This document shows positions 1 to 23,257 of a stretch of DNA of 23,257 nucleotides, piece after piece. This stretch comes from an uncultured Alcaligenaceae bacterium. GTDB lineage: Bacteria > Planctomycetota > Planctomycetia > Gemmatales > Gemmataceae. Below the pieces are notes generated by a model. The model saw only the letters and a program-made list of their open reading frames with translations. It searched no databases and had not been told where the DNA came from. Numbering within the stretch: position 1 is the first letter of the stretch; each line of letters opens with the position of its first letter. The stretch spans positions 1 to 23,257 of the forward strand of contig CAZFGM010000015.1 in assembly GCA_964518515.1 (NCBI GenBank). The letters run 5' to 3'. A program made the translations under genes and the position numbers.

Positions 1-44
1 GAGTCTGCTGTGCTACCGTTACACCATTCCCCAGGGTGAGGCAG

Positions 45-110
45 TTAATATATAATAATAACTTTGCCTTTGGGATTAAACAAGTCGTGTCGATTTGTCA
101 ATCGACCACG
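45..110 (+). promoter_or_regulatory. AT-rich TATAAT-containing segment (51-56) followed by a 7-4-7 inverted repeat GTCGATT-tgtc-AATCGAC (89-106). Candidate promoter/operator at the head of a ~180-nt leader upstream of the NuoH-like gene.
   Basis: TATAAT hexamer at 51-56 in an otherwise GC-rich context. Perfect inverted repeat at 89-106. Further GC palindromes at 150-230 (CGCGGA..TCCGCG, CGCAG..CTGCG). No convincing -35 box. Confidence 0.25.
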
Positions 111-243
111 GAGTGCAAGACCAATTTGCAACGACTCCCCTTAAAACCCGTGTAGCCGCGGACCGCAGATCCGCGTAGACAGGATCCTGTCACCGATAGT
201 ATCCTGCCCGCGCAGTTCTGCGACCTGCGGCTAAACGAGTGGG

Positions 244-1167
244 ATGGAATCCATGATCGTTTTATCGGTTTTTCACTACCTGCTGGCGCTGGCGGGCGCT
301 CCTTTGCTCCTGGGAATCATCAACCGCACGAAAGCGGTGGTAGCGGGACGTGCCGGTCCGCCGCTGTTGCAGCTCTACTACGACCTGTGGAAACTGCTGC
401 ACAAGGGTGTGGTTTATAGCCGGACCACGACGTGGGTTTTCCGGGCCGGGCCGATTGTAGGTCTGGCGGCGGTGGGGACGGCCTTGCTGCTGGTGCCGTT
501 CGGCGGCGTCCCGGCGGTATTGTGGTTTAACGGCGACTTGGTGCTGTTGGCTTACCTTTTGGGTGTGGCCCGTTTCTTTACCGTGGCGGCGGCCCTGGAT
601 ACCGGCTCGAGCTTCGAGGGCATGGGCGCCAGCCGGGAAGTCTTTTTCGCGGCCCTGGTCGAGCCGGCCCTGTTAGTGGGCCTGGCCGCTGTGCTCCGCG
701 AAACCCAGGTCCTGTCGCTGTCCGCCAGTCACGCCCGATTCGCCAACGCAGGCATCTGGTATCAGGCCACCTTGACCTTGTCCCTGGTCACCGCCGCCCT
801 GATGGTCATCTTGCTCGTGGAGAATTGCCGGATTCCCTTCGACGATCCCACCACGCACCTGGAACTGACCATGATCCACGAGGTGATGGTGCTGGATCAC
901 AGCGGGCCGGACTTCGCCTACATCCTGTACGGGGCGGCCTTGAAGCTGTGGCTGGTTGGGGCGCTGGTCGTCGGCCTGGTGATACCGCCCACTGGAATAA
1001 TTGGCGTGGACAGCGTGCTGGCTCTTATGGCCCTGGGTTTGCTGGCCGTTCTAATCGGATTGATCGAATCGTCGATGGCCCGGCTGCGGTTGTTGCGGGT
1101 GCCGCAGTTGCTCGTCGGCGCCACTTCGCTGGCGGTCCTGGCTTTTGTCCTGGAGACCTTGAGGTAA
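244..1167 (+). CDS. Membrane subunit of formate-hydrogenlyase / hydrogenase-4 type complex (HycD/HyfC/EchB family, NuoH homolog)
   Basis: N-terminal signature GIINRTKAVVAGRAGPPLLQLYYDLWKLLHKG matches the conserved GxxR(K)xxARxQxRxGPxxxQxYxDLxKLxxK motif of HycD/NuoH. Polytopic hydrophobic protein of 307 aa. First gene after a long leader. Confidence 0.85.
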   Translation: MESMIVLSVFHYLLALAGAPLLLGIINRTKAVVAGRAGPPLLQLYYDLWKLLHKGVVYSRTTTWVFRAGPIVGLAAVGTALLLVPFGGVPAVLWFNGDLVLLAYLLGVARFFTVAAALDTGSSFEGMGASREVFFAALVEPALLVGLAAVLRETQVLSLSASHARFANAGIWYQATLTLSLVTAALMVILLVENCRIPFDDPTTHLELTMIHEVMVLDHSGPDFAYILYGAALKLWLVGALVVGLVIPPTGIIGVDSVLALMALGLLAVLIGLIESSMARLRLLRVPQLLVGATSLAVLAFVLETLR

Positions 1168-1195
1168 GCAACCAGCGCTCAATAAGTGCTTGTTT

Positions 1196-1254
1196 CTGTA
1201 GGACGGATTTCCAATCCGTCCTCGCCCGCAGACGATTAGAAATCCGTCCTACAC
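1196..1254. repeat. Intercistronic palindromic element, family A (nested hairpins).
   Basis: Inner hairpin GGACGGATT-tcc-AATCCGTCC at 1201-1221. Outer 14-bp arms GTAGGACGGATTTC (1198-1211) and GAAATCCGTCCTAC (1239-1252). Lies in the 101-nt gap between the NuoH-like and HyfE-like genes. Confidence 0.6.
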
Positions 1255-1268
1255 GAGATAGTAAGAAC

Positions 1269-1907
1269 ATGGTGTCGTTTCTGCTGGTTTTTGTCGTGCT
1301 GACGAATCTGGCCCTGGTCGGCTCGAGCCGGCTGGCCCTGGGGATTCGCGTGCTGGCGGGTCAGGGCGTTGCTCTGGGCCTGTTGCCGCTGGCGCTTCCG
1401 GGTCATGAGCTGGTTTGGCGGCTCTATCTCATTGCCGCCGCCAGCATTGGATTAAAGGGAGTAGTTTTTCCGCGCATGTTGTTTCGCGCCATGCGCGACG
1501 CCAATATCCGCCATGAAGTCGAGCCGTATGTGGGCTTTTCGGTGTCCATTCTGGCGGGAGTTTTAACTCTGGGTTTGGCGGTGTGGCTGGGGCCGCGGCT
1601 GGACCTGGGCTTGCCGCGGGCATACGATCCGCTGATATTGCCGACCGCGCTGTTTGCCGTGTTGATCGGCCTGTTTTTGATCGTCAGCCGAAGAAAGGCC
1701 TTGATGCAGGTCATGGGATATCTCGCCCTGGAAAACGGCATCTACCTGTTCGGCATCACGCTGGCGGCCGAGGAGCCATTTTTGGTGGAAATGGGAGTCC
1801 TGTTGGATGTGTTCGTGGCCGTGTTTGTCATGGGGATTGCGATCTTCCATATCAGCCGCGAGTTCGATCACATGGACGTGGAAAAGCTGTCGAGCTTGAA
1901 AGATTGA
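1269..1907 (+). CDS. Hydrogenase-4 component E-like small membrane subunit (HyfE family)
   Basis: 213 aa. C-terminal half (RKALMQVMGYLALENGIYLFGITLAAEEPFLVEMGVLLDVFVAVFVM ... HMDVEKLSSLKD) is collinear with E. coli HyfE (RNILRQIFGYCLMENGSHLVLALLA ... LDVNNLTALKG). The track ORF 825-1907 is an in-frame upstream extension that overlaps the previous gene. ATG at 1269 gives the homologous start. Confidence 0.85.
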   Translation: MVSFLLVFVVLTNLALVGSSRLALGIRVLAGQGVALGLLPLALPGHELVWRLYLIAAASIGLKGVVFPRMLFRAMRDANIRHEVEPYVGFSVSILAGVLTLGLAVWLGPRLDLGLPRAYDPLILPTALFAVLIGLFLIVSRRKALMQVMGYLALENGIYLFGITLAAEEPFLVEMGVLLDVFVAVFVMGIAIFHISREFDHMDVEKLSSLKD

Positions 1908-1915
1908 GCGTTGCG

Positions 1916-1976
1916 TTCCGAGCCGGAAGCGTTAGCGATGCCAACCAAGAACCTCGCTTACGCTTCCGGCTCGGAA
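1916..1976. repeat. Intercistronic palindromic element, family B, copy 1
   Basis: 20-bp arms CCGAGCCGGAAGCGTTAGCG (1918-1937) and CGCTTACGCTTCCGGCTCGG (1955-1974), with one mismatch and a loop containing AACCAA. Lies in the 86-nt gap between the HyfE-like and antiporter-like genes. Confidence 0.6.
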
Positions 1977-1993
1977 ATTTCCCGAGGGAACCG

Positions 1994-3475
1994 ATGCTCG
2001 TCGCGATAATCTTACTTCCGGCCCTGGCGGGGATAGCGTCATTTGCCCTCCCCTGGCACGGGGTGCGGCGGCTGCTTTGGGTGGTCACGGCCGGCGGCCA
2101 TGGGTTCCTGACGGTGGCTCTGTGGCTGGAGCCGCCGCCGCCGGCGCATGCCGACGACGTGCTGTTTCTGGACGCTGCCGGGCAGATTTTTCTCGGCATC
2201 ACCAGCCTGTTGTTTCTGGTCGCCGCGGTGTACGGCGTGGGGTACCTGGCCAAGGAAAAAGTGGGCCCGCGGCCCGACTTCTTCGCGACCTTGCTGTTCC
2301 GCAATGAACCCGAGGCAGTCTTTACGGGATGTTTGCTGCTTTTTCTGTCCTCCATGACTTTGGTGATCGTCAGTCAACATTTCGGTTTGATGTGGGTGGC
2401 CATCGAGGCGACGACGCTGGCCAGCGCCCCGCTCATCTATTTTCACCGGCACCCGCGTTCCCTGGAGGCGGCCTGGAAATACTTGCTGATTTGTTCGGTG
2501 GGCATCGCCCTGGCCCTTTTGGGCAATTATCTTTTGGCGGCGTGGGCCCGGCCGCTGGCCGGCGAACACTTTTCCTTGACCCTCGGCCACCTGCGCGGCA
2601 CGAGCGCCGCCAAGCTGTCCGAGCCGGCCCTGATGGCCGCCTTCCTGTTTTTCCTTGTCGGTTACGGCACCAAGATGGGCCTGGCCCCGTTGCACACCTG
2701 GCTGCCGGACGCCCACAGCGAAGCGCCGTCGCTGGTATCCGCCTTGCTCTCCGGGGCCTTGCTCAACTGCTCCCTTTTGGCCCTGTTGCGGGCCTTTCAG
2801 GTGTGCCTGAGCGCCGGTTTGGGAGATTTCGCCCGTGAGCTATTGATCCTGTTCGGCTTGATTTCCATGGGCGTGGCCGCGGTTTTCATTCTCGGCCAGA
2901 CCGATTTCAAACGCATGTTGGCCTATTCGTCGGTCGAGCACATGGGCATCTTGGCCCTGGGGATCGGCCTGGGCGGGCAGGCGGGACCCTACGGTGCGAT
3001 GCTGCACGCCATCAACCATTCGCTGACCAAGGCGACTCTGTTTTTGGCGGCCGGCAATATCCTGGCCGCCTTTCACACCAAGAACGTCCACGATGTTCGC
3101 GGCTTGGCGCGCGTCTTGCCCGTCACGGGCCTGTTGTGGCTGGGGGGCTTTCTCGCCCTGACCGGTTCGCCGCCGTTTGGTCCGTTCCTGAGCGAGTTCA
3201 CCATTCTCAAGGCGGCCCTGGAGGCCGATCGTCCCCTGGTGGCTGTCCTATACCTGGTGTTCCTGGCCCTCATCTTCGTCGGCATGGCGACGATCGTCTT
3301 GCGGATGGTGCAAGGCCCCGCGGGTTTTCTTCCCGGAGAGGCCAAACGGGAACGCTGGTGGGCGATCCTGCCGCCGGCCCTTCTGGGTCTGGGCGTGCTC
3401 GTTCTGGGACTGTACGTGCCGCCAGTATTGCAGCAGGTCCTGGAAAACGCCGGGCACACGCTGGGGGGACGATGA
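1994..3475 (+). CDS. Complex-I antiporter-like subunit (NuoN/NuoM/HyfF-HyfD family) of the hydrogenase-4-like module
   Basis: 493 aa polytopic membrane protein with NuoL/M/N-family conserved stretches (GYGTKMGLAPLHTWLPDAHSEAPSLVSALLSGALLN; AYSSVEHMGILALGIG). ATG at 1994 is preceded by GAGGGA. The track ORF 1583-3475 is an upstream in-frame extension. Confidence 0.8.
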   Translation: MLVAIILLPALAGIASFALPWHGVRRLLWVVTAGGHGFLTVALWLEPPPPAHADDVLFLDAAGQIFLGITSLLFLVAAVYGVGYLAKEKVGPRPDFFATLLFRNEPEAVFTGCLLLFLSSMTLVIVSQHFGLMWVAIEATTLASAPLIYFHRHPRSLEAAWKYLLICSVGIALALLGNYLLAAWARPLAGEHFSLTLGHLRGTSAAKLSEPALMAAFLFFLVGYGTKMGLAPLHTWLPDAHSEAPSLVSALLSGALLNCSLLALLRAFQVCLSAGLGDFARELLILFGLISMGVAAVFILGQTDFKRMLAYSSVEHMGILALGIGLGGQAGPYGAMLHAINHSLTKATLFLAAGNILAAFHTKNVHDVRGLARVLPVTGLLWLGGFLALTGSPPFGPFLSEFTILKAALEADRPLVAVLYLVFLALIFVGMATIVLRMVQGPAGFLPGEAKRERWWAILPPALLGLGVLVLGLYVPPVLQQVLENAGHTLGGR

Positions 3476-3484
3476 TGGCAGCTT

Positions 3485-3543
3485 GTGGGGCACGTTTTCA
3501 ACGTGCCGGTGGTGGGGGCAGGCACGTTGAAAACGTGCCCCAC
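3485..3543. repeat. Intercistronic palindromic element, family C (two self-complementary hairpins that also pair with each other).
   Basis: Arms GTGGGGCACGTTTTCAACGTGCC (3485-3507) and GGCACGTTGAAAACGTGCCCCAC (3521-3543) are perfect reverse complements. Each arm is itself a hairpin (GCACGTT..AACGTGC). Lies in the 88-nt gap before the large-subunit gene. Confidence 0.6.
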
Positions 3544-3563
3544 TTCCAAACGCTGGGAGGTCG

Positions 3564-5174
3564 ATGATGGCCGACGCCGCGCTGCCCTGGTTTTTCAATG
3601 CCCAGCCGATCTCGCTGCGCGACCTACCGTGCTTGACGGTGGACCGGTTCCGCGCCACGCTGCTCGACCAGGTCCGCCAGGGGAGTCGCGTCGTCGCTTT
3701 TTTCGGACAATTCCGAGCCGGAAGCGTAAGCGACGGTCTAACCAAACCCGTCGCTTACGCTTCCGGCTCGGACGTCGCTTACGCTTCCGGCTCGGACGGA
3801 GCACAGGGGGTGGTCCGCCTCTACGCGGTCCTGGCCCAGCGCGAAGAAGGCCAGTTGACCGCCCTGGCGTGCGACGTGGACGATCGCTACCCCGCCCTAA
3901 CACCGGATTGCCCGCAAGTCCACTGGTTCGAGCGGGAAATTGCCGAGCAGTGGGGCGTAATTCCGGAAGGGCATCCGTGGCTCAAGCCGATTCGCTTTCA
4001 CCGCTCGTATCGGCCCGGCCACGACGCCTGGGGCCGTTCCGCGGACGATCCCATCCAGCCGTGCGTCACGGACTATTTCCAGGTGGCGGGCAGCGAGATT
4101 CATGAGGTGGCCGTCGGGCCGGTGCATGCAGGAGTGATCGAGCCGGGGCACTTCCGCTTTCAGTGCCACGGCGAAAAAGTCTATCACCTGGAAATAGCGC
4201 TGGGCTATCAGCATCGTGGCGTGGAGCCGGCCCTGCGCGGCGGGCCAAACAAGCGAACCATTCATTACATGGAAACCCTAGCCGGCGACACGACAGTCGG
4301 CCACGCCACGGCCTACTGCCAGGCGTTGGAGGCCCTGGCAGAAACCGCGGTGCCGTTTCGGGCCCAGGCCGTGCGAGCGGTGGGCCTCGAATTGGAACGC
4401 CTGGCCAACCACACCGGCGACGTCGGCGCCCTGGCCGCCGACGTCGGCTATTTGTCCACCGCCGCCTACTGCGGTCGGCTGCGCGGCGACTTTCTCAACG
4501 CTACCGCTCTCCTCTGCGGCAGCCGGTTCGGACGCGGCCTGGTCCGACCAGGCGGCGTGGGCTTCGATTTGGAGGCCGCGCGCCTCCAGGATTTGCAAGG
4601 CCGGTTGACCGCCGCCCTCAAAGACGTGACCGGCGCCGTCAACCTGCTCTGGCATACCCCCTCGGTGCAGGCCCGCTTCGAAGAAACCGGCGCCGTGTCG
4701 CAGAGGGCCTGTCTGGAAATCGGCCTGGTAGGTCCCGCCGCCCGCGCCTGCGGCGTCGATCACGATGTCCGACACGATTTCCCGACCGGCATCTTTCGCT
4801 TCATGCAGATTCCGGTTTCCACTGCCCTCACAGGAGACGTCTTCGCCCGCGCCTACGTCCGCTGGCTGGAAATTCAGCGTTCGGGGGAATTTTTGCAGCA
4901 GCAGCTCCGCAGCCTGCCCGCTGGCCCGGTCCGCGTTCCTCTCGGGGGATTGATGCCGGACGCCTTGGTGGTGTCGCTGGTCGAGGGCTGGCGCGGGGAA
5001 ATCTGCCATGTCGCCCTGACCGACGCCCACGGCCGGTTCGCCGCCTACAAAGTCGTCGATCCGTCGTTCCACAACTGGTTCGGTCTGGCCCTCGCCCTGC
5101 GCGGCCAGCAGATATCCGATTTCCCGCTATGCAACAAGAGCTTCAATCTGTCCTATTGCGGACATGACCTGTAA
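3564..5174 (+). CDS. NuoC-NuoD fusion 'large subunit' homolog of group-4 hydrogenases (HycE/HyfG-like) lacking the N-terminal [NiFe] cysteine pair. Energy-converting hydrogenase-related (Ehr-type) catalytic-subunit homolog.
   Basis: N-terminal NuoC-like motif RYPALTPDCPQVHWFEREIAEQWGVIPEGHPWL. NuoD/large-subunit core GPVHAGVIEPGHFRF and HRGVE. The L1 motif position reads ETLAGDTTVGHATAY instead of ERxCGxCxxxHSTAY. The C-terminus reads DFPLCNKSFNLSYC instead of DPCxxCxxR. The start may be ATG 3564 or 3567 (RBS GGGAGG at 3556-3561). Confidence 0.8.
   Translation: MMADAALPWFFNAQPISLRDLPCLTVDRFRATLLDQVRQGSRVVAFFGQFRAGSVSDGLTKPVAYASGSDVAYASGSDGAQGVVRLYAVLAQREEGQLTALACDVDDRYPALTPDCPQVHWFEREIAEQWGVIPEGHPWLKPIRFHRSYRPGHDAWGRSADDPIQPCVTDYFQVAGSEIHEVAVGPVHAGVIEPGHFRFQCHGEKVYHLEIALGYQHRGVEPALRGGPNKRTIHYMETLAGDTTVGHATAYCQALEALAETAVPFRAQAVRAVGLELERLANHTGDVGALAADVGYLSTAAYCGRLRGDFLNATALLCGSRFGRGLVRPGGVGFDLEAARLQDLQGRLTAALKDVTGAVNLLWHTPSVQARFEETGAVSQRACLEIGLVGPAARACGVDHDVRHDFPTGIFRFMQIPVSTALTGDVFARAYVRWLEIQRSGEFLQQQLRSLPAGPVRVPLGGLMPDALVVSLVEGWRGEICHVALTDAHGRFAAYKVVDPSFHNWFGLALALRGQQISDFPLCNKSFNLSYCGHDL
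3711..3796. repeat. Family B palindromic element, copy 2, sitting in frame inside the large-subunit CDS. Its right arm is tandemly duplicated (2 x 24 nt).
   Basis: Perfect 25-bp arms TCCGAGCCGGAAGCGTAAGCGACGG (3712-3736) and CCGTCGCTTACGCTTCCGGCTCGGA (3748-3772). Loop tctaaccaaac. The 24-nt unit CGTCGCTTACGCTTCCGGCTCGGA repeats at 3749-3772 and 3773-3796. Translated as ...SVSDGLTKPVAYASGSDVAYASGSD... in a loop region of the NuoC-like domain. Confidence 0.6.
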
Positions 5175-5247
5175 CGAAAAAAAAGAGGATGGAGGATAGA
5201 GAATAGCGGATAGAGATAACGAATAACTCTTGTCTCTTTGGCCCCTG

Positions 5248-5277
5248 ATTGCATTTCTCCTCTTTCCTCTTCATAAT
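5248..5277 (+). promoter_or_regulatory. Sigma70-like promoter TTGCAT-17 nt-CATAAT upstream of the beta-propeller/peroxidase gene.
   Basis: TTGCAT at 5248-5253, a 17-nt pyrimidine-rich spacer, CATAAT at 5271-5276. G-rich RBS (GGGGGGAGTGGAG) at 5303-5315 before ATG 5319. Preceded by direct repeats GGATAGAGA (5192-5200, 5207-5215). Confidence 0.4.
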
Positions 5278-5318
5278 GATAAAGTTCGCCCTTGGTGCAT
5301 TTTGGGGGGAGTGGAGAA

Positions 5319-7211
5319 ATGCCGCGCTTTTACGGATTGGGTTGGGTACTGGCTGCCGTTGGCCTGGTGCTTTCGGGCGTTCACGCCGGCACCTCGAACA
5401 GCTTGTTAGATGTGTCGCCGGACGGCAAATATCTCCTGGCCGCCAACGCCGACAACGCCACGGTCACGGTGGTCGATACCCAGGGACGCAAGGCCCTGCG
5501 GGAAATCAAGGTCGGCGACAAGCCCGAAAGCGTGACCTGGATCGGCGCCGGCCCGCTGGCCGCCGCCGCGGTGTACAAGGAAAACCAGGTCGTAATTTTC
5601 AACACCCAGAATGGTGGGCTGGTCCGGCGAATCCCGGTCTCTCCGGAGCCCTACGGCATCGTGGCCGACAAGGCCGGCAAGCGCGCCTGGGTCACCCACG
5701 AATATCCGGGCACGATCAGCGAAATCGATCTGGAAAACCATAAAGTGCTTCGCGAAATCAAGGCCGGTGCCTTCCTGCGCGGCATGGCTCTTAGCCCGGA
5801 TGAAAAGTGCCTTTATGTCGCCGAGTTTTACACGGGCATCCTCCGCGCCGTCGATCTGGCCTCCGGAAAAGTGGCCGATTCGTGGAAAGGCCACAGCACC
5901 GATAACCTGGCCCGGCACGTTGCCCTGCATCCGCGGCGGCCGAAGGCCTACCTGGCCCACCTCCGCTCGATGGTCACGGTCAACGACGGCAGCGGCTCGA
6001 TCTTTCCGCACCTCAGCATCTGCGACCTGAAGCCGGGAGAGGGCCGGCGCCGCAACGCCTTCGGCATGGATACCTTTAACAATCTATCCGTCGTTACCAA
6101 TCCCTGGGAGACCGCCCTTTCGCCGGACGCCAAACGGTTGTACGTCATCTATGCCGCCACCAACGACATGAATGTTTGCAATGTCGTGGACGATGATTAC
6201 AACGAGATGGATCGGGTCGGCGGCCTGGTGCGCCTGGGCAACAATCCCCGCGCCGTGCGCGTCAGTCCGGACAGCAAGACGGTGTACATTTACAACGCCA
6301 TGGATTTCGCCGTCGCGGTTTACAATGCCGACATGAAATTCCTGGCCACGATCAAGGTGTGCGATCCGCCGGCGACCAAGACACCGGAGTGGGTGCGTGG
6401 CAAGATCCTGTTCAACACCTCCAATCCACCGCTGTCCAGCCGGCGCTGGGTGGCCTGCTCGTCGTGCCATCCGGACGGCCATCACGACGCGCGCGTGTGG
6501 CAGCAACCGGAGGGGCTGCGCAAAACGACCGCCTTTTTCGGCATGGCCCACACGCATCCGTTGCACTGGTCCGCCGACCGCGACGAGGTCCAGGATTTCG
6601 AGTTCACCATCCGCAGCCAGCTCATGCAAGGCCGGGGCTTGTTGACCGGGCCGATCAAGAGCAAGCGCGGTTTCGAAAAAGTTGAGCTGGAGGAAAAAAC
6701 TTCCGGCCGATCCAAGGACCTGGACGCCCTGGCCATTTACTGCAACTCCTTCGATTTCCCGCTGTCGCCGCACATCCAGGCGCCGGGCAAGCTCAAACCC
6801 GAGGCCGAGCGCGGCAAGAAGCTCTTTTTCAGCAAAGAAGTTGGCTGCGCCGGCTGCCATAGCGGGCCCTACTTCACCGATAGCAGCTTGAAAAAACCGT
6901 TTGTCATGCACGACGTCGGCACCGGCAACGACGATCCCACCGAGAAAATGGGGGCCATATATGACACCCCCACCTTGCTCGGCATATATCGCACCGCTCC
7001 CTACCTTCACCATGGCAAGGCCAAGACCCTGCACGAAGTCTTGACCGTGTTCAACAAACAGGACAAGCACGGGCGGACCAGCCACCTCAAGAAAGACGAG
7101 CTTGATGATCTGGCGGCGTTCCTGCAAGCGTTGCCGTACGAGCCGCCGCCGGCGGTGACGCCCAACACGGTGGACTTCCGCGTGCCGCCGGGGTACCAGG
7201 CCAAGCCGTAA
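5319..7211 (+). CDS. Secreted fusion protein: N-terminal YVTN-type beta-propeller repeats plus C-terminal di-heme cytochrome c peroxidase (CCP/MauG family) domain.
   Basis: Signal peptide MPRFYGLGWVLAAVGLVLSGVHA. At least four SPDxKxLYVxN...V.VVD repeats (SPDGKYLLAANADNATVTVVD, SPDEKCLYVAEF, SPDAKRLYVIYAATND, SPDSKTVYIYNAMD). Two CxxCH haem motifs (CSSCH, CAGCH). CCP-like WSADR and CAGCHSGPYFTD. TAPYLHHGKAKTLHEVL resembles CCP TAPYMHDG but Met is replaced by Leu. Confidence 0.75.
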   Translation: MPRFYGLGWVLAAVGLVLSGVHAGTSNSLLDVSPDGKYLLAANADNATVTVVDTQGRKALREIKVGDKPESVTWIGAGPLAAAAVYKENQVVIFNTQNGGLVRRIPVSPEPYGIVADKAGKRAWVTHEYPGTISEIDLENHKVLREIKAGAFLRGMALSPDEKCLYVAEFYTGILRAVDLASGKVADSWKGHSTDNLARHVALHPRRPKAYLAHLRSMVTVNDGSGSIFPHLSICDLKPGEGRRRNAFGMDTFNNLSVVTNPWETALSPDAKRLYVIYAATNDMNVCNVVDDDYNEMDRVGGLVRLGNNPRAVRVSPDSKTVYIYNAMDFAVAVYNADMKFLATIKVCDPPATKTPEWVRGKILFNTSNPPLSSRRWVACSSCHPDGHHDARVWQQPEGLRKTTAFFGMAHTHPLHWSADRDEVQDFEFTIRSQLMQGRGLLTGPIKSKRGFEKVELEEKTSGRSKDLDALAIYCNSFDFPLSPHIQAPGKLKPEAERGKKLFFSKEVGCAGCHSGPYFTDSSLKKPFVMHDVGTGNDDPTEKMGAIYDTPTLLGIYRTAPYLHHGKAKTLHEVLTVFNKQDKHGRTSHLKKDELDDLAAFLQALPYEPPPAVTPNTVDFRVPPGYQAKP

Positions 7212-7221
7212 GGAGGCTGAC

Positions 7222-8016
7222 ATGCCCAGTCCGTTTCCGGGAATGGATCCTTACTTGGAAAGTGTGGTTCTCTGGGGCGGGGTCCACCTCCGGTTCATTA
7301 CCTATTTGAGCGACAAGTTAAATGCCCTCATGCCTCCCACCTATATCGCCAATATCGGGGAACGTGTTTATGTTGAACCGGTCGATCGCAATATTCTTCC
7401 CGATGTGTGGCTGACCAAGAAACGGCATACCTCGGGAAAACGCAACGGCAAAGCCTTGGCGGCCCTGGCTGACGATCCCTGGGAATTCGAGCTTGTCCCG
7501 GAAGAAATCCATGAAGCCTACATTGAAATCCAGGAGGTAACGGGCAGAAAACGCATTGTGACCTCCATTGAAGTCCTTAGCCCGACGAACAAACTCGCCG
7601 GCGGTGAAGGCCGAGGCCAATATCTGCAAAAGCAGCGCGAGGTGTTGACAAGCAAAACCCACCTGCTGGAAATGGATCTGCTGCGTCATGGCCATCATAC
7701 TGTGGCCGTTCCTGCCTATCGTTTGCAACGCCGGGGACTGTGGGATTACCTGGTCTGTTTGTCGCGCGGCAATGACCGGGAACATCGGCAGGTGTGGGCT
7801 TTCACCTTGAAACAGCGCCTGCCGCGCATCCGGGTTCCTCTGGCGGGGAAAGACCCTGATGTGGTCGTGGATTTGCAAAGGTTGCTGGATGAAGTTTATG
7901 ACCAGGGCGCCTACGCCCGCAAGATTGATTATCGCTATGACCCCATGGAACACCTGACCCCCGAACAAGACAAATGGGCCGACAAACTACTCAAACGCCG
8001 CGGTTTGCGCCGGTGA
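7222..8016 (+). CDS. DUF4058 family protein (function unknown)
   Basis: N-terminus MPSPFPGMDPYLE...W..VH..I is characteristic of DUF4058. The gene has visibly lower GC than its flanks. The AAGGAGG RBS overlaps the TAA stop of the preceding gene. Confidence 0.65.
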   Translation: MPSPFPGMDPYLESVVLWGGVHLRFITYLSDKLNALMPPTYIANIGERVYVEPVDRNILPDVWLTKKRHTSGKRNGKALAALADDPWEFELVPEEIHEAYIEIQEVTGRKRIVTSIEVLSPTNKLAGGEGRGQYLQKQREVLTSKTHLLEMDLLRHGHHTVAVPAYRLQRRGLWDYLVCLSRGNDREHRQVWAFTLKQRLPRIRVPLAGKDPDVVVDLQRLLDEVYDQGAYARKIDYRYDPMEHLTPEQDKWADKLLKRRGLRR

Positions 8017-8023
8017 ATAAAGA

Positions 8024-8803
8024 ATGAACCCCGACTGGAAAGTCCGCTATGAAGTCGCCCTGGACGCCGCTCACCAGGCCGGCCGGTTTGCTCTCGGCAA
8101 CTTCGACACCGCGATGGCCGTCGAGTGGAAAGCCGATCGCACTCCGGTGACCTCGGCCGACCGGGGGGCCGAGGCTCTGTTGAAATCCGGTCTGCTGGCC
8201 AAATTCCCCCGCGACGGCTTTCTCGGTGAAGAATCCGGCGACACGCCGGGGTCCTCGGGCTATCGCTGGATCATCGACCCGATCGACGGCACGCGCAATT
8301 TCGTCCGCGGCATTCCCCTCTGGGGAACGCTGGTTGGCCTGGAATACCAAGGCGAGGCCATCGCCGGCGTGGCGTATGTGCCGGCGCTGAATCAAACCTA
8401 CCGGGCTCTGCGCGGCGACGGCGCCTACCGGGATGACCGCCGGCTGCGCGTCTCCGACGTGGGTCGGCTCGAGGAGGCGTCCTTGTTTTATTCCAGCATC
8501 TCCTGGTTTATCAAAGCCGGCTGCGAGAACCGCTTTTTGAATTTGGTCAAGCAAACCCAACGCCAGCGCGGCTTCGGCGATTTCTATGGGTTTGTTCTGG
8601 TCGCCCAGGGCTCTGGTGATTTGATGGTCGAGCACGGCGTCCACATCTGGGACCTGGCCGCCCTGCAGCCCATCGTCGAGGAGGCCGGCGGACGCCTGAC
8701 CGACTGGACCGGCAAGGCAGATATTACCCGCCCGGATGTGCTGGCCAGCAATGGACGCCTGCACGCGGCGGCGTTGCAGGTATTACAAAGAAATGACAGT
8801 TAA
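8024..8803 (+). CDS. Inositol monophosphatase family protein (HisN-type histidinol-phosphatase / IMPase-like)
   Basis: IMPase signature WIIDPIDGTRNFVRGIPLWGTLVGL and metal-binding FLGEE. 259 aa. Confidence 0.75.
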   Translation: MNPDWKVRYEVALDAAHQAGRFALGNFDTAMAVEWKADRTPVTSADRGAEALLKSGLLAKFPRDGFLGEESGDTPGSSGYRWIIDPIDGTRNFVRGIPLWGTLVGLEYQGEAIAGVAYVPALNQTYRALRGDGAYRDDRRLRVSDVGRLEEASLFYSSISWFIKAGCENRFLNLVKQTQRQRGFGDFYGFVLVAQGSGDLMVEHGVHIWDLAALQPIVEEAGGRLTDWTGKADITRPDVLASNGRLHAAALQVLQRNDS

Positions 8804-8880
8804 TATCCGTCCGTTGCCGTGCGTAGCGTAGCTCGCTCGGCGGTTTCGCGTGACCAGAATCAATAACCGAAAAAAAAACC

Positions 8881-9936
8881 ATGACCCCCGTTCGCACCAT
8901 CGCCTGGCTCGGCGGCAGCAACGGCCACGTGCGCTTGCTCGATCAAACGCTGTTGCCGGCCGAAGTGGTGTACCGCGATTGCAGGACGGTGGAGGAAATC
9001 TGGGAAGCCATCCGCACCCTGCGGGTGCGGGGTGCGCCGGCAATCGGCATCGCCGCCGCCATGGGTGTCGTTCTAGGAATGCAAAAGATCACCGCCGGCG
9101 AGCCCGGCAGCTACGGCCAGCGCCTGAAGGAAGTCACCGCCTATCTGCGGACCAGCCGGCCCACGGCAGTTAACCTGTTCTGGGCCCTGGGCCGTGTGGA
9201 ACGCAAAGTGCAACCTTTCCTGGAAAATCTCTCCCCCTCCCAGCTCACCCAGAAACTGCTCGACGAAGCCCTGGCCATCGAAGAAGAAGATAGGGCGATG
9301 TGTCGGGCCATCGGCCGATTTGGGTCGGCGCTGATTCAAGAGGGGCAAGGGGTGCTTACCCACTGCAACGCCGGCGGCTTGGCGACGGCGGACTACGGCA
9401 CGGCCCTGGCGGTGATGTTCGCCGCCGCGGAACAGGGCCGCAAGTTTTGCGTCTTTGCCGGCGAGACCCGACCTTTGCTGCAAGGCGCCCGCCTAACCAC
9501 GTGGGAATTGCAGCAGCGCGGCATCGACGTCACCCTCATCTGCGACAGCATGGCCGCCCAGGTCATGCGCGAAGGCCGCGTGCATCTGGTGATCACCGGG
9601 GCGGATCGCATCGCCGCCAACGGCGACACCGCCAACAAGATCGGCACCTACGGCCTGGCCCTGCTCGCCGGGGCGCACGGCATTCCTTTCTACGTGGCCG
9701 CCCCGTCCAGCACGTTCGACCTGTCCTTGCCCACCGGCGACGCCATTCCCATCGAGCAGCGCGATCCGCGCGAGATCACGCACGGCCTGGGCCGGGCCAT
9801 CGCCCCGAAAGGCGTTAAGGTCTACAATCCGGCATTCGACGTCACGCCGGCCCGACTCATCACCGGCATCATCACCGAGAAGGGGCTGATCCAGCCGGTG
9901 CGATCAACGGTTATTGGGGAAGTATTGGGAAAATAG
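8881..9936 (+). CDS. mtnA: S-methyl-5-thioribose-1-phosphate isomerase (eIF-2B alpha/beta/delta-like family)
   Basis: 351 aa. LRVRGAPAIGIAAAMGV and ITGADRIAANGDTANKIGTYGLALLA segments are typical of MtnA/e2B2 family isomerases. Confidence 0.8.
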   Translation: MTPVRTIAWLGGSNGHVRLLDQTLLPAEVVYRDCRTVEEIWEAIRTLRVRGAPAIGIAAAMGVVLGMQKITAGEPGSYGQRLKEVTAYLRTSRPTAVNLFWALGRVERKVQPFLENLSPSQLTQKLLDEALAIEEEDRAMCRAIGRFGSALIQEGQGVLTHCNAGGLATADYGTALAVMFAAAEQGRKFCVFAGETRPLLQGARLTTWELQQRGIDVTLICDSMAAQVMREGRVHLVITGADRIAANGDTANKIGTYGLALLAGAHGIPFYVAAPSSTFDLSLPTGDAIPIEQRDPREITHGLGRAIAPKGVKVYNPAFDVTPARLITGIITEKGLIQPVRSTVIGEVLGK

Positions 9937-10053
9937 CCAGCCTCTACCTGCTGACGGACTCATACCGGAAAACTCGCCGGATTCCAAGTTGTCGCCACGA
10001 ACTCCAGGCATTAAACTGGTTCTGGGCGTCCGGGTCGTGGCGGAGGATAAACG

Positions 10054-11484
10054 ATGGACACTATTCGTTTCCGCAAATTCGTGAGTTTGGCCGGGATTCT
10101 GGCGACGGCCGTTTTCCTGGCTTGGCCTTCGGCTGCCTCGGCCTGCAATATTCCCGTGTTTCGCTTCGCCCTGGAACGCTGGAAACCGGATAAGTACGAG
10201 GTGATCGTCTTCCATCGCGGGCCGTTGAGCGACAACGACAAGAAGATCGTGCGCTGGCTGGAACACTACGGCGACAAGGAAATCCCGGCCCTAGGTTCAG
10301 AGGTGGTCCGTCTTCTTGAGGTGGCCAGCCGGAGTGCCCCCTTGTGGGCCAACCCGTTTGAGGCCGTTATCCTGCCTCGTTTCCATCAGCGGGTCAAAGA
10401 GCGCCTGGCGGACAACGACACGCGCTCGGCCAACCTATTCGTGCAGACGCTGGAAATCACGCCATTGGTGGAATCCGCCCCGCTGTGGGCCCATCCGATT
10501 CAGGCGGCGATTTTGCAGGCGATGGCCAAGCAATGGCAGTCGCCGTGGCTGGCCGTGCGCTTTCCTTCCTCGACGCCCCTTTGGATTGATATTTGGGATG
10601 GTCCGCTCAACCCGGAAAACGCCCGGACAATTCTGGATTCCCCGCTGCGGCGGGAAATCGCCCGCCGCATCCTTTCGGGTCAGTCCGCGGTGTGGGTGTT
10701 CCTCGAATCCGGTGACAAGGACAAAGCCCGTTTCGCAAATTTGTGGGCAGCGAGTTTTGTCGGGTCCCTGGCAACTCCCCTTCCGGCCCTGGGGGGCCAT
10801 CTGGCCGACCAGCCCCCCGGTGAATTTCTGTATGCCGGCCTGAAGAGCCAGCTCAAGGGCCTGGAAAAAACCCTGGAGTTACCCAAGCTGAGCGATTCGC
10901 CGCGCGACAAGCTGCAAGCCAACCTCAAGCTGCGTATCGAATTTTCCCTCCTCAGGCTGGCTCGCACCGATCCCGCGGAAAAGGTGTTAGTTCATATGCT
11001 TCTGGGAATGGAAGAGGACCTCTGGGAGCACAAGGGGCCCGTCGTCTTTCCCGTGTTCGGTCGCGGCCTTGCCCTGTACGCGATCTTGGGCAAAGGCATC
11101 AACGAGGAGAACATTCGCCAATCGGCCGGTTTTGTCTTGGGGCCGTGCTCCTGTGAAGTCAAGAAGCAGCTGAAAATGATCCTGGGAGGGGGGGCCGTCG
11201 ATCTCCTCATCACCGAAGACTGGGACGGCAAGCTCGAGGGCCGCTGGACCAAGGACGAGGCCCCGCCGCTCATGGGCTTGACCGAGTTCTTGGCGGTGAC
11301 GGGGCAACCCGGTTGGATGATTTCCTCGCCTGGCCCCGGAGAACCTGGGAGCGCTGCCTCAAATCCCCAAGAAGTGTTGAGCGGAAACCTGCTCCGCAAT
11401 TTGGGGATTGCCGCGGCGGCGGCCCTGGTCCTGCTCGGCCTGATCGCTTTTCTTTTCCGCGACAAGTTCAGGATAGGAACTTGA
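10054..11484 (+). CDS. Hypothetical secreted / membrane-anchored protein with internal APLWA-containing repeats
   Basis: Signal peptide (…AASA|CNIPV). Two similar segments SAPLWANPFEAVIL / SAPLWAHPIQAAIL. C-terminal hydrophobic anchor LGIAAAAALVLLGLIAFLF followed by a basic tail. No family recognised. Confidence 0.5.
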   Translation: MDTIRFRKFVSLAGILATAVFLAWPSAASACNIPVFRFALERWKPDKYEVIVFHRGPLSDNDKKIVRWLEHYGDKEIPALGSEVVRLLEVASRSAPLWANPFEAVILPRFHQRVKERLADNDTRSANLFVQTLEITPLVESAPLWAHPIQAAILQAMAKQWQSPWLAVRFPSSTPLWIDIWDGPLNPENARTILDSPLRREIARRILSGQSAVWVFLESGDKDKARFANLWAASFVGSLATPLPALGGHLADQPPGEFLYAGLKSQLKGLEKTLELPKLSDSPRDKLQANLKLRIEFSLLRLARTDPAEKVLVHMLLGMEEDLWEHKGPVVFPVFGRGLALYAILGKGINEENIRQSAGFVLGPCSCEVKKQLKMILGGGAVDLLITEDWDGKLEGRWTKDEAPPLMGLTEFLAVTGQPGWMISSPGPGEPGSAASNPQEVLSGNLLRNLGIAAAAALVLLGLIAFLFRDKFRIGT

Positions 11485-11940
11485 CAGGAGCACTCCTCTG
11501 AGCTGTGTGCCATGAGCGAGTCAAACCGCTACCACTATCTGGAACCATGTTCCAGGCCAACTATCCACAATGGTACGTGAAGGGACGGCGAATTCGTGCC
11601 GAGGTGCTCTTTACCGGGAAACGGTTGGTGATGACTCGCGGACGGCACCAGACCTGCCCCTGAAGACTTCGTTCACAACGAAGGTTTTCTGCGACAAGAG
11701 CGGGAGCGCGAGGAAGCCGAATAGCGCGAATTTGCAAAAAATACCCGCCGCTGTGGCCTTCCAATGTTAGGCCGCAACATGAAAAGTTATCTCGACGATA
11801 ATCGCACCGACAGGTCTCTGCTGGGGTTCTATCGACGCGAAACCGCCGAGCGAGCTTCTTATACGCAGCCGGGGCCACAAGTCCCTGGGCGAGGTGGCTT
11901 CTGACATAAATCTACTCCAGTTCCGGATTGGGAAGCTGAC

Positions 11941-13182
11941 ATGAGCATCTGCCGCCTAGTCCTGCGTGAAATCGCTTACCGCAAGCTCAACTTCGGCCTG
12001 GCCCTGGTGGCGGCCACCATGGCCGTGGCTTGCCTCGCCGGCGTTGTGACCATCTTGCGCCTATACGACCGCGCCACCGGCGAAATCATGGCCAAGCATG
12101 AGGACGACATTCGCAAGGCCACCCTAAAGCTCGGCTTCAATGTGCTGATCCTGCACAAGGATCAGAACCTGGCCGATCTGTACCAGGACCGGTTTCCTAC
12201 CAAGTTCATGCCCGAGGAATACGCCCAGCGGCTCGTGCAGAAAAAGGTCCTTACCATTAAGCATCTCTTGCCCCACCTGCAAGAACGCGTCTTCTGGAAG
12301 GAACTCCAGCGAACCGTCCATTTGTTCGGCACCCGTGGCGAGGTGGACCAGAGCGGCAAGAAACCGCTGGTGGATGCCGTTCCCCCCGGCAAGATCGGCC
12401 TGGGATTCGAACTCCATCAGGGGTTCAAGGTCAAGGAAGGCGATCGCCTCCGGCTGTCGCTGTCCCGCCAAGGCCCTTCCGGCCGGGAAGACCTGAAACC
12501 CACCGACTTCGTGGTGCACTATCTGGCTCCCCAGCGCGGTAATGAGGAAGACATCCATGTTTTCCTGAACCTGGCCGATGCGCAAAAAATCTTGAACCGG
12601 CCCGGCCTTATCAATGCCCTCAAAGCCCTGGAATGCGAATGCGGCCTGGACCGCCTGGGCAATGTCCGGAAGGAGATTGAAAAGATTTTGCCGGACACGC
12701 AAGTAGTGGAATATCAGAGCCAGGCCCTGGCCCGCGCCGAGGCCCGCACTCAGGCGGCCGCCAAGCGCGGTGAGATCAAGCACCGGCAAGAAGACTTCGC
12801 CGCCCTGCTGGTCCCGCTGGTGGTGCTGGGGTGCATGGTCCTCCTTGGCGTATTGGCCTTCATCAACGTGTATGACCGCATCACGGAGATCGGCATCCTG
12901 CGGGCCCTGGGCGTGAGTTCGATCCAGGTGTTTATCCTGTTTCTCAGCAAGGCCATCCTGGTGGGTTTGCTGGGCGCCGTGATCGGTTACAGTCTGGGAA
13001 CCGCGGGCGGCCTGGGACTGGGCGAAACGCCGGCCAACGCAGCCCTGGCGGACTTCCTGCTGAACGGCTGGCTCCTGGGGCTGGTGCTGCTGGCCGCGCC
13101 GTTATTGTGCGCCCTGGCGAGCTTGATTCCCGCCGTGACCGCGGCACGGCAAGATCCCGCGGTGGTCTTGCAGCAGGAATAG
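11941..13182 (+). CDS. ABC transporter permease, FtsX/MacB/LolE-like (N-terminal TM, large periplasmic domain, three C-terminal TM helices).
   Basis: FtsX-domain motif EIGILRALGVSSIQVFILFLSKAILVGLLGAVIGYSLG. N-terminal LREIAYRKLNFGLALVAATMAVA typical of this family. Confidence 0.75.
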   Translation: MSICRLVLREIAYRKLNFGLALVAATMAVACLAGVVTILRLYDRATGEIMAKHEDDIRKATLKLGFNVLILHKDQNLADLYQDRFPTKFMPEEYAQRLVQKKVLTIKHLLPHLQERVFWKELQRTVHLFGTRGEVDQSGKKPLVDAVPPGKIGLGFELHQGFKVKEGDRLRLSLSRQGPSGREDLKPTDFVVHYLAPQRGNEEDIHVFLNLADAQKILNRPGLINALKALECECGLDRLGNVRKEIEKILPDTQVVEYQSQALARAEARTQAAAKRGEIKHRQEDFAALLVPLVVLGCMVLLGVLAFINVYDRITEIGILRALGVSSIQVFILFLSKAILVGLLGAVIGYSLGTAGGLGLGETPANAALADFLLNGWLLGLVLLAAPLLCALASLIPAVTAARQDPAVVLQQE

Positions 13183-13185
13183 GCC

Positions 13186-14130
13186 ATGGATCACGATCAA
13201 CGGTTCAAGATTATGCTCCAGGAATTTTTCGCCGATTTCCTGCAGCTTTTCTTCGCCGATTGGGCCTTGCGGCTGGATTGTCAGGCGGTGCAATGGATTG
13301 ACAAGGAAGTTTTTTCGGACCCGCCGGAAGGCCGGCGTCGCGTTCTGGATTTGGTGGGCAAAGTGCCTACCCGCCAAGGCGTTTCCGGCCAGAGGCCGGG
13401 GGATCCCGAGCAATGGTTGGCCCTGGTCCACATCGAGATCGAATCGCCGGACCGGACCACGCCGCTGAAGCCGCGCCTGTTCCGCATGTATGCCAACTTG
13501 CGGGACAAGTATGAACTGCCGGTGTTGCCGATCGGCTTGTTTCTCAAAGTTGGCCTTGAGGGCATCGGCATCGAGCTTTACGAAGAATACTTCTGGGAAT
13601 TCTGCCCGGTGACGTTTCGCTTTTTGTATGTTGGGTTGCCGGCCCTGGATGGGTTAAAATATGTGCAAGGCGACAACTGGCTGGGCGTGGCCCTGTCGGC
13701 CTTGATGAAAATCCCAAAGGAAAAAGTGGCCTGGCTGGGCGCCGAAGCGTTGCGCCGTCTGGTCGAGGCCCCCTTGACGGATCAACAAAAATTTTTACTG
13801 GCCGAATGCGTGCAAGCCTACCTGCCGTTGGACGAGGCACAGCAACAAGAATACGAACGTATCGTGGCCGGCGAACCTTATCAAGGAGTAACAGCGATGA
13901 ATACGACCTGGTTTGAAAAAGGTATCAAAAAAGGACGTGAAGAAGGACGAGAAGAAGGAAGGGAAATAGGTCTGCGCGACGTATTGCCGGACCAACTCCA
14001 GGACCGATTTGGTCCGTTACCGGACAAAGTCTTGGATCGGCTTCAGAAAATGTCCGGGGAAGAGTTGACCAAGGTGGGTAAGGCGCTCGTGCGGGCCAAG
14101 TCGCTAAAGGACCTGGGCTTAGAAAGCTGA
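13186..14130 (+). CDS. Rpn-family-like (PD-(D/E)XK-type) recombination-promoting nuclease homolog with C-terminal DUF4351 domain
   Basis: N-terminus MDHDQRFKIMLQEFFADFLQLFF...IDKEVFSD...RRRVLDLVGKV...HIEIES gives a D...ExE/Q nuclease-like pattern. C-terminus LQDRFGPLPDKVLDRLQKMSGEELTKVGKALVRAKSLKDLGL is DUF4351-like. Starts 3 nt after the permease stop. Confidence 0.6.
   Translation: MDHDQRFKIMLQEFFADFLQLFFADWALRLDCQAVQWIDKEVFSDPPEGRRRVLDLVGKVPTRQGVSGQRPGDPEQWLALVHIEIESPDRTTPLKPRLFRMYANLRDKYELPVLPIGLFLKVGLEGIGIELYEEYFWEFCPVTFRFLYVGLPALDGLKYVQGDNWLGVALSALMKIPKEKVAWLGAEALRRLVEAPLTDQQKFLLAECVQAYLPLDEAQQQEYERIVAGEPYQGVTAMNTTWFEKGIKKGREEGREEGREIGLRDVLPDQLQDRFGPLPDKVLDRLQKMSGEELTKVGKALVRAKSLKDLGLES
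13897..14130 (+). CDS. Candidate internal in-frame small ORF (77 aa) expressing only the DUF4351 domain of the Rpn-like gene (RpnS-like).
   Basis: AAGGAG at 13883-13888 lies 8 nt before an in-frame ATG at 13897, inside the larger ORF. The same cctatcaaggag...gcgATGaa context precedes the stand-alone paralog at 14210. Confidence 0.3.
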   Translation: MNTTWFEKGIKKGREEGREEGREIGLRDVLPDQLQDRFGPLPDKVLDRLQKMSGEELTKVGKALVRAKSLKDLGLES

Positions 14131-14209
14131 GAGCAATCAAGCGTACCTAGCCCGAAGAAGCCCAGTAGCAAGAATTTACCGGCAGGAACCCTATCAAGGA
14201 GAAAATGCG

Positions 14210-14452
14210 ATGAACAAAACTCCCTTTGAAAAAGGATACGAAGTAGGATTGATAATTGCCGCATGGGAAATGAAAGAAAATGGCCTCCGCGATCTCCGCG
14301 AGGTTTTGTTAGACCTACTTCATGAGCGATTTGGTCCGTTATCAGACAAAGTTTTGGAACGGTTTCAGAAAATGTCCGGGGAAGAGTTGACCAAGCTGGG
14401 TAAGGCGCTCTATCGGGCCGAGTCGCTGGAAGACCTGGGCTTGGAAAGGTGA
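14210..14452 (+). CDS. Stand-alone DUF4351 small protein, a recent duplicate of the 3' part of the preceding Rpn-like gene.
   Basis: 80 aa. The second half (ERFGPLSDKVLERFQKMSGEELTKLGKALYRAESLEDLGLE) is about 90% identical at the nucleotide level to 14010-14125. The RBS context is duplicated too. Confidence 0.6.
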   Translation: MNKTPFEKGYEVGLIIAAWEMKENGLRDLREVLLDLLHERFGPLSDKVLERFQKMSGEELTKLGKALYRAESLEDLGLER

Positions 14453-15219
14453 GTAACCTCATCCCCCCTTTTGCTATGCTGGAACTTCGCCACATCACGA
14501 AAACCTACGCCGGTCCGCAAGGGCGGGTGAAGGCTCTCCAGGACCTGTCGCTCAGCGTCGGGGCCGGTGAGTTCGTCGCCGTGCGCGGGCCTTCGGGGTG
14601 CGGCAAAACCACCCTGCTGCTGGCCGCGGGCGGCTTGCTGCGCCCCGATGCCGGCGAGGTCCTGGTGAACGGCGAAAACCTGTACCGCTTGCCGGCCGAG
14701 GCGCGGGCCCGCTTCCGCGCCGCTACCATCGGCTTTGTATTCCAGCAATTTCACCTAGTGCCGTACCTGAGCGTGCGCGACAACATCCTGACGCCGACCC
14801 TGGCTCATCCATTCCCCGAGGCCAGAAACCGAGCGGCAGAACTGCTCGCCCGTTTCGGGTTAGAACACCGCGCTCGCCACGTGCCCGCCGAGCTCAGCAC
14901 CGGCGAACGCCAGCGCACCGCCCTGGCCCGCGCCTTACTCACCCGGCCGCGCCTTCTTCTGGCTGACGAACCGACCGGCAACCTCGACGACGCCAACGGC
15001 CAGATCGTTCTCACGTGCCTGGCCGATTTCGCCCGCGCCGGCGGCGCCGTGCTGCTGGTGACCCACGATCAGCGCGCCGCCGAAGTGGCCCAGCGCACCG
15101 TGGAATTGGCCAACGCGGCGAGCGGGGGGCGTCAGCCCCCTGATGGCCAGAACATCTGTCACCTCCCATTGCATCAACCGGGGGCTTACGCCCCCGGCGC
15201 GCCAGGAGGCGGGCCATGA
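14449..15219 (+). CDS. ABC transporter ATP-binding protein (LolD/MacB-type ATPase, partner of the FtsX-like permease)
   Basis: Walker A GPSGCGKTT, Q-loop, signature LSTGERQRTALARAL, Walker B LLLADEPTGNLD, H-loop VTHD. Start is either GTG 14449 (overlapping the upstream TGA) or ATG 14476. Confidence 0.8.
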   Translation: MSNLIPPFAMLELRHITKTYAGPQGRVKALQDLSLSVGAGEFVAVRGPSGCGKTTLLLAAGGLLRPDAGEVLVNGENLYRLPAEARARFRAATIGFVFQQFHLVPYLSVRDNILTPTLAHPFPEARNRAAELLARFGLEHRARHVPAELSTGERQRTALARALLTRPRLLLADEPTGNLDDANGQIVLTCLADFARAGGAVLLVTHDQRAAEVAQRTVELANAASGGRQPPDGQNICHLPLHQPGAYAPGAPGGGP

Positions 15220-16835
15220 TCGGACGCGGCAGTTATCTGAGCAACGCCTGGCTGGTCACCGGTTCGTCGCTGGCAGCGGTGGCCGTCCTGGTGTTTTTTC
15301 TGAGGATTCTGGGGAGCCCGTCGGAAGAAGTGGATTTTTCCGTCCCTGATTCAGGCTCTTCCAAACCCCTGCGCCTTTTCTGCGCGGCCGGCATGATTAA
15401 GCCGGTCACGACCGTCATTCACGATTACCGGCAAGAATACCACCACACTATCCAGGCCAATTTCGCCGGGACCGGCGAACTCATGAACAGTCTGGCCAAG
15501 GCCGGCGTGCCGGGCGACCTGTTCCTGTCGGCCGATTCCACCACCATGCGCGAAGCGGTAAGGGACGGCCTGGTCGAAGAAGTCATCCCCATCGCCCCCA
15601 TCCGCATCGTCCTGATCGTCAACCGGAAAACCCAGGAAATGCTGAAAAAACAGGGGAAACCGGTGACGGAATTGAAGGACCTGCTCCGCGACGACCTGAA
15701 GAAGGTGATGCTGGGCGCCGAGGCCACGGCCATCGGCAAGGTGGGTAAAACGCTGCTGCAACAACAACGGTTGTGGGACGTTCTGGAAGCGCGGCGCAAA
15801 GGCCCGGGCACACGCGTTTCCACCCACGGCACCGTCAATCACGTCGTGCAGACGGTGGGCCAAACGTCGGGTGCCATCGGCCTGGCCTGGGATGCCGTGG
15901 CCCAGCAATCCTCCAGTGTGGCCATCGTGCCCTTGCCCGAGGACCAAACGCTGGTCGAGCACGTGGAAATCGGCGTCCTCAAGCGCTCGGCCAACCCGCG
16001 CCGGGCCCTCCACTTTGCCCGCTACCTCACGGCCCGGGACAAGGGCCTGAAGCATTTCGGCCGCTTTGAGTTCCAGCCGGTGCCCGACGCGGACTTCTGG
16101 GAAAACAAGCCGGTCATTCACCTGGCCTCCGGGGCCATGCTGAAACCCGGCCTGCAGGACGTGCTCAAGTCCTTCGCCAAGCGCGAGGGCGTCCAGATCG
16201 ACACCACCTACCTGGGCTGCGGCCTATTAGTCAGCCAGATGGAAGCCATCCAGAGCGGCCTGAACCCGCACCGCTTTCCCGACGCCTATGCGTCCTGCGA
16301 TATCGCCTACGCGGAAAAAGTTGACCGTTACTTCGAGGCCTACAAAGTCATTCTGCAAAATGACCTTGTGTTCATCGTGCGGCGGGGGAATCCGAAGAAC
16401 ATTCAACCGTCCCTGGACGAATTGAAACGCGCCGATCTGAAACAGATCGGCCTGCCGGACCCGAAAAACTCGGCCCTGGGGGCCCTGGTCGTCAAGCTCC
16501 TCAAAGACCGCGGTTTTCCGGAAGAATTTTTGGACCGGCGCAAGAACAAAAGGCTGGTGAACGCCGATGCCGCCCATTCCCTGGTCAGCCAGATTGGTTC
16601 GCTGGACGTGGCCATCGTGGGTCGCAGCAACGCCCTGGCCAATCCCAACCGCGCCAAAGACCTCCAGGTCCTGGAGCTGGGCGTGGCCGGGGCCATGGCC
16701 ACGCAAACTTTTGCCATTGCCAAGAGTTCCCGGCACAAGTACCTGATGCAGCGCCTGCTCCGCGCCATTACCACACCGGCCAGCCTGCAACGCTTCCATC
16801 AACTGGGTTTCAACATCGAGCCGAAAGTTCCATGA
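15216..16835 (+). CDS. Membrane-anchored periplasmic binding protein with two tandem ModA/WtpA-like (molybdate/tungstate-type) binding modules
   Basis: N-terminal TM helix. First module LRLFCAAGMIKPVTTVIHDY...GDLFLSADSTTM resembles ModA (lFaAaSL...aDlFiSAd). A second, similar module occupies about 290-539. Its ATG overlaps the ATPase stop (ATGA). Confidence 0.6.
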   Translation: MIGRGSYLSNAWLVTGSSLAAVAVLVFFLRILGSPSEEVDFSVPDSGSSKPLRLFCAAGMIKPVTTVIHDYRQEYHHTIQANFAGTGELMNSLAKAGVPGDLFLSADSTTMREAVRDGLVEEVIPIAPIRIVLIVNRKTQEMLKKQGKPVTELKDLLRDDLKKVMLGAEATAIGKVGKTLLQQQRLWDVLEARRKGPGTRVSTHGTVNHVVQTVGQTSGAIGLAWDAVAQQSSSVAIVPLPEDQTLVEHVEIGVLKRSANPRRALHFARYLTARDKGLKHFGRFEFQPVPDADFWENKPVIHLASGAMLKPGLQDVLKSFAKREGVQIDTTYLGCGLLVSQMEAIQSGLNPHRFPDAYASCDIAYAEKVDRYFEAYKVILQNDLVFIVRRGNPKNIQPSLDELKRADLKQIGLPDPKNSALGALVVKLLKDRGFPEEFLDRRKNKRLVNADAAHSLVSQIGSLDVAIVGRSNALANPNRAKDLQVLELGVAGAMATQTFAIAKSSRHKYLMQRLLRAITTPASLQRFHQLGFNIEPKVP

Positions 16836-17668
16836 CTTCTTCTTTCTCCGAGACCGCCCCGCGTGCGGCCCCCAACTGGCCGTTTGTCGCCGCCCTGGCC
16901 GTTCTCGGCGGCGTCTACCTTCTTTTGATCCTCGGCATTCTTCTGGTGCAAGTTGCCTTCACCACGCCGGAGGACATGCTGGACGCCCTGGCCAACGAGG
17001 AAATCCAGTATGCTATCAAGCTCAGCCTGCTGTCGTGCACGCTGACCACCATCCTGTCGTTATGGTCCGGGACCGCTCTGGGCTATCTCCTGTCGCGTTA
17101 CGAATTTCGCGGCAAGACCTTGCTGGACGCCCTGCTGGACATTCCCATCATCTTGCCGCCGCTGGTGATCGGCCTGGCCCTGTTGATTCTCTTTCAAACT
17201 GGGCCGCTGCGCTGGTTCGACGACGAGATCATGAACGTGACGTTCGCCATTCCGAGCGTGATCATTGCCCAGTTCGCGGTCGCTTGTGCCTTCGCCGCCC
17301 GGACCATGCGCACGACGTTCGATCAGATCAGCCCGCGCGAGGAGGCGGTGGCCCTGACCCTGGGATGTACCCGCGCCCAGGCGTTCTGGAAGGTCGTGCT
17401 GCCCGATGCCCGCCGCGGCCTGTTGACGGCGGCGACCCTCGCCTGGGCCAGGTCCCTGGGCGAATTTGGACCGATCCTCATCTTTTCCGGCACCACCCGC
17501 ATGCGCACCGAGGTCTTGCCGACCACCGTGTACCTGGAATACGTCAACAGCAACCTGGAGGCGGCCGTGGCCGTGTCGCTGCTCATGGTGTTGGCCGCCG
17601 TGACGGTTTTGATCATTATGCGCTATGCGGGCGCGGAATCGCCCCTGGGAAAGGCCCTTCGCCCATGA
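16832..17668 (+). CDS. ABC transporter permease, ModB/CysTW-like (molybdate/tungstate-type transport system)
   Basis: Six predicted TM segments. EAA-loop region REEAVALTLGCTRAQAFWKVVLPDARRGLL. ATGA overlap with the upstream gene. Confidence 0.75.
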   Translation: MTSSFSETAPRAAPNWPFVAALAVLGGVYLLLILGILLVQVAFTTPEDMLDALANEEIQYAIKLSLLSCTLTTILSLWSGTALGYLLSRYEFRGKTLLDALLDIPIILPPLVIGLALLILFQTGPLRWFDDEIMNVTFAIPSVIIAQFAVACAFAARTMRTTFDQISPREEAVALTLGCTRAQAFWKVVLPDARRGLLTAATLAWARSLGEFGPILIFSGTTRMRTEVLPTTVYLEYVNSNLEAAVAVSLLMVLAAVTVLIIMRYAGAESPLGKALRP

Positions 17669-18366
17669 TCACTCTCTCCAACGTGAGCATTCATGCCGGC
17701 GGGTTTTCCCTGGCCAACGTCTCGTTCCACGTGCCCGCCGGCGGCTACGCAGTTCTCATGGGCAAAACCGGCTGCGGCAAGACCACCATCCTGGAAGCCA
17801 TTTGCGGCTTGCGACCGGTCAACGGCGGCCACATTACCTTGCGCGATCAGGAGGTAACCGCCTGGCCGCCCGCGCAGCGCGGCCTGGGTTACGTGCCGCA
17901 AGATCGCGCCCTGTTCAATACCATGACCGTGGCCGAGCACCTGGCCTTTGCCCTGACCGTGCGCCGCCGGCCGTGGCTGGAGGTGGACAACCGTGTCCGG
18001 GAACTGGCGGATTTGCTCGGCCTAGGTCGGCTCCTGCACCGTAAGCCGCGCGGTCTGTCCGGCGGCGAGGCCCAACGCGTCGCCCTGGGCCGGGCTTTGG
18101 CCTTTCAGCCGCGCATCTTGCTGCTCGATGAGCCCCTGGCCGCCCTCGATGAGGAAACCCGCGAAGAAATGTATGCTCTGTTGCAATCGGTCCGCAACCG
18201 CACTGGCGTCACCACGCTGCATGTCACGCACGATCTGAGCGAAGCCCGGCGCCTGGCGGATCAATTGCTGGTCCTCCGGGACGGCCAGGTTCGGAATTGT
18301 CCCCTGGAAGGACCTGGCGGAAATGGCCAGCAGGCTCCCCCGGAAACCCGCATTCAGCCGGGATAA
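17665..18366 (+). CDS. ABC transporter ATP-binding protein, ModC/TupC-like, with no C-terminal TOBE domain (233 aa).
   Basis: Walker A GKTGCGKTT, signature LSGGEAQRVALGRAL, Walker B LLLDEPLAALD, H-loop VTHD. ATGA overlap with the permease stop. The track ORF 17035-18366 is an artefactual extension. Confidence 0.8.
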   Translation: MITLSNVSIHAGGFSLANVSFHVPAGGYAVLMGKTGCGKTTILEAICGLRPVNGGHITLRDQEVTAWPPAQRGLGYVPQDRALFNTMTVAEHLAFALTVRRRPWLEVDNRVRELADLLGLGRLLHRKPRGLSGGEAQRVALGRALAFQPRILLLDEPLAALDEETREEMYALLQSVRNRTGVTTLHVTHDLSEARRLADQLLVLRDGQVRNCPLEGPGGNGQQAPPETRIQPG

Positions 18367-18371
18367 TACCC

Positions 18372-18644
18372 ATGCAGATCACCATCAAATACATGGCCCA
18401 GCTCAAACAAGCCGCCGCCGTGGCTGGCGAATCGGTCGAGGTGGAATCGCCCTGTGCCGTCGAAAACATCGTCCGCCTGCTGGCCCAGCGCCATGGGGAG
18501 ACCTTTCGCCGCATCGTGCTGGACGGCCAGGACCGGGTTCAGCCGGCCCTTCTTCTTTTCGTCGGCGAGGACCAAGTGCGCCCGGATTATGTCTTCCAAG
18601 ATGGCGATGTCTTGACCATCCTCGCTCCCATGGCGGGGGGATAG
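18372..18644 (+). CDS. MoaD/ThiS-family ubiquitin-like sulfur-carrier protein ending in Gly-Gly
   Basis: 90 aa, MQITIKYMAQLKQ...DGDVLTILAPMAGG. Beta-grasp length and a C-terminal GG immediately before the stop. ATG lies 6 nt after the ModC-like stop. Confidence 0.65.
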   Translation: MQITIKYMAQLKQAAAVAGESVEVESPCAVENIVRLLAQRHGETFRRIVLDGQDRVQPALLLFVGEDQVRPDYVFQDGDVLTILAPMAGG

Positions 18645-18647
18645 GCG

Positions 18648-18842
18648 CCGCGCCACCTCTCGACGCTGTATCGCGGCCTGCACTCGATCAGCTTCGTCGC
18701 CGCCTGCCGCCTTGCCTGGCTGGCCGGACGCGACTCGCGCCTCCCCAAGCGCTTCGTCCTCGTCGAGGAGAAGACCAACCTCAACGTGCCGCAGCCCAAC
18801 CTCGCCTACGCCATCGCACGCGAACACAACCCCCTTGACCAG
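18648..18842 (+). pseudogene. Start-less coding-like remnant (about 65 codons with strong GC3 bias) in frame with, and directly after, the MoaD-like TAG stop.
   Basis: In the frame of 18372: ...MAGG*APRHLSTLYRGLHSISFVAACRLAWLAGRDSRLPKRFVLVEEKTNLNVPQPNLAYAIAREHNPLDQ. Third-codon positions are almost all G/C, as in neighbouring genes. GC content and codon bias collapse after about 18842. Confidence 0.3.
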
Positions 18843-18970
18843 GGTTCAAATAAATGCACAACCGCGGCGAATTACCAGGGGGTGATAACCGGCATACTCC
18901 GTAAAGCCCCCCGAGGTGGAATCTTGGGTATTTCTTTGCAGGCCAGAAAACTCCTTGTGGAGAGTTTTTG

Positions 18971-18999
18971 TTGACAATCCCCCCGGGGAAAACCATGAT
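18971..18999 (+). promoter_or_regulatory. Candidate sigma70-like promoter TTGACA-17 nt-CATGAT for the NfeD/flotillin operon
   Basis: Perfect -35 TTGACA at 18971-18976, a 17-nt spacer, a 4/6 -10 match at 18994-18999. Sits in a lower-GC non-coding stretch. AGGAGG RBS at 19028-19033 before ATG 19041. Confidence 0.3.
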
Positions 19000-19040
19000 A
19001 CGGGAACCGTATTCCCACATTGACGAGCAGGAGGTTGGCC

Positions 19041-19637
19041 ATGGATACCGTGTACCTGGTTTGTGCTATTGTGGGGTCGGTGTTGATCGGTTGCCAGTTT
19101 CTGCTGACGCTTCTGGGTATCGGCAAGGACTTTCACTTGGGCGACCACGACGTGGGCGGCCATGACGTGGGCGGCCAAGACACCGGCCATGACGGGGAAG
19201 CGTCCTGGTTCTTTGGGATGCTCACCTTTCGCACGTTGACGGCGGCCGTGGCGTTCTTCGGCCTGGCCGGCCTGGCCGCCACCAATGCCGAAGTCGAACC
19301 CCAATACGCCCTGGGTCTGGCAGTGCTGGCCGGGGCGGGCGCCCTGTTCCTGGTGGGCCTGCTCTTGCGCTTTCTGACCAAGCTCAACGTCGATGGCACC
19401 ATCCGCATCGAGCGGGCCGTCGGCTCGCGCGGCACGGTGTACCTGAACGTGCCGGCCAGCCGCGCCGGCGCCGGCAAGGTCCACGTCAACTTCCTCAACC
19501 GCACCCTCGAATACAAGGCCATCACCGCCAACGACGCCCTGCCCACCGGCAGCCCCTGCGTCGTCGTGGGCGTGATCAATGCCGATACCGTGGAAATCGC
19601 ACCCGCCAGCGAATCCGAAAGGACCACCCATGTCTAA
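19041..19637 (+). CDS. NfeD-like membrane protein (YqiJ/YuaF family, flotillin-associated)
   Basis: N-terminal TM helices. His/Asp-rich loop HLGDHDVGGHDVGGQDTGHDGE. C-terminal soluble OB-like domain (GTVYLNVPASRAGAGKVHVNF...PCVVVGV). Overlaps the downstream flotillin gene by 8 nt. This is the conserved NfeD-SPFH gene pair. Confidence 0.75.
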   Translation: MDTVYLVCAIVGSVLIGCQFLLTLLGIGKDFHLGDHDVGGHDVGGQDTGHDGEASWFFGMLTFRTLTAAVAFFGLAGLAATNAEVEPQYALGLAVLAGAGALFLVGLLLRFLTKLNVDGTIRIERAVGSRGTVYLNVPASRAGAGKVHVNFLNRTLEYKAITANDALPTGSPCVVVGVINADTVEIAPASESERTTHV

Positions 19638-21372
19638 CCTGACCTTGTTCGCGCAGAAAACGACCGGCGTGCCCGTCTCCACCGAAGTGCTGGTGATGAT
19701 CATCGTCACGGCCCTGGTGTTTTTCAGCCTGCTCATGCTGCTGATCACCCGCTACAAGCGCTGTCCGTCGAACCGCATCCTGGTCATTTACGGCAAGTTC
19801 ACGGGCAGCGCCACCGGCACGCGCTGCCTGCACGGCGGCGCCCGCCTGGTCCTGCCCCTGGTCCAGGATTACGCCTACCTGAGCCTGGAGCCGATCCAGA
19901 TCGAAATTCCCCTCAAGGACGCCCTGTCCATTGAGAACATTCGCATCAACGTGCCCAGCGTCTTCACGGTGGCCGTCGGCGAAGACGTGGAAACCATGCA
20001 CAATGCCGCCATCCGCCTTTTGGGCCTGGAAACCCGGCAGATAAAAGAGCAGGCCGAGCACATCATCTTCGGCCAGCTCCGCCAGGTGATCGCCTCGATG
20101 CGCATCGACGACATCAACCGCCACCGCGAGCAGTTCCTGCACAATATCCAGATGTCGCTGGAGCCGGAGCTGAAGAAAATCGGCCTGGTGCTGATCAACG
20201 TCAACATCACCGACATCACCGACGAATCGGGCTACATCGAGGCGATCGGCAAGAAGGCGGCTTCCCAGGCCGTCCAGCAGGCCTTGATCGACGTCGCCGA
20301 GCAGGAAAAGCATGGGCAGATCGGCATGGCCGAGGCCGGGCGGGAAAAGGCGATCCAGGTGGCCAGCGCCACCAAGCTGCGCGAGATCGGCACGCGCGAG
20401 GCCCTGCGCGACCAGGCCGTCCGCGTCGCCCAGCTGGACAAGGAGCAAAAAGTCGGCGAGGCCACCGCCGGCCTGGAACGCGACGCCCAGATCAAGGAAT
20501 CGCAGCGCCAGCAAGCCGTGCGCATCGCCGAGCTGGACAAGGAGCAGAAAATCGGCGAGCAGACCGCCGGCTTCGAGCGCGAGGCCCAGGTCAAGAACGC
20601 CGAGCGCACGATGCGTATCGCCATCGCCGACGCCAACGCCAAGGCCATCAGCGGCGAGGCGCACGCCCAGGCCGAAGTCGTCCTGGCCCAGGCCAACTTG
20701 CAGGTCAAGCAGGCGGAGGCCTATCAGCTCGGCGAGACGCGCAAGCGCGAGTCGGAAGCGGCCGTGCTGGAAGCGCAGAACCGCGCCCTGGCCAAGGCGG
20801 CCCTGGCCGAGGCGGAAAAGGTCGAGGCCGAGCGTCGCGCCGCCGTCGAAGCGCCGGCCAAGGCCGAAAAAGCCAAGACCATCGTCCAGGCCGAGGCCGA
20901 GGCGGAAAAGCGCCGCATCGAGGCGGAAGGCCAGGCCGCCGCCACGTTCGCCAAGCTCGAGGCCGAAGCCCGCGGCCAGTACGAAATTCTCGCCAAGAAG
21001 GGCGAGGGCCTTCGCCGCATCATCGAAGCTTGCGGCGGCGCCCCGCAAGCCTTCCAGCTCCTCATGCTCGAACATCTCGACACGCTGGCCCAGACCGCCG
21101 CCCAGGCCATTTCCAACATCAAGTTCGACAAGGTCATCGTCTGGGAAAACGGCAACGGCGCCCTGGCCGGCGGCACCAGCAACACCGCCAACTTCCTGCA
21201 GAACCTGGCCCGCACCATGCCGCCCATGATGCAGATCATGAAAGACATCGGCGGCGTCGAGCTGCCCGACTACATCGCGCGCTTCACCCAGGATCAGAAA
21301 GCGGCCGATGGCGGGGCTCCCAGGGCGGAAACCAAGCCGGAGAGGGAAACGCCGTTGCCGAAGAAGGGGTAG
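19630..21372 (+). CDS. Flotillin-family SPFH-domain protein (FloT/YqiK-like) with a long Ala/Glu-rich coiled-coil region
   Basis: N-terminal TM helix, then SPFH core (RILVIYGKF...LSLEPIQIEIPLKDALSIENIRINVPSVFTVAVGED). Extended EA-repeat coiled coil (AEAEKRRIEAEGQAAA...). Conserved flotillin C-terminal block. Confidence 0.85.
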   Translation: MSNLTLFAQKTTGVPVSTEVLVMIIVTALVFFSLLMLLITRYKRCPSNRILVIYGKFTGSATGTRCLHGGARLVLPLVQDYAYLSLEPIQIEIPLKDALSIENIRINVPSVFTVAVGEDVETMHNAAIRLLGLETRQIKEQAEHIIFGQLRQVIASMRIDDINRHREQFLHNIQMSLEPELKKIGLVLINVNITDITDESGYIEAIGKKAASQAVQQALIDVAEQEKHGQIGMAEAGREKAIQVASATKLREIGTREALRDQAVRVAQLDKEQKVGEATAGLERDAQIKESQRQQAVRIAELDKEQKIGEQTAGFEREAQVKNAERTMRIAIADANAKAISGEAHAQAEVVLAQANLQVKQAEAYQLGETRKRESEAAVLEAQNRALAKAALAEAEKVEAERRAAVEAPAKAEKAKTIVQAEAEAEKRRIEAEGQAAATFAKLEAEARGQYEILAKKGEGLRRIIEACGGAPQAFQLLMLEHLDTLAQTAAQAISNIKFDKVIVWENGNGALAGGTSNTANFLQNLARTMPPMMQIMKDIGGVELPDYIARFTQDQKAADGGAPRAETKPERETPLPKKG

Positions 21373-21397
21373 CCGAGATATACCGCGACATTATTAA

Positions 21398-21481
21398 GCC
21401 GGCGAGCTTGCTCGCCGTGGAGGGGATGCTGGCCGCGGCGAGCAAGCTCGCCGGCTAAATGAAATGCCTCTTTTTTTTACG
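21398..21481 (+). terminator. Large perfect hairpin (20-bp arms) downstream of the flotillin gene, followed by a T8 run. Putative terminator / mRNA 3' stabiliser.
   Basis: GCCGGCGAGCTTGCTCGCCG (21398-21417) pairs perfectly with CGGCGAGCAAGCTCGCCGGC (21436-21455). T-run at 21471-21478. The U-tract is about 15 nt from the stem, so this is not a canonical intrinsic terminator. Confidence 0.4.
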
Positions 21482-21639
21482 ACTTTTCGTTTGGCCCTTG
21501 GCCGCCAGCCCGGGTGAGCCTTGGTCGTTTCCAACTGGGCGTCGATCAAATCTTTGGCCAGAAGGGGAGGATCCAGCCACAGTCCATTTCCAGAAGGAGC
21601 AAGGCAAGAATAAGACTAGGAGTAAGTAGGAGATGTTCC

Positions 21640-21945
21640 GTGACACTGAGCAAAGTGGAACAGGCGATCCTGGAGATTCTGGACAGACGTCCAAGCGAAG
21701 AAATCCAGGGCCGAGAATTGAGAGGTTTATTGCGAAACCGGGGGTTCCGAAGGACTGCCCCGGCATTTGTATTCACCATGATGCGGTTGGAGGACAAAGG
21801 AATGATTACGTGCCGGGATGAAGTTCGGGATGTTGAGGGCGTGGAAGTCAGAGAACGCTATTATCGCCGCAGAGAAAACCTACTTGAAAAGGAGGAATTG
21901 ACGGATACCCTGCATGATGTCTGGTTCGGCCAGGAGAAGGAGTAA
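21640..21945 (+). CDS. Small PadR-like winged-helix transcriptional regulator (about 101 aa). GTG start preferred.
   Basis: ...EIQGRELRGLL...TAPAFVFTMMRLEDKGMITCRDEV...RERYYRR fits the PadR pattern (YGYEL...G.LYP.L.RLE..G.I......RKYY.LT). TAGGAG RBS at 21627-21632 sits 7 nt before GTG 21640. Lower GC than flanks. Confidence 0.5.
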   Translation: MTLSKVEQAILEILDRRPSEEIQGRELRGLLRNRGFRRTAPAFVFTMMRLEDKGMITCRDEVRDVEGVEVRERYYRRRENLLEKEELTDTLHDVWFGQEKE

Positions 21946-22005
21946 GAGAAAGAGTAAGAGTAGAGAAAGAGAAAGAGAAAGAGAAAGAGAAAGAGTAGGG
22001 TAGGA
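21946..22005. repeat. Purine-rich hexanucleotide microsatellite (GAGAAA)n between the PadR-like stop and the DUF4432 start
   Basis: Five perfect GAGAAA units at 21963-21992 within a longer GAGWAA/GAGTAG tract (21946-22005). It abuts ATG 22006. Confidence 0.8.
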
Positions 22006-23202
22006 ATGACCCGGTTTAAATCCTGGATTTTAACCGATACGCTGCACGACGTCTGGCTCGACCAGTTCCACACGGGCAACGACCGGCTGCCGCTGGCGAC
22101 GCCGCACGGCTGGTCGGTGGGCAAGCGTACGCTGCGCGGCGGGCTGCGTGACGGCGTCGATCTGATCGAGGTCCACAACGGCGCTCTGGCTTTTAGTGTC
22201 GTGCCGACGCGCGGCATGGGCTTGTGGCAGGGGCACTATCATCAAGCGTTTCTCGGCTGGCGCTCGCCGGTGTCGGGGCCGGTGCATCCGCGGCACGTCA
22301 ACGTCAGCGAGCGCGGCCATCTCGGCTGGCTGGCCGGCTTCGACGAATGGCTGTGCCGCTGCGGCCTGGCCTGGAATGGACCGCCCGGCGAGGACGTGTT
22401 CACCGACAAGGCGGGCCGGTCGCGCCGCGATCGCTTGACGCTTCACGGCCGCATCGCCAACCTGCCGGCCCATTATGTCGAGGTCCGCGTCAGTCTCGAG
22501 CCGCCTTTCGAGCTTGGCGTGATCGGCCAGGTGGAGGAAAGCGCCCTCTTCAGCCCCCGGCTCCTCTTGACCACGACGTACACGACCGTGCCCGGCTCGA
22601 ACCGCCTGGTGATACACGACGTGGTGGACAATCGCGGCGGCGAGCCGGCCGAGATGCAGCTTCTGTATCATTGCAACGTCGGCGGGCCGTTTCTGGAAGC
22701 CGGCAGCCGAGTGGTCGTGCCGATGCGCGCGGTGGCCCCGAGCAACGCCCGCGCCGCCGAGGGCATGGACACGCTGGAAACCTACGCCGGTCCGGCGGCG
22801 GGCTTCGCCGAGCAGGTGTACTGTTACGATCCTCTGGCCGACGCCGCCGGCCGGACGCTGGCCATGCTGTACAATCGAGCCGCCGACCGCGGCCTGGTCG
22901 TGCGCTTCAACCGCCAGGAATTGCCATGCTTCACCGTGTGGAAGAACACTGCCGCCCTGGAGGATGGCTACGTCACCGGCTTGGAGCCGGCCACCAATTA
23001 TCCCAATTTCAAGACGTTCGAGCGCCAGCAGGGCCGGGTGCCGTTGCTCGCCCCGGGCGGCCGCTGGCAGGCCACCTGGAGCCTGGAAGTACACGACACG
23101 GCCGCCGGCGTGGCCGGCGTTCTGGCCGAGATCGCCAGCCTGCAAGCGCACGCCCCGGCCAGCGTGCATCGCACGCCGCACCAGCGGTTTTCGCCGGCGT
23201 AA
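22006..23202 (+). CDS. DUF4432-like protein (aldose-1-epimerase-like superfamily, function unknown)
   Basis: 398 aa soluble protein with strong GC3 bias. Assignment to DUF4432 comes from overall composition and length recollection, not a checked alignment. An antisense 383-aa ORF on the minus strand is rejected. Confidence 0.5.
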   Translation: MTRFKSWILTDTLHDVWLDQFHTGNDRLPLATPHGWSVGKRTLRGGLRDGVDLIEVHNGALAFSVVPTRGMGLWQGHYHQAFLGWRSPVSGPVHPRHVNVSERGHLGWLAGFDEWLCRCGLAWNGPPGEDVFTDKAGRSRRDRLTLHGRIANLPAHYVEVRVSLEPPFELGVIGQVEESALFSPRLLLTTTYTTVPGSNRLVIHDVVDNRGGEPAEMQLLYHCNVGGPFLEAGSRVVVPMRAVAPSNARAAEGMDTLETYAGPAAGFAEQVYCYDPLADAAGRTLAMLYNRAADRGLVVRFNRQELPCFTVWKNTAALEDGYVTGLEPATNYPNFKTFERQQGRVPLLAPGGRWQATWSLEVHDTAAGVAGVLAEIASLQAHAPASVHRTPHQRFSPA

Positions 23203-23221
23203 CCCGCATTTCTCACCAAAT

Positions 23222-23257
23222 GTAGCACGGATTTCCCAATCCGTTTCGCAGCCACGG
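23222..23257. repeat. Second copy of the family A palindromic element, truncated by the window end.
   Basis: GTAGCACGGATTTCCCAATCCGTTTCGCAGCC aligns with GTAGGACGGATTTCCAATCCGTCCTCGCCCGCAG at 1198-1231. Hairpin ACGGATT (23227-23233) / AATCCGT (23238-23244). Confidence 0.5.

What the first reader, a model, noticed from the sequence alone, without database searches (positions are those of the whole stretch)
244..5174. Hydrogenase-4-like membrane module whose 'catalytic' subunit lacks the NiFe cysteines (Ehr-type complex)
Seen in sequence: four co-directional genes in hyfC-hyfE-hyfF-hyfG order (NuoH-like, HyfE-like, NuoN/M-like, NuoC-NuoD fusion). In the large subunit, the position of the hydrogenase L1 motif ERxCGxCxxxH reads ETLAGDTTVGH, so both Cys are replaced by Ala/Thr. 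The C-terminal DPCxxCxxR reads DFPLCNKSFNLSYC. Established knowledge: those cysteines ligate the Ni-Fe site in group-4 hydrogenases. Cys-less relatives, called energy-converting hydrogenase-related (Ehr) complexes, are a bioinformatically defined link between hydrogenases and complex I with no assigned function. Inference: this module cannot evolve H2 and probably performs a different ion-translocating redox reaction. Within this window no NuoB-like small subunit or HyfH-like ferredoxin gene follows the large subunit. Instead a promoter and a secreted haem protein follow.
Basis: partly seen in the sequence, partly recalled or inferred. Interest (0 to 1): 0.75.

Follow-up and report, generated by a model that had tools for sequence, protein, structure and literature searches.

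The report
Incomplete Ehr hydrogenase-like gene cluster
These four genes encode part of an Ehr complex, a widespread membrane machine derived from hydrogenases that has lost its nickel-iron site and still has no known job; this copy is an ordinary member, except that two subunit genes and the regulator gene are missing from the contig.

Summary
Window 244-5174 carries four co-directional genes: HyfC/HycD-like, HyfE-like, HyfF-like and a NuoC-NuoD-type fusion closest to E. coli HycE. All four Ni-Fe cysteines are replaced: RVCGICGFAH becomes TLAGDTTVGH, and DPCYSC becomes NLSYCG.

These are ehrB, ehrC, ehrD and ehrL of the known Ehr (Ech/energy-converting hydrogenase-related) family. Papers from 2025 and 2026 still call its function unknown.

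In relatives it has seven genes: an HTH_17+PTS-EIIA regulator, then ehrA, B, C, D, L and S. EhrS is a fused HycF-like/HycG-like protein that keeps all 12 Fe-S cysteines. It follows ehrL in 76 of 76 loci.

This contig lacks the regulator, ehrA and ehrS, yet the four genes show no decay. They deviate at 0, 0, 0 and 1 near-invariant sites, and their evolutionary rate is not accelerated. The missing genes are therefore most likely encoded elsewhere in the genome.

The locus also has stable REP-like hairpins in all three spacers. A fourth hairpin is inserted in frame inside ehrL and adds about 28 residues in a predicted disordered loop.

Verdict: a new member of a known kind, of modest interest.

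The parts
1..243 (.). Non-coding stretch between the contig start and ehrB. It holds no remnant of ehrA or of the regulator gene.
   Evidence: All six frames contain stop codons. tblastn with a relative's regulator and EhrA finds nothing here. The only promoter-like match is weak, at 176-205 with 9 of 12 positions.
244..1167 (+). ehrB, a NuoH/HycD/HyfC-like membrane subunit of 307 aa.
   Evidence: PF00146, 1e-28. It is 72% identical to EhrB of locus L004 and 34% to E. coli HycD. It deviates at 0 of 70 near-invariant family sites.
1197..1253 (.). REP-like hairpin in the ehrB-ehrC spacer.
   Evidence: The arms are 20 nt and 95% complementary. Folding energy is -34.9 kcal/mol, z -8.5.
1269..1907 (+). 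ehrC, a HyfE-like membrane subunit of 212 aa with a NuoK-like C-terminal half.
   Evidence: NCBIfam HyfE equivalog 2.9e-26. PF00420 matches residues 126-211. It is 68% identical to L004 EhrC.
1916..1976 (.). REP-like hairpin in the ehrC-ehrD spacer. It belongs to the same sequence family as the element inside ehrL.
   Evidence: The arms are 23 nt and 96% complementary. Folding energy is -41.6 kcal/mol. Its 21-mer occurs on at least 120 metagenome contigs.
1994..3475 (+). ehrD, a HyfF-like antiporter-type subunit of 493 aa.
   Evidence: PF00361, 2e-56. NCBIfam HyfF, 9.5e-115. It is 40% identical to E. coli HyfF. It keeps the TM5 Glu138, TM7 Lys227 and TM12 Glu401 that align with NuoM E144, K234 and E407.
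3485..3543 (.). REP-like hairpin in the ehrD-ehrL spacer.
   Evidence: The arms are 23 nt and 100% complementary. Folding energy is -48.5 kcal/mol.
3564..5174 (+). ehrL, a NuoC-NuoD-type fusion of 536 aa. It is the Cys-less counterpart of the hydrogenase large subunit.
   Evidence: PF00329 plus PF00346. The best solved relative is HycE 7z0s_E, by sequence (2e-43) and by fold (TM 0.76). It is 65-79% identical to thousands of homologues.
3712..3796 (+). Palindromic REP-like element inserted in frame inside ehrL. It adds about 28 residues (roughly aa 50-80).
   Evidence: A perfect 25-bp stem plus an extra copy of the right arm, -61.3 kcal/mol. The corresponding columns are gaps in 81 of 81 homologues. 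pLDDT is below 50 for residues 54-79, between confident strands 42-50 and 84-92.
4272..4304 (+). Former L1 Ni-Fe motif, ETLAGDTTVGH (aa 237-247).
   Evidence: Aligns with HycE RVCGICGFAH. Across 82 family members, position 240 is A78/S3/G1, G241 and D242 are invariant, and position 243 is T78/S2/M1/A1. There are no cysteines.
5130..5171 (+). Former L2 region and C-terminus, CNKSFNLSYCGHDL (aa 523-536). The protein ends here, with no C-terminal extension.
   Evidence: HycE DPCYSC aligns with NLSYCG. The whole 14-residue tail is at least 96% conserved in 82 sequences.

Best explanation
Window 244-5174 encodes four of the six structural subunits of an Ehr complex: ehrB, ehrC, ehrD and ehrL. Ehr is the known Cys-less sister of group-4 [NiFe] hydrogenases, also called Ech- or energy-converting hydrogenase-related.

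Shown:
- Orthology to genes that sit in canonical regulator-ehrABCDLS clusters.
- Family-wide loss of all four Ni-Fe ligands.
- Intact, normally constrained coding sequences.
- Absence of ehrA, ehrS and the regulator gene from this contig.

Inferred, about 0.6: the genome encodes EhrA and the Fe-S subunit EhrS elsewhere, so this is a split locus of the kind seen in other Planctomycetota. The assembled complex would then be a normal Ehr.

Inferred mechanism for the complex, about 0.35-0.4:
1. A soluble low-potential carrier such as ferredoxin donates electrons to the two [4Fe-4S] clusters of the HycF/NuoI-like half of EhrS.
2. The electrons pass to the proximal cluster in its HycG/NuoB-like half.
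3. They reduce a non-proton acceptor, most plausibly menaquinone. The acceptor would be bound in the remodelled pocket at the EhrL/EhrS/EhrB junction.
4. This redox step drives H+ or Na+ movement through EhrB/EhrC and the antiporter-like EhrD and EhrA. The direction could be reversed.

The complex does not make or consume H2. The hairpins between the genes, and the one inside ehrL, are insertions of dispersed palindromic repeats. They are not part of the machine.
For: Family identity:
- Pfam and NCBIfam hits.
- HycE is the best solved relative by sequence and by fold.
- Hyf and Hyc subunits outscore Nuo subunits.
- Identity to the subunits of locus L004 is 66-75% by tblastn.
- The L1 and L2 cysteines are replaced in the window and in all 82 aligned homologues.
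- Nearly all full-length proteins among the top 150 representatives are Cys-less, and the window sits deep inside that group.

Canonical unit:
- EhrS lies within 1 kb downstream of ehrL in 76 of 76 loci.
- ehrA-B-C-D lie upstream in 60 of 63 loci.
- The HTH_17+PTS_EIIA_2 regulator lies upstream in 60 of 60 loci.
- EhrS is an Fer4 dicluster plus Oxidored_q6 fusion with all 12 cysteines at least 97% conserved.

The window genes are functional rather than decaying:
- They deviate at 0, 0, 0 and 1 of 70, 18, 64 and 138 near-invariant sites.
- Their identity to outgroups equals or exceeds that of the sister locus L004, which has a complete operon.
- The 84-nt insertion is in frame and falls in a variable, low-confidence loop.

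Split loci have precedent. L006 has ehrA divergent from regulator-ehrL-ehrS. L020 has regulator-ehrL-ehrS alone. L063 is also rearranged.

The unit is self-contained. No dehydrogenase or other catalytic partner recurs next to the seven genes, which fits a soluble donor.

Antiporter-type charged residues are retained in EhrD and EhrA.

Literature: ehrABCDLS naming and 'function unknown' (PMC6688271, PMC7894505, PMC10284858, PMC12342949). All Ehr subunits were detected in the Geobacter proteome (PMC7894505).
Against: ehrA, ehrS and the regulator were not found, and I could not reach the rest of the MAG. The split-locus step is therefore an inference.

The acceptor is unknown. At the aligned positions EhrL has neither of the complex I quinone ligands (Nqo4 Tyr87 aligns with Gly241, and His38 with Ile192). 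Instead it keeps hydrogenase-type features: the EPGH loop Glu193 and Arg477.

An invariant set of Cys, His and Asp residues is unexplained by a simple quinone-reductase model. These are C201, C318, C481, H482, C523, C532, H534 and D535, plus D242.

No biochemical data exist for any Ehr.
Confidence: 0.6

Rival explanations
1. A stranded remnant. A rearrangement removed ehrA, ehrS and the regulator gene. The four remaining genes are no longer used and simply have not yet decayed.
For: The window is the only one of more than 76 loci without ehrS after ehrL. Repeat elements have invaded every spacer and the ehrL coding sequence, which suggests local genome turbulence. One 2026 paper treats Geobacter Ehr as dispensable under its conditions (PMC13194489).
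Against: About 4.9 kb contains no frameshift or stop codon. The genes deviate at 0, 0, 0 and 1 near-invariant sites. The rate is not accelerated relative to the sister locus with a complete operon. The insertion kept the reading frame and lies in a variable loop.
Confidence: 0.15
2. An assembly or binning artefact. The organism has a normal regulator-ehrABCDLS operon, and the contig is truncated at the 5' side and mis-joined at the 3' side.
For: This is a MAG contig of 23,257 nt that starts only 243 nt before ehrB. The locus is rich in dispersed repeats that can break or mis-join assemblies.
Against: The 243 nt upstream are non-coding, whereas relatives place ehrA only a few to about 100 nt before ehrB. 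The 145-nt spacer after ehrL contains no repeat. Composition is even across the junction.
Confidence: 0.12
3. A stand-alone EhrBCDL module that works without an Fe-S subunit. It could act as a redox-independent ion transporter, or it could use a non-homologous partner.
For: The four genes are intact and conserved although ehrS and ehrA are absent from the contig.
Against: In all 76 of 76 other loci ehrL is followed by ehrS. The parts of EhrL with the lowest model confidence, the beta1-beta2 loop at 185-193 and the C-terminus at 521-536, are the former active-site elements. In homologous complexes these regions face the small subunit (established knowledge, not tested here). The downstream cytochrome is secreted, whereas EhrL has no signal sequence.
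Confidence: 0.05
4. A genuine [NiFe] group-4 hydrogenase, or an ordinary complex I NuoCD subunit.
For: There is shared fold and homology to both.
Against: All four Ni-Fe cysteines are absent. NCBIfam NuoD scores are far below their cut-offs, at 186.9 against 360. Hyc and Hyf score higher than Nuo. The contig has no nuo operon, no hyp genes and no small subunit.
Confidence: 0.01

Closest known systems
Ehr complexes: Ech/energy-converting hydrogenase-related, ehrABCDLS. First named in Geobacter sulfurreducens (GSU0739-45). Also annotated in Methylacidiphilum and Nitrospirales, and in Margulisbacteria and Saganbacteria.
   Same: [quoted passage not shown] The membrane subunits are HyfC-, HyfE- and HyfF-like. 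Relatives of the window genes sit in the six-gene ehrA-B-C-D-L-S arrangement. Function is unknown.
   Different: This locus has only ehrB, C, D and L. ehrA, ehrS and the upstream HTH_17+PTS-EIIA regulator are absent from the contig. Repeat hairpins fill every spacer, and one is inserted in frame in ehrL. Direct sequence comparison with the Geobacter type proteins was not possible with these tools.
E. coli hydrogenase-4 (HyfABCDEFGHI) and the hydrogenase-3 formate hydrogenlyase (HycBCDEFG, PDB 7Z0S).
   Same: Gene order follows hyfC-hyfE-hyfF-hyfG. HycE is the best sequence and fold match. The large subunit is a NuoC-NuoD fusion. The EPGHFR loop and the active-site Arg are conserved.
   Different: Identity is only 29-40%. 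The Ni-Fe cysteines are gone. There is no C-terminal maturation peptide, no HyfA/HycB, no HyfD and no formate dehydrogenase link. In Ehr relatives the HycF- and HycG-like subunits are fused into one protein.
Respiratory complex I and its 11-subunit ferredoxin-dependent relatives (NDH-1, Fpo).
   Same: Modular architecture with NuoH-, NuoK-, NuoM/N-, NuoC- and NuoD-like subunits. There is no metal site in the NuoD-like subunit. Antiporter-type Glu and Lys residues are present. This is the likely mechanistic analogue: electron transfer to a membrane acceptor coupled to ion pumping.
   Different: The genes are closer to Hyf and Hyc than to Nuo. The quinone-ligating Tyr and His of NuoD are not present at the aligned positions. 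There are no NuoA, J, L, E, F or G genes.
Pyrococcus furiosus MBH (6CFW) and MBS/Mbx (6U8Y).
   Same: Group-4-type membrane-bound complexes. MBS/Mbx is another hydrogenase relative that does not reduce protons.
   Different: Sequence similarity is weaker: MbhL 1e-33 and MbsL 6e-18, against HycE 2e-43. The membrane module is different (Mrp-type).

Membership tests
Ehr (Ech/energy-converting hydrogenase-related) complex | The large subunit is homologous to the group-4 [NiFe]-hydrogenase large subunit. | tested here: met
   HycE 7z0s_E scores 2e-43 by sequence and TM 0.76 by fold. MbhL scores 1e-33. HycE and HyfG outscore NuoCD by blastp.
Ehr (Ech/energy-converting hydrogenase-related) complex | The four cysteines that ligate the Ni-Fe centre (the L1 and L2 CxxC motifs) are absent. 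| tested here: met
   The four positions are Ala240, Thr243, Ser530 and Gly533 in the window. No cysteine occupies them in any of 82 aligned homologues.
Ehr (Ech/energy-converting hydrogenase-related) complex | The protein falls in the Cys-less clade, not among true hydrogenases or NuoD. | tested here: met
   In an NJ tree of 93 sequences the window sits next to representative P0122 inside the Cys-less radiation. HycE and HyfG are sister to that group, and NuoCD is the outgroup. The tree is rough and has no support values.
Ehr (Ech/energy-converting hydrogenase-related) complex | Gene set ehrA-B-C-D-L-S: a NuoL/HyfB-like subunit, a NuoH-like subunit, a HyfE-like subunit, a HyfF-like subunit, the large subunit and the Fe-S small subunit. 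| tested here: not met
   B, C, D and L are present. A and S are absent from the whole contig, although relatives have them in 60 of 63 and 76 of 76 loci. This concerns the completeness of the locus. It does not affect the orthology of the four proteins, which are 66-75% identical (tblastn) to subunits from a complete cluster.
Ehr (Ech/energy-converting hydrogenase-related) complex | Orthology to the type Ehr of Geobacter sulfurreducens (GSU0739-45). | not testable with these tools
   The Geobacter sequences could not be retrieved. The link rests on matching subunit descriptions in PMC7894505 and PMC6688271, and on deltaproteobacterial homologues at 58-63% identity.
Group-4 [NiFe] hydrogenase (Hyf, Hyc, Ech, Mbh) | L1 RxCGxCxxxH and L2 DPCxxCxxH/R motifs that ligate Ni-Fe. 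| tested here: not met
   The window reads TLAGDTTVGH and NLSYCGHDL.
Group-4 [NiFe] hydrogenase (Hyf, Hyc, Ech, Mbh) | An adjacent small subunit with the proximal [4Fe-4S] cluster, plus Hyp maturation genes. | tested here: not met
   The window has no Oxidored_q6 or Fer4 gene, and no Hyp family appears among its main ORFs.
Complex I NuoD/NuoCD | Reaches the NuoD equivalog score and lies in a nuo operon. | tested here: not met
   The best NCBIfam NuoD score is 186.9 against a cut-off of 360. No nuoA, B, E, F, G, I, J or L gene is present.
Complex I NuoD/NuoCD | Quinone-ligating Tyr and His (T. thermophilus Nqo4 Tyr87 and His38). | tested here: not met
   In the ungapped phmmer alignment to 2fug_4, Tyr87 aligns with Gly241 and His38 with Ile192. 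A structure-based alignment of the beta1-beta2 loop could shift the His position.

The most novel reading that the evidence does not exclude
The former Ni-Fe pocket of EhrL has not simply been emptied. It may have been rebuilt into a different, still unrecognised catalytic or metal-binding site. The family keeps an invariant constellation: D242 and T243 in L1, C201, C318, C481/H482, and the absolutely conserved C-terminal tail C523-NKSFNLSY-C532-G-H534-D535-L. It also retains the hydrogenase Glu193 and Arg477, next to the conserved proximal cluster of EhrS. If this is right, Ehr would catalyse a new type of ion-coupled redox reaction rather than quinone reduction. A second, window-specific variant is that EhrBCDL functions here without EhrS and EhrA.
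Probability: 0.12. Interest if true: 0.8.

Novelty: new member of a known kind. Interest (0 to 1): 0.3.

Why it matters
Ehr complexes are very widespread. They occur in Planctomycetota, Verrucomicrobiota, Acidobacteriota, NC10, Nitrospirales and Desulfobacterota, among others. They lie between hydrogenases and complex I, yet 20 years after they were named nobody knows what they do.

This window does not change that. It is one more member, from an uncultured organism. Its use is mainly comparative:
- It shows that the seven-gene unit can be broken up without relaxing selection on the remaining genes.
- It shows that a loop of the NuoC-like domain tolerates a 28-residue repeat-derived insertion.

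The family-level patterns collected here give concrete targets for anyone who takes up Ehr biochemistry in a culturable host. These are the fused three-cluster EhrS, the invariant C-terminal tail and Cys/His set in EhrL, the ever-present HTH_17+PTS-EIIA regulator, and the absence of a recurrent partner enzyme.

Tried and rejected
1. I tried to identify the MAG so that ehrS and ehrA could be sought on its other contigs.
- The look-up of encoding contigs found no record for the window's EhrL or its MtnA-like protein.
- The listing of cluster members gave no accession numbers.

2. I scanned JGI metagenome contigs for the 21-mer of the repeat element, hoping to fetch sibling contigs. The scan returned at least 120 unrelated contigs. 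None carries ehr genes, and none shares other DNA with the window.

3. A tblastn hit of E. coli HyfH at 5290-5424 on the minus strand (E 0.008) looked like a possible ehrS remnant. It matches a non-cluster part of HyfH and lies inside the cytochrome gene's signal-peptide region, so I rejected it.

4. I ran a census of the genes flanking the seven-gene unit, looking for a conserved electron-donor partner such as formate dehydrogenase. None recurs. A Rex-like regulator appears in 9 related Verrucomicrobiota loci.

6. I considered whether the downstream secreted cytochrome is a partner. It is absent from all 85 related loci and lies on the other side of the membrane, so I rejected this.

7. The structure tools return no coordinates, so I could not test whether the invariant Cys and His residues cluster in space.

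Full report
**1. What is in the window**

The window is a complete 23,257-nt MAG contig held by NCBI, with about 60% G+C. Positions 1-243 are non-coding in all six frames. Four co-directional genes follow.

| Coordinates | Size | Evidence |
|---|---|---|
| 244-1167 | 307 aa | PF00146 NADHdh, 1e-28 |
| 1269-1907 | 212 aa | NCBIfam HyfE equivalog 2.9e-26; NuoK-like PF00420 in the C-terminal half |
| 1994-3475 | 493 aa | PF00361; NCBIfam HyfF 9.5e-115 |
| 3564-5174 | 536 aa | PF00329 NuoC-like plus PF00346 NuoD-like |

Against E. coli proteins the best matches are always Hyc or Hyf, not Nuo.

| Window protein | Best E. coli matches | Nuo match |
|---|---|---|
| 244-1167 | HycD 34%, HyfC 30% | NuoH 22% |
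| 1269-1907 | HyfE 42% over the C-terminal half | none at E<=0.001 |
| 1994-3475 | HyfF 40% | not the best match |
| 3564-5174 | HycE 165 bits, HyfG 157 bits | NuoCD 104 bits |

**2. The Ni-Fe site**

The best solved relative is E. coli HycE (7z0s_E, E 2e-43). P. furiosus MbhL (1e-33) and T. thermophilus Nqo4 (9e-32) follow.

In the HycE alignment, RVCGICGFAH lies opposite T238-L-A-G-D-T-T-V-G-H247. The two L1 cysteines are thus Ala240 and Thr243. DPCYSC lies opposite N528-L-S-Y-C-G533, so the two L2 cysteines are Ser530 and Gly533. The protein ends three residues later, at H534-D-L536, with no C-terminal maturation peptide.

An AlphaFold model built on 41 sequences (pTM 0.82) matches HycE best (TM 0.76). 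E. coli NuoCD comes next. No closer solved structure exists.

**3. Is this the Ehr family?**

The word-indexed search found thousands of homologues at 65-79% identity. They come from Planctomycetota, Verrucomicrobiota, NC10/Methylomirabilis, Acidobacteriota, Desulfobacterota and other phyla.

In 82 aligned sequences no cysteine occurs at any of the four ligand positions:
- Position 240 is A78/S3/G1.
- Position 243 is T78/S2/M1/A1.
- Position 530 is S in all 82.
- Position 533 is G in all 82.

The exhaustive representative search gave 6364 hits at E<=0.001. Among the full-length proteins of its top 150 representatives, almost all lack the four cysteines, and most end with xNKSFNLSYCGxDL. Four representatives are exceptions: P0242, P0256, P0264 and P0270, at about 35-37% identity. 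They carry all four cysteines in the same frame (ER[VI]CGxC, then NKSF[NE]LCY[SA]C).

In a rough NJ tree the window sits deep in the Cys-less radiation. HycE and HyfG are sister to the whole group, and NuoCD is the outgroup.

The literature calls exactly this kind of cluster Ehr, with genes ehrA, B, C, D, L and S (PMC7894505 for Geobacter GSU0739-45; PMC6688271 for Methylacidiphilum). It still states that the function is unknown and that hydrogenase activity is unlikely (PMC6349859, PMC10284858, PMC12342949, PMC13194489).

**4.

Gene tables for five relatives, including the three closest large subunits P0002, P0003 and P0015, show a conserved seven-gene unit. A tblastn survey of 85 loci confirms it.

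| Gene | Product |
|---|---|
| Regulator | HTH_17 + PTS_EIIA_2 |
| ehrA | HyfB-like, about 665 aa |
| ehrB | NuoH/HycD-like |
| ehrC | HyfE-like |
| ehrD | HyfF-like |
| ehrL | Cys-less large subunit |
| ehrS | Fused Fe-S small subunit |

The unit is highly regular:
- EhrS lies within 1 kb downstream of ehrL in 76 of 76 loci with enough sequence.
- ehrA-D lie upstream in 60 of 63 loci.
- The regulator lies upstream in 60 of 60 loci.

EhrS is a fusion of a HycF/NuoI-like 2x[4Fe-4S] domain and a HycG/NuoB-like domain. All 12 cluster cysteines are at least 97% conserved in 77 sequences. Ehr complexes therefore do have a three-cluster electron wire.

The window contig has none of the regulator, ehrA or ehrS on either strand. 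The one weak HyfH hit is spurious. Instead, 145 nt after ehrL there begins a gene for a secreted beta-propeller/dihaem cytochrome (5320-7211). That gene occurs next to none of the 85 related loci.

**5. Are the four genes still in use?**

They contain no frameshifts or internal stops. At near-invariant family columns (at most two deviants allowed), the window deviates as follows.

| Protein | Deviations | Near-invariant sites |
|---|---|---|
| EhrB | 0 | 70 |
| EhrC | 0 | 18 |
| EhrD | 0 | 64 |
| EhrL | 1 | 138 |

A relative-rate comparison with the sister locus L004, which has a complete operon, shows no acceleration. Mean identity to 64-80 outgroups is -0.1 to +2.9 percentage points higher for the window.

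EhrD keeps the antiporter-type residues TM5 Glu, TM7 Lys and TM12 Glu.

Rearranged ehr loci occur in other Planctomycetota:
- L006 has ehrA divergent from regulator-ehrL-ehrS.
- L020 has regulator-ehrL-ehrS alone.
- L063 is also rearranged.

The most economical reading is a split locus, with ehrA, ehrS and the regulator gene elsewhere in the genome. I could not verify this, because the MAG could not be identified. A recent remnant and an assembly artefact remain possible.

**6. Mechanism (inferred)**

The seven-gene unit has no recurrent neighbouring dehydrogenase. That argues for a soluble donor such as ferredoxin, which would dock on the NuoI/HycF-like half of EhrS as in Ech, MBH and NDH-1 (established knowledge). 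Electrons would reach the proximal cluster and then an acceptor at the EhrL/EhrS/EhrB junction. This would be coupled to ion movement through the EhrB/C and EhrA/D modules.

The acceptor cannot be protons reduced at a Ni-Fe site. Menaquinone is the default candidate by analogy with complex I. However, EhrL lacks the complex I Tyr and His at the aligned positions and keeps the hydrogenase-type EPGH glutamate and active-site arginine.

It also carries an invariant, unexplained set of residues:
- D242
- C201
- C318
- C481 and H482
- C523, C532, H534 and D535

I give the ferredoxin-to-quinone model about 0.35-0.4. A rebuilt catalytic or metal site gets about 0.1.

**7. Repeat elements (side finding)**

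Every ehr spacer contains a long, very stable hairpin.

| Coordinates | Location | Folding energy (kcal/mol) |
|---|---|---|
| 1197-1253 | ehrB-ehrC spacer | -34.9 |
| 1916-1976 | ehrC-ehrD spacer | -41.6 |
| 3485-3543 | ehrD-ehrL spacer | -48.5 |
| 3712-3796 | inside the ehrL coding sequence | -61.3 |

Relatives instead have short or overlapping gene junctions.

The fourth element belongs to the same family as 1916-1976. It has a perfect 25-bp stem and a duplicated right arm. It is in frame and adds about 28 residues (aa 50-80) that are gaps in all 81 homologues. The model shows this segment as a low-confidence loop between two confident strands of the NuoC-like domain.

Its 21-mer occurs five times in the window, against an expectation of 0. 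It also occurs on at least 120 otherwise unrelated metagenome contigs. It is therefore a dispersed REP- or MITE-like element.

**8. Verdict**

This is a new member of a known, function-unknown family. It has an unusual incomplete locus and a tolerated in-frame repeat insertion.

Interest is modest (0.3). Specialists already know Ehr, and this uncultured copy does not make its function more testable.

Noticed in passing
window 1197-1253, 1916-1976, 3485-3543; also 21393-21460: Long, very stable palindromic hairpins (-35 to -61 kcal/mol, z about -8 to -11) occupy each of the three ehr intergenic spacers. Another follows the flotillin-like gene. Relatives have short or overlapping junctions at the same places. 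At least three unrelated hairpin sequences are involved.
   Followed up: partly
window 3712-3796 (ehrL aa ~50-80): A REP-like element of the same family as 1916-1976 is inserted in frame in the coding sequence of a highly conserved respiratory-type subunit. It adds about 28 residues (…AGSVSDGLTKPVAYASGSDVAYASGSD…) that are absent from 81 of 81 homologues. AlphaFold places them in a loop with pLDDT below 50.
   Followed up: yes
Those contigs share no other DNA with the window. This points to a widely dispersed palindromic repeat family of unknown host range.
   Followed up: partly
window 5320-7211 (+): A secreted protein with an N-terminal YVTN/cytochrome-d1-type beta-propeller and a C-terminal MauG/CCP-like part with two CxxCH motifs. 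It has weak, far sub-threshold similarity to hydrazine synthase beta/gamma models (103 bits against a cut-off of 1250). It is not linked to ehr in any of the 85 related loci.
   Followed up: no
loci L001-L085, gene directly upstream of ehrA (e.g. L004 4176-4865): A small HTH_17 + PTS_EIIA_2 protein precedes the ehr genes in 60 of 60 loci with enough upstream DNA. This suggests that Ehr expression is tied to a PTS(Ntr)-type phosphorylation signal. I did not find this mentioned in the papers I read.
   Followed up: partly
EhrL family alignment (window aa 201, 318, 481-482, 523-536): Cysteines and histidines at non-ligand positions are invariant or nearly so: C201, C318, C481, H482, C523, C532 and H534. 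The last 14 residues, CNKSFNLSYCGHDL, are almost invariant across phyla. No current model of Ehr explains this.
   Followed up: partly
representatives P0242, P0256, P0264, P0270: Four relatives at about 35-37% identity carry all four Ni-Fe cysteines within the same C-terminal frame (NKSF[NE]LCY[SA]C), and they end without an extension. In a rough NJ tree they nest beside Cys-less sequences. Several Cys-less-clade members keep only the first L1 cysteine (for example ESICGDS).
   Followed up: partly
L006 4969-6969; L006, L020, L063 overall: Three loci have rearranged ehr clusters. In L006 (Pirellulaceae), ehrS is followed by a SulP-family transporter fused to a P-II domain, and ehrA is divergently oriented. 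L020 has only regulator-ehrL-ehrS. L063 has regulator-ehrD-like-ehrL-ehrS.
   Followed up: partly
nine Verrucomicrobiota loci, first gene downstream of ehrS (about 630-nt minus-strand ORFs; e.g. L013, L015, L017, L018, L021): In 9 of the 69 downstream neighbours scanned, a Rex-type gene (Put_DNA-bind_N + CoA_binding) lies convergently just after ehrS. The loci are related to each other, so they do not count as independent evidence.
   Followed up: no
window 13186-14130 (+): An ORF with a DUF4351 C-terminal domain sits between an FtsX-like permease gene and an ABC ATPase gene. It may be a mobile-element-related insertion into a transporter cluster.
   Followed up: no

Follow-up and report, generated by a model that had tools for sequence, protein, structure and literature searches.

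Dispersed palindromes, probably of REP/REPIN type, inserted at the gene junctions of a Nuo/Hyc-like operon in a Planctomycete-like MAG

Several systems of small palindromic repeats have been described in bacterial genomes. The REP/REPIN elements of E. coli and Pseudomonas, which are associated with RAYT (TnpA-REP) proteins, are short stem-loops (stem of 6-13 bp, loop of 2-5 nt) that bear an unpaired GTAG tag, or a variant such as GTGG, at one end; two of them in head-to-head orientation can fold as a single long hairpin (PMC3733652). Their copies are dispersed, mostly extragenic and located just past ORF ends, and the same source documents genomes with several REP families, REPs just 3' of ORFs and occasional in-frame dimers that code for 20-30 residues. 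A second system, class 3 TnpA-Y1 (Quentin et al. 2018, PMC6006769), comprises genes flanked by 'atypical secondary structures' whose foot is CnGA. These structures reach ~600 copies in Solibacter usitatus, and the protein of ~178 aa carries an NHVH HuH motif, W[TA] and a Y----Q tyrosine motif; transposition has never been shown for class 3 systems (PMC6006769). Other palindromes lie within genes, like the Rickettsia palindromic elements (RPE) and intragenic REPs, which add a short peptide to a conserved gene by in-frame insertion. Finally, stable intercistronic hairpins without U-tracts are found in the polycistronic E. coli malE-malF operon, where the function of the REP/BIME elements has been demonstrated (PMC5927463).

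The window analysed here, a whole MAG contig of 23,257 nt, carries a Nuo/Hyc-like operon in which consecutive genes are separated by large palindromes of three families, A, B and C (Table 1). The preliminary description had placed these palindromes exactly between the stop and start codons of neighbouring genes, and both their positions and this placement were borne out. Family A is flanked by TAA at 1165-1167 and ATG at 1269, the first copy of family B by TGA at 1905-1907 and ATG at 1994, and family C by TGA at 3473-3475 and ATG at 3561/3564. These palindromes are, very probably, REP/REPIN-type non-autonomous elements that landed in operon junctions and were multiplied in trans by RayT/TnpA-REP Y1 (HUH) transposases.

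Table 1. Operon genes and palindromic elements in the window.
Feature	Coordinates	Strand	Basis or remark
Family E, compound GTAG-tagged palindrome, 5' of first gene	152..235	.	-52.7 kcal/mol, z = -6.8
NuoH/HycD-like membrane subunit gene, first of the module	244..1167	+	Pfam PF00146, E = 1e-28
Family A	1197..1253	.	GTAG-tagged REP, head-to-head dimer; sequence reading and RNA fold
NuoK/HyfE-like subunit gene	1269..1907	+	Pfam PF00420
Family B copy 1	1916..1976	.	Arms TTCCGAGCCGGAAGCGTTAGCGA / TCGCTTACGCTTCCGGCTCGGAA, foot CCGA
NuoN/HyfB-F-like antiporter subunit gene	1994..3475	+	Pfam PF00361
Family C	3485..3543	.	GTGG-tagged REP, head-to-head dimer
Fused NuoC+NuoD (HycE-like) large subunit gene, with in-frame B insertion	3564..5174	+	Pfam PF00329, PF00346; alignment
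Family B copy 2	3711..3796	.	In frame inside hycE-like ORF; missed by the preliminary description
Family G twin hairpins, GGGGGCGTCAGCCCCC ... GGGGGCTTACGCCCCC	15120..15200	.	Sequence reading, fold
Family D, 3' of flotillin-like gene	21393..21460	.	-61.9 kcal/mol, z = -7.95
A-like REP, GTAG-CACGGATT-TCCC-AATCCGT..., cut by contig end	23221..23257	+	Missed by the preliminary description

Families A and C share the anatomy of the published REPs. The unit in each has a stem of 8 bp, a loop of 3 nt and an unpaired tag, GTAG or GTGG, and each family is a head-to-head dimer with a short spacer that folds into one long hairpin. In A, arms of 20 nt (1197-1216 / 1234-1253) are 95% complementary, and the nested hairpin GGACGGATT/AATCCGTCC is located at 1201-1221. 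Its first REP (1198-1221) reads GTAG-GACGGATT-TCC-AATCCGTC-C, with TCC as the loop, and is followed after a 9-nt spacer by a degenerate, inverted second REP at 1231-1252, the reverse complement of which is GTAGGACGGATTTCTAATCGTC. In C, the layout is GTGG-G-GGCACGTT-TTC-AACGTGCC with a TTC loop, then a 13-nt spacer and the inverted copy. Its 23-nt arms (3485-3507 / 3521-3543) are 100% complementary and each is itself the hairpin GGCACGTT-TTC-AACGTGCC; the preliminary description had likewise seen two self-complementary hairpins that also pair with each other. The stem sequences found here are absent from the available text and supplementary files of PMC3733652, with no match to B or C in those supplementary files. 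Family B is built differently: the 23-nt arms of copy 1 (1916-1938 / 1954-1976) are 96% complementary around a 15-nt loop, TGCCAACCAAGAACC, and carry neither a GTAG tag nor an arm-internal hairpin of REP size, which sets B apart from GTAG-tagged REPs.

The preliminary description had suggested computing RNA folding energies, which come to -41.8, -44.9 and -52.3 kcal/mol for gaps 1-3. The z-scores of the gaps holding A, B and C are -7.9, -5.5 and -6.6, and 200 dinucleotide shuffles gave no fold as stable as those of the three gaps. Across the contig, six hairpins with arms of at least 14 nt (no more than one mismatch) and loops of up to 70 nt were observed, compared with a mean of 0.17 in 100 dinucleotide shuffles, in which the longest arm was 16 nt. 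Comparison of the hairpins with Rfam (E up to 1) gave only sub-threshold matches to plant and animal miRNA precursors and no real family, and a tRNA scan gave no match. Strong GC-rich hairpins that follow stop codons could also act as intrinsic terminators or attenuators subdividing the operon. However, this reading is highly unlikely here: no T-run follows A, B or C (tails ACGAGATA, AATTTCCC and TTCCAAAC), their stems greatly exceed typical terminator stems in length, and a terminator scan flagged none of them, finding in gap 1 only a weak 6-bp hairpin at 1174-1190. Terminator sites in total were within shuffle expectation (11 vs 7.3 +/- 2.7).

Orthologous operons show that the palindromes are insertions. 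In four of them, the H/K, K/N and N/CD junctions overlap or measure 2-10 nt, with the exception of one junction of 39 nt that has its own small hairpin; none contains A, B or C. Within the HycE-like gene of the window, a second and larger copy of B has perfect 25-nt arms (3712-3736 / 3748-3772) and a third arm in tandem (3773-3796), with a folding energy of -66.7 kcal/mol (z = -7.8). It encodes ~29 extra residues, RAGSVSDGLTKPVAYASGSDVAYASGSDG, a block that is missing in 10/10 aligned homologues (504-507 aa), and its insertion site is a variable loop near the HycE-like N-terminus. Because the orthologous junctions are short or overlapping and the HycE block is absent from homologues, the palindromes are insertions that opened the gaps, and no earlier gap was there to take them up. 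As with RPEs, B copy 2 and a family G element in the tail of an ABC ATPase add peptides to conserved genes, but sequence family and host are different, and here the same family is also found between genes. Another locus, L001, encodes NuoL, NuoB/Fer4, PTS-EIIA and aldose-epimerase proteins, for which tblastn found no counterpart in the window.

The preliminary description had further regarded A, B and C as copies of dispersed repeat families. This is now established, with all three recurring elsewhere. The B arm was found in >97 genome stretches from Gemmatales, Isosphaerales, other Planctomycetota, Bryobacterales and Acidobacteriaceae, in addition to its second copy in the window. Planctomycete copies are palindromes with arms of 24 bp and a loop that is specific to the lineage; in Acidobacteria this 20-mer usually stands as one arm inside another repeat. 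Among sixty unique B palindromes, Watson-Crick pairing amounts to 93.8%, and four arm positions show compensatory changes. The C core was found in >120 metagenome stretches, mostly as a GTGG-hairpin, a spacer of ~2-65 nt (mostly ~8-30) and an inverted hairpin-CCAC, and this head-to-head layout is present in most of 136 C matches at metagenome loci. Family A recurs at the contig end (23221), in L118 (two copies) and in L149. The one 23-kb contig available from the source genome holds two copies of A and one of C.

The elements are under-represented in long open frames, which hold 18% and 26% of them compared with 63-66% of random spans (for C, 26% vs 66%). The extragenic position near ORF 3' ends that is typical of GTAG-tagged REPs was found, the window copies all lying after stop codons. 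Clustering of ORFs up to 1.2 kb from B or C revealed no recurrent neighbour, the largest clusters covering 5 of ~97 B loci and 7 of ~120 C loci. This fits dispersed elements served by a single-copy transposase.

A palindrome in each gap and short inverted repeats also recall a gene-cassette array with integron attC sites, or MITEs of classical DDE transposons, but an origin of either kind is scarcely credible. The genes follow the order of an operon conserved in relatives, a reading of the sequence gave no GTTRRRY/RYYYAAC core, and no integrase is present among the contig genes. Likewise, no target-site duplication is visible around the B copies, and the gene that B flanks in other genomes encodes a Y1 rather than a DDE transposase. 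Classical TIR/TSD MITEs and CRISPR-like arrays were considered and rejected. An adapter or assembly artefact was also rejected, since reading frames are intact, loops are lineage-specific and an isolate genome (Aquisphaera insulae) also carries the families.

Family B is associated with RayT-like genes in related genomes. In L042, L081, L027 and L060, a Y1-like gene lies directly against B arms, as does a remnant in L012, and B palindromes were present on both sides of the Y1 gene at 5/5 independent loci (L060, L221/L222, L223, L224-226 and L227). The upstream palindrome lies ~10-60 nt from the gene, the downstream one overlaps its stop codon, and the arm variants at these loci are lineage-specific and compensatory. 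The Y1 protein matches NCBIfam REP_Tyr_transpos (E = 6e-8) and Pfam Y1_Tnp, and its homologues are named 'REP element-mobilizing transposase RayT' at JGI. For example, the L060 protein has 174 aa and contains SNHVHVVV, RWTQ and YVVIGQ, and the NHVH and Y----Q signature is repeated in L027, L042, L081, L223 and L224-226. With 32.6 bits, the protein scores below the NCBIfam equivalog cut-offs for RAYT and IS200 (80 and 55), as expected for a separate class. Its comparison with PDB sequences gave a marginal IS200-like match only (2fyx, E = 0.96). The first lead to this gene (L042, E = 1e-4) came from tblastn with E. coli RAYT and IS608 TnpA probes and was later confirmed by Pfam, NCBIfam and the homologues. 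Weak tblastn matches in L147 and L192 were unrelated ORFs.

Judged by its sequence, family B corresponds to the REPtron-like system published as "class 3 TnpA-Y1" from Planctomycetes and Acidobacteria. It is multi-copy in both groups, its arms carry a CnGA foot (T-CCGA-GCC in the window, CAGA in L221, CGGA in L223), and it lies on both sides of Y1 genes of ~174-181 aa with the class 3 motifs. Unlike in the published system, no Y1 gene is present in the window, and the association is seen in related genomes only. The B arm is identical over 20 nt in two phyla and its RayT proteins are only ~40% identical; on a more speculative reading, the arm may have passed between the phyla, or the DNA that is recognised may be under extreme constraint. 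A and C differ from the REP/RAYT systems of E. coli and Pseudomonas in their Planctomycete-like host and in that no cognate RAYT was located: tblastn and a motif scan found no Y1/RAYT-like ORF beside A or C in ~120 sampled loci. A single-copy cognate RAYT may have escaped this sampling, and the architecture of A and C suggests that they, too, could be mobilised by such an enzyme.

Further REP-like elements occur on the contig. Family E has a relative, the hairpin TAGCCGCGGTTC-TGC-GAACCGTGGCTA, at the L001 H/K junction. Family G, which is translated as the C-terminal tail of the ABC ATPase directly 5' of an ATGA overlap with the next gene, was found also in L084 and L104. Family D has 28-nt arms with 93% complementarity, each of them a hairpin GGCGAGC-TT-GCTCGCC with a TTAG-like tag. 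In total, at least six REP-like families share 23 kb. The earlier suggestion that three distinct families in one operon are unusual was thus not upheld, as the corresponding junctions of the relative L219 hold other palindromes and multi-family genomes are documented (PMC3733652).

The proposed mechanism would begin with a single-copy Y1 (HUH) tyrosine transposase that recognises a hairpin in single-stranded DNA and multiplies the repeats in trans. Its substrates would be of two kinds: head-to-head dimers of GTAG/GTGG-tagged REPs in the case of A and C, and in that of B a long-armed CnGA-foot palindrome, the kind found beside class 3 TnpA-Y1 genes of Planctomycetes and Acidobacteria. In the Planctomycete-like MAG studied here, the elements would have landed at insertion-tolerant sites, namely three stop/start junctions and one in-frame HycE-like loop, turning junctions that overlap or measure a few nucleotides in orthologous operons into gaps of 86-101 nt. 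In the polycistronic mRNA, each transcribed element is predicted to fold into a hairpin of ~-30 to -50 kcal/mol that lacks a U-tract. Such hairpins would uncouple translation across the stop/start junctions, and they might halt 3'-5' exonucleases or recruit RNase III. If segment stability were affected at all, this would follow incidentally from the selfish spread of the repeats and would not be a designed feature.

By analogy, a segmental role in mRNA stability is plausible, and two more specific functions may be considered. The first, which is the reading of the preliminary description, is that REP-derived hairpins have been co-opted as mRNA punctuation, shielding upstream segments from 3'-5' exonucleases and setting the levels of membrane versus peripheral subunits. 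Very stable hairpins without U-tracts lie exactly between cistrons, SD-like motifs are kept 3' of B and C (GAGGGAA at 1983-1989, GGGAGG at 3553-3558), the same junctions in L219 are occupied by other palindromes, and REP hairpins or internal structures stabilise upstream segments in E. coli malEFG-type operons (PMC5927463). However, function was demonstrated there and is putative here, where the hairpins replace ancestral overlapping junctions. Moreover, the families vary between lineages and are lacking in the closest orthologues, they occur in unrelated contexts that include ORF interiors, and REP-like elements occupy most contig gaps of at least 50 nt regardless of operon. Co-option as punctuation is therefore doubtful.

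The second is that the palindromes are putative RNase III processing sites, whose perfect duplexes of 20-25 bp are cut to split or destabilise the polycistron. The stems are near-perfect duplexes of 23-25 bp, a substrate length for bacterial RNase III. As a primary role this is improbable, and it is compatible with the REP explanation as one of its consequences. A further, rather speculative possibility concerns where REPINs land: different families are found independently at the same junctions in the contig, L219 and L001, and stop/start overlaps in coupled Planctomycete respiratory operons may thus be preferred sites of REPIN landing or retention. If so, the hairpins could perhaps serve as operon punctuation that sets subunit stoichiometry once translational coupling is lost.

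In summary, the palindromes belong to a known kind of element, and REP/REPIN-type insertion makes this locus a clean natural case of selfish hairpin repeats reshaping an operon. Junctions that overlap in relatives have become structured spacers, and a conserved catalytic subunit has acquired a loop of 29 residues that the repeat encodes. When MAGs of Planctomycetes and Acidobacteria are annotated, palindromes of this sort are best treated as REP/REPIN-type elements and not as regulatory RNAs, terminators or attC sites; they also account for contig breaks and odd protein extensions. In addition, an easily searchable DNA family, TCCGAGCCGGAAGCGTWAGCGACG, is now tied to the poorly studied class 3 TnpA-Y1 transposases, a link that provides a handle on whether these enzymes mobilise the hairpins that flank their genes.

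The window is a whole MAG contig of 23,257 nt, and its first 5.2 kb holds four complex-I/hydrogenase-4-like subunit genes. In an alignment of HycE-like large subunits, the window protein and all close homologues carry METLAGDTT.GHA, at what is presumably the position of the N-terminal CxxC ligands in [NiFe] hydrogenases, and share the C-terminal end DFPLCNKSFNLSYCGHDL. Set against hydrogenase motifs, the protein may thus belong to a complex related to hydrogenases but lacking a NiFe site. The module is truncated relative to its counterparts: NuoL-like and NuoB/ferredoxin genes lie beside it in every relative inspected, while tblastn of the window (1-243, 5175-5318 and the whole contig) found neither a NuoL-like gene upstream of it nor a downstream NuoB/ferredoxin gene. 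By eye, bases 1-40 resemble the 5' half of a minus-strand tRNA; ARAGORN found no tRNA in the window.

Genes, palindromes and other repeats of the window
Feature	Coordinates	Strand	Description
Palindrome of like style	152-235		Upstream of first gene
NuoH/HycD-like gene	244-1167	+	
Palindrome A	1197-1253		20-nt arms, 95% complementary; 9-bp hairpin nested inside
NuoK/HyfE-like gene	1269-1907	+	
Palindrome B	1916-1976		23-nt arms, 96% complementary; 15-nt loop
NuoN/HyfB-like gene	1994-3475	+	
Palindrome C	3485-3543		23-nt perfect arms, either a hairpin by itself
Fused NuoC-NuoD (HycE-like) large subunit gene	3564-5174	+	
Second, larger B copy	3711-3796		25-nt perfect arms plus third arm in tandem; fold -66.7 kcal/mol; in frame within hycE-like ORF, encoding RAGSVSDGLTKPVAYASGSDVAYASGSDG
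Purine-rich AG tracts (GAGAAA/GAGTAA-type short repeats)	5175-5230; 21934-22003		Directly 3' of two stop codons; intergenic filler of another kind than the palindromes
Perfect 22-nt inverted pair AGCTCGCTCGGCGGTTTCGCGT	8830-8851; 11835-11856		2,983 nt apart, enclosing mtnA-like gene and unannotated 476-aa ORF; GTAG precedes first copy
161-nt direct repeat, 84% identity	13971-14131; 14293-14453		Covers 3' ends of DUF4351-containing ORF and next small ORF; looks like local duplication of a C-terminal domain
Twin GGGGGCGTMAGCCCCC hairpins (GGGGGCGTCAGCCCCC ... GGGGGCTTACGCCCCC)	15120-15200		Translated as about the last 30 codons of ABC ATPase ORF 14449-15219; the ORF keeps its terminal ATGA overlap with next gene
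28-nt-armed palindrome	21393-21460		20 nt after flotillin-like gene; arms themselves hairpins (GGCGAGC-TT-GCTCGCC), TTAG-like tag; T8 run about 10 nt downstream
A-like REP GTAGCACGGATTTCCCAATCCGT...	23221-23257		Extreme end of contig

Sequence reading and an inverted-repeat scan agree with the preliminary description in placing palindromes A, B and C each between a stop and the following start codon. As RNA, their gaps fold at -41.8, -44.9 and -52.3 kcal/mol (z = -7.9, -5.5 and -6.6), a stability not reached in any of 200 shuffles. Six hairpins in the contig have arms of 14 nt or longer, where 100 dinucleotide shuffles yielded 0.17 on average. The second B copy and the terminal A-like REP had been overlooked. 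Both B copies have similar loops (..AACCAA..), as expected if copies multiplied within one genome. Such palindromes occupy most window gaps of at least 50 nt, so the claim that three families in one operon are unusual does not hold. The family of the twin hairpins, with flank GAGCGGGGGGCGTMAGCCCCCTGA, also occurs in two stretches from elsewhere (L084, 7545-7650; L104, 12777). The palindrome after the flotillin-like gene could be a REP dimer doubling as a terminator, and the 22-nt pair may represent single copies of another REP family or else delimit a mobile segment.

The proposal that these are dispersed repeat families was borne out. The B arm (GCTWACGCTTCCGGCTCGGA), scanned against one genome per species, occurs in more than 97 genome stretches among the matches listed. 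Gemmatales, Isosphaerales and other Planctomycetota have it as a complete palindrome, TCCGAGCCGGAAGCGTWAGCGACG-loop-CGTCGCTWACGCTTCCGGCTCGGA, whose loop is specific to the lineage; in Bryobacterales/Acidobacteriaceae there is mostly one arm within another repeat (TTAGGGC-arm-TTCGGAGTTAG in Bryobacterales). Sixty unique full palindromes are 93.8% Watson-Crick paired, with compensatory changes at four arm positions. The 20-nt B arm occurs unchanged in both Planctomycetota and Acidobacteriota (stretches L002-L098; e.g. L042 3302-3321, L012, L081 and L027).

Clustering of ORFs near elements revealed no recurrent neighbour. A probe search found a Y1 transposase-like gene adjoining B arms in L042, with homologues likewise placed in L081, L027 and L060 and a remnant in L012. 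Opposite this gene, beyond the B arm, L042 carries another Y1-like ORF, which is truncated (2952-3191). In L060 (Gemmatales), a 174-aa Y1 gene (4981-5505) lies between two B palindromes and between hsdR and hsdM of a type I restriction system (1380-7145). The stop codons of hsdR and of the Y1 gene both come from a B arm (..SEPEA*), and another arm is read in frame within hsdM as RAGSVSDG, a peptide also found in the window's HycE insert. The L060 protein matches Pfam Y1_Tnp and, under the equivalog cut-offs, NCBIfam REP_Tyr_transpos (E = 6e-8) and IS200 (E = 8e-8); its 1,654 homologues bear the JGI name 'REP element-mobilizing transposase RayT'. All four further homologues retrieved have B-type palindromes on both flanks, with variants concordant on both arms (for instance CCCGAAGC/GCTTCGGG in L223 and CCTGAAGC/GCTTCAGG in L227). 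RayT-like proteins adjoining identical arms are only about 40% identical (L060 versus L042).

Class 3 TnpA-Y1 proteins (Quentin et al. 2018; PMC6006769) have about 178 aa and NHVH, W[TA] and Y----Q motifs, and occur in Planctomycetes, Acidobacteria and Proteobacteria. Their genes are bordered by atypical secondary structures bearing a CnGA foot, of which Solibacter usitatus has about 600 copies. B-linked proteins carry the signature motifs and B arms begin CCGA; judged from sequence, B and the gene that it flanks correspond to this system.

The C hairpin core (GGCACGTTTTCAACGTGCC), scanned against metagenome contigs, was found in more than 120 stretches among the matches listed. Usually GTGG(G/C)-GGCACGTT-TTC-AACGTGCC is followed by a spacer, roughly 2-65 nt long but in most cases about 8-30 nt, and by an inverted copy with a (C/G)CCAC end. 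Two tagged REPs are thus joined head to head, as in a REPIN. Family A is laid out similarly (GTAG-GACGGATT-TCC-AATCCGTC, spacer, degenerate inverted copy), and its REP also occurs in L149 and in L118, which carries C too. Long open frames contain 18% of B and 26% of C elements, versus 63-66% of random spans. No gene for a RAYT, the Y1 transposase of REP systems, turned up near A or C in the sampled loci, so it is by anatomy, dimer organisation and distribution that the two families are placed in the GTAG-tagged REP superfamily. All of these agree with the published description, which covers Planctomycetes, GTGG tag variants and dimers lying in frame within genes and spanning 20-30 codons (PMC3733652).

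Other identities were rejected. An Rfam search gave no family for the palindromes. Integron attC sites and classical MITEs are opposed by the conserved operon order, the lack of core sites and target-site duplications, and a partner gene that is a Y1 transposase; an assembly artefact is opposed by intact frames, lineage-specific loops and the family's presence in an isolate genome. On these features, the palindromes add members to known kinds of element, the GTAG-type REPINs and the hairpins associated with class 3 TnpA-Y1.

Comparison with the four closest inspectable operons indicates that the palindromes are insertions. Gene order is common to all, and spacing in the relatives is almost nil: 39, 2 and 10 nt in L001 (HycE 75% identical), -4, 4 and -1 nt on the contig encoding protein P0003, -4, -1 and -4 nt in L219, and 2 and 3 nt in L220, against 101, 86 and 88 nt in the window. 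Listed HycE-like homologues are mostly 504-512 aa, and the 29-residue block encoded by the second B copy, in a variable stretch ahead of the NuoC-like domain, is absent from all ten aligned (504-507 aa). It follows that the landing of elements created the window gaps. At junctions of this operon, relatives have palindromes unrelated to those of the window (L219: 5932-5985, 7516-7647 and 8443-8531). One L219 palindrome is translated as the NuoN C-terminus; L001 has palindromes at 7781-7811 and 18625-18683, one of them between cox2 and cox1. Operon junctions seem to have been colonised repeatedly in these Planctomycetes, and look like permissive sites.

No T-run follows the A, B or C hairpins and a terminator scan called none of the three terminator-like, so intrinsic terminators were rejected. 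SD-like motifs persist downstream of B and of C, ahead of the following start codons. Once transcribed, the hairpins would break ancestral stop/start coupling. They might act as barriers to 3'-5' exonucleases, a role that REP and other internal hairpins have in E. coli operons (PMC5927463), or, given 23-25 bp of perfect duplex, serve instead as RNase III cleavage sites. The preliminary description raised their possible co-option as segmental stability determinants. The closest orthologues lack these hairpins, the same families occupy unrelated sites, within genes too, and L219 has different palindromes at these junctions. For these reasons, we favour the reading that any putative effect on the operon is a by-product of insertion.

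Follow-up and report, generated by a model that had tools for sequence, protein, structure and literature searches.

The gene for a fused NuoC-like and NuoD-like "large subunit" (3564–5174, forward strand; Pfam Complex1_30kDa and Complex1_49kDa) is interrupted in frame by a cluster of three REP-like units, which is probably linked to HUH-Y1 proteins and probably persists as a recent, near-neutral selfish passenger. The window analyzed here is a single stretch of 23,257 nt. A repeat search of this window identified two 25-nt arms (3712–3736 and 3748–3772) that are 100% complementary and separated by 11 nt, followed by an exact 24-nt tandem copy (3773–3796) that also pairs perfectly with the left arm. 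Tandem Repeats Finder reported the same duplication (3749–3798, period 24, 2.1 copies, 100% matches, unit CGTCGCTTACGCTTCCGGCTCGGA). The original prediction of a perfect 25-nt-arm palindrome lying in frame inside this ORF, with its right arm duplicated in tandem, is therefore borne out by the repeat searches and the translation. The loop had been given as AACCAA; that hexamer is present and is common to the spacer of an intergenic copy, but the unpaired spacer is actually 11 nt long (TCTAACCAAAC, 3737–3747).

The insert resolves into three 24-nt units, one forward and two reverse, with a single base difference among them. Unit 1 (3713–3736, forward strand) consists of the foot CCGA (3713–3716) and the imperfect hairpin GCCGGAAGC-GTAA-GCGACGG; unit 2 (3748–3771, reverse strand) is inverted and forms a REPIN-like doublet with unit 1 through a perfect 25-bp stem; and unit 3 (3772–3795, reverse strand), which a unit search recovered as a fuzzy match with 1 mismatch, stands head-to-tail with unit 2 without a spacer and corresponds to the 24-nt tandem duplication. 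With up to 3 mismatches allowed, the 22-nt arm occurs five times in the window and in none of 100 shuffles. The ORF reads through the insert as ...FFGQ FRAGSVSDGLTKPVAYASGSDVAYASGSD GAQGVVRL..., and it stays open: the lengths of 63 nt and 24 nt are each divisible by three, and the frame used has no stop. An example of a peptide encoded through the hairpin is AGSVSDGLTKPVAYASGSD.

To delimit the insertion we compared the host protein with 18 orthologs and homologs of 504–516 aa that are 68–79% identical to it. All 18 lack the segment of about 29 residues and have instead a turn of 5–10 residues at this position, and in the DNA alignment with the closest ortholog (L113) the extra 87 nt sit directly 3′ of the Gln codon CAA. 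The insertion (3711–3797, forward strand) is thus 29 codons long by both the protein and the DNA alignments, close to the about 28 residues and about 86 nt first estimated. The turn varies in length among the homologs as well, being 5 residues longer in one (P0067) and 2 longer in another (P0015). An AF2 model gives pLDDT values below 50 for residues 53–79, which lie between strands 41–49 and 83–91, whereas the flanking strands have block-mean values of 84–94; the model predicts that the insert forms a disordered loop in a length-variable beta-hairpin turn of the NuoC-like domain. Both the proposed comparison with orthologous genes and the proposed placement at a short-loop site of this domain thus came out as anticipated. 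A conserved ORF, absence of the segment from orthologs, a maintained frame and the lack of a stop codon are all found together here, as expected of an in-frame intragenic repeat.

The original prediction had also raised the alternative that the start is misannotated and that the element is really intergenic, between a small leader ORF and the true start. REPs close to 5′ ends are often non-coding (PMC3733652), and other copies of the same family lie directly upstream of true starts in two other loci (L025 and L004). The database protein (P0001, 535 aa) begins at the second ATG, at 3567. The wrong start is refuted because the homologs share the N-terminal 47 residues: residues 1–47 align with all of them, R29 being invariant and F46 and G47 nearly so, at 90% of sequences or more. 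The AF2 model, moreover, assigns strand 41–49 to the NuoC-like fold and has block-mean pLDDT values of 86–94 over residues 11–50. We consider an intergenic element to have next to no chance of being correct.

The metagenome assembler is also very unlikely to have created the palindrome or the tandem copy of its arm. This window is a contig from a MAG, and repeats and palindromes can mislead assemblers; an exact look-up of the protein matched no further contig or allele, and an empty-site allele from a close relative is not on record, the nearest recorded homolog being 75–79% identical. Against an artefact, the insert is exactly in frame with colinear orthologous coding sequence on both sides, its 87 nt fall below the usual length of reads or final k-mers, and homologous in-frame copies occur in independent assemblies (L068, protein P0121).

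The repeat family to which the insert belongs (family B) is widely dispersed. At least 112 genome stretches contain its core; among the matches listed, these are mostly from Planctomycetota plus Bryobacteraceae, and among the same matches the arms are paired in 109 of 155 cases. The 228 units in the matches listed have predominantly GTNA loops (216; GTAA 132, GTTA 53, GTGA 17, and GTCA 14), and their most frequent feet are ACGA (90), CAGA (35), CCGA (33), CGGA (20), and CTGA (11). Atypical structures whose foot is CnGA flank class 3 TnpA_Y1 genes (Quentin et al. 2018, BMC Genomics 19:475, PMC6006769), and for the class 3 HUH-Y1 (TnpA_Y1) gene of Planctomyces limnophilus the same study lists ACGAGCCGGAAGCGTCAGCGACGGGC, with the foot ACGA (Table S1). 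The CCGA foot in the window conforms to CnGA, and its hairpin core, GCCGGAAGC-GTAA-GCGACGG, corresponds to the published GCCGGAAGC-GTCA-GCGACGGGC (PMC6006769). A single family B unit folds weakly (−4.4 kcal/mol, z −0.9), which is the behavior expected of an "atypical" class 3 structure.

Two loci additionally show class 3 HUH-Y1 genes flanked by these units in a REPtron-like manner. In L074, a Y1_Tnp gene (1641–2201; PF01797, E 5.8e-8) lies between complete doublets at 1626–1678 and 2190–2240, and in L108, a Y1 gene (3793–4446) lies between units at 3763–3784 and 4420–4486. The L074 gene has the motifs NHVH, W-T, and Y....Q, and homologs are present in L108 and L019; across L074 and L108 the motifs read NHVH/NHLH, W[TA], and Y....Q. 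The transposase-like gene of L074 stops in the TAA of a unit's GTAA loop. The 23-kb window itself, in which five units occur at two loci, contains no class 3 tnpA or other Y1 gene, and clustering of the ORFs that adjoin units revealed no dominant neighbor family, the Y1 gene forming one small three-member cluster. Judged by sequence, the repeat family consists of the REP-like units that accompany class 3 HUH-Y1 proteins. Of the REP/Correia-type identity that had been suggested, the REP-like part stands and the Correia-like part does not, and the idea of a mobile palindrome inserted in frame holds because the element is a member of a family of dispersed repeats. Protein-level searches retrieved little: a word-indexed search with a 44-aa concatenated element peptide considered a single candidate and gave no match, and HMMER with a 33-aa insert peptide against 1.84 billion representatives returned only an unrelated RCC1-repeat protein. 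The insert peptide is too short, and the spacer too variable, for retrieval at this level.

The published class 3 TnpA_Y1 REP-like sequences share with family B the same unit (CnGA/ACGA foot, GCCGGAAGC-GTNA-GCGACGG), an occurrence in Planctomycetes and Acidobacteria in many dispersed copies, and a REPtron-like position on both sides of a small Y1 gene; they differ in that intragenic copies are unreported in that study (PMC6006769), whereas the window has no tnpA and carries a perfect inverted doublet with an abutted third unit inside a coding sequence. The GTAG/CGTC REPs (Di Nocera et al. 2013, PMC3733652) likewise form dimers or clusters inside ORFs, and intragenic REP dimers or clusters encoding 20–30 residues are found in numerous species, among them Opitutus terrae, a PVC bacterium (PMC3733652). 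Those REPs, however, have strong 8–13 bp stems in place of the weak imperfect hairpin and CnGA foot seen here. An assignment of the arm as a CGTC-tagged REP sensu Di Nocera was rejected on the misfit of stem, loop, and tag spacing. Rickettsia palindromic elements (RPEs) also interrupt unrelated conserved genes in frame, and the peptide segments that they encode are thought to be fold-compatible (PMC10969869, PMC3733652); however, RPEs measure about 100–150 bp and enter genes at high frequency in the reduced genomes of obligate intracellular bacteria, whereas family B is intragenic at only about 2–3% of 116 sampled sites from the matches listed. REPINs, which are associated with RAYT (class 2 TnpA_REP), resemble the doublet in being inverted REP pairs that form a long hairpin and are presumably mobilized in trans by a single-copy HUH-Y1 protein, and differ in enzyme class and unit architecture and in that the core here is near-identical across phyla. 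RAYT-associated REPs tend to be lineage specific, and such cross-phylum near-identity is unusual for them.

The insert is one of four palindromes in this operon, whereas the orthologous operons L113 and L114, with spacers of 2–39 nt, have none. A second family B doublet (1916–1976) lies between the NuoK-like and NuoN-like genes, flanked by a stop codon at 1907 and the next ATG at 1995, where the corresponding spacer of L113 measures 2 nt. The NuoH-like/NuoK-like spacer contains a GTAG-tagged doublet (1197–1253; unit fold −9.9 kcal/mol, z −5.8), and the spacer directly upstream of the host gene contains a GTGG-tagged doublet (3485–3543; single unit −8.9 kcal/mol, z −3.9) where the orthologous spacer is 10 nt. 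These two doublets combine the GT[AG]G tag with the strong short hairpin of canonical REPs; the family B unit, with no GTAG tag and a weak fold, is not a canonical GTAG/GTGG REP. Families A and C had no match in any fetched locus. The comparison with the orthologous operons indicates that the palindromes are a derived invasion of this operon.

The origin of the 24-nt repeat allows two readings. It had been ascribed to replication slippage, which is possible but is not the sole possible source because the duplicated 24 nt amount to exactly one complete REP unit. An HUH-Y1 enzyme could instead have inserted the third unit beside an existing one, a doubtful though real possibility: the 24-nt period comprises foot plus hairpin with zero extra bases, pairs of units in the same orientation also occur in L005, L007, L017, and L061, and clusters are typical of REP systems (PMC3733652). 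In other loci, however, tandem units are 29–65 nt apart and not abutted; a tandem duplication has no defined phase; and the hairpin would favor slippage by an arm length, with a 2-nt CG microhomology at the junction.

The host protein has about 8,000 homologs, and its best solved relative, both by sequence (E 2e-43) and by fold (TM 0.73), is HycE (7z0s_E). It shares the fused NuoC and NuoD fold of HycE, and the operon encodes NuoL/H/K/N-like membrane subunits. It differs from HycE in that the NiFe-binding cysteine pairs are replaced: in the alignment to 7z0s_E the N-terminal CxxC motif RVCGICGFAH corresponds to TLAGDTTVGH and the C-terminal motif DPCYSC to NLSYCG, and across the homolog set the substituted residues vary little or not at all. 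The host protein is therefore HycE/NuoCD-like in fold only, which refines its original comparison with HycE. The complex is a group-4-hydrogenase-related, Ehr-like membrane complex, a type for which we take "Ehr" (energy-converting-hydrogenase-related) to be the name used by Marreiros et al. 2013.

A gene for the small subunit (Fer4 and Oxidored_q6; NuoB/NuoI-like) follows the large-subunit gene directly on its 3′ side in all four orthologous loci and is absent from this conserved position in the window; therefore, the complex may already be non-functional. This absence, together with four palindrome insertions in a single operon and near-identical units that imply a recent event, would fit a decaying operon in which the gene is a recent pseudogene still free of stops and the insertion is irrelevant or inactivating. 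We regard such decay as rather unlikely. All four ORFs of the operon are intact, and the protein keeps all of the roughly 190 residues that do not vary in the alignment. Tajima tests gave m1 ≤ m2 in 20 of 24 trios with no significant excess of lineage-specific substitutions, and thus no rate acceleration on the branch of the host protein. The small-subunit gene, moreover, could be elsewhere in the unassembled genome. The protein may have retained its function, in which case the insertion would have been tolerated as originally proposed; the indirect signs of this are the disordered, surface-type loop of the AF2 model and the lack of rate acceleration.

Copies of the family in other coding sequences bear on whether the element has been selected for a function. 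An in-frame copy in a Ddl-like gene (L068) reads IERAGSVSDGVYSVANASGSSK in the same frame as the host insert, a copy in L088 (SSVANASGSEK) uses that reading frame as well, and so does a solo unit in a P-type ATPase gene (L109, LNRAGSVSDPL). We treat the last case as an uncertain intragenic copy because the ATPase presumably does not differ in length from CopA sequences and because, by our own estimate, the 19-mer should match by chance about 10–16 times in 596 Gb. The frame is shared by all three to four intragenic copies seen here. An adaptive role, either as an RNA element within the operon (for RNase III cleavage, protection from decay, or translational pausing) or as a new protein interaction surface, would draw on this recurrence, on the palindrome that each intergenic spacer of the operon also carries, and on the very stable RNA hairpin predicted for 3700–3810 (−66.7 kcal/mol, z −7.8). 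Such a role seems to us quite improbable: the element is conserved at this site in no homolog, the peptide is predicted to be disordered, and a simpler account of the frame bias is that stop-containing and poly-basic frames are purged. Rfam likewise contains no matching family at its gathering score, and the sub-threshold matches are to miRNA precursors only, as any long hairpin gives.

The insertion is most likely a recent, near-neutral passenger of selfish DNA rather than an adaptation. Its presumed mobilizer would be a class 3 HUH-Y1 enzyme (IS200-like, TnpA_Y1) acting on single-stranded DNA, of which the L074 protein and P. limnophilus ADG69454.1 are examples; we know of no enzyme of this class that has been biochemically characterized to date. 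The doublet would have entered the NuoC-like N-terminal domain immediately 3′ of codon 48 (Gln), and the third unit would have been added after its arrival. Assuming translation through the 25-bp GC-rich stem, the insert would be read as a Gly/Ser/Ala/Asp-rich segment in the beta-hairpin turn. The event may be recent because the three units are almost identical, and it is perhaps too young for selection to have delivered a verdict.

Intragenic REPs are a known phenomenon (Rickettsia RPEs; Di Nocera et al. 2013), and what is new is this clean example, in which a REP-type element with exactly defined limits, checked against orthologs, would be read as protein in a subunit of the complex I family. 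Our understanding of such complexes or repeats is unchanged. The element ties the case to the little-studied class 3 HUH-Y1 system, whose units hardly differ between Planctomycetota and Acidobacteriota, and for annotation it is a warning that such hairpins can be truly coding or, as in L074, can supply a stop codon. The loop of the NuoC-like domain appears able to accept large insertions. On a wider reading, which we consider unlikely, class 3 units actively feed new protein loops, one unit at a time, to free-living Planctomycetota: they would repeatedly enter coding sequences, the survivors, all in a single frame, would encode flexible, Gly/Ser/Ala/Asp-rich RAGSVSD...VA[YN]ASGS segments, and the units would expand in place, here from two to three. 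If this were true, the family would parallel, in free-living bacteria, what RPEs do in Rickettsia and would provide a natural set of substrates for working out the class 3 enzyme.

An inverted-repeat search of the window found two 25-nt arms at 3712–3736 and 3748–3772 that are 100% complementary across an 11-nt gap; 3773–3796 is a second perfect partner of the left arm. Tandem Repeats Finder reported 2.1 copies of a 24-nt period with 100% matches at 3749–3798. The palindrome and 24-nt tandem copy originally read from the sequence at 3711–3796 are thus borne out, and the duplication is real, its length being exactly one REP-like unit. The insert is composed of three such units, each matching the core of family B (a 24-nt hairpin unit with, in the window, a GTAA loop and a CCGA foot), one on the plus strand (3713–3736) and two on the minus strand (3748–3771 and 3772–3795). 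With three mismatches at most, the window contains five occurrences of the 22-nt arm, against none in 100 shuffles, and the RNA folding energy of the region around the intragenic palindrome is −66.7 kcal/mol (z −7.8).

The insert lies in ORF 3564–5174, which is open, contains Complex1_30kDa and Complex1_49kDa domains, and reads ...VVAFFGQ-FRAGSVSDGLTKPVAYASGSDVAYASGSD-GAQGVVRLYAVLAQ.... Homologs of its product number in the thousands and have a length of ~506 aa, whereas the window protein (P0001) is 535 aa. In all 18 aligned homologs (68–79% identical) the ~29 residues at the insertion point are missing, and the site is a turn of 5–10 residues (QPLAES-VRL in the closest). The original prediction had allowed that the protein might start downstream of an element that is really intergenic; however, the 47 residues N-terminal to the insert are conserved in the 18-homolog alignment (R29 is invariant, F46 and G47 occur in at least 90% of sequences), which together with the absence of the insert from homologs refutes a downstream start. 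DNA of the closest ortholog, locus L113, reads ...TTCGGTCAA|CCGCTGGCCGAGTCCGTG|CGGCTC..., and alignment to it places 87 additional bases in the window immediately 3' of CAA. Deleting 3711–3797 in silico yields Q-GAQGV-VRL, with a turn equal in length to that of the ortholog. The main reading, an in-frame palindrome insertion within coding sequence, therefore holds, and we add to it the identity of the family and caveats on function.

An AlphaFold2 model of P0001 built on the homolog alignment (mean pLDDT a modest 60) has strands at residues 41–49 and 83–91, with block-mean pLDDT of 86–94 at residues 11–50 and 84–91 at residues 81–110. Because pLDDT is below 50 at residues 53–79, between these confident strands, the insert is predicted to be a disordered excursion at a beta-hairpin turn, the length of which varies among homologs (+5 residues in P0067, +2 in P0015). 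The host protein is HycE-like in fold, the best solved match of the model being Escherichia coli HycE (7z0s_E, TM 0.73). The NiFe-binding cysteines of HycE are replaced at window residues about 236–246 and 525–535, where RVCGICGFAH aligns with TLAGDTTVGH and DPCYSC with NLSYCG, substitutions that are also conserved among the aligned homologs. Given the absence of all four cysteines from the host protein and its close homologs, the complex is hydrogenase-related but no hydrogenase, in keeping with the "Ehr" type of such complexes.

Scanning one genome per species with the 19-nt core GAGCCGGAAGCGTWAGCGA returned at least 112 stretches. Most of the 80 titled loci are Planctomycetota MAGs (Gemmataceae, Gemmatales, Singulisphaera, Pirellulaceae, Planctomycetaceae, Phycisphaeraceae, and Tepidisphaerales), and the remainder are Bryobacteraceae and Acidobacteriaceae MAGs and one Abditibacterium MAG. 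Among the matches listed, 109 of 155 arms are paired with an inverted arm no more than 90 nt away; spacers and outer flanks of the arms vary by lineage. Also among the matches listed, 228 units at three or fewer mismatches over 112 loci carry the loops GTAA (132), GTTA (53), GTGA (17), and GTCA (14) and the feet ACGA (90), CAGA (35), CCGA (33), CGGA (20), and CTGA (11). In the Bryobacteraceae/Acidobacteriaceae MAGs L019, L021, L028, L044, L053, L073, and L075 the unit is a lineage-specific variant with a CTGA foot and ...GCGACC. The core is thus almost the same in both phyla. Such near-identity is unusual among REP-type repeats and is accounted for by the association of the core with an enzyme family that has spread horizontally.

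That enzyme family is class 3 of HUH-Y1 (TnpA_Y1), which occurs chiefly in Planctomycetes, Acidobacteria, and Proteobacteria. It was defined in the 2018 description of the repeat family, which characterizes the structures next to class 3 genes as "atypical," with a CnGA foot, and puts their copy number in Solibacter usitatus at ~600 (Quentin et al. 2018, PMC6006769). Table S1 of that study gives CACGAGCCGGAAGCGTGAGCGACGGGT and ACGAGCCGGAAGCGTCAGCGACGGGCATTT for Planctomyces limnophilus ADG69454.1, and the window arm, T-CCGA-GCCGGAAGC-GTAA-GCGACGG, has the core listed for this species. Judged by sequence, the insert units belong to this class 3 TnpA_Y1-associated REP-like family. In the Gemmataceae locus L074, a Y1_Tnp gene (PF01797, E 5.8e-8; motifs NHVH, W-T, and YVIEGQ) lies between two complete doublets of inverted units; homologous genes occur in L108, where units flank the gene, and in L019 (Acidobacteriaceae MAG). 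L074 1626–2240 has a full REPtron-like layout, in which two family B doublets enclose a class 3 HUH-Y1 gene whose stop is the TAA of the downstream unit's GTAA loop (...TAC GAG CCG GAA GCG TAA). A single family B unit folds weakly (−4.4 kcal/mol, z −0.9), in agreement with the label "atypical." Compared with the Solibacter/Legionella type in Table S1 (CCGC-GA-CC GTAA GG-GA-GCGG), the window type (CCG-GAA-GC GTAA GC-GA-CGG) is changed on both inner-stem sides, which supports an imperfect hairpin.

The window operon (NuoH-like, NuoK-like, NuoN-like, large subunit) contains four palindromes: the intragenic cluster, a family B doublet at 1916–1976 and, in intergenic spacers, a GTAG-tagged REP doublet at 1197–1253 and a GTGG-tagged one at 3485–3543. 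The latter two resemble the canonical GT[AG]G REPs of PMC6006769 Table S1, and their single units fold strongly (z −5.8 and −3.9). None of the four is present in the orthologous operons L113 and L114, so all are derived insertions in the window lineage; orthologous spacers are much shorter than those of the window (2–39 nt in L113). In the L115 operon, a palindrome of another repeat family with 27-nt arms (TCCGAAAAAGGGGTCAGGACC...) occupies a comparable position (4932–4985): it lies at the 3' terminus of the ORF annotated as NuoN-like, immediately ahead of the start of the large-subunit gene.

Elsewhere in the window, a palindromic cluster at 21393–21460, just 3' of a Band 7/SPFH gene, has 28-nt arms that are 93% complementary and ~3 copies of an 18-nt period; its unit, CGGCGAGC..GCTCGCCG, differs, which brings the repeat types in the 23 kb to four. 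The 597-aa Band 7/SPFH-domain ORF contains a 99-nt (33-codon) tandem repeat, 79–83% identical, at 20406–20603, and the spacer preceding a DUF4432 gene contains a purine-rich microsatellite of the GAGAAA type, ~10 copies long (21934–22003). Two ORFs with DUF4351, of 314 aa and 80 aa (13186–14452), have similar starts and a duplicated 161-nt 3' part (84% identical). They look like an insertion in a transporter operon, with an FtsX-like permease gene on one side and the ABC ATPase gene belonging to it on the other.

Of the three frames of a unit, the first contains TAA, the second reads PSRKRKRR or RRLRFRLG, and the third, used by the window insert, reads RAGSVSD or VA(Y/N)ASGS. The third frame recurs where family B copies sit in domain-supported genes. 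A Gemmataceae Ddl-like ATP-grasp protein (L068/P0121) has a full doublet in this frame, IERAGSVSDGVYSVANASGSSK at 645–708, in a linker of variable length among homologs; L088 has SSVANASGSEK within an HZS_alpha-like domain match, the P-type ATPase of L109 has LNRAGSVSDPL, possibly a chance match, and in L092 a unit falls within the N-terminal part of an ORF for a secretin. For 116 sampled sites, 30 stop-to-stop ORFs run through a unit, with domain support only in these few cases; other copies, those of L025 and L004 among them, are located a short way upstream of true starts. Family B is thus overwhelmingly extragenic, with perhaps 2–3% of sites intragenic.

We infer that the host protein tolerates the insert. 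The frame is intact, the 63-nt and 24-nt pieces are both divisible by three, and P0001 retains ~190 residues invariant across the alignment. Tajima relative-rate tests revealed no substitution excess on the P0001 branch (m1 ≤ m2 in 20 of 24 trios, the four reversed trios not being significant). Against tolerance, the three units differ by a single base, so the event may be recent, and a small-subunit gene is missing. In all four orthologous loci examined, a Fer4+Oxidored_q6 (NuoB/NuoI-like) gene lies directly 3' of the large subunit (L113 7559–8335, L114 6528–7298, and L115 6663–7442, compared with window 5175–5320). The window has no such gene; its large subunit is followed by an AT-rich spacer of 118 nt with AGAGGAT repeats and then by a secreted beta-propeller/cytochrome c gene. 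The 25-bp perfect RNA stem could also be a target of RNase III.

In-frame palindromic repeats in genes are an established phenomenon, including the Rickettsia RPEs (reviewed in PMC10969869) and intragenic REP dimers encoding 20–30 residues in many species, among them the PVC bacterium Opitutus terrae (PMC3733652). What appears to be new is the presence of intragenic class 3 units read in frame, with translation predicted, their clustering as three units, and the repeated use of one reading frame.
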